64,000 bases of DNA from Adineta vaga (Eukaryota > Animalia > Rotifera), in assembly GCA_021613535.1 (NCBI GenBank), contig CP075497.1, forward strand, positions 11,780,001-11,844,000. The letters run 5' to 3'. This document shows, piece after piece, positions 1 through 64,000 of this stretch. Every line of letters starts with the position of its first letter. Within the stretch, counting starts at the first letter, position 1. Both the position numbers and the translations under genes were made by a program. The notes under the pieces are model-generated. The model had not been told where the DNA came from and made no database searches. It saw only the letters and a list, made by a program, of their open reading frames with translations.

Positions 1-410
1 ACCAAATGATTTCCCTATAGATGAAACGGGATCTGTCATTACTATGCAAATAAAAATAGTTTTCATACCAGTGCCCAAAAGTACAGCATCTGTATTCAAT
101 GATTGTTCTATTAATTTTTGAATTTTTGTTGATTGTATTGATGTATCTAACACTACTCTTTTCAATGCGAGATCAATATTGATATTTGCAATATCTAAAA
201 TATATTTTCGTTTTGATGATTATTCATTTAAGATATTATCTACCTTTTTGATCAGCTAATATTTTTTGTAATTGATCAACTTGTTCTTGTCGATTTAAAT
301 CTACCAAGAATTCCAGCTAAAATAATATATCCTTGTTTCATTAATCATCGAAAAAGTACTAGATCAAAATTCGTCACCTTGGTACTAGCTGTTGGTGTTG
401 TTTCCGTCAT
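1..410 (-). CDS. CCS: Copper chaperone for superoxide dismutase, N-terminal exons (runs off the left edge)
   Basis: Manual splicing across three GT-AG introns gives MTETTPTASTK|LEFLVDLNRQEQVDQLQKILADQK|DIANINIDLALKRVVLDTSIQSTKIQKLIEQSLNTDAVLLGT|GKSFG, which aligns by eye with CCS domain I (LEFAVQM...QAVLKGMG). Not in the ORF track. Confidence 0.7.
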
Positions 411-612
411 ATTTTTTCTAAAATAATTCAAGATATAATATTTCTATTAGAAGTAATAAATTCTCTATTCGATATTGACAAATAGAACAACGAGATTATA
501 TGACAGATTAAAGATAGACAAAAAAAAGAGGCATAACTATTGGAGAAAACAAATAAGATATTGATTAGAAGAATAGACACAGAAAAAGAAGAGAAAATAA
601 TCTGAATAAATG

Positions 613-1295
613 TTATTTATTTGTAGGTGAAGTCGACGTTGGCGGTGGTGGTTTTCGTGCTGTACGTTGTTTTTCAAAACGATTTTCCATTTCAATTAAA
701 ACTTGTGGTGAATAACGTACAACTAATTTCACACTGCCTTGTGCTTGTTTAAGTAATTCTACAGCTTTCTCATGATATTCATTCTCAACAGAAACACCAT
801 TGACTGATAATAATTGATCGCCTTTTTTCAGTCCACCATGTTTCCAAGCGACACCGTTTGGAATTATACGTGAAATGTATATAGGAGAGTTTTGTTCCCG
901 TCCGCCCATAACATTAAATCCGAGACCTTCTTGAGTTTTAGGTAATTCAATGACACGTGGATGTGAATGACCTTCACTAGCAGCAAAAGCAGCAACCTAA
1001 ATACAAAACAAAACAAAATATCGAACTAAAGATTGAAATCGTTGAATAAACTAACAGTTGCTTTTGCAGTTGCATTCGCTCGAACTTCTGGTGAACCCGA
1101 GATTTGAACTGTTTCATAAATTTTCTCATAAACTTCCAAAACTGCATGAAAAAAATCACTTTGAAAAATACGTTGTAATTCGAGTAATTTCGCCTCTGGA
1201 ATCTCACTTGTTGTACGTAAGCGATCAAGAAGAACGATCGCTCGTTTAACATCTTCTTCTAAATTAAGTGAAGATTCTCCTGTTGCTGCAGACAT
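613..1295 (-). CDS. LIN7: Lin-7/Veli L27 + PDZ scaffold protein (2 exons: 1056-1295, 613-996)
   Basis: Spliced protein contains ATAKAT|[14 protein letters not shown] and [51 protein letters not shown], diagnostic of LIN7. Confidence 0.97.
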
Positions 1296-1350
1296 TATCT
1301 GAAATAGATAAAGAAAACAAAACAAAATAACCAACCACCAATTAGATTAT

Positions 1351-1713
1351 TTAACCGAATAAAATTAAAAATAAAATTGTTATAATATTAAAAGCAATTA
1401 ATGGAACTAAAAATAAACTCAAATTAACAAATAATTAAAACAAAAATATCATTCTACCTCGCATGACTGTTCGAACAGATCGAATTAGTGTAAATAATTG
1501 GTGTTTCGCTCCTCCGGTATTTTGAAATTCATTCGCATAACCACTCGTATCTTGATAACCCTTTCCGCTCCCTAAACAATCAAAATCGATTTGAGTTTAC
1601 TAAGAAAAAACGTTTCTTTTACATTTTGAAAGAAATCTTTGTTCATTAAGAATTGCCACGGCATTAATACAAAGAATAGCAGCTTCTATTAAACTATACA
1701 AAGTAAATCCCAT
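1351..1713 (-). CDS. IER3IP1: Immediate early response 3-interacting protein 1 (Yos1 family), 3 exons
   Basis: Manual splicing gives MGFTLYSLIEAAILCINAVAILNEQRFLSK|W..HQLFTLIRSVRTVMR|VPLIAFNIITILFLILFG*, matching the IER3IP1/Yos1 signature LIRSVRTVMRVPLI. Missed by the ORF track. Confidence 0.93.
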
Positions 1714-1915
1714 TCTCAATCTAAAAAGAAAAAAGTTAAAAAATGATTTTGTGATTAATTAAATGTCTTTGTTTCTGTAATGTCAATTAAATTAAATATG
1801 AATACAAAATAATAATAAAAACTTTTTCCTTTTAATTTATAACGAACCTAACTAATCATGATAAATATAAAAATCTTAATCGATAACAAAAGAAAAAAAA
1901 AGAACCAAATATTCT

Positions 1916-4900
1916 CTAATGTTTTGCATTCGTTTGTCCATTCACAGTTTTATTTGGATGAAGTGCTTTGCGAATCATTTGTTCATATTTATTCAAATCA
2001 AAATTTCCACTTTCACTTGCAGGAAAACTTCGATGTTTCAATTGTAATAAATGTATATAATCTTGTTCAGTATATTCTGGTCCACGTTCTTCAATCACCG
2101 CAATAATTTCATCTGGTTTTGTTGCATATAATAATTCATAGAAACGATGTGCACGCATCAATTCAGCATCACCAACCGTTCGAATTTGTGTTAATGTTTG
2201 TTCAATAGCAAAAATATTTCGACACATTTTTGTTACACCTGATTCACTTATACGAACGAAACGTGGTGCTGAACGAATTAATATTGTTGCCAGAACAAAA
2301 CCAAGACCTTGGAAAAGAAAGAGAAATTTCTTTTCATTTAACGATGCATGTAATGTTTCTTGTAAACGTGTTAAATCACGATTTAATGTCATGATATTTT
2401 CATCAGGATCCGTATCAAGCACCGATGCATAATGAGAAGCATTACGAAATAATAATGAAAGATGATAGAAACAATGAAGACGTATTTCAAGAAATAAAAC
2501 AAGTAAAATATCGTAAGACAATGTCAATGTCGTTTTCATTGCATTTGAAAAGATTTCCAAATTAACACGAGAGAGTTTTAATTGATCATATTGATGAAGA
2601 TTTTGTTTCAAAGAACGTGAAGAATAACCAGATGTGACTAAAAAAAGAACAAAATTTTAAATTAATCAATCGATTTTTTCTTATAAAATTTAGTAATTCA
2701 TGCATTAGGTTAAATTCTGTTACTATTATAGTCTAAGGAGTAATCGATTAAATTTCTTTCTTTGTCTGAGTATTTCGTCTATCTAGACATTTGTTTACTT
2801 CATTTGAACACTATGTAAACTGCATAGGTCATCGATGTAAAAGGTCAATTGTCACTTGGCAACGAAACTCGATATTGTCTGTATGATTAATTTAGGTTAG
2901 AGAACCTTTCCCAAATGAATTCAAAATTACCTCATAGAATCAAATACTAAAACATTTAGATCAAGACGTGAATTTCTATTCGATGAAAGATAATTACCTG
3001 TGGTTTGTGTAAGAACATCAAGATATTTTGTATCACTCAAACATTTATCTAATATATCAAAATAATACGATAATTTATAATATAACCAATCAAGACTTTC
3101 ATGAATATTTCCTAATAATTTCACATGTTTATAATTCGTACAAATATCATCTAAATTCATTTCATTTTGACTAAAATTTATCAGTAAAGTTTCTGTTTCT
3201 TTTGTTTGACGAAAACGAATATTATCAGCATTATCATCTTGTTGATTTTCATGATTATTATGCAAATGTTGTTGTTTAGCCATTCGAATGAATGTATCAA
3301 ATGCAGGCATTGTACGTAGATGTCGATTGATATCTGTATCTTTAACCCATTCATTCGAATAAATAGATGTACCAGGTGCATCATTTCGTTCAACTATTGA
3401 TAAAAATAATTTATTACAAGATTCTCGATGTTTAAAAAGCAGATCGATAATTGCTTGACAAAAATCATCTGCATAAGGTGGAAGACATTTCACTAGAGCA
3501 CATAATTCTTCACAAGATTTGAATATCAAATATGTTGATTGTAAAATTGGCATAGATAATTGTAATTGTTTTTGTAAAACAACAGGAACTAATTCTGCGA
3601 GACGATTTTGATCAGCAATTGTAGATGAGGAAGACAACTGAGCAGATTCACATATATCTTTGATGACACGACCAATAAATCGATCACGAATAAATTCAGT
3701 TAATTTTCTAGAGAAAAAAAAATTCATATTTGAATATGATTAACATTGATGAAGATGAATCGATCTTGAACGACAAGCAGTATGCAACTAATGTCATTTT
3801 TATGCGTTCTTATTTGACTTTCAATGAAACTTACCTATCAAGAACACGTTTCGTTGGATGTAATTTGAAATTGATATCTATATCTTCAATGATTCTTTGT
3901 AGTATATCATGAACAGCAGTTATATTTCGATAGTTTGGTTTACAAACATATTGTTTATAAGCTGTTGAAACGGCAGTGGACGTTTCTTGTTTCACGGCAA
4001 ATCGATTTTGATCTTGTAAATATGAAGTCATGGAATTGAATTGTGCTGATTGTGAGAATTCGAAAAGATGTGAAATTTGTTGTGAACGTGGTGGAGCTTT
4101 TTTTGTTAAATATTGTGAAAAATCAATGACTGAATGATAATCAGTGCCATTAGAGAGTGAAGATGAATTCATCGCTGATGCATCTAATGTATTATTATAA
4201 TCAATATATTCATTTAAAACTTCACTCAAAACTTGTTGAAGAGTTTCCCAAACAAGTTCAATAGAGAAGAGGTATGGAATTTCAAATTGTATAACATTTG
4301 GTACACTAGAAATGCTTTGCCGTTGTTCATCTTTGAGATCTGAAGAAAATACAATGAAATAAGAAGACTATTACTAAAATAATCGAAATACCTCGCTGGC
4401 TTTCTGCTGTTTGTGTTTGTAGATATTCTTGTTGTTGAATTTGTACAGATGCTTGATGTTCTTGTATTAATTTCAAAACATGAAGAACATATTCTATATT
4501 TTTCACCACGATTTTAAATTGTTCATAACAAGTTTCTAATAAATCTCTCAAACAATCTGGATTATTAACTAAATGATTCTGGTGAGAATTATTTGAATGT
4601 AAAACAAAATTATTATCAACAATATGTTGTGTTGTTCGTAAGACTATGCGATGAAATTGTTCATGTAATTGTTTTTGAACAGAATCAAGTGTTTCATTTA
4701 AACGTGAAAGAATCGACAGAGATTGGAGGATAACATCAAGATATAGATCAGGTGCTTGATGACGAATGTCAACTAACATATATTTGTCAGGTATGATGGC
4801 TAATGAATGAACTTCGAATAACAATTTTCCGGATTCAAATTCTTGATCGAGTTGTTTTCGTAATAAACGATTTTCACGAATACGAGATAAATAATTATGA

Positions 4901-5605
4901 TCATTTTTATTTGATGTTAACGATGAATTGGTTGTTGATGACGATGTGACATTTTTATTTCCAAGAATATCTCGACATGGTTTTTCGAACAATTGATTAA
5001 TCAATTCAGAACGTAATTGAAGTTCGAATGATGAACGTTCATCTTTCAATTGTGTATCAATATCGGCTAAAGCATTGATTAAACGTAATTCTTGATGTTC
5101 TTTGGCTTTGATTAATAATAAAGATGCATGAAGATATAAATGTTTATTTAAATAGAATTGTAAGCGAATAGGTACATGTTTTAATTCATCAATATTTTGA
5201 TAGATTTTCACAAGAGCATTCTGTTCAGAAGATAACAACCATAGTTTTCGTATATCTTGTCGTTTAAGTAATAGTAAATTTTTACATTCACGTAAACGCT
5301 CACGAACATTTTGAACACGATTCTTTGATTGTTCGATGGATGTGTAGATATCGGAAAAGTTTGTTATCAGTTCAGTTAAATCAGTTGAAGAAGATTTGAT
5401 CGAACGGTCAATATTCGTATTCGAGCGTTGAAAACGTTCATTAACAAAACGACGTTGTTGTTCACGAGCCTAGAAATTTATTTTCGAAGAAGAAATATAA
5501 TATGTTGAGAATAATTAAAGTATTGTGCAATACCTCGGTATTTGTATTATAGTTTAGATCACGAATGATTTTCATTAGAATGAAGGTCGTTGATTGACGC
5601 TCCAT
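1916..5605 (-). CDS. EXOC4: Exocyst complex component 4 (Sec8), multi-exon
   Basis: ORFs 4327-5238, 3831-4229, 2927-3727 and 1916-2611 join through short introns. C-terminal LEIRLHCFYHL, FLFQGLG and GVTKMCRNIFAIEQTL motifs match Sec8. ATG at 5605 (MERQSTTFILMKIIRDL). Confidence 0.92.
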
Positions 5606-5880
5606 TTTTGTTCAGATATATTTTACTTCTTAAAAGATGAAATTAATTAAATTTTTTGAAGGAAGAAATACATCTAAAATATAAAATGAAATATATACTT
5701 GTTTGATTTGATGACTGAGTTTTTATCGTTATTCTCTTTTCTGAAAGAAAGGATGATAGCCTCGTTAAAGAGGCTGTTAAAATCGTTAAAGTTTGTTTGT
5801 TTGTCCAAGCCAATCAGGTGAAAGCTGCTTATAAATCAATGAAAACATACCTCGAGTCATCAGACAATAATTACTATCAT

Positions 5881-6290
5881 AGGTAATCGAGGTCGAGGAA
5901 TACGAATCTGCTGTTACTTCCTCAATAATAGTTTTCTCTTAATTACTGTTAATTAATTACTATTTCTTAGTTCTCTAATCCAATCAGATTACAGCAATAC
6001 AAAAATCCATGAAAACTAATCGATAATCATCATGTAAGGGTTGACCAAAGGATAATCGAGGTCGAGGATTTCGAATCTGATGTTAGTTTCATGAAATTCT
6101 AATTAATTAATTACCTAATTACCTAATTAACGAATCATCAACTATGAAACTGTCGAGTAAGGATTGACTGAAGGGTTTTTGTGGACGGAAAGCTCGAATC
6201 TGACGTCGATTTTGCATGATTACTTATTAATTCTATTATATCATATAAAGTTCGACAAAAGGATAATCGAGATCGAGGAACTGGAACCTT
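5881..6290. repeat. Four degenerate direct repeats, consensus about GGATAATCGAGGTCGAGGANTNCGAATCTG; probable TE relic
   Basis: Copies near 5881, 6049, 6172 (most diverged) and 6261. Confidence 0.65.
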
Positions 6291-6597
6291 TATAGTAATA
6301 CAAAGTCAGCGCTTTTTGAAAAGTAGACCAGAGGAAATTCACTTATTCGTTTTGGAAATGAATCAAAAGTAGACAAAACAATGAAGGCGTTCATGTTAGC
6401 GGCTAGTCGTGAGTGGCCGAACGACTAGACGTTGATTTAGAGAGTTATACTTCAGAATATGAATTTGAATGATTTTCACGTGCTCTGGACGTTTCTTCGG
6501 AGGGACTTAGTTGATGATCCACAAGAAAGAATCCGACAAAAATCTGTTTTCTTAGAAAATGAAAAGGAGAATGAAATCTACACTAGAAACGACGCGA

Positions 6598-7459
6598 GGT
6601 ACTAGGTCAATTCGTCGCACGGACTATTCGTCGCAAGCTTATTTTTGTTAATTGATGTACCAACATATGTGATTAAATTAATGAGTAATTATTCCATTTC
6701 CAATGGACTTGTGAGAAACATCATGTCGAATTACGAGAAAATCGACTCATATGGAAAATTATCGGAAACCAAAGTGTCAAAAAATCCAACAAAGATTTCA
6801 GTTCTACGAAAAAATATATCCATCCTATTATGAGACAGTATTTCCATTTGATATCAAAATTGAAGTGTTTTCTTAATATTAATATTGTAAATTAAATAGG
6901 GCTGAACGCAATACTCCAATAAAAATATTCTAGAAGTAGTCTGACTAATTTGATGAGGCTTTCTTTAATAAAAGGTGCTTATCTTTACGTCATAAAACTC
7001 TTACTTTTTTTAGTGAATATCTAAAGACTTTATGAGAAAATTCAGATCACTACTCATCGATGATCGTAATATTAAACAAATATGATCATAGACATATAGT
7101 TGTAAGAGAATTACGACTCCAATGGATACTACTAGTTTTTATCAAAAATACCAAATAATCTATAAGTTTTTTTATATAGTTATTTTAGAAATTTCCATAT
7201 ACGAATCCTCTTGAATAGAAATACTTCATAAACTATTTTCTCAAATCATTGAAGTTTTCTTCTGTTAATCATTGCTACATATTTTTTCCACTAATCTGTT
7301 TCAATTTTCGTAACATAATTACTTGTGTCATATATTTTATAACTTTTATCAAACATTTCTCTCTCTATCTCTTTCTCTACCTGTATGTTACGTTAATCTT
7401 GTTACAATTATTTAATATATTGTGCGACGAATTGTCTTGCGACGAATTGTCCAGTCACC
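6598..7459. mobile_element. Non-autonomous DNA transposon (MITE, possibly Mutator-like) with imperfect TIRs
   Basis: Left end GGTACTAGGTCAATTCGTCGCACGGACTATTCGTCGCAAG; reverse complement of right end GGTGACTGGACAATTCGTCGCAAGACAATTCGTCGCACAA. AT-rich non-coding interior; no TSD seen. Confidence 0.7.
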
Positions 7460-7569
7460 ACAGAACGGACCGTATTACTGCGCCCGATAATACGGTCAGT
7501 GTTACGATCAGTATAGTATCCGTTTTTATATTGTAAAGGCCGTATACGGACCGCATCGTTCGACCTGGG
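7460..7569. mobile_element. Right half of a CCCAGG...CCTGGG short element
   Basis: GC-rich stretch ending TTCGACCTGGG, same type of terminus as the elements at 8927 and 9333. Confidence 0.55.
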
Positions 7570-8926
7570 TAGGTTATCGTTTATTCGATAGAAGCTCATT
7601 AACCTTCGTTGAACTTTGATCAACATTGCGAATGATCGAGGTAATTGAAGTTAGTTCATTTGTTGTTCTATTTCGATCTGGTATTTGAGAAGCTTGCTTG
7701 CATGTTTTTGTTGAGGATGAGATGATTGATGTTAAACGAGTTCGTCGAAGTTTTATTCTAAAATACAGAATAAAAATGATAGAAGTTTGATGAACAATAA
7801 TCGATGTGAATTCATTTGTTGACAAACTGATAGATTACTGCTTGTAAAATGGAATATTTCTTCGATTAATATAAAGGAAAATTCCAAATTATTTTGAAGC
7901 AATGTATAACTATACATTTGCAATTACTATATTATACTGTTGCCAAAAATATCTGTTTGAGAAACTAACGGATACTTTTTCAATCTTGTAATTCGAGAAA
8001 ATAACTAACAGTTACTCTTTACTTAGTGAACTGAGTGAGCCAATTAGGGATCACATTGATTTTATTTTTCTATCACGATTACGACCTTTTTTGTTCGTGA
8101 CGTTCACGCTGACCACTAGACTCAAGAATATTACTCAATGACTAGTCGAAAAGGCAAACTTTTTATAGATATCTCTATACTACATTTAACTTTCTAGTCA
8201 AAATACTCTAGGAAACAAATTTGAGAGAAATTTATCTTTTATTGTTCTCCCGATTTTAGTTGTATACGAAAAATGCAGAAGCTTTTACCCGTTAAAGCAA
8301 TTTAAAATGTTTTTTGAACAGTATGTTCGAAGATTTGTAAGAGTGTCACTCAAAATTCCGTCCGAAAAATTTGAAGAAAAACAATGCTTTATTCATTATA
8401 CTGGAACGTTGGAGTCTTAACGAAATCGAAATATCAAATTTAGTTTGATTTCTGCTGTAAAGTTCCTTCATTCAATCTAACCTAAACAGAAATTGCATTG
8501 CTTTATTCGGATTCCGGTTTTTACTCAATGTTCATTTTTATTCACTTCCTTATACTTTGAAACTTGTAAAGTTACGCAACACACAAAAGTAATATATGTA
8601 TGTAGATCGATATGATATACTACACGATGGACAGTATGAAGCATATCTGAGTATATTCAGGAAAACTAACCAGTTTCATTTCAAACAACATCTACATCTT
8701 TACTTTCTGTATTTACCTTTTATATTTATTGCATCGATCGATTTCACAATTGATGTTAGTATTTCATTAGCCGCTTTTTGTCTACGAAACAAAATGTAAA
8801 GGTATAAGAATCAAACGAAATTAGTAAACAACTGTACTCACAGTTTTGTATTTAATTGACTTTGCAACAATTCATTCACCTGGTATGTATTACTTCCCAA
8901 AGTATTACAAGTTAATTGAATCACTG

Positions 8927-9203
8927 TCTAGGTCAAACAATCCGGTCTGAAACCGTCCAGTTCTAGGACCTTCCGGACATTTCTCAGAAGCAGTATTCCG
9001 ATGACCGAATCCGTTCATCGGATTTACTAAGTTTTATTAGGAATCGACAAGAATCTGCCATAACCGATAGTCGGATACGATCACCGGTTCCCTCAGCAGG
9101 ATTCCAGCACTTTTCCATGGTATCCGACGCGGAAAGCATAGGTATCCTGCAGGTTTTCACCGGAAATAAGTGGAATACTGCTTCGAGGAACCATCGTCCT
9201 GGG
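8927..9203. mobile_element. Short TIR element (MITE), CCCAGG...CCTGGG family
   Basis: Starts TCTAGGTCAAAC (decayed CCCAGGTC) and ends CATCGTCCTGGG; GC-rich relative to its flanks. Confidence 0.6.
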
Positions 9204-9332
9204 TATCACCATATCAATATTTCATGAAAAATAAGTGATTACAAGATGCTATTCATACCTGATAATTAATTAAAATTTCCGGACCAATAAGTAAGACGTA
9301 ATTCATGGAATCCTTGTTTCATCTCATTACCT

Positions 9333-9500
9333 CCCAGGGCGATCATTCCGGTAGTCGGAAACGGCGCCTGAAACGATCGAAAACAGCAATTTACTGCCTT
9401 AGTTTTGACCGTATTTCACCGTAATCAGGCATGTCGCACTACGATCGACGTTTTTCCATCGTTTAAGGCAGTTTACGACGCCGTTTTCTTTGACCTGGGG
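9333..9500. mobile_element. Short TIR element (MITE), CCCAGG...CCTGGG family, apparent 2-bp TSD (CT)
   Basis: ct[CCCAGGGCGATC...TTTGACCTGGGG]ct. Removing it restores the minus-strand exon end CAACAG|GTAATG. Confidence 0.7.
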
Positions 9501-9900
9501 CTGTTGCTTTTCATCTGAAGACAATGAATCGAACTCTGAATTGTGAACTATGTCATTTAACAAACACAAACCATCATTCAATGACTGTATATAAATTTAA
9601 AAAAACAACTAATATTGCTTCAAATTTCCCAATACTTTAATTAACAAATCTTTATCAGATTCATTTGTACGAACCAGGTTTTCCACTTCAACATATTTTA
9701 ATGATACTGCACACAATTTTCTCGAATAGACATCGCAGAATAACAAAGAGTAATCTACAAACAAAATAAAACAAATAATTTCAATTCATCAAACAATACC
9801 TCTTGAAAATATCCTAACGCATATGAAACTATCAAAACATCGAAAAGTTTTTTTTCACTCCATCCAAATATCAAATCATGGCTAAAGTTGTCATCTTCAT

Positions 9901-11440
9901 ATGGTGGAAGACATTTAACTAGAGCACATAATTCTTCACAAGATTTAAATATTAAATATGTTGATTGTAGAATTGACATTGAAAGTTGAAGTTGTTTTTG
10001 TAAAACAACAGGAACTAATTCTGCGAGACGATTTTGATCAGCAATTGTAGATGAGGAAGACAACTGAGCAGATTCACATATATCTTTGATGACACGACCA
10101 ATAAATCGATCGCGAATAAATTCAGTTAATTTTCTAAAGAAAGCAAAAGAAGATGGATGGAGGGATCTCACATAATAAATATATATGCGAATGAGATGTA
10201 TTTTGAACTAATCTATCAAGAATTCGTTTCGTTGGATGTAATTTGAAATTGATATCTATATCTTCGATAATTCTTTATAAGATATCATGAACAGCAGTCG
10301 ATGTTTCTGGTTTAACAGCAAATCGATTTTGATCTTGTAAATATGAAGTCATGGAATTGAATTGTGCGGAATGTGAAAATTCGAAAAGGCGTGGAATTTG
10401 TTGTGAACGTGGTGGAACTTTCTTTGTAAAATATTGTAAAAAATCAATGACTGAATGATAATTATTCGAATTTGATAAAGAAGATGAATTTATTGTTGAT
10501 GTATCTAATGTATTGTTATAATGTGAATACATCGTTGATTTTCTGTTGTTTGTATTTGTAGATATTCTTGTTGTTGAATTTGTACAGATGCTTGATGTTC
10601 TTGAATAAATTTCAAAATATTGAGAACATATTCAATATTCTTGCCGACATTCTTGAAGAATGTGAGACAGAATTATTGTCAACAATATGTTGAGTTGTTC
10701 GTATAACTATGCGATGAAATTGTTCATGTAATTGTTTTCGAACATATTTAAGTGTTTCATTTAAACGTGAAAGAATCGATAAAGATCTGGTGCTTGTGGC
10801 TAATGAATGTAGTTCAAGTGAGAGTTTTTCAGATTGAAATTCCTGATCAATTTGTTTTCGTAATAAACGATTTTCACGAATACGTGATAAATAATTATGA
10901 TCATTTTTATTTGATGTTAACGATGAATTGGTTGTTGATGACGATGTGACATTTTTATTACCAAGAATATTTCGACATGGTTTGTCAAATAATTGAATAA
11001 TAATAAAGATGCATGAAGATATAAATGCTTTTTTTTACATAGAATTGTATGCGAATAGGTACATGTTTTAATTCATCAATATTTCGATAGATTTTCACAA
11101 GAGCATTCTCTTCAGATTCAGAAGATAACAACCATCGTTTTCGTTTATCTTGTCGTTTAAGTAGTAATAAGTTACATTCACGTAATCAGAAAAGTGTGTT
11201 ATCAGTTCAGTTAAATCAGTTGAAGAAGATTTGATCGAACGGTCAATATTTGTATTCGAGCGTTGAAAACGTTCATTAAGAAAACGACGTTGTTGTTCAC
11301 GAGCCTAGAAATTTATTTTCGAAGAAGAAATATAATATGTTGAGAATAATTAAAGTATTGTGCAATACCTCGGTATTTGTATTATAGTTTAGATCACGAA
11401 TGATTTTCATTAGAATGAAGATCGTTGATTGACGCTCCAT
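9901..11440 (-). pseudogene. 5' partial duplicate of EXOC4 with multiple internal deletions; introns retained
   Basis: Collinear with ~3477-5605. Intron 1 is identical (DNA-level copy); many deletions and frameshifts. Confidence 0.9.
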
Positions 11441-12894
11441 TTTTTCTTCAAATTTATTCGTTTTTTTTAAACGAAATCAAATATATCTAGTAAAGATGAA
11501 CAGGGTCGAGATAAGCTATATTCAATCAGCACTACATGCAATGAATTGCCATCTTGTATCAAATGTACATAGTCCTGTTTATGGCGAATAAAATGAAGAG
11601 AAGACGCTAATATTGAAGATAGTATAATATGTTTGTGATAAAAGATGATTTCGTTTCGTGATCTTTTACATGTGTGTAGGCATTTTATCATTTACATTTA
11701 CTGATAGTTTTGTCAGTTTCAAGATAATTTGCATGCATACGAAGATGTTCGATTCTAAACTAAACTACTATTGTAAGGAGTGCTTCTACTTCTACACGAT
11801 GAGCACACAATTCATTGATTGTTTTAATGAATAAACGAATGACAGGAAAGGAAAGAAAAGTGATTGGAGTTTTCTCTTTACCAGTTAGAGAGCATATATT
11901 AGAGATGGCGCGCCTTTCAAGTTCAAATAAAGAACGTTAAATTATTGTAAGTTCTTCATCTAAACCTGAACAGTCAATCGAAAATGACACACTCGGCATA
12001 AAATTAACATTTTTCAAATGTAATATGAGTTTACCGACTTAGATACTATACGGAGAAATTCACGCAACAATTTGGACATGGTAGCACTACGTTAGGTAAA
12101 CGGCATGTCACCCAAAGTTTACTCATATTTATAAGACTATTCACACATATCGATATTAACCAACCGAAAAAAAAACACAAAAAATATTCAGTTTTTGAAT
12201 TTTCTACCAGCACTGAACAACCATAGAGTCACACGATTTCTCACAATATGGTTCACATAAAATACCCAAAAAGCACGCTAACAAATGGCGATATTAAGAA
12301 AACCTGATCTAGTGTATAAAAGATACCTAGAATGTTCTCATCAATCCATCAATTGATAATACGAGGTAGACGACACAAATAATAGCTTATTTTTCGACTT
12401 AAACCATCTTTAGTATTCTCTACTTACACAAAAAATGAACCTTAGATATCAGTTACAATAATTAGCACAAAAAGAATTAATGATCTCTGATCTCTATCAT
12501 ACCCTTATCATTATGCAATCATTTTTGATAACTATGCAAATAAAACAATTCTCTATTACTACGATGAATTCGTAGTACCTATATTTCTTCAATAATTATC
12601 ATCATGAATATGTTTTACTTCATAATTTAATCAATTAATTTGACCTATATTAATAGAATAAGCTCATTTGATATTATATAAAAAAAAACTTTCCTTTCTT
12701 CTGAACAGACAATTGTAGTTCAGGACTGATTAAATTATGCATGGATCGGTAGTCACACTTAGTACTTATGGCATCTATTTAACCAATAGATTCTATCTTT
12801 TAGATAGCTAATTATCAAAACCTTGATGTCCAGTTTATTTCTGTTAAATGAATATAGACAAATATGGTTTTGAACTTCAATTTTATGCAGTCAT

Positions 12895-13941
12895 TCAATC
12901 TAAATCAGAAACTACAGCAGTCGACATTGCACCAGTTGGATGAATTTCATTTGGTTGGATACTACATGAGTTTTTCAATGATCGCCAACATTTTTTTACA
13001 AAAAAAGATTTAACTTGTCGACGATATCGTGATGATACCAAGAATACATAAAAACTCATCTAAAAATAACTATAAATTCTTTACAAAAAAAATGTTCATA
13101 TCAATCTTACCGTAAAATTTAGATTTGTTGTTGATGACATAATTGAAAACAGCAATCGATCGATCGCATATGGATAATGATCTGATCGGTTAACTGTTAT
13201 ATTCAATGCATAAATACGATAAATCGTATATGGAGATAAAAATAAGACGAAAAATATCACACGTGTAAAAATCATTGCTGTTAATTGTCGATCAAGTCGA
13301 CGACGTTCTGTACCGATACCACGTCGAACTAAACGACGAACATTTCGATAAGCAAGTAGAGCAAGTAAAGATGAGCCAAGTATAGGCAAAAGTCCATGTA
13401 AAATTGGATAGTAAAAGAAGGAATAGTATTGTGTTAAAGCATTACTAGTAATAATACAACTACCGGAGGGAACAATCTCATAGAAAATACCATAAGGTAT
13501 ACTATGAAGCGTCCAAATAATAATACCAATACTTGTTAGACGATGAGCTAATCGCAGTGAACTCTTTTGTCGAATGATCAATTGAGGATTCGTAGAAAGA
13601 TATTGATCTATTGCAGCAAAACATACCATCGATGTTGAAAGTAATCGAAGTGTTTGTGGTAACATGGATTTAAATTTACACCAAAAAAGTGAAATATTAC
13701 CGGGTTCAAAACCATTTACAATGGGTAAAAGATACATAATAGAAAGAATTGTTAATTGACAAGTATTAACAATAGATTCAACAATTAAATAGAAAGCACA
13801 TTGATTTGATCGAAAGAGTTTTAACGTTGTTAAAACACAAATATTAATAAGATTTCCAAAACCTCCGATAACAAAAATAGTAAAGGTAAAATATAAAGAG
13901 AATTTTTCAGAAAAAGAAAGAATTTCTTCAGCAGTAGCCAT
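12895..13941 (-). CDS. Rhodopsin-like (class A) GPCR, lineage-expanded family, 2 exons
   Basis: Seven hydrophobic segments, TM3 CFAAIDQY, ICL3 LAYRNVRR..RRRLDRQLTAM, intron in TM7, exon 2 MSFYVFLVSSRYRRQVK. Confidence 0.9.
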
Positions 13942-14669
13942 AATGAATAAAAGAAAATATGTTGAATGACAACAGTGTTTTCAATCTTGTTATCTCTAAA
14001 ATGGTTTTTCTCTTTTTGTTTATGCTTCGTCAAATCGTACTTCTATTGTCAAATATAATATGAAATTTAATAATCTTAGACAACGACATTCTTGTGTTGA
14101 CGGATAATTGAAAGAATGAAAGAAGAATGATACTATCGAGTACTATTATACTTGTTTTTATGAAGAAAAAGTAATAAGTATATATGGAATATTCGATTCA
14201 TTTCTTTAGTTCAATCATTTTAAGACAACAATATTCTATCTCCGTATATTTTCGTTATAGTTTCAATCAGATGTCAGAAGAAAAGTATGAAAACTACGAA
14301 TAATAATGAATACAGATGAATGAGCTTTTTCAAGATATAAAATTTTATATCTAATCTGGCAGAAAGAATTTGTCGTAAGAATTCAATATTGTCATTGAAG
14401 CATTTATTATTCTATACTTTTATTTTATCAATATAAAAGAACATGACATATTTATATTTGATGCATAAAATTAGCATCAAGATAAACAAATCTGTGCTGT
14501 CATAATGAAAATAAAGTTCAGAAATGAAGATATCAGAATAATTGACAGGTCTTTTATTTTATCCGTTATTTACTTAGTTCGAAATTCATGCATGATATGA
14601 GTAAGGGATAGGCGCTTGAATAGATAAAAGCAAAGTAGAGATTGACATGCTTATATTCAATGATCTTGA

Positions 14670-14935
14670 GGGTGTAATGTTACTGGACAAATTGTGTACC
14701 TGGTTACAATAAAGTGAAAACTGAAAAATTCAGCGCTCTGGAAGTTTTGGTTAATAATAGAAAAAGATTCTTGCTGTGATCCTACTCGATGTAGTTTTGA
14801 TAACAGTCCATATATACCAGATAGTTGTGTCGACGATTGTAAACAATGTCATGATAACCAGCAAGTGTTTACTGAATTTGGCCAACAAGCTTGTTCAACT
14901 ATCTGTAGTGGCTATATTACATCTGTGATCCATAA
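14670..14935 (+). pseudogene. Frameshifted Cys-rich coding remnant
   Basis: CYWTNCVPGYNKVKTEK in one frame and DSCCDPTRCSFDNSPYIPDSCVDDCKQC..FGQQACSTICSGY in another; no intact ORF. Confidence 0.4.
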
Positions 14936-15510
14936 AAACAATGTTTTCTTTCGATTTTTTAAATATCTACAACAAAGATTGTATTACAATTCTAATACCA
15001 ATCTTTCGATATGATATTACAATCATTTTTTTTATTATTTACAGAATCTGATTATCGTTATTTCAACATTTATGTTTGCTCACTTTTTGTTATCTACAGA
15101 TCTCAACACACAATCTCTTAAAGATAGACATCCCTTCGATATGTAAATCAAACGGTCATCTATGTCATAGAAAGCGTTTGACTAGTTTTGTTCAAATCAT
15201 TTTACGGTAGAATTGCAGTTTATATATTCATTAAAGTCGGTCGTCGTTCTGACTTGAACTCAACAGAATGTAAGAGAAAAAAGAGTTACCATTGGTAGCC
15301 TGAATTTTTTCTCTTGCGTTCTTAGTTGTATGTAACGTTTGTGTCACATGTTGACACTCCTAGGTGAAGGGAAAAAAGACTGTCTTAACTTTTTTCTTCT
15401 CTAGTTTGAAAATTCTCAAATAGCAAAACAAACATTTCTATTCCATTTTTAGACAGTCAACGTTATATCATTTTGAAGTTGAAGAAAGCAATTCTTCATT
15501 GATTATTAAA

Positions 15511-16716
15511 ATGTATTTCTATACTATCATCACGATTTTCATATTACAATTCATAGTATTAATCGAAGGTGAACTTGAACCTTGTCCAGTATCATGGCGA
15601 TTACCATGTCCACTTCCTCCATGGTCACCAACATACAATATGCAATTATCAACACAACATTATTTCTATTCAAGTGAAGGTTTCTATGATAATGATACTG
15701 TTACTTTCGCCGCTCTACATGGTGTTATTGGTATCGATTGGGCTAATCATTATGGTCTTCCAATGCATCGAGAACAGACTCTAGCTCAACAAGCAGCTAT
15801 TATTAAAAGTGTTAATCCGAAAACACGTGTATTTGTTTATCGTCAATCTGAATTAGCATTGAATATTTTTGATAATAATGCAAAAGTCATGTACGATCCA
15901 TCCAAACATGATTGGTTTGTTTTATTTCCGAATGGTACGATTTATAACGATTCCACTATCGTGGGTAAATATCGTATGGATCAATTCTGTTGGGATCATC
16001 GAAATCCAGATGTACAAGATTATTTTGTTAATTATTATATTGCAAGTGCTTTTAATCAATCGATTGTTGATGGTATTTTTTATGATGATGATGGAGGTAT
16101 TTGGGATGAACGACAGCATTATCCAAATTATACAGAAGAATATCGAAAATCTGTTGATGATGCACAACAAATATCTTTAAAACGAGCTTGGGAACTTGGT
16201 CTTCAATATAAAAAACATTCTTGGCAAGCGTGGTTAAGTCCTTCTATTCCGACAAGCAACGATTCACCAGGTGTTTGTGCATCAAAAATGAAAACTGCCA
16301 TGGCAATGAAAAATGTTCCAGTTACATTTCCTGCGATGTATAACGGTGCCTGTGATAATACCTGGGAAAAATGTAAAGATCTTCGACAACAATTAGCAGC
16401 ATTTCTTATTGCCCGTAGTGATCATTGGCTGTTTTTCACACCGAATACATGGTGGAAAGAAGGATTTGAAGCAGATTATGGTGTCCCGTTAGCAGATGCT
16501 TCGGAACCTTTTCCGAATTTTTTCGTACGACAATGGAGTAATTGTTTTATTTATTTAGATTGTAATAATTTCGTTTCGGATATTATCTTTCATACAAGTA
16601 CGACAACATCGGAAAATGAAGAAAAACCTTTTCTTGAAAAAGTTTCAATTCTTTTTAAATATTTTGTTTATTATTATCATATGTTGTGTCAATTTTGTCG
16701 TATGTTTTACTTTTAA
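15511..16716 (+). CDS. Secreted putative glycoside hydrolase (GHL15/GH168-like), intronless; horizontal-transfer candidate
   Basis: Hydrophobic signal peptide; motifs QAAIIKSVNPKTRVFVYRQ, WDHRNPDVQDYF, VDGIFYDD, LAAFLIAR, DYGVPL and FVRQWSNCFIYLDCN resemble this TIM-barrel hydrolase group. Confidence 0.7.
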   Translation: MYFYTIITIFILQFIVLIEGELEPCPVSWRLPCPLPPWSPTYNMQLSTQHYFYSSEGFYDNDTVTFAALHGVIGIDWANHYGLPMHREQTLAQQAAIIKSVNPKTRVFVYRQSELALNIFDNNAKVMYDPSKHDWFVLFPNGTIYNDSTIVGKYRMDQFCWDHRNPDVQDYFVNYYIASAFNQSIVDGIFYDDDGGIWDERQHYPNYTEEYRKSVDDAQQISLKRAWELGLQYKKHSWQAWLSPSIPTSNDSPGVCASKMKTAMAMKNVPVTFPAMYNGACDNTWEKCKDLRQQLAAFLIARSDHWLFFTPNTWWKEGFEADYGVPLADASEPFPNFFVRQWSNCFIYLDCNNFVSDIIFHTSTTTSENEEKPFLEKVSILFKYFVYYYHMLCQFCRMFYF

Positions 16717-16725
16717 ATGAATGAT

Positions 16726-19307
16726 TTATCGATAACTGTAGATTATTTTTGTGTGCCTTTTTCTTCGCTTTCTTTCCAAGTAAATACGCGTATCAAATTG
16801 AATAAGAAATTGTCGAATATACGTATGAAGTAAACTAATATTTGTTGTTGATGAATGATCATTGTTATAATTGAAAGAATCAAGCATTACAAGTAAATCT
16901 TGAGCAAGTGCAATATTTGAATCGAATTTATCAGCAATTGTCGATAAAGATTGTAATGATTGAGTTGAGTTAATAGTATCATGATAGTTATTATTATAAT
17001 TTAAGAAAGAAGCTCTTCTCAATTGTTCTTGATCTAATTGAGTAAATACGTTGAAAAGATCTCGGAAGAAAATGTATTTACTTGAATGAGATCGATTTGT
17101 TGGGGTTGATGATCGTGAGGAAGATTTGGATTTAATCATTACTCGTTTACCAATGATATTCACTCTATGATTTCGATTTGATCGTATATTTGCTGTTTGT
17201 TTTTCATAAATTGAATCGATACTAGTAGATTTTGTTAATAGAATAGGTGTTTGCCATTGATGTGAATGTATAAATGGTTTGAGTAGTTGATAACAATGAT
17301 CTTTTTCATTCAATTGATTGATTTTTGAAGAATTGAATTCATCTTCAAATGATATAGATGTTGTATTGTTTAGAAAAAGACTATTGATTTCAGTCATTGA
17401 ACTTTTTGACGTATTTTCTTCTTCTTCAATTTTGAATTCATTTATCGATTGATTCATACGTAAAGAATCTACTGCTAATATTTTGAATTTCTCTTGTTTT
17501 TCAAGGTCAATACCAAACTGTTCAGTTTGATCTTCGTCATCATCATATTTTGAATTATTCATTGTTGTTAATAGAAAATCTGGTGTAAATTCTGTACTAG
17601 CTTCGAGAAAGGTATTGGAAGATTCTAATTCTATGTAATGTTGAAATTTACGATCGATATATTTGAGTAAATGTTTAGTTTTTTCTTTTGTCGATGATGA
17701 TTGATGAAGATGATGTATTAAAGTTTCAGAAAATGAAGTTATTCTATGATGAGAAGTTGAACATCGTTGAAGATGATGAATAAATGTCTCGGAAAGTGCA
17801 TGATCAAGACGACGAGTGGGTAAATGTAAAGTTACTAAAAAAAAGAAAAAATTGACGAAATTACAAAAGATTTATCCAATGTTTATTACTGCTGGTAGAT
17901 ATTAATTCTGTATGTGATGATAGTTTAGGTACTGGATCTGATTTTTGATTATTGGATTGAATATTCCATTCTAAATCTGTCTGTGTTTCGATCGGTGATG
18001 TTTGTGAAGACAAATCAGTAGATGTTATTTTATCGACAGTTTGTTTTTCATTTTTGGGCATGGCTAAATAAGTTAATAAAATTGCTAGTTGAGTAGAAAG
18101 CATTGCTTGAAGTGATGTAGTCTTCTGTTCAGTTAATTGAGATTGAAGAAGTTTTCGAATTAGAAGACATAATTCTTCAATAGATGTAATTAAAGAAGTG
18201 ACTTTTTTCGATGGATGATGTTCATTAAGAGGTTGATCAATCATTAAAAGTTCCGTGATATCTGGAGTATCATCAAATATCATAAAAGATGTTTTCTTGA
18301 TATCACTATTAGCATGATGGTTGGATTGATAGACTAGAGGATTACTATTTGTAGTTGAAAAAAATGAAGATAAGAGAATATCATTGAGAAACAGAGATGA
18401 AATTTCAGAAACAGGTTTGAATTCTTCGATATTATCATTCTTTTGTATTGATGATTCAGTGGAAGATATTTGATTTGGAACAACAATAGAAGGAGGATCT
18501 TTATTTTTAAATGAAATATTACTTTTATGATCAATTACGACATTTTCTATCGAGTATGTTCTTGGTTCATTTAAATCAGACAAACTACATTGAGATTCAA
18601 TGGATGAAACAAAAGTATTCATAGTATTTGATGTTTCAGACGGTTCAATTTCTGTTTGCCTTTTCAATGGTGACAACATGACAGGTTGTTGCTGTTGACG
18701 TTCATGTTGAATATGATTATAATGCGATGCAGGAATGTTTGTTTGTAATTTACGCCATGTCGAACTACGATTCGATATTAATGTTGATCGAGAACATGAT
18801 ATTTTTATCGTTGAATTTTCTAATATGTTTGCATCCTGTAAAAGTGATTTTTATCAAGAGAACTGTATCTGTCTAATGAACTTACAGAACATTGTAGTCT
18901 ACATGGTGTTGGTCGTATTACATTATCATGCTCTAATTCATCTGTAAATCTTTGTTGATAACATTTATCGTGTAAAACATTAGTACTTTGTTTATCTCCA
19001 TCTGCCATATTTGATAAATCTTTTTTCATATAAAAGTCTACTTCATGACTGAAGATTCTCTAGACATAGTCTTCGTCGGTTTTATCCTGTCTGGAGAATA
19101 GTGTTTATCACTTGAATAATACTGTGATAATCTATATGATTTACGTTTTGATTTTGTTGAATTGAATGCATTTGTATTTTGAGAAGGTTTTCTTTTCTTT
19201 CGTTGATCATCATATGACAAGATTTGTGGTTGAGGATAAGCAATAAGAAATTCATTAGACAAACAACAATATAAATCAAAGTATTTGGATGAACGACGAC
19301 GAGACAT
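16726..19307 (-). CDS. Uncharacterised low-complexity Ser/Thr/Asn-rich multi-exon protein
   Basis: Long ORFs 16726-17562 and 17861-18679 plus upstream ORFs can be joined by ~50-nt GT-AG introns. No recognisable domain; 5' exon structure uncertain. Confidence 0.5.
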
Positions 19308-19704
19308 TGCATCAATAGGATGAGACGAAAAGTACACACATCAATTTCGAGATATCTCAGAAAAAGATACATTGAATATATTACAAAAAAAAGCAGGCGC
19401 CAACTTGTTTTGTTTAAGCATTCGTTCATGATATTTAGTCAATGTTGAAATACGAACATTTTGAGTCTACCTTTAACACAATTCTCTATCTTCTCTTTTC
19501 GTACTTTTTTGTCTTATGTCTCGTGCATCGATACCATGATTGTAAGTACAGACATAAACCTTCCAATCCTTTAGTAAATAGATGATCAATTATACTTCAC
19601 TCTTTTCTTTCTTTTTCGTTCTTTCGTCTTCTTTTTTCTTTCGACACATGATATTCACGTACATACTCATTATTCTTTACTGAATTCGAACAACATCACG
19701 AACA

Positions 19705-20554
19705 ATGCTATCAATCTATACCTATTTTGTACTCTTTAGTAATATTTTCATCGTCAGTATCATGGGTGATGCTGAACATCTTCGAGGTACTTTTCTTTTA
19801 CTTTTCAATATAATTTATATATATTTATGTGCTTTATTCTAGAAATGCGTTTTAAATTTTGGCTTCAACCTGGTTCAGAAGAATGTTATCATGAATTATT
19901 AGATAATGGAACAAGTCTTTATTTTATGTACGAAATTTTAAATGCTCATACACATGATAGTAATATCGTTGCATATTTCCGTAATGCAAATAATGGAAGT
20001 ATTGTAGCAGTTTCTACGACACCACAACGAGGTCACATGGAAATAATTGCTAATGAAACAAGTAGGATTGATTTTTTTTCTGCAAATTTAAGAATAATTT
20101 CAATTGATTGATTGATTTATTTAGCTTTGATTGATATATGTATGACACATGCAAAGACGGATACTTATGTTAAATATATGTCGGTATTTTTTCATGTTTA
20201 TCATATTGAGAAAATCTTAGAAAGTATTAAAGAAGTTGAACATTTCGATAATTCTTCCATCAATGTTCATGTAAATTTGTTTATTAATTCTGAAATTATT
20301 GAATTTGAAGTTCGTTTTCTTTTCTTTTTCAGAATGCTCTAGATTCAATTAGTCATCATGTCCTTGTGTCACGTGAAAGTCAAATGGAAATGGAAATGCT
20401 CAATCAAAAAGATCTTTATCTACTTGAACAAAGTCTTTCATGGGTTAATCGATGGGCAATGATTCATATATTCCTAATAATAATTTGTAGTCTTTTTCAA
20501 ACCTATTTTATTCGACGTTTATTTCAAAGTTCGACTCATCGAATAAGAAAATAA
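19705..20554 (+). CDS. p24/TMED (emp24/gp25L GOLD-domain) cargo receptor, 4 exons
   Basis: Signal peptide, FWLQPGSEECYHE GOLD start, second Cys (IDICM), coiled coil, C-terminal TM ..FQTYFIRRLF. Confidence 0.85.
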
Positions 20555-20651
20555 AAATAGTTTTGATTAGATAAGCACACCAGTGTTTGACATTTTATTT
20601 TGCAACAAAACAAAAAGAGAAGCATATGACATTCATGAGAAAAGACAATGT

Positions 20652-21724
20652 TCAAGTTGGACTCATACTAGCTAATGAGGAGGATGAGTCGAGTGTATCA
20701 GATGGTTCACTTTTGATTATCATTGATGTTGAAGAATCTTCCGATATACCGGATGGGAGTTTTTTATTTCGTTTCCATTTCATTCGACGATTTTGAAACC
20801 TAGAAATTGAAAAGAAAAACGATTGAACAAAGAAACTTCTTCGTATCTTTTCTTTACCAGATTTTAATTTGTGTTTCACTTAACATTAACGAAGTAGCCA
20901 CTTCAAAACGCTAGAAAAGACAAATTCAAATAAAATAAACAGAAAAGAAATTGTTTTACTTTTGGTTTTGATAAATATTTATTTTCACGAAATTGTTTTT
21001 CTAATTCAAGCAATTGTTGTGACGTAAATGCCGTTCGTGGACGACGAGATTTTCCATAATAGGATATCGGTGAACCTAAAATAAGAAGATTTTTTTCAAC
21101 GGTGTTATTTCCTGCTTTATACATTCTCAGATGCATTTGTGATCATCACAACAATTTCTCGATCATAGTAATAAGTTGAACAAATATATCTTGGGCGCTC
21201 AATTGACTTTTGATCATGTGTGTCAACAATTATACAGACTTCCTCTTTCTCTAGTCTGATCATCATCAATAAGAGCAATAAATGAGAAAAAAAAAGAACG
21301 AGCAATGTGTGAAAAATCTCGTCTTATCATAATCAATAAGCAATTAATGAACTCGATGTTTAAGTGTGTAGGAAAACAAGACGACGAAGAAAACTCTTCA
21401 TTGAATAATCAAGAGTTTTATTCGCTGATAATTACCTTGATAAGATGTTGGATTAAGTTTATGTAATGAATAAAAATCTGTTGATGATGTTGTTTCGAGA
21501 GGAAAAGATCGAATTGAATTAGTTTTATTATGTTGTTGATCATTTAATCGAACAGCAAGTGCGGCATTTTTACAAAAAAGATTATATAAATGTTGAACAC
21601 TATTATTTAATAGAAATTGTTGATGTTGTTGTTCATCAGTTATATTCATATTATCGTCGTCTTCTTCTTTGTCATGTTTTGGATTTTCATCACCGAGAAT
21701 CGAAGCAATAGAAAATGTTGTCAT
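20652..21724 (-). CDS. MNX1: Mnx/Hb9 homeobox transcription factor, 4 exons
   Basis: N-terminal eh1 motif TFSIASILG; homeodomain [32 protein letters not shown]|[18 protein letters not shown]|[13 protein letters not shown] is nearly identical to MNX1. Confidence 0.93.
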
Positions 21725-21778
21725 GATTTTCACTTATCCGTTCAAGAGCACAAATGATTCTAACTATTGAGAAATCTA

Positions 21779-21945
21779 GCAAGAGAAATAGAGAGAGAGA
21801 GAGGGAAAATGAGAGAGAGAAAAATGATCGATCAATCAAAATTATCATCATCATCGTTTAATTTTTTTCCAGTTGTTCTCTCTGCGTTCTTCAGTCAACA
21901 ATTGACGCAAGCAAGCAAGCAAGCAAGCAAAAGAGAGAGAGAGAT
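21779..21945. repeat. GA/AG microsatellites and a (GCAA)n tract upstream of MNX1
   Basis: Several GAGAGA runs and GCAAGCAAGCAAGCAAGC. Confidence 0.7.
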
Positions 21946-23594
21946 AACACCTCGTTCTTTCTCTCTAATAAAATCCAATTGAACACGATTATCTGTCGGT
22001 TGAGCGAAACGAGAATTGTATTTGTGTATATATTTACTCTCCCATCATCGTTTATTAATTGACGGATATTAAAATATGTCAAACGCAAGCTGTCCACGAC
22101 TATGACTAACACGAACATGACAAATCATGATCAAAAGACAGAAAAAGAAAAAGAACTCTCTCAAGTTAGTGCTAAAGAACAATGCAGAATTAAGTTGAAG
22201 GACAAAAAAGTAAAGTTTTTCTTCTTCTTCTCCTTGTCATATGAATATTAACTTGTCGAAAGGTGATGGTTATACTTTTATTCAAGTGGATGTTTGCGTG
22301 TCGAAAGAAGAGAGTGTTAAATTCGACATGCCTGATAAATGTTTGATTCACATATAAAGTTATCAAGTGTTCATACATGACAAGTTGAGTCCTCTTCATT
22401 ATCTAAACTAATAAAAACAAGAAGATATTTTCAAATTTAATTCTTGATATTAGAAAAAATATTTATCATTTGAATGAATATTGGTTTTGTTATCTGAAAT
22501 GTCTTTTATCAGATAATTGATAGTGATGATTTTGATCATCGAATGTGTTAAAATTAGTCAAATTTTATGAGACTATTTTTTTAATATATGAAGAAAATAA
22601 TGATTAGATAGAATGCTTTTTTTTCCTGCTTCTATTTGACTTTCGTGATTATCATCGATAATCGTGTTAAAATTCTTAGAAAACGTTTTTATTTGAATCT
22701 CTCATGTCGAAACAGAACTTTCTCCCATATCTCAATTAATATTAGTAACACATTAGTTTTGAGGATAGAAGAGCAGTTTGCAATGTCAATCAAAAGTTTT
22801 TCGATCCAATCAGCGCGTGTTTCTCTATCATTGTCTTTTTGTCGATTGGTTAACGAGTTGATTATCTACAAATTCATTGATTTGGTGTAAATTAAAAATA
22901 ATATCTACCCAAGTGTTTATTTGATCGTTATATCGATATGTTTTTCTCTTATTTATAGTTTTTGTTATCCACCAGATCTTGAAGTGATTCATTTACATTG
23001 TAAACTCCAAGTGTATCTGATATTTTAGGGAATAAGCAGCTCATCCGTCGGTGTTTAGATTTACGATTAACTACTTTACTCGTATGGCTTGTTTTAATAT
23101 CATTGATACATTGGAGTATCTATTGAACTTTTAATGAGAGCAATAATGATTGTAGTATAGATTTGAATTCCCCGATAACATTTCTTTCAGAATCCACATC
23201 CGCTCTCTTTTTGTCAGATTTCTACTGTTATATTTTGAAAATGAACGTAGATTTGTGATGTCTTTCTTAAAATAAATATAAAATTCTGTTTTTTTTGTGT
23301 GTTTATGAGCAGAAAAATTGTTAACATTAGTTCTTGTTATATGAATGTTTCTTACGCTATTTATTCAGAAAATAATGTTTCTAAATATCTCTATATATTT
23401 TGTTAAAAATTATCTAGACAAGAAGGGAGTGCTCTTTTCTGAAGTATTAATGCTAGAATGATTCGATGTTTATCTTGTCAATCTTCTCTTCATATATACA
23501 TTTTTTTTCTTTTTTCACTTCCTCAATTTCATACAAAAAGTACTTTAATTGAAATATAGATTATATCTAATACGATATCAGTTCTTTTATTACT

Positions 23595-24663
23595 ATGTCC
23601 TCGATTTTAATACCTTCACTGTACAACACAGCAAGACAATATGAATATTACAGTACCGTTGTTGTTTTTGCTGTCGGAATATTTAGCGATCTTTCAAATA
23701 TAATCGTATTCTTGACATTGCGTTGCTTTCGAAGAAATCAATCTGCTTTCTACTTTACCACCGAAATGATCTCGAATATTGGATTGTTTCTTGCTATCTT
23801 TCCAGTATACTTTTATCGGACTACAACTGGTATTGATCTAGCTCGCAGTTCATTAATCTGGTGTAAAATAAAAGACGGACTATCAGGATCTTTTGGTCTT
23901 TGTTCACTTTATACAATTTGTTTTCAAACACTTGATCAATTCTTATCAACAAATCCTCGACCAAGTTATCGACAAATCAGTTCATTGAAATTAGCTCATC
24001 GATCTATCCTTTGTATTGTCTGTTTTGTTATTCTACATAGTGTTCCCTTTATGATTTTAACTGGAATTCAATCATCTGGTTCCTGTGATATATCTAGCGA
24101 TGCCGTTAATTCTTATAATACATATTTCTATTATCCAATTTTGAGCAGTGCTCTGCCGCTAGTCATCGCTGTTACCTTTAGCTCATTAGCCTATCGTAAT
24201 GTTCGTCGAATTGTGCGAAGACAAATTCCTGTTGTTCGTCGTCGATTGGATCGACAACTGACATTGATGGTATTAACACGTGTTGTGAGTCTTATTCTGC
24301 TCGGTTTACCCTACATTATCTATAGTATCTATCGATTAAAACTTCGTGCAACCGATGACAATCAATTGGAAATGGCTGTAGCTAGTTTAACAGGTGCTAT
24401 TGTATATTCGTTGTTATATTTGAATTTTGCAGTAAGATATAATTTTATTTGAAACTTATAACTGATTGTTGGTTGTTTAGACGAGCTTCTATCTGTTTCT
24501 GATTGTATCCAGTCGATTTCGTCGACAAGTGAAACAAGGAATAGTGAAGAAATGTTGGACATGGTTACTTAGTTTATGCCAGAGAGACAATATGGGAAGA
24601 AGTAGAAATCAAATTAATCCAGAGTTGGCTCATGGAACAGTATCAGATGTTGAATCTATTTAA
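23595..24663 (+). CDS. Rhodopsin-like GPCR (cluster copy 1), 2 exons
   Basis: 7TM; CFQTLDQFL; LAYRNVRRIVRRQ..RRRLDRQLT; intron ~24433-24480. Confidence 0.9.
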
Positions 24664-25453
24664 TAATATTTTTACATCATACAAGAGTTTCAACCATTTG
24701 ATAAAACCGTGAATTAATGTTTATGAACAATACTATGCGTTTACTGAATGTAAATAAACGAATTTGAGGGTGTGTTTGTGAAGATATCTATTTTTCTTGA
24801 TCTTCTCGTAACAAATGAATACGAATTAATATATATGGATACATAGTTTCAAATGATTTTTGTAAATAATTATTGAAATTATCGTATCAAATACTCAGAT
24901 TCATCTTCTAATTAAGATCATCAAAGGACAAGCACATGTTGTCTTCACTGTGTTGCATTCTATAGATGAAAGCAAAAAAACTGTCAAGACACTTTTAAAT
25001 CACATCAATGTCTATCTCTTCCATTTATTACAGTAGCCGAGCGGAAGTAATGAAGAAAAATATTTTCTATTTTCAATAATAACAATAGAATTTAGTTTGG
25101 CATACTTTCATCACTTTATCATAAAATTGAAGTTTTATTATTACATACACTTTAAGTTTGAATAATAGATTTCTACCATTTACCTTTTCGAACCAACAAG
25201 TTATTGATAAGCGATATTTCTCTTTTTCTTTTATGAGATGTTCAGGGGTGACTTATTTAAATATTTTAACTTCCTTTAACATATTCTTTTCTATGCTAGT
25301 TGCATTAAGATTTTATATTTTACTCTATGCTCGTATATTGTTTCTCAGATTGCTCCGAACTCTTCTTCATCATTTCATTTTTATATCATACTTTTTAAAA
25401 TATTATTCTATAACCAGGTTTTAGATTATTTCAATCATTCTATACATTAACAT

Positions 25454-26522
25454 ATGTCATCATCATTAATCTCCATACTTAATAATATAACACAACAATA
25501 TAGAGCTTATAGTAACATTCTCATTTTCATTATTGGAATGATTAGTCATTTCAGTAATATCATTGTATTTTTGACATTACATTGTTTTCGAAGAAATCAA
25601 TCAGCTTTCTATTTTATTGTTGAGTCAGTTTCGAATATTGGATTGTTTCTTATTATTTTCCCAGGAGTGCATTATTATGATTTTACTGGCATCAGTATAA
25701 CCTCTATCTCACTCTTCTGGTGTAAATTTTTGGCTTCTGTTTCTGAAATATTTGGCTTTATTTCATTATTTACCATTTGTTTTCAAACATTTGATCAATT
25801 CTTATCAACAAATCCTCGACCAAGTTATCGACAAATCAGTTCATTGAAATTAGCTCATCGATCTATCCTTTGTATTGTCTGTTTTGTTATTCTACACAGC
25901 ATCGCTTCTTTTGTTCTAATGGATATTCAATCTTCTGCTGGATGTGGAGTATATAATGCAGCAGCGATTATTTACTATTCCCATTTCTATTATCCAATTT
26001 TGAGCAGTGCTCTACCATTAGTCATCGCTGTTACCTTTAGCTCATTAGCCTATCGTAATGTTCGTCGAATTGTGCGAAGACAAATTCCTGTTGTTCGTCG
26101 TCGATTAGATCGACAACTGACATTGATGGTATTAACACGTGTTGTGAGTCTTATTCTGCTTGGTTTACCCTACATTATCTATAGTATCTATCGATTAAAA
26201 CTTCAAGCGACCGATGACAATCAATTGGAAATGGCTGTAGCTAGTTTAGTAGGTGCTATTGTATATTCATTGTTATATTTGAATTTTGCAGTAAGATATA
26301 ATTTTATTTGAACCTTATAACTGATCATTGGTCGTTTAGATGAGCTTCTATCTGTTTCTGATTGTTTCCAGTCGATTTCGCCGACAAGTGAAACATGGAA
26401 TAGTGAAGAAATGTTGGACATGGCTGCTTAATTTATGTCAGAGAGACAATATGGGAAGAAGTAGAAATCAAATTAATCCAGAGACGGTTCATGAAACAGT
26501 ATCAGATGTTGAATCTATTTAA
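25454..26522 (+). CDS. Rhodopsin-like GPCR (cluster copy 2), 2 exons
   Basis: Paralogue of copy 1 with a near-identical 3' half. Confidence 0.9.
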
Positions 26523-27689
26523 TAATTTATATATAGAGATAACGGAGATATGATTATAGTCACGCTTACATTCTTGCTTTCTAGAATATTTTCATGTATT
26601 TTACTTGGGAGTTAGTTTTTTAGTTTATTAAAAAAATTACAAACATAATCCATTCTTCTTTTGAATCGATCATTGAGAAGCAAATGCATGGTCGAATAAC
26701 ATTTAACAAGAACGCGGAGAAGAAAACCCGTGAGAATTCTCACGTACTTGACTTCGTTGTTTGATTCATGTAGAAAAAAAGGGTATTCTGTGTATTTTTA
26801 ATCATAAATTGATTGAAGAAGAACCGGTTTATATGATATTTCAAAATATAATAGAAAAATTATCATTTTACGAGGTCATAAACAATAAAAGATGCATTAT
26901 TCTACTTTTCTCTCCATGATGATATGATTCATTAGTATTTAAATAACTGATTGCTTAAGACAATATATAGGAAAAGCATTATGAACACACAGTACATCCT
27001 TCTCGGTCATTGAAATTGAATGTCATATCAAACAACCTGTTATGTAAAATAATTTATATTGTTTTTCAAGGAACTATCAGAATTTTTACTATTATTTTGA
27101 CAGAATATATTTAAATTCATGTGAGTTTTAGAATTTATAGTAAAAGGAAGTACGTCAAAAATCTTAGACATCGTTCAAGAAGTTTACTATATTGAATTCT
27201 ATGGAAATAATGATAGAAAGTCAGATCACGCGTTATATCGTGGAAAATGTATTAAAATCCATGAATTAAGTTCTATTTTATCCCATCTTTGACTACATAA
27301 GGAGTATCTATTGAATTATACAATAATGGTTCATTCGATTGACTTTCCTAAATGATGATTACAAATAAATCAATTGATAGTTCATTCATTTCAACGATAA
27401 ATCGTTGTTTTTAAGTTCGAGAATCAGTCTTTTATGAAGTAAATCATCTCGGATAAACTGTTCTAGATTTTAATGCTAAATATGTATTGTTGTTTTTCAA
27501 TTAAGAAGATTTCTCTTCAATATTCAATATTTATTCTTGTTGAAAAAATTATTTTATTCCCTCAAGTTTGTCACTTTCTTGACAAAAGTGGGCGAACTGT
27601 CAAAATAAATTTCTTCCAAATTTCATTTCGATAGTTTGTGAAGACAATGACGAGAAATCTTATGAAATACTTATTTTCAAAGTGAGCTG

Positions 27690-28070
27690 TCATGTCATTA
27701 AATATCACCTTCTTTACTCTACGACCTACAACAATGATATTCATCTTTGGAATGATTGCAAATATTATTTTTTTCAACACATTTTCATCAATTTCTCACT
27801 GCTATTAATGACATGTATAGAAGAGCAAATTTTTAACGACACTCTTTTGATCTGTCTTCACTTTATACGATCTACTTCTTTATTTTGCATAATACATTCG
27901 TTTTTATCTTAACTGAATTTCGATCATCTATTAGATGTAAAATATTCAGTGTACTAATCAACTTCGCACGTATTGTGAGTTTTATTCTACTTGATTCATC
28001 GTATATTGTCTATCTATCAATGACAGACAATAATCAATTATGTTCAATCTGTATTATATGTATTTAATGT
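27690..28070 (+). pseudogene. Heavily deleted GPCR relic
   Basis: Fragments IFIFGMIANI, ILHNTFVFILTEFRSS..C.I, ARIVSFILL..YIVY and TDNNQL match the neighbouring GPCRs, but the ~1.07 kb gene is reduced to ~0.4 kb. Confidence 0.7.
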
Positions 28071-28555
28071 ACAAGTATAACTAATAATATTTCATATTCA
28101 TATCTGATAACGGAAGAAACTGAACATAAAAAGGAGACGTTACTTATGAAACATCAAGGATGACAAATAAATGTCATTCTAATCATCATTAACGGTCGAG
28201 TGATACTACTGAGAATGTTTCATCTTTTTCTTTCGTAGTCTTTAATATCATTAGGAAACATTTTAAAATGTTATTATATCAGATTCGTATTACCGTTGAC
28301 ATGGATAGAAAAGAAAATGCTTCTTTTTTTCTTTTAGATATTATTCTATGCAGAGCAAAAAACACGCTTCAATGTCTAAAATGATGTATGCAAATGAAAG
28401 ATCAAAGAATTCATCGCGATCCATTTACTTCAATTAATCTATTTAACAAAAATCATGAAGGTTTCAAAGAATTATTTAGCAAAACAGGGAAGTAAATGAT
28501 CATTTTGTTTTTTGGAAAAATAGAGATAAAATATAAAACAACAAGTGTTCAGAAG

Positions 28556-29622
28556 ATGTCAACATTTCAAATAGTACAACTCATTGACAATATAACCAAT
28601 TCCTATGAATTGTATTCGAGTAGCATTATTTTATTTGTTGGAACAATTAATAATGTTTTACTTTTCCTAATCTTTACTAAATTACGTATCTTTCGTGGTA
28701 ATCAATGTGCTTATTATTTAAAAATTGGATCCATTACTGATATGAGTGTTTTACTCGCTACTTTACCAACTAATGTCATCGGTCAGATATTACATGCGAA
28801 TTAACAGCACGGAGTATAGTGTGGTGTAAGCTTCAACTCATGTGGTCATATAGTTGTGGTTTTTATTCGCTTTATATAATATGTTTTCTTGCTTTTGATC
28901 AGTATTTATCAACAAATCATCGTCAAAGTTGGCGACAAAAAAGTACAATTAAATTAGCTCATTGTTTAATATTTCTAAATTTAACTTTTGCATTATTCCA
29001 TGGAACACTTTTTCTTATTTTTGGAGAAAATGGTATAGCAGGATGTACTATCTATAATAGTATAGCAAGCCGTTATTTTACATTCTTTTATTATCCAATA
29101 TTAAGCGGTATTCTTCCATTGATTATTAGTGGTGTGTTTAGTTTATTAGCTTATCGAAATGTTCGTCGAATTGTTCGAAGACAAGTACCAATTGTACGAC
29201 GTCGACTTGATCGTCAAATGACAGCAATGGCTTTGGCGAGAGTATTATGTATTATCATTTTAGGTGTACCATTTCTTTGTTACAGTCTCATTCAAGTGAA
29301 TACAATATATAGTATTCGAGATTCTGTGGGAAGATCTGTTCTCAAATTATCATCAGTTATTACATTTTCATTACTCTATGCAAATTATGCAGTAAGTTGT
29401 TTGTTTTGATCAGTTTGTAAAGAACTTTTGCTTCTATAGATTAGTTTCTATGTATTTTTATTCATTTCGCCAAGATATCGAAGTCAAGTGAAACATTTCT
29501 TGGTAAAGAAATGTTGGCGTCAATTAACACAATTATGTAGTGATAGATTAACCGTTCCAATGAATAATCGAATCGTACCAGATGTCGAACTGAACGATGC
29601 ATCTGTTGTCGAATCGATATAA
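28556..29622 (+). pseudogene. Rhodopsin-like GPCR with a single 1-nt frameshift at ~28801 (young pseudogene or sequencing error)
   Basis: GCGAATTAACAGCACGG: adding one T gives AAT TTA ACA GCA CGG AGT ATA GTG TGG TGT and joins the two ORFs. The rest of the gene and exon 2 are intact. Confidence 0.8.
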
Positions 29623-29861
29623 TTATTTACACATTGGATGAAAATCTGATTTTAAAGTTAGAAAAAGTATTTTCCTAATCTCTTTCTCGCTCATGTTGCG
29701 AGAAAGTTTAGATAAGGATAATATTAATTACGTAATTTCATCTCCGGAAACGTCTTGATAAAGTCACTTTTCCTATACTTATGTTAATGTAATAAATCTC
29801 TCTAACAAACGGTAAGATCATATTTCAAAAACATTTTTTTTTATTCAACAGCAAAGTCTAT

Positions 29862-30957
29862 ATGCATCACACGATAATGTCAATCGATCCTGCCATTTAT
29901 CGAATAGAAGACCTTACTAGAACGTATATATTCTACAGTAGTTTAATCAATTTAGTTATTGGCACTTTCAGTAATATTCTCGTTATGTTAGTTTTTCTAA
30001 CTGCTCGGATATTTCGAAGAAATCAATGTGTATTCTATTTAATCGTCGAATCTATAGCGAATATTGGTTTAATCTTCGCATATCTTCCATTTAATATTGC
30101 TGGTGAAATTATAGGACAAAGCCCTGCTCAACTTTCATTGATCTGGTGTAAGGTTCAATTAACAAGTTGTTACGTATTTGGTTTATGTTCACTTTTAACC
30201 ATATGTTTCCTTTCATTTGATCAGTATTTATCGACGAATTATCGACAACAATGGAGACAAATGAGTACCATTCAATTAGCACATCGTTTGACTTTCGGGA
30301 ATATTTGTTTTGCGATTTTACATAATATTCTTTTTCTTATATTTTCGGAAATTGGTAAATTAGGATGCGCGATTTATAATCCAATTGTAAAGATTTATTT
30401 CAAAGTTTTCTTTTATCCAGTCTTAAGCGGTTTTCTACCGGGGATCATCTTAATTATATTAAGTTTTCTGACTTATCGAAATGTTCAATGGTTTCGACGA
30501 AGACGATTAGTGATTATACGTCGCCGATTTCATCGTCAAATAACAGCAATAGCTCTTGCAAAAGTAATATGTACTATTATATTAGGTTTACCATTTCTTG
30601 GAACGGCTCTATATGAATTTAATTTGAATAATAATGAAGCAGATGAAAAGACATTAGCGATTTATAAATTATTATCAGCAGTAGCACATTCATTATTGTA
30701 TATCAATTATTCAGTAAGTACAATAAAAAGATTTGGAAACTGTGAAAAGAAATTTTAATTCGATTTTTTAGTGCAATTTTTATGTATTTTTGTTTATTTC
30801 ATCACGATTTCGTCATCAAGCGAAACAATTTTTTGTAAAGAAATGTTGGTATCATTTAACACGAATGCCAAGTTATCGATTAACATTGTCAAGAAGCAAT
30901 CGTATAGTACCGGAAACTAATCTGAGAATTGCAACTATCGTCGAATCAATATCATGA
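29862..30957 (+). CDS. Rhodopsin-like GPCR (last cluster copy), 2 exons
   Basis: 7TM; CFLSFDQYL; same TM7 intron; exon 2 CNFYVFLFISSRFRHQ. Confidence 0.9.
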
Positions 30958-31399
30958 AAATACAATGAACTAGTCGTTTGATTTTGTAATTAAATTTCAT
31001 TTAAAATAAAATAGATGATTGCAGAAATATCATAGTTTATATATGTTATTATTGCACAAAATCCCATTTCCTAACAGATGTTTCATGAATGTCAATTTAA
31101 ATATTTATTAGACACTTACTGACCTCTCTCATCTTTCTCATTGAATGGATATTATACTTTAACCATTTCTATTTAGTTGTACTTTGTGGGTATGAAGATC
31201 TTGAATAATCTATTCGCAATCCTATTGATATTTCCATGAAATTTCTTATAGATCAACATCGAATCTTTGTTCGACTTTCGTCCGAACGAATCATAAGACA
31301 ATCTTCACATACTTTGAATACCTTTTCTTTATTCGTCGTCTAGGGTTGAGATTGCTTCTTTTGTTTTCTAATTGATAACCTATCTCATCTCTTCTTTAG

Positions 31400-32713
31400 A
31401 TGTATTCTCTCGGTATTGATATTGGAACAACTTCTTGTAAATTATGTGTTGTTTCATCCAATGAACAAAATCGTACTATTTTCTCAGAACAACTGACTCA
31501 TCATGCTCATATTCTTCAAAACGAGTTTCCTTCATACGATGAACAATCTTCCATGAAAATTTTGGAAATTGTTCAGACTCTTTTAAAGAAATCAGGTAGT
31601 TTGAAAGATGATTCATCGATAAAATCAATTCAAATCTGTGGTCAAATGCATGGCTTCATTCTTTGGTCGTCGAAATCACCGCGAACGATTGTTTCTTCAC
31701 TTGTTACATGGCAAGATCAACGATGTTCAAATGAATTTCTTTCCTCACTTGGTTCATCATTAACACATCTACGAACAGGTTATGGTTTAGCAACTTTATT
31801 ATGGTTAATCGAACAACAAAAAGGCAAAGATGATGATTTATTGAAATATGATCGAGCAGGAACTATTGCTGATTATGTTGCCACGATTCTTTGCGATGAT
31901 GAAATAACAAATAAATCACAAATATCAACTCAAATGGCAACGAGTTGGGGTGCAGTTGATAATAAATGGCCTGTTGAACATCGTTTATTACCAGAAATTG
32001 TTGAACCTGGTACAACTATTGGTTATTATAAAAAGACAATTCCGATTTATGTTGCACTTGGTGATTTACAATGTTCAGTATTTAGTTGTCAACCAGCAAG
32101 AAACGAAGGAATTATTAATATTTCAACATCAGCACAATTAGCTTTAGTTATTGATAAACTATCTTCCAATTCTTCTCAAATTCAAGGTGATAATCTTTTA
32201 TCATCCATGCGTGTTCCTTATTTTCAATCGAAAGATTTATTAGTCGCTGCTTCACTCAATGGTGGAAATATTCTTTCTGCTTTTGTTCATCTAGTACATT
32301 CATGGACTTCATCATTAAATAATGATCAGTCCTTCGATATGCTTTGGTCCCGTTTAATTCAACTTGGTCTTCAATCAACAACAACAATAGATAATATATC
32401 TGCTGCTCTTTTTGGTGAACGACATGATCAATCGATGTCTGCTTCAATAACAAATATTCGTTCGATTCATATGTCTCAATTGAATGATATTGGTTGTGTA
32501 TTTCGTTCGATATGTCATTGGATTATAAAGAACTTGTTTGAAATGTTAGAAAAAGATTCTTCAACAATCAAAGGGATTATTGGAACGGGTAGTGCATTGA
32601 TGAGAAATGGTGTTTTACAACGAGAACTTCGAGAAAGAGTTCAGTGTGAAGTGAAATTTAATGAACATTCCGATGCGGCTTATGGTTCTGCTCTATTTGC
32701 TTTGATACAATAA
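31400..32713 (+). CDS. SHPK: Sedoheptulokinase (FGGY carbohydrate kinase family), intronless
   Basis: LGIDIGTTSCK, GQMHG, TWQDQRC, GYGLATL, ALGDLQCSV, NISTSAQL, AASLNGGN, GERH. Confidence 0.88.
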   Translation: MYSLGIDIGTTSCKLCVVSSNEQNRTIFSEQLTHHAHILQNEFPSYDEQSSMKILEIVQTLLKKSGSLKDDSSIKSIQICGQMHGFILWSSKSPRTIVSSLVTWQDQRCSNEFLSSLGSSLTHLRTGYGLATLLWLIEQQKGKDDDLLKYDRAGTIADYVATILCDDEITNKSQISTQMATSWGAVDNKWPVEHRLLPEIVEPGTTIGYYKKTIPIYVALGDLQCSVFSCQPARNEGIINISTSAQLALVIDKLSSNSSQIQGDNLLSSMRVPYFQSKDLLVAASLNGGNILSAFVHLVHSWTSSLNNDQSFDMLWSRLIQLGLQSTTTIDNISAALFGERHDQSMSASITNIRSIHMSQLNDIGCVFRSICHWIIKNLFEMLEKDSSTIKGIIGTGSALMRNGVLQRELRERVQCEVKFNEHSDAAYGSALFALIQ

Positions 32714-32773
32714 TCTTCGCTTTTGTTTCAAGTTAATTTTACTTTTAGATAGAAAAAAAAAGAAGTTTTTTTA

Positions 32774-34876
32774 ATGCCGGACGAAGAAGAAATGATTGAT
32801 GTGATTGTTGTTGGAGCAGGAATATCAGGTCTTTATGCTGCTTATCGAATAAAACAAAAAGCACCACATTTAACTGTACTTGTTCTCGAAGCGAAAGGTA
32901 AAATATAGAATAAGAATTCAATGATTTCATTTGAATTAAAGATCGAGTTGGTGGTCGAACATTAACGGTCGATTTAAAATCATCTCACGAAGAGAATATC
33001 ACAGATCGATTCGATTTAGGTGGTCAATGGGTTACCGAGTAAGATTATCATTCGTCAAAACAAACATTCCATTCGTATATTTTAGTACTCAAGTGAATAT
33101 AACTTCACTGCTTCAAGAATTACAATTGGAAACCTATGAACAATATCATACCGGTAAAAGTATTGCAGAATTACATCGTCGTATTCGACAATATTCCTTA
33201 TCCATGCCATTTGTTTCTTTACTTTCATTTCTTGAAAGTATTTACAATGTGTTTCGAGTAAAGAAAAAACGAGCGTCTTTCATTGTTTAAAAGAAAAGTA
33301 CTTTTATTGTAGCTTGAAAGTTTAGCAGCAAATGTTCAGAAATGGAATCCAATGAAGACAAGAAATGCTGATTATCTTGATCGACATACATTTGCACATT
33401 TAATGAGACCATGGATAAATAATAGTATGTATTTATATCATTGAGAATGTCTTTTACTTTAATGATTGAATAGGTATGAATCCATTGATGACTGCAGCGA
33501 TTCGAACTGTATTTGGTTGTGAACCAGAACAATTGAATGCTCTATTTGGATTAACTTATGCTCAAGCAGGTGGAGGATTTATGAGATTAACATTAAGTGA
33601 ACCTGGATGTGCACAGGAAAAGAAAATTAAAGTAAAAAACTTAAAATTGATCTCTTATGTAATGATTAGTTTCATGATGAATTCTAGGGTGGATCACAAC
33701 AAGTATCAGAATTACTTGTGGAAAAGATTGGAAGAGATAAAGTTCTCTTAGAAACACCTGTTCAAAAGATTGTACAGAATGAAGATGGTTCGTACGATTT
33801 GAATGCAATGAATATATATCACATGTACTGTTTTAGGTACTGTTGTCATTACTACAATTGGAAATCAAACTACATTTCAATGTCGTAAAGTTATTCTAGC
33901 CATTCCACCGTCACAAATCGGTGAGTTTGATTCGTGTAAGGTTTATGTATATTGAGTGTTTTGATTAGTTCCAATTCAATTCGAACCGATGTTACCTGGA
34001 TATAAACGGGAAATGTTGAAACATATGCCTATTGGTAGTTATTTGAAATTTATTTTTACTTTTGATAAGGTATGTTCATTATATCCTTCTAAATAATTTC
34101 AAGTTTAATTTGAAATTTATCTAGGCATTTTGGCGAGAAGATGGTCTCAGTGGTGAAGTTATTAGTGATGGAAGTTTTGCTCCACTTGGACTTTCGATTG
34201 GTCCAATGACATGTAAATAACTGTAAAACTAGTACAATACATTGAGATGATGTTTGTATATAGATCTTATTGATGGAACCACATCACATGGTACGCCCGC
34301 TCTATTAGGATTTATTGGTGGTCGATGTGCATCTGTATGGACAAGTGTAACACGTGAAGAACGACGTAAAGGTTTACTTGAATGTCTCTCGAGATATTTC
34401 GGTGGTCAGAAAATTACCGCACATTTAATTGAATATGCTGAAAAAGATTGGAATCTTGAACCGTATTCTGGTGGATGTCCTTGTCATAATGCGACTACTG
34501 GTTCAATGAAAGATTTTGTAGATGGTTTAAGAAAACCATATAAAAATCTTCATTTTGCTGCAACAGAAACAGCTACTCAATGGATGGGATATATGGATGG
34601 TGCAGTTGATGCAGGACGACGTACAGCATCAGAAGTTATAGTTGCACTTCGTCCAGAAGATCAACCTAAAGATGATGATATTGATGAGTATACATTTGAG
34701 AATCAAAGTAATGCATTTCTGTTTTTGTTAATTGAGACAACTTGATTTTTTTCTTATTAGATCGTAAATATCAACATTATCGTATTCCACGTTCACCATT
34801 TTATTATGCAATTCCAATTATAATCGTCTCTCTTGCTGCATTATCTAAAATTTTCTTTCCCAAAATTTTTTCGTGA
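32774..34876 (+). CDS. Flavin-containing amine oxidase (MAO-like), multi-exon, C-terminal TM anchor
   Basis: DVIVVGAGISGL..VLEAKDRVGGRT, DLGGQWV, SGGC, HFAATETATQWMGYMDGAV; hydrophobic tail. Confidence 0.9.
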
Positions 34877-34963
34877 TAGTGACTCTTTTTTTTAAATGTA
34901 TTTCAGTGTTTTGATTAGAAAAACGTCAATAAAAAAAAATACTTTTTTAGATTAATAAAAATA

Positions 34964-36369
34964 ATGACGGGTCTATTCGTACGACATTTATGGTCGGGTT
35001 TAACGTCTTCATCGTTTCTTCGTCCATCTATTCAGATTCAACCATCAATACGAACGAAAATGGTTCGACGAGTTAATCGACATCGAGTACCAACACATAC
35101 TAAGCCGAGTGATAGCTGGATACAAAAAAAAACAGTGTACGTATTGAATAAAATGACTTATTCGATGATATATTTGGTGAGTTTATATTTTAGAACACGG
35201 AATCTTGAAGCTGATGCGGTTTATGACGATGAATTTGCAAAGAGAAAACCAGTTGATAAAGTTTGGTTAGTTAAAGAATATCCAGTTCGACCATGGCCAT
35301 TGGGACAAGTTCTACAATGGCATCGAGAAATGGCACAACCGAAAATGCTCAATTCAATGGATTCATTTCTATGGGCACGATTAAAACTTGACATGACAAC
35401 TGCGAAAAAGACGAAATTTATTGAAAATGTCAAAGGTCTCGTTACATTTCCTCATTATTTCGAAGATCGACCACGTAAAAATGTTGTTCTCTTCTGTCGC
35501 GTAAGATTATCTACTTTCTATTCTTACATGTCTTCTAAAATAATATCCTTCTTCTCTAGCTTCCAGAACATATGAAAGCTGCTGGTAAGAATTTCTTTCA
35601 TTATTTCTACGAATAAAAATTCTCGACCGTTTTTAGAAAAATATGGTGCTTACATGTTCGGTTATACCGATGTTATCAAGCAGGTATAAATAAATGTCAA
35701 TCCATTATGTTCTGTTTTACGAATCATGTTTATTCTAGTTTGAACGTGGTGATGTCACTGATACAAATTATGAATATGTCTTGTGTGCACCTGATGTCTA
35801 TGCAGATATTTTACATTTGCGAAAAAAAATCTCAAAAGATAAATTTCCTAATCCTCAATACGGTTTGATATTCGCAAAGAAGACTGAATGATTAGAAAAA
35901 AAACTGAAACTTTTATTTTGTAGGTAGCCTTCATCCAAATGTTGATAAAATGTTAGAAAAATTTATCCGTGGAAAAGAGTATCAATCCGCTAAATATGAA
36001 GAAGCTCGTGGAATCGTTGAACTTCGATTTGGTATTGTAAGTTTTATTCATTTCATTGATTTAAATTTTGAATAAAAAACTCGATTTTAGATCAATATGT
36101 CTGATCAACAGTTAACTGAAAATTTTCAAGCTCTTGTTGAACAATTGACTACTCACTCTCAAACAAAAGCAGGTCCATTTGTTGTTGGATCTTCAGTATA
36201 TTGTCCGCCATCCACAGAAGAATTTCGAGTTGATGTGACACCATTCCTTCCTGATGAAGAAGATGTACTTGAAAAGAAAGAATCTGCTAAACAAGTTGTT
36301 GATGATTTAATTAAAAAGACGACACCAGATATTGGAGATGATTTACTTAAATCATCAGCAAAAAAATAA
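34964..36369 (+). CDS. MRPL1: Mitochondrial ribosomal protein L1, multi-exon
   Basis: Arg/Ser-rich presequence; LKLDMT..GLVTFPHYF..NVVLFC; FPNPQYGSL; NMSDQQLTENF, as in uL1m. Confidence 0.8.
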
Positions 36370-36526
36370 ATATTCTAGAAGAATTACAAAGATCTTGTTT
36401 GTGTTTGTTTTCTAGATATTAATCGAATAAAATATTCGTACTCGATAACCTTTCCATATTCGTCTTTTGTTTTTGTCCTTTCTCTTCGTCATATGAGACC
36501 ATCAAATAGTCGAATACATCGCTCGA

Positions 36527-37224
36527 ATGCATAAAGTCATTGCAGCTGCAATTGATTCAAATATTCTTTCCGCCTCGGAATCATTCATTGATCAATGTTG
36601 TACAAATAACGTTGAATATGCTCGAAATTATGACAAGAAAATTTATGATGTTAGAGCACCACCTTCGAAACATTTAGCTGTTGTATGTTGCATGGATGCA
36701 CGTTTAGATGTCTTTCGAATTCTTGGATTACAACCTGGTGAAGCACATATTATTCGAAATGGTAAATTCAATTCTTAAGATATTGATTTGCATTTAAAAT
36801 TTCTTTTAAGGTGGTGGTCGAATTCGTGATGCTGTTCGTTCACTTATTTGCAGTCAAACATTGCTACAAACAAAAGAAGTGATGATTATTCATCATACAG
36901 ATTGTGGTTTTACGTATTTTTCAGATAATGATCAAGTGATCACTGCACTTAAAGTAGATTTAAAATATTCATGTTTTCTTTATTCTCTGCATATGTATTT
37001 AGATACAACCTGGCACTAAAGTAGGTGTTCTACCTGTTTTTCAAACTATACCAAGTCAAGTATCAGCAACTGATCGACCAGATTTTATGCCAATTGCAGA
37101 TTTAGAACAATCAATTCGAGATGATATGGCTGAATATAAACAATATCCAATGCTTAATCAAAATGTGACTGTACGAGGATTTTTATATGATACAAAAACA
37201 GGTTCACTCAAAGAAATCAAATAG
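36527..37224 (+). CDS. Beta-class carbonic anhydrase (clade D / Rv1284-like), 3 exons
   Basis: [27 protein letters not shown]|[24 protein letters not shown] (CxDxR and HxxC zinc ligands); [16 protein letters not shown]. Confidence 0.9.
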
Positions 37225-38562
37225 AAATAAAAAAATCTCTTCTTATGTCAAGTGTAACCAAGCTAATCCAAATGTTCATTGTATCTCATATTTTTAATTC
37301 TCTTTGAAAAATAATGAACAGTAACATATTACAGAAAAATGTTCTTTCTAACAGTTGATATCATGAATAATAGGAAATATTTCCAGAATCCTATTTGATT
37401 GATAGTCGTCCATAAACAAATAATTTATTCAGAATTCAAAATACTTGTGTTATTTCTTTTTTTGTAAAAATTGATGACGATATGACTACGTCTTAGATCA
37501 CAATTAACATTACAACAATATACGATGTTAGAGCTCGTACAAATATTATTTTAAAAGTTAACAAAATTATCTCTTTTTATCAGTAAAACAGATGGACTTT
37601 TAATTGAGAAACTTTTGAAGAGCATTTGTAAGATACACTAAACAACGTTTTGCTTTTTATTATGATACAAATACATTTGTGTTTTTGGATCCTCGTACAA
37701 TCAAATTTTAAGTACAGATAAACAATTGTAGAAGATATTTTCGTGCAGTTGAACACATTTTTTGAATATTTTTTCCATTAATTCGATGTTTATCTTTCGT
37801 TGTTTTTTCATTAAAAAGACTTGCTAAGGAATAAAATTGTGAACATCGTTGTAATTCATTATTATGTCGTCTAGTAAACAACTTTGCATTGTCAATACCC
37901 AATAAATCTTCGTTAGATTGACTTAATTTTGCTGCCTTTTTATTCACTGGATTACCAATCGCAAACGCGATGATATCTGACTTGGTTTCCAGTGAATCTG
38001 ATGATCCAAATGATGATGATACACTCGGTATAAATACGAATTCTCGTTTCATTGATGAAACTGTTGTGCTCGTTGTTACGAATGAATATTTAGAAGTCTT
38101 GAAATGAATATATCATTGAATGACATCAATACAAAGATAAGAACGAAAAAGATAAGTTTTGTCCGTTATATAGATGAAAAAAAACATGTATTTGTAAAAT
38201 ATGCTATATACACATAGTTTCAGCAAAAAGAAAGAAAAATGCAGGCAGGAACATGATGTAAAAGGTGACACGAAAGTATTTCGTATAGAATAAACAAATT
38301 CTTTTTAATTCTCACAAGACATTTCTTCCATGACCTACTTTTTTAAGTTGATATGCAATTGAATTTCATCGAATATCTTCAAAAATGAACATAACAGAAG
38401 ACAAGAAAAAAAGGCGTCTAATGCTTATGTACTTTTCTATATCATTAGTGACATTTATCGGATAAAAAAGTACAATATTATGATACTTAAATCCGTTGTA
38501 AAAGGTCTTTTACTCATCGTTTTTCGTCGCCGTGAATTGTACGTCAAAAAACGACATACAAA

Positions 38563-39402
38563 ATGATACTAGTATCGATCGTTCTGTTTTACGTATTGTT
38601 TGTATCTACAAATTCCCTTCCGACTGAACAACGGAATCCTATTTTTCAAACAGAGTCGCATGAAAAGTAAGTGAACCTACTCGAAATTATTTCCATTGCT
38701 TTTCGTATACTTTATTCTTATAGTTTACGTACAAGACAATTGTATTTTACAGAACTATCGACGAATCTTCAATATAATTATGTGAATGATCAAGGAGATT
38801 ATCGTCTTTATAAATTGATACCTAAACCTACAATTAATCAAGCTCAAATAAAGATAGTTAATAAATGGCTAGAACAATATCTTCAACAATCATTCGAGAG
38901 ACCTGAAGGAGATTATTCAAATGTGCTTCAATTTTGTGGTACGACAATCTTGGCATTTTTCTTACGAAATTCTACTCTTTCAATAAAGAATATCAATGCA
39001 CTTTTATTAGCTCATCTCCAAGCATACGATAACTCGCAGTATGTATGTTTTCTAAGTACTTTGAAAGAACATCGTCAAAAAGGTCTTGGAACAAAATTAT
39101 TAAATGTATTTATCAACGATGCTATTCGAGCAAACCATTCTCGAATCTCATTACATGTCAATACAGAAAATACGAATGCTTTCTCATTATATTCGAAGTG
39201 TGGTATGCGCTGTATTCAATACATTCCGAAATACTATTTTGGTGATCGAACATTTCCAACACAAAATGCTTTTCTAATGAGTTTACAACTGAAAAATATC
39301 AGAAATTCAACAACAATTTGTCAATCGACAGCTGCAATAAATATTCCAAATGCAGAAGAGACTTTCTATAAACAAAGATGTCCTCAAGCATTCACTGGTT
39401 GA
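38563..39402 (+). CDS. GNAT-family N-acetyltransferase with N-terminal signal peptide, 2 exons
   Basis: Exon 1 MILVSIVLFYVLFVSTNSLP; motif A HRQKGLGTKLL; LHVNTENTNAFSLYSKCG..YIPKYY (RimI/Naa50-like). Confidence 0.8.
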
Positions 39403-39499
39403 TTTTTTTACTTGTAACCCTATACTTAATTTGCACTTCTAAAACGTTTAAATACATGATTCTGATCATAATGCCTAATGTGTGATTTTAGAAGAGTTA

Positions 39500-40400
39500 T
39501 GCAGAAAATCGTTCATTATTTACATATAGAATAAGCATATATAATAGAATGAATCAAAAAAATTATCAAGTCTATAACCAGATATGCAAAACGATCCAGT
39601 GTATTGAAATGATGCAACTAACAAGTATTTAAATTGATTGACAACCTGAAATATGTATTCTGGTAAATACGCAGAAGCTATACACAAATTTCGTACATTT
39701 GGAAAGACAGAATATAATTGTTCGATACTGTAATTATTATTCTTACAAAAATTTAAATGTTCAGCACCAACATCAAGGTTTTTGAATCCTTTTGAATGAC
39801 GAACTTCGAACTACTTCAAGAAAATGTTTTGCACTATGTCTAATTGTTAATCGAAAAAGATTTCTCTTGCCATGTAATACAAAAATGACTTCCATAATAA
39901 CTATATTTGATATATACGATTAACTGTTGTATTCGAGTTAGATCAACAACTCCTTCGAGAAATCGCAAAGAAATCACACAGAATAAGGATAGTTTGTGAA
40001 CACAAGAAACTCGATGATCAATTTCTGTACGAAATCCTGAGAGCGCTAAGTGATTAATGCATCGAGAAAACTTCGTCTTATCCAGGGATGTAGATAGAAG
40101 AAGTAATCGAAAGCTATAATTATTACCTCTAATTGTCAAATTGAGTCGATTCAAATTCTTAAATGGTATAACAAAGTCCATATGTGCAACAGTATCTTCA
40201 ATAACTTGATCAGGTACAATCCGTTGATAGGTAAGATCAAGCTCTTTCTTTGTAATCGATTGAAATTTCAAACGATAATTTGGATAAGTCAGTAATATAT
40301 TGTCGATGTAAGAATTAAGATTAGTAAATGAATGAAATATTTCATGTACTGAAAAGTAATTAGACAGTTGATGGATCAATTCGATAGGTTAAAGAGTTAG
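39500..40400 (-). pseudogene. F-box(/LRR) protein relic
   Basis: LTL*PIELIHQLSNYFSVHEIFHSFTNLNSYIDNIL: F-box with an in-frame TAA; downstream sequence fragmented. Confidence 0.6.
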
Positions 40401-40642
40401 TTGACAAAATGCCATTTTTTTAAAGAAAATTTGTTAGTAACAATCATCTTTATTTTACAAAACATATTGGTATTTCCTTCCCTGTTCCGCAAACTAAGAA
40501 ATATTGTGAATCATGTTATGAAAGAAGAGAAAAAGAAGAGATTTGTGTCATTTATTCATCAATTTGTTTTACATATCTATTCCTATTCTGTAAATTATTT
40601 GGAAAAAAAACTTGTCAAAGCATATCGTTTACATATTAATTA

Positions 40643-41157
40643 TTATCGAAAAAGAGTCATAGTATGATTTATTAATTGAACACATAGTAAAAGAAATAGA
40701 AGTAAACATGAGTGATGCATACGTGTTGGTACTGAATTACAAAGATGACTTCGACAACAGTATCGAGCAGTGCCAGAATAGATTCCCGGCATAGTCATAC
40801 TCTGATCATTATATGTATCTTGTCGACAATCAGGTGATGAGCCACGTGAGACCATTTGTTGATTTCCAGGACCTGATCGCCATACAATTTTCTTATAAAA
40901 ACAAACATATAGTTTGAGAGTTATTAACATAACTACTCACATAACACCATTCTTCTGAGCGAGCTGGCAAACTTACACCACGTTCCGAATTCAAACAATT
41001 CGCACAAAAGTAACAATCAAAAGCGTTAGTAAAATTCGGAAGAATTGCCAAACAAACTTGAACGTTTAATCAAAAACAAATATATATTAGACGAAAAGTG
41101 AATCTAAAATTTATACTTACAGAAAACTAAAACCGTCCATGAACATTGATACTTCAT
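40643..41157 (-). CDS. Ly6/uPAR-like three-finger protein, probably GPI-anchored, 3 exons
   Basis: Signal peptide, FDCYFCANC..WCY|KI..C..CCRSHLCNS, hydrophobic C-terminal tail. Confidence 0.8.
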
Positions 41158-41769
41158 TCCTGTATGAAAATGGACGACACAAGTAAACAGTTGATCTTTG
41201 CTCAAATAAAAAAAGAAAGAAAAAGGTCAATGTTATGTGTATTGTAGAATAGTGAAAATGATCGATGTGTGATATAGTCATATAACAGATCACTTCTCTC
41301 TGACCACATTACATTACGATAAGAACTATTCAATTCAATTCAAGCCTTACAAAGAGTATCAAAGATTTGCTTTTCTTTTTCATTGAATATCAATGTGAAG
41401 CACTTCCTACCACACTTCTATGCAATAAATACATAGATTCAATACAAATCTTACCCTATTCGAACATACTTATTATTGAGTATATAGATGAATTGACATC
41501 AATTGAATGTCACTCATTCTCATACTGATCAACGAAAAAAAGATGATATAACAAATGTACGATTCTAAGCTAAACTTCACCTATCCATATGCGTTCAAAC
41601 ATACATGTGGATGCTTTCAGTCATATTCTATATACAATGTGTTTAGTATGCTATTCTCCATATTGCCTGCCCTCTATCATTCGATGATTCTTATTTGTAG
41701 TTGATCAAATAAATATCAATGTCAAATGTTGTCAATAAATTGAATTGATAATCTAAACGAAAATTTAAG

Positions 41770-43472
41770 ATGGTTGAACCATCTTCATCAGCAAGTTTAT
41801 GGCGTACTGTTTTGCCAATTTGTTGTATTTGTTTGCTTTATTTGACTTCATTTTTTCTCTTTGTTTGTTCAACAAATTCATTGATTTATTCAACAGTTTG
41901 TTATCTTCGAGCAAATGCATCATTCTGTGCTGAAATTGATCGAAATCAATCATATCATCTTCTTGAAGAATCAATTCAAAAAGAAAGTTCTCAATGGGCT
42001 CTCTATGGTACTTTATCTTTTTCAATTATTGCTTGTTTCATCTCACCTATCTATGGAAGTTTATCCGATACAAAAAATCGTAAATTACCAATTGTCTTAA
42101 CAATATGTAATGCAATTGTTACTGGTTTAATTATTACCATTGCTAGTATTCATCAAGGTACACAATTATGTTTAATATTATATCTAATTGCAAATATTGT
42201 CAATGGTTTTGGTGGTGGAGCATTGATACTTATTTCGTAAGTTAATAACTCGGAAAAGAACGAGATAAACTTGATTCTTCCATTTAATTCTATTTGAAAT
42301 GATAAATTGACTATCATGTTTTGAATTTAGATCATGTTTTGGTTATGCTACAGATTCGTGTATACAAAAAGAACAACATGTTCAAATAATTGCATTAATT
42401 GAAGCATCATTAAATATTGGTGTAGTTATTGGTTATGTACTTTGCACATTTTTCTTTCAATTACAACTTCAAATTTGGTATATCTTACTGATTCATGTTA
42501 CTCTTCTTGTTCTCACATTATTCATCAGTCTCGTCTTTCTTCGAACTCGTTTAACAACAGAATCTTCAACGATCAGTACACGAAGAAACTTATTCGTCCA
42601 TTCGTTGATACACGTGATTTATTCGTTACTCTAAAGCAAAATTCTTTACTTGTATCATTTCTAATACTATTAATCTCACTTTTTTTCTACGATTTATTTC
42701 GTATGGGTTCATCATCTGTTGTTTATTTATATTTACATCGAATGTCATTTGATGATACACATTATGCAGCATATTTTACATTTGAACAGTTAGCTACTTG
42801 TTTAGCATTGATTATCTTAGCGTTATTACGACGACAATGGAAAATTAATGATCTTTATTTAGCAAGTATTGGTCTATTATTTTCTTTAGTTGGACCAATA
42901 TTATTTGCATTTGCAAAAAACAATAAAGCAATGATTTTCGGAGGTAAAAAGTCGACAATTATTGAATAAAATTATTTCTTTTTTTTTACAGCGATTCCAT
43001 CTTCAATGTTTAGTATTTATTTCGCAGTATGTTTACGATCCATTATTGCTCGTTTAGTACCTGATAAAGATAGAGGTAAAGAATTATCTGATGTTAAGTA
43101 TTCATTTTATTTGACAAGAATTATTCTTTTAGGCAAAGCATTTGGTTTTGTTGCATTGATACAAAATCTTGATGTAGTAATCGGTACAATTTCTTGTGTG
43201 GAAATTTATCGAGCATCGATTGATTTTTTTCCTGGTTTTGTTTTTATCTTTGCTGCAGCTACACGACTACTTGCATTGATTCTTATTCTGTAATATTGAC
43301 ATTTATTTTCGGAGATTTATCAAGAACTGTTTTGATTTTTCATTTCAGAATACAAGCTTTTTGTATTAGTCGAATACCGCAATTATCGTTAACAACAATA
43401 GATGATGAAGCTGAACAACCAATTTTAGATATTGAAACTAATGAAATTGATGAACAGTTAATTCATACTTAA
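41770..43472 (+). CDS. MFS transporter, SLC46 (PCFT/HCP1-like) family
   Basis: GSLSDTKNRKLP motif, large Cys-containing first loop, SCFGYATD, RSIIARLVP..GKAFG; about 12 TM. Confidence 0.85.
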
Positions 43473-43563
43473 GAGTTTAACTCATATATCAAGATCTGCA
43501 AAAGAAAAATGATTTGTTTCTTTTTTTTTCTATTCTATATATATATATTTCTTTGTAGATAAA

Positions 43564-45169
43564 ATGATATCTTTGTTAATAAAACTTTCACATCTATTTA
43601 TAATTTTCAATATTGGTATCAATGCTTTACCAGTGATTAACAATGTGAGTTGCCATGTCTAACCTTAAGTTTTATTCGATATTTTATTCATTATTTAGAA
43701 ACCTGATGACCAAAATAGTACAAATACTTTCGATCAAAAACCTAAATTATTAGAATCTCAATTGAATAAATTACCATCAGTTCCACGTGCACCATTGTTA
43801 ATACCAAAAATTCAACCACCAAAAGATTTTAATCTAACGAAGATTGCAAAAGATCTGAAAAGCTTTGGTATTCATAGTCTCAAAGAAGATCAACATCTTG
43901 AAGCTTTACCGTTGGATCGACATGGCAAAGTCAATCCGGAATTTCATCGAGAATTATTCTTGGGTAATCATGAACTCTTCGAAACAAATATTCAACATGA
44001 TGAACAAAAACGAGAGAAAAAACTCGAAGAAATATTTCGATTGTAAGAAAAACTAAATGTAAATGGAATATTTAATGTTAATCTATATTTAGAGCTGATA
44101 CGGATCATGATGAACGTTTGACAAAAGAAGAAATAGTGAATTATTTATTCAAAAATATACAAGATCATTTGAAAGAAGCAAAAGATAAAAATTCACAATT
44201 ATTTATATTGATCGATACAAACAATGATGGTAAGAATTCATTCATTTAGTAAAACTAATAATGACAACTGTCTATTTCATTTTTTTTTCTTAGGTAAAGT
44301 AACATGGGCAGAATATGCAGCATTGTATATCGAATTTCATCATATGAATACGACAGATATAAAAGATTTGAATGATGTTGATTTTGTTCAGGAATCATTT
44401 GATAATAATCGTAAGTATAATAGTTTATGTTAAGTTATTTATCTGTTTCTTTTTATGATGGTTGTAGTACGTCGTGAACTTTTGAAAATTCGATATCGTT
44501 GGACAGAAGTTGATAGTGATGGTGATAATGAACTTAATCATGATGAATTTCTTGCATTTCGTCATCCGGAAATAGCTGGTCGTTCATATAAACATATTGT
44601 TGATGATATTATGTCACAAATGGGTTTGTTCTCTACTTCATTACATAACGAATTTCATCTCTTATATCTTCGTTTCTTTTAAATATTCAGATCGTAATGA
44701 AGATCAAAAATTGACCATAAATGAATTTGCATTTTTACCTCGTATGCTTAAATATACTTGATTGTTTTCTCTTATCTATTGTTGTTCTTTTGTATAGCTG
44801 AAGGTTTAGAAGATCCAAATAATAAAGAATGGGCAGAAATGGATAAACGTTGGTTAGAAGAACAAAAACGTGAATTTCATGAATTTGATGAAGATAATGA
44901 TGGAATTTTAACTAGAGATGAATTATTGGTAAGAATAGAAATGATTATTACGAGTTTATTATAAAAATTTGTTGTTTACTTCATTGTAGAAGGCATACGA
45001 TCCATTGAATCGTGTTCATATTGATCGTCAAATAAAAAAATTATTCTGGAAAGTCGATGATTCACCAACGGATAACTCTTTATCATTAGATGAAATTCAA
45101 AATCATGCTGATATTTTTGCGGACATGCGTCTCTTAGATGCTGAGAAAGTATTACATGAAGAAATGTAA
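43564..45169 (+). CDS. SDF4: 45 kDa calcium-binding protein (Cab45, CREC EF-hand family)
   Basis: Signal peptide, HLEALPLDRHGKVNPEFHRELFLG, multiple EF hands, EFLAFRHPE, C-terminal HEEM*. Confidence 0.88.
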
Positions 45170-46687
45170 TTTAAAAAACGTGTTTTTCTTTGTTTCGTTC
45201 TTTTGATTAGTTAGTAATTTATTTCATCGTTATGTTGATTTGTAATCAAATTAAACAATCAGTATCAAAAATAAACCGGGAATTTTCTATAATTTGCATG
45301 AATTTATTTGTTTATGTCTGTTAGAAAATAGTGACATATCCGAATTTATCTCGAACATCATTTGAATGAGCGTGTGAATTAACTTCTATCGAATTTCCAA
45401 ACGGATTTTTATATCCTAAGGGTACTTCCGTTTTATCTTTGATCAGAACGGATATTATCAGAAGAGTTTTGTTTTTGACCAACACCGACATAAACATTAA
45501 ACGAATCACTTGAGCTCGACCACTATTGTTCATCTACGAACATATGTATTTAAAAAAATCAAGCATTGACATGATTTCTTGGTTTATATAATAAAATAAC
45601 CAATGAATGTATATCAAAACTATTTATCGTCAAGTAAAAAAACTGATGATTATGTCAATGATAATCTCTCTTTTTGTGACATACAAATATATTGAATATT
45701 GTTTGTTCATTTAAGATATTATACGAAAAAAGATATCGACTTAAGTAAAGTAATATGGGATATACATAATAAGATAGGTTACATCATTCTTTTTCGAAAC
45801 AAAAATCAATTTTTGAGTTTATGAAATAAAGTCGAGCTTTCACATCGAAACAATCTACTTCATTTGATCATTATCAACGTTCAATTAAAATGATGAACGA
45901 TGACAAGAAAATAATCAGATCGACGTCGGTCAATGTATATGTCAATATCAATTTCTTTTCCGTTTATTTTCGAAATTTATCTCATCTGTGTCTTCAATGT
46001 TTTCTCTACCAAAAAAAGACAAAAGATCATTGTAAATCAAACAAAATTGAAAGATGAGTATCAATGATACACTTGATACTTGTTCAATATTCTTCTATTT
46101 ACTAAACGATTGACACAATTTCTAAGTTAAATAAATAAGAGCGAATCGTTTTTTTCTTCTTCTCTTCTTTTCAATGGACTACTTGTATGTTTTGCCAATA
46201 GTTCATTTAATTCACTTATTGAAAAAGTGCGTTAATTGTCCACTCAATATTCACCTTTTTGAAATAGTTGATGGTGAGAAAAAGCTTATGTCTCTTCGAA
46301 ATTGATAGACAATCTCTGTCGCTTTCATTTATTCTTCTCTGTCTCTCTTTCGAGAAAGAGAGAGAGAGAGACACGTTAGCAAAAACGAATGAGCAATTGC
46401 TTTTCTTTCCTTGTCAATCGGATAACTTATATGTATATGTCACGGGTGCATTATTCATCTTCATGCACACTATTTTATATGTATATATTATTAAGCTGTT
46501 CTCATATATTCATTCATTCTTCGTCTACTCATCGATTTCTCATCAGTTGTAAAGAACTTTGTCATATATATTCGTTCTCGTCTTGTTGATAAAAGAAAGA
46601 AAAACTACCGAATATCAACGTGTATATATATATACACATATGTATGGATGTATATGTTGATGAGTAAAGGAAGAGTTGGCCAACGAT

Positions 46688-51302
<4,615 letters not shown>

Positions 51303-51624
51303 ACTAAGATTTCCATTTTGTTTTTTTTCTTCTCATTTCTATCTGATGCAAAGCAACATATATGTAACTCTCGAATAGAGCGATAGAATTTATTGTACAA
51401 AAAAAGAAGAAAGGAAAAGAAAAGAAAAGAAAACGTGTACACCATCACCATAATCTTTGGTTTTTTTTTGTTTTTTGTTTTTGTTTCTATCACGTATTAT
51501 AATATTAATTAAACAAAGTCTGATGCTGCTCGATTGAAAAAAGAAAAGAAAAAGTCTTAAGAGCAATTAGCAAATATGAAATAGATTAAAATATCACACA
51601 TACATAGAAGAAGAAAAAAAGTCT

Positions 51625-52591
51625 TTATTCAATACCGATTGGCACAGATAGACGAAGATTTGGAGTTGTTGCACCTTTCATTTGGGCTGTTATACGAAAT
51701 TCATAAGTAATAGCAACGTTAGGTAGATTATCAGGTGAACCATTTTCATTAGGAATATAACTTGCAGATAAATTCGCTGGTAAAACTAATTCACATTTAG
51801 TATTAACTTCATTTTCTTTCGTATTTTCAGCGATTTCATTGAGAACAGCTGTGAAGATTTCATTTTCACGTTTTATTCCATTTAATGACACTGTTTGCAT
51901 CAATTGTGCTGTAACTGCTTTGATTTGTTTCTGCTTTGGATTTGTTATTGAAACTGAAATAGGAGCAACTGGACAATCACGTCCCGAATAAAATGACTTT
52001 GGTAAACTACAAATCATTGTCACATCACCAGAACCTAAAAACGAAGATTTTATTAAGAATTTTCGATCGTTATGAAATCTTACCTGTTACTTTACACGGT
52101 AATGGTACAGTTAATGGCGGTATTTGTGGCGCGATTGTAATTTGTCTATGAGTATTCGGTAATAATCGTCCGTCATGAAAAATTTCCAAATAGTAAATAA
52201 TTGAAAATTCTTTGAATTCACATGAAGGAGGAAGATTACTTCCAAGTGGAATACGAAATGGATAATTGACTTGTTGTTGTTTAATTGTTCTTGCTGTACC
52301 ATTTTCATGTGATGTGATCAATGGACATGAATATGTTAAGAAAATATTGTTATTATTATTGCTATTCATTTGAGAAGAAGTTCGTGTTGGACGTGAAAGA
52401 TATTTTTTACTCTCAATTAATTGACCAATTAGATCCACGCGAATTTCTTTTTCAATACGTAATTTTGATCGAACATTTAAATGAAATTCACCTTGAATGG
52501 ACGAAAGATTACGGTAGAAATCATTGGGTGATGAAAGTGTTACAGAATATTCTGCATTTGTTAATGATGATTTTGACGAACTTAGTCCCAT
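51625..52591 (-). CDS. Arrestin domain-containing protein, 2 exons, possible N-myristoylation (MGLSSSK)
   Basis: YPFRIPLGSNLPPSCEF (arrestin-N) and LPKSFYSG..PISVSITN..LRLSVPIGI (arrestin-C). Confidence 0.8.
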
Positions 52592-52779
52592 CTAGAAAAA
52601 AAATACATTCATTTCTATTAGATTGTCGTCTCAACAAAGATGTTTATATAAAGAAATAGAAGAAGTAAATGCATCTTTTCTTTTTCTTTTTTTTATCACT
52701 AAAGACAACCATTCTTTTGACTTTTAATATTCTTTTTTTTAATATAAAGTGAATATATACATAACTAAACATCGAAGTG

Positions 52780-55089
52780 TTACGTTCCATCACGCGAATC
52801 GTCTTGGTCTTCATCATCATCATCGTCTTCATCATTACTCTCTCCGTCTTGATCATCATCTTCGTCGTCGTCGTCGTCATCTTCTTCATCGTCATCATTA
52901 CTTTCTTCATCGTCTTCTAACTGTTGACTACCATCGTCATCGTCGCCAGTTACATTGTGTTCTATAGCGAGAAAAAGAAAACTTCTTGAATTGTTTATGA
53001 AAATACGAAGAAGAAGCCGAAGAAGAAGAAGAAAAACGAGAGAGTACCTCGTTCTCGTTGATATTGTCGATAGACTTGTTCATGAGCAGCTGACATCATT
53101 TCTCGTGCACGATTTTGATAATCAGTTACACACCATCCATCATTTTCTGTACATTCATGTTCCTAGAAAAAGAAAGTAAAGTTCCTTTTCTTGATCACAG
53201 TTTTAGAATATTATTCTAAGAAAAAAGAAAAGAAAATAGAAAATTTTAATTACATATGATATTGAATGACATACTCAGTGTATTGAATATTTCATTAGGA
53301 AGAAAAAAGAAGAATCTTGTAGTCTTTATAAGAAATGAATGAAACAGTTTTGTTTATGTATGATCGTAAACTTTGTACTTACAGAACTTATGGAAGTAAT
53401 GAAATTGTAATAAGTAATTTCCGTTAGTTATGAATGCTTGAATGAGCTGAGTGATGGAAGAAGTGAGATATTATTTTTAAAATCTTTTATAAATAATCAG
53501 GAAAAACAAATCAAGATTAGATTAGATTAGAAATATTTTCATAGTTCAAACTAATCTTTCATTGATTTTGCTATACGAGTAGTAAGCTCTTATCAAAATC
53601 TGACAGCTGTATTTATCAAATAATAGACGAGAGAAAATAAACGCGCCTGTCGCTCTTTTTCCTTTCTCACCTGTCCATCATTGGAATGAACCATTTGTTG
53701 TACTTCATCAAGTTGAATATCAATCAATTGATAATGAATCGAACGTGCCACAGGCAAACTTGTTCGTTTAAACATATACATTTCTTCCTAAATATCAATT
53801 CTCTAAACGTTCTAATCATAAAGAAAAGATTTATTCAATTTACGGCATAGTTTTTCGTATTTGATGCAGAAATTGTTGTTGCTGTTGTCGACATTTGTCC
53901 GGGAATTAATCTAGATGAAAGAGAACTTGCAAACAAAAATGTATGAAAGTAAAAAAAGACTCACGATGATCGATGATAAGCTCGCGATGTTCTTGATTTG
54001 ACAAGATTCTTTTCAGGATCAAGTATTGCACGGACACGATAATCAACAATTTGATAGATTTTCGATTTTGTATCTGAACGTGGATCATAGTTATATTTCA
54101 CCCAACAACGATTCCATGGACCATTACAAAAGAAATATGCAACATGATGAATAATACGTTTAAGAATCACTTCAGTGATTTTTAAATGATATAATAAACT
54201 ATTTCGTGTCCAAATTGGACGTTGATCAAATAGACGACGAAGATGAGTTATAATTGACTGATCAACATTTGTATAAAGGTCATTTGAAGATTTTGCACCT
54301 AAAAAAAGATTATTTAACTACGTCATTTCAACACATTCTGAACGTGGAAGAAAACGATATTTAAATAATAGACAGGAAGAGTAAATATTATAATAAGAAA
54401 ATTTCCTGTGTATGAACTCATTATTTTGAGACGTAATTCGATTGATTACCTTTTGGCACTGCAGTGGCGTCAAATCCAATATGATATGCAGCAGATGATC
54501 GAACGTTTCTTTTCGTTAATTTATTACTATTAATCGCTTGTTTGGTTCGTGTGATTGTTGTTGCTGTTCGTTTCGGTCGAGCTTTTGGTTCCGGTCGAAA
54601 TGCATAATCAGTAGGATCGAAAAAACGTGAGAAAATCGCTGGAATACACATTAATGGACATGGTCGTTCGAGATTTTCTTTATCTAAACATTGTCGATTC
54701 AAAGCAACACGATTTAAAAATGATTCATATTGATCATTCTTTTTAATCATTGGTAAATATTGAAAATCTGCTAAAGACTCAAATGAATATGATGTATCAA
54801 GAACACCAATGACTTGAACAAGTTGAACAACTTTCGTTCGTTTATTTCGTCGTAAACGAAGAAGAAGTCCAGTTGTCTTCTGACGTTCTGCACGAAGTGG
54901 TCGTTCATAAATATTCGATGGAGTAAATGAACATGTCAATTGTGATGTACCCGAATGAGTAAAAACATCTACAAGACGTTGTCGACCACCAAGTGTTTCA
55001 ATCGCACGATCACAATTAACAACATGACATGGATGTTGAACTGTATAAATCAATTGTAGAGATTCAACTGGAATGAAAGATGTTGACAT
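52780..55089 (-). CDS. GTF3C5: General transcription factor IIIC subunit 5 (Tfc1/tau95)
   Basis: VQHPCHV..AIETLGG, FESLADFQYLP, AYFFCNGPWNRCWVKYNYDPR..IYQIVDYRV, acidic D/E tail exon ending at 52780. Confidence 0.9.
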
Positions 55090-55348
55090 AGAATATCTAC
55101 AAAAAGAAAGAAAGAAATAGAATGTATCATATGAGATAATTAACAAAAATCTTTTAGAAAAAAAAAACAGCTAATATATTCACAAAAAAATACATATGAG
55201 ATTTGTTTTTTTTAATTGGAATGGATTATTGATGAAAGAAACATGTATTATCATGGACTAAAAATAAGAAAAGTATTTTTTAGAAAAAAAAAGATCTTTC
55301 AGTTTCTCGAATGAATATTAGAATAGAAAAGATTCTCTACATACCATT

Positions 55349-56502
55349 TTATTCAGCAGAGCCAACAAGTTTTTCTAAACCTGGACATCGACATACATCA
55401 CATCGACGAAAAACAACATCCCATGGCCATGATTCCCAATTTTCAAATAAAATATGATTAATATCATTCACTTCATAAGGTTCATAATTTCTTTTCTTTA
55501 AAAAATCTAACATATCTTCGATTTTTTTCATCATTCCTCGATGATATTTGATTTCAATTAATTTGCCAAATTCCATATAAATCGCAGGAATCTCCGTTCG
55601 ATTAAACAATAACGATGCATTACCAAATGCTAACGCTTCATAACCTTCGATATCGATTTTTAAAATTGCACGTTTGAAAAATACTGGAAAAATCGATACT
55701 AAATCATCTAATGTTATTGTATCAACTTCAGCTAAAACTCGCGGTGCCATTCCTCCTTGTTGTTCATCGACTATCTTTTCTAATTTCTTATCTGCTGGTG
55801 CTAATTCATCTAAATAAGATATATACGAAGCACCTAAGTTTTTATCGACAATATTTAATGCTAAACGTTCATGTTTTGTTCCAATTGCATTGGCAACAAG
55901 TGTAACTTGATGTTGAACATTATTCAATTGAATTGATTTATGTAAACGTATCAATGAATCATATAAAGGTTCGACTGCAACCACATGACGATCATATTGT
56001 GTTGCTAATAGTGTATATAAACCAAGATTTGCACCGATATCAATGACATCTAAAACAAAACTTGAATGAAATGTTTGTCTTCGATTGATTTTGACTTACG
56101 TGTATTGGGTAATGTTCGTAATAAACGAAGAAAACTTCGAACAACAACTGGTTCCCATTTACCATGATCATTCAATTGTCCACTAACATGTTCATCATGT
56201 TGAGGATCATAGATACATATTTTAACATCTTGTATATCTGCTTCATTGTATTTCGTTTTTGGACATTGAAAATTCCATTCACTATCTTGAGTTATGTCGT
56301 AAAGTGTAATAACACCTCCATTGGATGTTTCATGTTGATATAATTGTGATTGACGAAAATTAATTGTTTGATTGTATTCAGTTGATAAGAGATGAAAATT
56401 CCCGAAGACAAGACGGGGGAAAAGACGATTTTTGTTGGAAATTAAAAGATAAGTAAGAAAAAAAAGAAAAATAACAATGAAGTAACGTTTGATTAATTTC
56501 AT
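55349..56502 (-). CDS. FkbM-family methyltransferase with N-terminal TM anchor, 2 exons
   Basis: VIDIGANLGLYTL, VAVEP, ITLDDL, LKIDIEGYE, IYMEF. Confidence 0.85.
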
Positions 56503-57050
56503 TGTTTCATCGAGAAAAAGTGATGTTGAACGAAGTTGTCGATGAGATTTGAAAAGCATTGAATAACTTCACTTCATCGCTGATACTTGTCATAATGAGT
56601 CAAATTCTAGAATGAATGTCATTACATATTCTCGTATTCGATACAGTACAAAAGAAATCGAACAAATCAATACACCACTTGCATAGATGTCTCTACTCTC
56701 AATTGTTGAAAAAATTCATCACGTTGTCGAATGAATATTAATCTTATATTTCCATACGTAATGCACTTCGTATAGAGAAAACGTTAATTTCAAAGATTTA
56801 TTCATTTCCTGAATATAAATTATCAATCATAAACATAATTATTAACATCTTCTGATTCATTTCTAGATTTAGGGATGGAGATGGGAGGTGTTCTCATCCG
56901 TCCAAGAACTTGTTGTAACTCTTTCCCATAGTAATTATGTCATTCCAAACTATCTCTAAACTCCTATTGATTCATACGATTTTCAAAGACTATTTTCATA
57001 TTGATTTCACTGAAGATTTTCTATTTAGCTATGTGATCTACAACATTGCG

Positions 57051-57272
57051 TCAACGAAAAGAGATTGATAAAAAATTGATTCCAAATGCGACCACCACAA
57101 TAGCAGCAACTATTGCTTGTAAGTTTCTAATTCTTTTTACGTACAAAGAAGATTCAGCTTCAACCCATAATCGTACGGATTTTCCCAAAAACGTAATAGA
57201 TGTGAATATTACACAATATATGACCAACAAAGTTTGCCATAGGAGAAATTTGATAGCTTCCATGATTGTCAT
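57051..57272 (-). CDS. Small orphan 2-TM protein, copy A (C-terminal frameshift relative to copy B)
   Basis: Frame and hydrophobic pattern conserved with 59790-60026 despite many substitutions. Confidence 0.5.
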   Translation of the reverse strand: MTIMEAIKFLLWQTLLVIYCVIFTSITFLGKSVRLWVEAESSLYVKRIRNLQAIVAAIVVVAFGINFLSISFR

Positions 57273-57679
57273 ATTGATTTCTTCTGTGTAAAGTGAATGG
57301 ATTGTTTCGTCTTTCTCGTGTTTACTAAAGTCGTGTAGAGAAAGAGAAAATTTTCGTTTTATACTTTTGTAAACAAAAAACAAACGAGACGGTCGACTTA
57401 TTTGAATCTATCATAATGAAAAATAGCTTAATTAATTCAAAAGTTATTCGTAATAAATAGTAGATTAATAATTGAAGTGGATGTAACTAACAACATCAAA
57501 TACGTTGACTATATTTCGAGTAGTAATAATTATGTGATGAATAGAACGAAGAGATAGAGAAAGTTCGTTTATTTTCGATGTAAGAATCGTTCATCGAGAG
57601 TTTTTTTTAAATATTTATGTATTCTCTGATGAATCTAAATATTATGAAAACGATTGATTCTTTTTTTAGTGGGAAAACT

Positions 57680-58704
57680 ATGACGAAAATTCAATTACAT
57701 CCTGTTCAATAACATTCATCAATGAATAGTAATTCAATACTTAATTTTCTTAATCAATTCGGGTATGATTTTTAAGAAATCCAGGCAAAACTTTCCTTTA
57801 AATACATCTATAAAACAACGAGGTCATTAGCAACAGATTCTGACTATTCTTTTTACTGCAAAATTGTATAAATATGAAATTCATGTATACTGTTAATTGA
57901 TTTCTCTGATTATCGAAAATATTTTGTTTAGATTGAAAACAAAGATGAGCCACATTTTTACTTGGTATCTTCGAATACCATTTGTGCACGTTTTGATATT
58001 CATATCATGTATTGCATTCTGTATCTGGCCACAACTAGTTAATATAAGAACTGAAAACGTCACTGAATTAGTATTCTCGAAATTGAATCAATCATCAGTA
58101 CTATATACACCTTATGAATTAGCTTTGGAAAGTAAGTCAATTTATATTATGTCATCTGATGAGGATAAGAATGTTTTGCGAATTTAAATAAACGTACGAC
58201 ATTTAGAAAAATATTCTTTGACAGAGACTATCGTTTAAAAGGTTCATTTCAGTGATTCCATTTCTATTAATGCTAATTCGATTTTATTATTTCTTTTTAG
58301 TCCGATGTTTATTGTCTCCGATAACCTTCACTGACAATGTCAGCAGTTATACATCCATGAACGATATCAATGTGATTCTATGTTTTATTTCTCTTTTCTT
58401 AATTTGTTTCGTTCAATCATACTTTGACAATATTTCTTGGAAATATCTTAAAAATCCTTATCAATGGTATTGCTGGGGTCGACGAATACTCATATTTTTT
58501 GTTAGTTCTTCTATTTTGAATCAAATGATTGGTGCAACTGCTTGTCGACCAGTCGAAATTTTCTACGACTTTCAACATATCTTGATGTTCACACTACAAT
58601 TGTTCAACTTTCTAAACTGTAATGGTTTTGCTTTCTTTCTTGGTGTTAAATATGCATCGGTGAAATATGAACATCGAGTATCAACATACGACGATACATT
58701 TTGA
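57680..58704 (+). pseudogene. Orphan multi-TM protein, copy A (TAA at codon 11; in-frame ATG at 57722 may rescue it)
   Basis: Same three-exon structure as 60389-61252; CAA in copy B is TAA here at 57710. Confidence 0.6.
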
Positions 58705-58925
58705 AAAAAGAACATTAAAATCACAAAAAGTTTGCTTTGTTTTCGTTTTGTTCAAAGATAATTTTATATTGCTGAACTTATCTTATAAATATAAAGAAAA
58801 GTGAGGAAAAAAACACACCAATAATATAAAAAAAACCAATAACGAAGAAAGAAAAAATTGTTCATTAGATATAGTACAAAATGAAACGGAATGATATGAA
58901 GACTTGTGTATTTCTCACACTGTGT

Positions 58926-59300
<375 letters not shown>

Positions 59301-59789
59301 TTACCGCTATCGTATATGTTCTCGTATTCGATACAGTACGAAACAAATCGAACAAATTAATATATTACTTTGGCAGTTGTTTCGTTAAAAATTTCATCAC
59401 ATTGAAAAATGAATATATTTATTTTACATAGATGATGCATATTAAGTATGAAAAACATTATTTTCATATATTGATTCATTTTCTGAAGGATGTGAAATGG
59501 CTTCATTCTTCCTTATAAGTCGTGAAAATTTCGTCAATTCGTACTCCGTTGTATCTGTATAATAAGTCATCATTCGTTCGAAGAATCGCTTCAACTATTT
59601 TTTACAATAATCATGTTTATCACAATCATCTTCGTTTAAAACCTGGAATCATTACTTATAGTTCATTATGTAGATTGTCAGAATAGTTACTGATGTACTG
59701 TAGATATTCATCAAACTTTTTCTTTTAAACGAGTAGGAACGAAAACCAATGAATGATTCAATTAATCGCAAAAGTTATTGTTAGTTGTT

Positions 59790-60026
59790 CTATCTCATTC
59801 CGTCAAGGAAAAGAAATTGATAAAAATTGCTGATTCCAAATGTGAATATCACAATTATAGAGACGATTGATTGTATATTTTTAACTGTTTTCACATACGG
59901 AAAATATGGAGCCGCAACCCATACTCGTACCAGCTGCGCCAGGAACGTAACGCATGGTAATACTACACAACAAAAGACCAAAAAAAATTGCCGAAGGAAA
60001 AATTTAAGGTATTTTATGATTGTCAT
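59790..60026 (-). CDS. Small orphan 2-TM protein, copy B (78 aa)
   Basis: Two hydrophobic segments; paralogous to 57051-57272. Confidence 0.5.
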   Translation of the reverse strand: MTIIKYLKFFLRQFFLVFCCVVLPCVTFLAQLVRVWVAAPYFPYVKTVKNIQSIVSIIVIFTFGISNFYQFLFLDGMR

Positions 60027-60388
60027 ATTGATATCCGTATAAACTAAGAGAATTGTTTTGTTGTTCTCGTGTTCAATAAAGTGATGAAAAATAAAATAAA
60101 ATTTTCCTTTCGTATATTCTCTTCGATTTATCTCTTTGGATGGACACTTTCTACTCCTATAGTCATTTTCGTAAACACGAAAGAAACGAAAGGGTTGACT
60201 GATTTCGTCTTATACTATCGATTGAGAAAGAATTGAACGAATTTCATCCTTTACAAAAAATTTAAAAAAAATGTATTGTAATTTTCGTCAAGAGATTTCT
60301 GAAAGAGTTGTTTTTGATAATATTGAAATTTTTGTTCGTGAAAATATTTATTGTGAAAAAGATGAATTCTTTTGTTAGAAGGAAAAGA

Positions 60389-61252
60389 ATGACGAAAATT
60401 CAATTACTTACTGATCAACAATATTTATCAATGAATAGCAATTCAATATTCAATTTTCGAAATCAATTCGGGTATAACTTAGCAAAATATTTTGATGACA
60501 ATAAAATACTTTTTACTGATTATCGAAAATATTTCGTTTAGATTGAAAGCAAAAATGAGTCATATTTTTACCTGGTATCTTCGAATACAATATGTGTACG
60601 TTTTGATATTCATATCATGTATTGCATTTAATATCTGGCCACAACTAGTTAATATAAGAACTGAAAGTATCGATAAATTAGTATCCTCAAAAACAAATCA
60701 ATCAACAGTACAATATACACCATATGAATTGGCTCTACAAAGTAAGTCAATTAAAATTTTCAAAGAATTTGACAAGTAAAATGTAACAAATATTGTCAGT
60801 CTCACAGAAACTATTATATTTTAATACGATCTCAATATTTCCTTTTAGATCGATGCTTATTATCATCAACGTCCTTTATTGACAATATCAGCAGTTATAC
60901 ATCCATGAACGATATCAATGTGATTCTATGTTTTATTTCTCTTTTCTTAATTTGTTTCGTTCAATCATACTTTGACAATATTTCTTGGAAATATCTTAAA
61001 AATCCTTATCAATGGTATTGTTGGGGTCGACGAATACTCATATTTTTTGTTAGTTCTTCTATTTTGAATCAAATGATTGGTGCAACTGCTTGTCGACCAG
61101 TCGAAATTTTCTACGACTTTCAACATATATTGATGTTCACACTACAATTGTTCAACTTTCTAAACTGTATTGGTTTTGCCTTTTTTCTTGGTGTTAAATA
61201 TGCATCGGTGAAATATGAACATCGAGTATCAGCATACGACGATACATTTTGA
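60389..61252 (+). CDS. Orphan multi-TM protein, copy B (intact, 3 exons)
   Basis: MTKIQLL..NQFG|LKAKMSHIFTWYLRIQYVYVLIFISCIAF..ELALQ|NRCLL..NDINVILCFISLFLICF..GATACRP..FAFFLGVKY; about 4 hydrophobic segments; canonical introns. Confidence 0.7.
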
Positions 61253-61473
61253 AAAAAGAACATTAAAATCACAAAAAGTTTGCTTTGTTTTCGTTTTGTT
61301 CAAAGATAATTTTATATTGCTGAACTTATCTTATAAATATAAAGAAAAGCGAGGAAAAAAACACACCAATAATATAAAAAAAACCAATAACGAAGAAAGA
61401 AAAAATTGTTCATTAGATATAGTACAAAATGAAACGGAATGATATGAAGACTTGTGTATTTCTCACACTGTGT

Positions 61474-63272
61474 TTAACTTTCTCCAGCAAATGTATTTCC
61501 TTCAGCACCAGTTATAATAACATCAACCCAAATACGCATTGATTCGACAGTTGGTGCAACTAAATAATAAGGACGTTCTATTGTTTTCACAATAAATGTT
61601 GCTTCACGTGGTTCCGGTGAACGTAGTGAAATTGATTGTAAATGATCGACATAAACTTCCACAATGGATTGAAAATAAATACAACCACGTAATTTTGTTT
61701 CCGTTTTATCTTGATAATAAAATAATGAACGACGTTTTCGATCAAATACAAACCAACGACGATTCCATGTCTTAAATTTCATTCCACCCATTTTAAGAAG
61801 AAAACCACGACACGATGTCGAAGTTATATGAATATGAGAAGAATCTAATAAATGACCAGCACCTTCAATATGAGCACGTAAATCAAAATCAACTGAACGA
61901 ATTGGTAAATATCGTGTTAATGGACGTTCCTGTGAAATCAATAATACAATGTAATCAGTTGAAAATAGACGAGAAAGTGTTTTACCTGTACTCGATTCTT
62001 TTCACGTAGTTTAACTTGACGTTCGATGAGATAATCTCGATTTTGAATTTCATTAGCTAATTTTTGTTCTAATTCAACACGTTTTACATGTTCATCATGA
62101 CATCGAACAAGTTCATCATAACGTTCGCGTAACTAAAAGAATTGATTGTTAAGAAAAGAACAACGTATTTTTCGTTTGAATTCATTTACTTGTTGTTCAA
62201 GAACTGTCATTTTTTCAAGTTTAGCAACAGCAATCATTTCTTTCAATTCATTTAATTTCTCCTGATGATTATCTTTCAAATTCATCCTAAGAAAAGAGAA
62301 CATAATAATCAATCAATTCTTTCTTCTTCAACAAAATTTTACTTCGATGATGAAATACTATCTGAATAATTCAATGTATTATAAAGATTTGATGGAGATG
62401 AATGATACATTAATGCAGTTCCATTTAACCAACCATCTAAATTGATAAATTTAACTTTGGAGTTTTGTCTCTATGAAAAATTACCTTTAGAACTATGTTG
62501 ACCGTTTTCGTAAAGTTTCTTGTCGTGATTTATAGCTGAAGATAATCCATTGAGTTTTTGTTCTAATTCATTAGCTTCGAATTTCTTTTGTTTGAATAAT
62601 AATTTCAATTTTTGTTTTTCTCGTTCGAGTTTTTCTTTTTCAATAATCACTTGATGTAAAATAATGTTTTGTTGATGATCAAGATCACGTAACGTATTCT
62701 ATAAGAGAAGATGTACTTGAAAGTTTTATTTATAATTAACTAAATCTACTTGTCGAAGTTTAGAATTTTGTGCAACAATGATTTGTTCGTGTTGAAAATG
62801 TTCTTCCGCTTGTTCGAGTTCTGCTTCACAGCGTGTTTCTAATTCCATTAATTGAAATTCGAGATCTTCATGTTTTCTTCGTGTCTCAGCGAGAATTTCT
62901 TTCTTTCTAGACAACATAATCATTGATTAAATAGAACATAAAAGAAAGATTACACTACTCACTTGAGAATCTTATCGTCTGACGGTCGATATTGTTCTTC
63001 GAGTTCACGTAATTCATATTCTAGTTTATAGAGTATCTGTTGTGTATATTCAATTTCATTACGAATCTAAAAAACAAAACCTCATCTCAAAATATACGAT
63101 TTCATTAACAAAGAATTCTTACAGAAGATTTTTCCGACATGATACGATCAGTTAATAATTGTAAATCATTATAAATATGTCGAATTTTTTCTTGATCACC
63201 TTCACTATCGTCTAAAATTTGTTTGAAAACTAATTCGTGTTCACCTTCGACTAGAGCACGTTCAATTTCCAA
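61474..63272 (-). CDS. PHLDB: Pleckstrin homology-like domain family B (LL5-type) protein, 3' coiled-coil and PH exons; further 5' exons likely
   Basis: [82 protein letters not shown] matches PHLDB1/2; upstream exon LEIERALVEGE. Confidence 0.92.
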
Positions 63273-64000
63273 CTAAATAAGAAGAGAAAGTAAATGAACA
63301 GGTGAAAAGAAGATATCGATGTCAATGGGCTTTTCGCATGCACATCTGGTAACAAGATGTTTATTCTCATATCAACACGCACGATCAATAAATTAGATGA
63401 GAGAGAGAGAGAGAAAGGAAAGAAATATCATGCAAACCTGTAAATGTCTGACGATCTTGGGAGAAAATGATCGTTGACTAGTAATTGCCTTATTTCGATT
63501 TTCATGGTGAGAAAAGGGAACAACTGTGAAGCAAATTATTTTAATGAAATTGACAAGTTGTTTTAATTGGTTTTAAGGTGAAAATATCAACTGAAGAATG
63601 GTCAATCGCTGATGATGATGATGATGATGATAAACTCATAGACTGATCTTGAAAAATGACTGTGTCTAAATAATTGAGGGTTGAACATTGAAAAGAAAAA
63701 GATAGATATCAGTGAATAAAGTTCTCCTAGAAATGATAAGATGTATCATTTACATACTCCGAATGGTATGTGCTACATTAGAAAGAAGAAAATGGATAAC
63801 AACAGTCATCGATATCATTATTCATATCATCATCATCATCGAATGTAATCACAACAGGAAACAGACAGACAACAGCACTGTTCATCATTAGTTTTCTTTT
63901 CCTTCTCTTCGATTGCGTATGTATCGTTGTCTAACCTATAAATAATACTCGACTACGTAATCATTTTTCTTTCTCATTCTTTTATTTCGAAAGAGACAAC

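What the first reader, a model, noticed from the sequence alone, without database searches (positions are those of the whole stretch)
31385..37224. Candidate trans-spliced operon: SHPK - MAO - MRPL1 - beta-CA
Seen: four co-oriented genes with stop-to-ATG gaps of 60, 87 and 157 nt. SHPK's ATG directly follows TCTTTAG. The SHPK-MAO gap holds a polypyrimidine tract and TTTTAG ~35 nt after the stop. In the MAO-MRPL1 gap, AATAAA sits ~17 nt before TTTTTAG, so the predicted poly(A) site and acceptor nearly coincide, as in nematode SL1-type operons. Known: spliced-leader trans-splicing occurs in bdelloid rotifers. Inference: a polycistronic unit, whose last member may be a gene of foreign origin.
Basis: partly seen in the sequence, partly recalled or inferred. 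Interest (0 to 1): 0.8.

Follow-up and report, generated by a model that had tools for sequence, protein, structure and literature searches.

The report
Spliced-leader operon candidate, Adineta vaga
Four unrelated genes of the rotifer Adineta vaga lie head to tail 60-157 bases apart, and RNA data show the rotifer spliced leader joined at the start of the third and fourth, so the run looks like a worm- or sea-squirt-style operon, a layout the papers I searched do not report for rotifers; co-transcription itself is not proven.

Summary
Four co-oriented genes lie at 31400-37224: sedoheptulokinase, an MAO-like amine oxidase, a mitochondrial-type ribosomal protein L1 and a beta-carbonic anhydrase.

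RNA contigs from four studies splice out all 18 introns. It is also joined at AG 36414/15, only 45 nt after the L1 stop, in one run. One contig runs unbroken from SHPK across gap 1 into spliced MAO. Two run from L1 across gap 3 into spliced beta-CA, one of them SL-headed. No contig bridges MAO to L1. The 5' ends of SHPK and MAO are unresolved.

Gene order and junction motifs are kept in A. steineri, Rotaria sordida and an unnamed bdelloid. A. ricciae has a 3-kb insertion exactly at the MAO-L1 junction.

Verdict: a good SL-operon candidate, possibly two bicistronic sub-units or a hybrid operon. Co-transcription is not proven, because contigs cannot show single molecules. The beta-CA is of a bacterial type, which supports an old foreign origin. 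The scan has already flagged many similar clusters elsewhere in this genome.

The parts
31393..31399 (+). Predicted SL acceptor (TCTTTAG) directly abutting the SHPK ATG
   Evidence: Read from the sequence. A pyrimidine tract plus AG 0-3 nt before the ATG is kept in A. ricciae, R. socialis, R. sordida, Didymodactylos and two unnamed bdelloids, but not in Brachionus. No RNA contig covers 31300-31457, so its use is untested.
31400..32713 (+). Sedoheptulokinase (SHPK), single exon, 437 aa
   Evidence: Pfam FGGY_N/C. Orthologues named sedoheptulokinase occur across animals; the A. ricciae one is 82% identical. Single copy in the genome.
32714..32773 (+). Gap 1 (60 nt): pyrimidine-rich stretch, predicted acceptor TTTTAG|ATAG (AG 32747-48); AATAAT at 32709-32714 covers the stop
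   Evidence: Motif positions. The YAG|ATA(G/A) acceptor is conserved in five bdelloid lineages. X2 contig 8 runs unbroken from 31458 to 32893 across the gap and on into spliced MAO. SL not seen here.
32774..34876 (+). MAO-like flavin amine oxidase, 11 exons, 531 aa, C-terminal hydrophobic tail
   Evidence: Splice joints. Frame check. Pfam Amino_oxidase. Best PDB matches are human MAO-A and MAO-B. Tail sequence.
34877..34963 (+). Gap 2 (87 nt): MAO 3' UTR, AATAAA 34928-33, SL acceptor AG 34949-50, 13-nt 5' UTR of L1
   Evidence: Loose end CTTACCAAG before 34949 in X2, X13 and X12. It equals the 3' part of the SL GGCTTATTACAACTTACCAAGAG (PMC3795323). AATAAA 12-16 nt before YAG|ATTA is kept in A. 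steineri and R. sordida. No contig bridges this gap.
34964..36369 (+). Mitochondrial-type ribosomal protein L1 (MRPL1-like), 7 exons, 355 aa
   Evidence: Splice joints. Orthologues of 355-356 aa carry PF00687. Basic N-terminal extension without acidic residues. Single copy.
36370..36526 (+). Gap 3 (157 nt): AATAAA 36365-70 overlaps the L1 stop, SL acceptor AG 36414-15, second AATAAA 36426-31, 111-nt 5' UTR of beta-CA
   Evidence: Loose end ACTTACCAAG before 36414 in X12. X13 contig 7 and X2 contig 10 run unbroken from 36091 to 36760. TTTCTAG|AT 45-88 nt after the L1 stop is kept in A. steineri and R. sordida, and mutated to TGG in A. ricciae.
36527..37224 (+). Beta-carbonic anhydrase of bacterial (Cab/Rv1284) type, 3 exons, 199 aa
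   Evidence: CMDAR and HTDC motifs. PDB relatives. The nearest relatives outside bdelloids are unnamed eukaryote-like contigs, then bacteria. A paralogue lies on chromosome contig 3 with the same intron positions.
37226..37231 (+). AATAAA just after the beta-CA stop; end of the cluster
   Evidence: Contigs end at 37228-37235. The next gene (37708-38052) is on the minus strand.

Best explanation
This is a spliced-leader-processed gene cluster of Adineta vaga that most likely works as an operon. RNA polymerase II starts upstream of SHPK and reads into the next gene. Each upstream message is cleaved and polyadenylated at a signal 16-45 nt before a 3' splice acceptor. The downstream message is capped by trans-splicing of the single 23-nt bdelloid SL at that acceptor.

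Shown: the gene models; SL addition at the L1 and beta-CA acceptors; RNA that is continuous across gaps 1 and 3; conservation of the junctions.

Inferred: that the continuous RNA is a polycistronic precursor; that SHPK and MAO are also SL-spliced; that all four genes share one promoter.

The data fit best with two tightly coupled pairs (SHPK-MAO and L1-betaCA). These may be joined in one unit or may have extra initiation ahead of L1. The confidence given is for at least one pair being co-transcribed; for all four sharing one promoter I put about 0.3.
For: - SL fragments of 9-10 loose letters, plus the shared AG, lie exactly at AG 34949/50 in three runs from three studies and at AG 36414/15 in one run. 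The SL sequence is from PMC3795323. The genome holds 42 SL RNA gene copies with a GT donor.
- Both confirmed acceptors lie at the upstream edge of their gaps, 72 and 45 nt after the upstream stop. Any outron must therefore start in the upstream gene's short 3' UTR or inside that gene.
- X13 contig 7 (1853 nt) is SL fragment + spliced L1 + the whole 157-nt gap + spliced beta-CA. X2 contig 10 also crosses gap 3. X2 contig 8 (2963 nt) is SHPK + gap 1 + spliced MAO. X12 holds the processed SL-betaCA form, so unprocessed and processed forms both exist.
- Order, orientation and short gaps are kept in A. steineri (47/104/304), an unnamed bdelloid (53/134/120) and R. sordida (41/134/493). R. socialis keeps the first three genes (190/121). 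SHPK-MAO gaps go down to 32 nt. The pair is also adjacent in Didymodactylos but not in Brachionus.
- The poly(A)-signal-plus-acceptor modules are conserved at sequence level.
- Other same-strand gaps nearby are larger: about 175-2000 nt in the GPCR array and 445 nt before SHPK.
Against: - All RNA evidence comes from assembled contigs. These can merge overlapping transcripts, and the tool itself warns that a contig across two genes shows no single transcript. A long L1 3' UTR ending at the second AATAAA (36426) would give a bridge, as would a beta-CA start site inside L1.
- No contig crosses gap 2 in any of four runs.
- In A. ricciae a 3-kb insertion carrying another gene sits exactly at gap 2, with the ~100-nt junction segment duplicated on both sides. 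L1 can therefore be separated from MAO.
- SL at SHPK and MAO was not seen.
- SL trans-splicing marks more than half of bdelloid mRNAs (PMC1925144). An acceptor alone therefore does not mark an operon; the unclustered beta-CA paralogue also has an AG 2 nt before its ATG.
- The flanks (GPCRs upstream, a minus-strand gene downstream) are also collinear between Adineta and Rotaria. Synteny is therefore not specific to the cluster.
Confidence: 0.6

Rival explanations
1. Tight packing without an operon. Each gene has its own promoter embedded in the 3' part of its upstream neighbour, and SL trans-splicing merely trims the resulting outrons. The bridging contigs would then be outrons or overlapping 3' and 5' UTRs merged by the assembler.
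For: - Contigs cannot show single molecules.
- A second AATAAA at 36426-31 would let an L1 3' UTR overlap the beta-CA 5' UTR.
- No bridge over gap 2.
- The A. ricciae insertion between MAO and L1 is tolerated.
- SL use is general in bdelloids.
- L1/beta-CA contigs have 1.3-2.6 times the depth of SHPK/MAO contigs. The tool warns that depth is a poor measure.
Against: - Gaps as short as 32-60 nt leave no room for a promoter. All promoters would have to lie inside coding exons of unrelated genes in every lineage.
- The poly(A)-signal-to-acceptor spacing is conserved.
- In Rotaria and A. steineri the gap-3 acceptor stays near the L1 stop while the distance to the beta-CA ATG grows to about 225 nt in A. 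steineri and about 395 nt in R. sordida. This ties the acceptor to upstream 3'-end formation.
Confidence: 0.33
2. Artefact. The continuity across the gaps comes from genomic DNA or unspliced RNA in the libraries, or from assembly chimeras, and the 'SL' ends are chance matches.
For: The run type is only guessed by the run finder. Contig ends are set by the assembly graph.
Against: - The bridging contigs have every intron removed, so they are not DNA.
- The same 9-10 loose letters match the published SL at the exact AG in three independent studies. The chance of a 9-letter match is about 4e-6 per site.
- SL genes are present in the genome.
Confidence: 0.03

Closest known systems
Tunicate operons (Ciona, Oikopleura) and the C. 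elegans 'SL1-type' operons
   Same: Co-oriented unrelated genes. Almost no intercistronic spacer. The poly(A) signal lies a few to a few tens of nt before the downstream trans-splice acceptor (16 nt at gap 2). A single SL serves operonic and non-operonic genes. These features of the known systems are from my own knowledge.
   Different: The phylum is Rotifera. The SL has a different sequence and ends in GAG. Polycistronic RNA is not yet shown here. Gap 3 keeps a 111-nt 5' UTR after the acceptor.
C. elegans SL2-type operons
   Same: Downstream genes receive a leader near the upstream gene's 3' end. The content is housekeeping and mitochondrial (MAO, MRPL1), as is typical of worm operons (own knowledge).
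   Different: No specialised second leader was seen; all loose ends match the one canonical SL. Spacing is 16-45 nt from signal to acceptor rather than about 100 nt with a U-rich element.
Chaetognath operons (Paraspadella gotoi, PMC12460157)
   Same: By that paper's working definition (genes less than 250 bp apart with at least one SL-bearing member) this cluster qualifies. That paper also found no operon-specific leader. Chaetognaths are gnathiferan relatives of rotifers.
   Different: Chaetognaths use several leaders, and the paper treats trans-splicing as independently evolved. Their operons were called genome-wide from RNA-seq and Iso-Seq data, which I did not have here.
Cab/Rv1284-type (prokaryotic) beta-carbonic anhydrases
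   Same: CxDxR and HxxC zinc motifs. The closest solved structures are of this type, up to E 1e-29. Identity is 44-48% over about 90% of the length to ~162-aa soil bacterial enzymes.
   Different: About 35 extra N-terminal residues and two spliceosomal introns. Present as two paralogue lines in all bdelloids examined, and SL-spliced.

Membership tests
SL-resolved metazoan operon | Two or more co-oriented genes with very short intercistronic distances | tested here: met
   Gaps are 60, 87 and 157 nt. Neighbouring same-strand gaps are about 175-2000 nt.
SL-resolved metazoan operon | Downstream genes receive the spliced leader at an acceptor in the intercistronic region | tested here: met
   L1 at AG 34949/50 in 3 runs from 3 studies, and beta-CA at AG 36414/15 in 1 run. 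MAO is untested: contigs start at 32756-32790 without a leader.
SL-resolved metazoan operon | A polycistronic precursor RNA spanning adjacent genes | tested here: inconclusive
   Spliced contigs cross gap 1 (X2) and gap 3 (X2, X13), and none crosses gap 2. Contigs cannot prove single molecules.
SL-resolved metazoan operon | One promoter upstream of the first gene and none for downstream genes | not testable with these tools
   No cap-selected or nascent-RNA data were available. The A. ricciae insertion at gap 2 hints that L1 can be expressed without MAO upstream.
SL-resolved metazoan operon | SL RNA genes with a splice donor in the same genome | tested here: met
   42 copies of GCTTATTACAACTTACCAAGAG|GT were found. 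One was read in context.
SL-resolved metazoan operon | Gene order conserved among relatives | tested here: met
   Conserved in A. steineri, an unnamed bdelloid and R. sordida, and in R. socialis for the first three genes. Only SHPK-MAO is adjacent in Didymodactylos. The order is broken at gap 2 in A. ricciae. Caveat: the flanks are collinear too.
C. elegans SL2-type operon | A specialised leader (SL2) on downstream genes | tested here: not met
   Loose ends at both downstream acceptors match the single canonical SL. All 42 SL genes found with the canonical leader as search pattern carry the same exon. This search could not have found a divergent second leader.
Tunicate / SL1-type operon | The poly(A) signal sits immediately upstream of the trans-splice acceptor, with no spacer | tested here: met
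   At gap 2 the signal ends 16 nt before the AG. At gap 3 the distance is 44 nt, and at gap 1 about 33 nt (AATAAT variant). The actual cleavage sites were not mapped.
Beta-carbonic anhydrase (PF00484) | CxDxR and HxxC zinc-binding motifs and family homology | tested here: met
   CMDAR and HTDC are present. Orthologues carry PF00484. PDB matches.
Horizontally acquired gene | Nearest relatives lie outside animals, and no orthologues occur in other animals | tested here: inconclusive
   In the best 120 of 7921 hits there is no animal other than bdelloids. The nearest named hits are bacteria plus one fungus. No tree including other animals' beta-CAs was built.

The most novel reading that the evidence does not exclude
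Bdelloid rotifers have true operons of the tunicate / SL1 type, and this four-gene run is one of them. It has absorbed a bacterial-type beta-carbonic anhydrase as its last cistron. If so, landing downstream of an expressed gene and acquiring an SL acceptor could be one route by which promoter-less foreign genes become expressed in bdelloids. That would link two hallmark oddities of the group: massive gene acquisition and SL trans-splicing.
Probability: 0.25. Interest if true: 0.8.

Novelty: new member of a known kind. Interest (0 to 1): 0.6.

Why it matters
Operons resolved by spliced-leader trans-splicing are documented in nematodes, tunicates, flatworms and chaetognaths. For rotifers, the papers I could search say they have not been reported (PMC7986045) or list them as not determined (PMC2481426).

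A documented bdelloid operon would add a phylum to this short list. It would also bear on whether trans-splicing and operons arise together, and on whether the gnathiferan cases (rotifers and chaetognaths) are independent.

This locus is a practical test case. Two acceptors already have RNA support, and both the unprocessed and the processed forms of one junction are seen. A. ricciae offers a natural experiment in which one junction has been split by an insertion.

The last cistron being a bacterial-type gene makes the locus useful for asking how foreign genes get expressed in bdelloids.

This is one of many such candidates the scan has found in this genome, so its value lies in being a well-characterised example rather than a unique object.

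Tried and rejected
- An exact look-up of the window's SHPK in public contigs found nothing, so I could not read A. vaga RNA contigs in full.
- Single-exon Pfam and PDB searches for the L1 gene gave nothing useful. Its identity rests on the annotated orthologues.
- The Logan contigs L026 and L027, which I had hoped were bicistronic RNA, still carry introns or long gaps, so they count only as genomic evidence.
- The P0127 group of 1302-nt contigs encodes a related beta-CA. The contigs are very AT-rich and carry no SL, so they are not bdelloid and are irrelevant to the operon question.
- I first took synteny as evidence of operon constraint. I downgraded it after finding that the flanking GPCR, EMP24, homeobox and downstream minus-strand genes are also collinear with Rotaria.
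- The genome-wide count of AATAAA-N5-30-TTTTAGAT-N0-30-ATG is only 1.7 times the reversed control (669 vs 394). This is weak support for a general architecture.
- Contig depths hint at two expression pairs, but the tool warns against ranking by depth, so I give them no weight.
- The bacterial promoter and terminator scan was not used because it does not apply to this organism.
- Spliced models were searched exon by exon, by reference; the joined-protein step was left out. In one search the exons were concatenated in memory only, to count in-frame stops.
Full report
**Organism and setting.** The window is contig 6, 11780001-11844000, of a 100.8-Mb genome in six contigs. A protein named Adineta vaga I4U23_012107 lies on a contig of 20,354,754 nt, which is the length of this genome's contig 3. 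The organism is therefore the bdelloid rotifer Adineta vaga. G+C is about 30% throughout.

**Observation check.**
- SHPK is one exon, 31400-32713. Its ATG directly follows TCTTTAG.
- The MAO-like gene has 11 exons (32774-34876), the L1 gene 7 (34964-36369) and the beta-CA gene 3 (36527-37224).
- Splice joints in RNA contigs from four runs of four studies list 15 of the 18 introns. Contig piece and loose-end positions fix the other three.
- All introns are 44-61 nt GT..AG. Exon lengths sum in frame and there are no internal stops. For that one check the exons were concatenated in memory only. All searches of spliced genes were done exon by exon, by reference, and the joined step was left out.
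- The gaps are 60, 87 and 157 nt.
- TTTTAG lies at 32743-48. AATAAA lies at 34928-33, 16 nt before the AG at 34949-50.

**Gene identities.**
- SHPK is a clear sedoheptulokinase with orthologues across animals.
- MAO exon 10 matches human MAO-A and MAO-B best, and the protein ends in a hydrophobic tail.
- The third gene's orthologues carry Ribosomal_L1 and are 355-356 aa long. Its N-terminal extension is basic and lacks acidic residues, which fits a mitochondrial L1.
- The fourth gene has the CMDAR and HTDC zinc motifs of beta-carbonic anhydrases.

**RNA evidence.** The bdelloid spliced leader is GGCTTATTACAACTTACCAAGAG (PMC3795323). The genome holds 42 copies of this exon followed by GT.
- In runs X2, X13 and X12, contigs that start at 34949 carry the extra letters CTTACCAAG. 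Together with the shared AG, these are the last 11 letters of the leader.
- In X12 a contig that starts at 36414 carries ACTTACCAAG.
The beta-CA message is trans-spliced at an AG only 45 nt after the L1 stop, leaving a 111-nt 5' UTR.
- X13 contig 7 (1853 nt) consists of the leader fragment, the fully spliced L1 gene, the complete 157-nt gap and the fully spliced beta-CA gene. X2 contig 10 also crosses this gap.
- X2 contig 8 (2963 nt) runs from SHPK codon 20 through gap 1 into fully spliced MAO.
- No contig crosses gap 2. No contig covers 31300-31457. MAO contigs in the other runs begin at 32756-32790 without a leader.
Fifty-eight further contig pieces were not displayed.

**What this does and does not show.**
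- SL use at two of the three downstream genes is direct evidence.
- Both confirmed acceptors lie at the upstream edge of their gaps. The RNA that donates the downstream exon must therefore begin in the upstream gene's short 3' UTR or inside that gene.
- RNA continuous across gaps 1 and 3 exists with all introns removed, so it is not DNA.
- Contigs are assembled from 31-letter words and can merge overlapping transcripts. An L1 message ending after the second AATAAA (36426-31) would produce the same bridge, as would a beta-CA start site inside L1.
- Co-transcription is therefore likely but not proven.

**Comparative evidence.**

| Lineage | Gap 1 | Gap 2 | Gap 3 |
|---|---|---|---|
| A. vaga (window) | 60 | 87 | 157 |
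| A. steineri | ~47 | ~104 | 304 |
| Unnamed bdelloid (1.5-Mb metagenome contig) | 53 | ~134 | ~120 |
| Rotaria sordida | 41 | 134 | 493 |
| R. socialis | 190 | 121 | beta-CA decayed to fragments |
| A. ricciae | 77 | ~3-kb insertion | 146 |
| Didymodactylos | 411 | L1 not adjacent | beta-CA on other contigs, no L1 within 1-1.5 kb upstream |
| Brachionus (monogonont) | SHPK has other neighbours | - | - |

- Two further unnamed bdelloid contigs have SHPK-MAO gaps of 32 and 435 nt.
- A. steineri and one R. socialis annotation even merge MAO and L1 into one protein.
- An EST study of another Brachionus species, B. plicatilis, found no SL.

The junction modules are conserved in sequence.
- Gap 1 has CAATAA over the stop, then a pyrimidine tract and YAG|ATA.
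- Gap 2 has AATAAA 12-16 nt before YAG|ATTA.
- Gap 3 has AATAAA over the L1 stop and TTTCTAG|AT 45-88 nt later. That acceptor stays close to the L1 stop even where the distance to the beta-CA ATG grows to about 225 nt in A. steineri and about 395 nt in R. sordida.
- SHPK itself has an AG 0-3 nt before its ATG in every bdelloid examined, but not in Brachionus.

Two cautions apply.
- The flanking genes (GPCR array, EMP24, homeobox, downstream minus-strand gene) are also collinear between Adineta and Rotaria. Conservation of order is therefore not special to the cluster.
- A. ricciae carries a ~3-kb insertion with another gene exactly at gap 2. About 100 nt of MAO 3' UTR, acceptor and L1 5' UTR are duplicated on both sides of it. 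In the L1-proximal copy the poly(A) signal has decayed and the acceptor is kept. L1 thus survives separation from MAO. This is the same junction that lacks a bridging contig in A. vaga.

**Mechanism proposed.** Transcription starts in the 445-nt space after the last GPCR gene and reads through. At each junction, cleavage and polyadenylation of the upstream message occur a few tens of nt or less before the acceptor, and SL trans-splicing caps the downstream message. This resembles tunicate operons and the C. elegans SL1-type operons rather than the SL2 type: only the single canonical leader was seen. The evidence is strongest for two pairs, SHPK-MAO and L1-betaCA. Whether MAO-L1 is also co-transcribed, or whether L1 has additional initiation, is open.

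**Confidence.**
- About 0.6 that at least one pair is co-transcribed.
- About 0.3 that all four share one promoter.
- About 0.33 for the rival of independent promoters embedded in upstream genes.
- About 0.03 for an artefact.

**Foreign origin of the last gene.** I used the 198-aa A. steineri orthologue as query; it is about 89% identical to the window's gene. After the bdelloid proteins, the best relatives are a few unnamed AT-rich eukaryote-like contigs at about 55% identity. Next come ~162-aa bacterial beta-CAs (Chloroflexota, Thermoleophilaceae, Gemmatimonadales, soil metagenomes) at 44-48% identity over about 90% of the length, and one fungus.
- No animal other than bdelloids appears in the best 120 of 7,921 hits.
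- The closest solved structures are Cab/Rv1284-type enzymes.
- The gene has two introns. A paralogue on contig 3 has the same intron positions and is not in a tight cluster. Orthologues exist in Rotaria and Didymodactylos.
I built no tree with other animals' beta-CAs.

**Literature and earlier notes.**
- Wenzel et al. [quoted passage not shown]
- Marletaz et al. 2008 list rotifer operons as not determined.
- Searches for Adineta with 'polycistronic' or 'operons' found no report.
- The original SL paper (Pouchkina-Stantcheva and Tunnacliffe 2005) is not held in the library. I could not check what it says about operons.
- The scan has already noted many similar clusters elsewhere in this genome, several with SL or poly(A) evidence at their junctions. 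I did not test those notes, and they are not independent support.

**Verdict.** The SL prediction at the L1 acceptor is confirmed, and a further SL acceptor was found in gap 3. The operon reading is the best explanation but remains unproven. It would be a new member, in a new phylum, of a known kind of system.

Noticed in passing
L020:13100-13330 and L020:16000-16200 (A. ricciae); same in L021: A ~3-kb insertion carrying another gene sits exactly between MAO and L1. The called gene is a Peptidase_C97 on the minus strand in one assembly and an Astacin on the plus strand in the other. About 100 nt of MAO 3' UTR, acceptor and L1 5' UTR are duplicated on both sides. In the L1-side copy the poly(A) signal has decayed and the acceptor is kept.
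   Followed up: partly
L029-L036 (Logan contigs of 1154-1302 nt): A 208-aa beta-CA about 55% identical to the bdelloid one lies on very AT-rich, intronless contigs. Six of them are exactly 1302 nt long, with the gene at different offsets, and in L029 the end repeats the start. This looks like a circular or tandem unit of about 1.27 kb from an unknown organism.
   Followed up: partly
window 23571-30954 (+): A tandem array of at least four rhodopsin-type GPCR genes (7tm_1) lies directly upstream of SHPK. One or more such GPCRs hold the same position in A. ricciae, A. steineri, Rotaria and an unnamed bdelloid. The A. ricciae annotation fuses the last GPCR with SHPK into a 714-aa protein.
   Followed up: partly
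L019:8086-8825 (G000 contig 3, about 4712086-4712825): A paralogue of the beta-CA (65% identical, same two intron positions) stands alone about 700 nt after a small zinc-finger-like gene. It has a pyrimidine tract and an AG 2 nt before its ATG. In R. sordida a second Pro_CA gene lies about 5.4 kb downstream of the clustered copy (L037:14151-15662).
   Followed up: partly
L042:15255-16367 (-): In the unnamed bdelloid metagenome contig the gene just after the cluster is an alanine racemase, a typically bacterial enzyme and so a possible further foreign gene.
   Followed up: no
G000 contigs 1, 2, 5, 6 (for example C1:2551158-2551338, C5:9884354-9925971): The 42 SL RNA gene copies mostly lie as divergent pairs about 130 nt apart (starts about 156 nt apart). 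They cluster in arrays, with the largest on contig 5 around 9.88-9.93 Mb and 10.91-10.93 Mb.
   Followed up: no
window 31360-31399 and the equivalent in L020: A block ahead of the SHPK acceptor (AATTGATAACCTATCT) is nearly identical between A. vaga and A. ricciae, and CTTATC-like motifs recur in other bdelloids. It could be a branch-point or promoter-proximal element.
   Followed up: no
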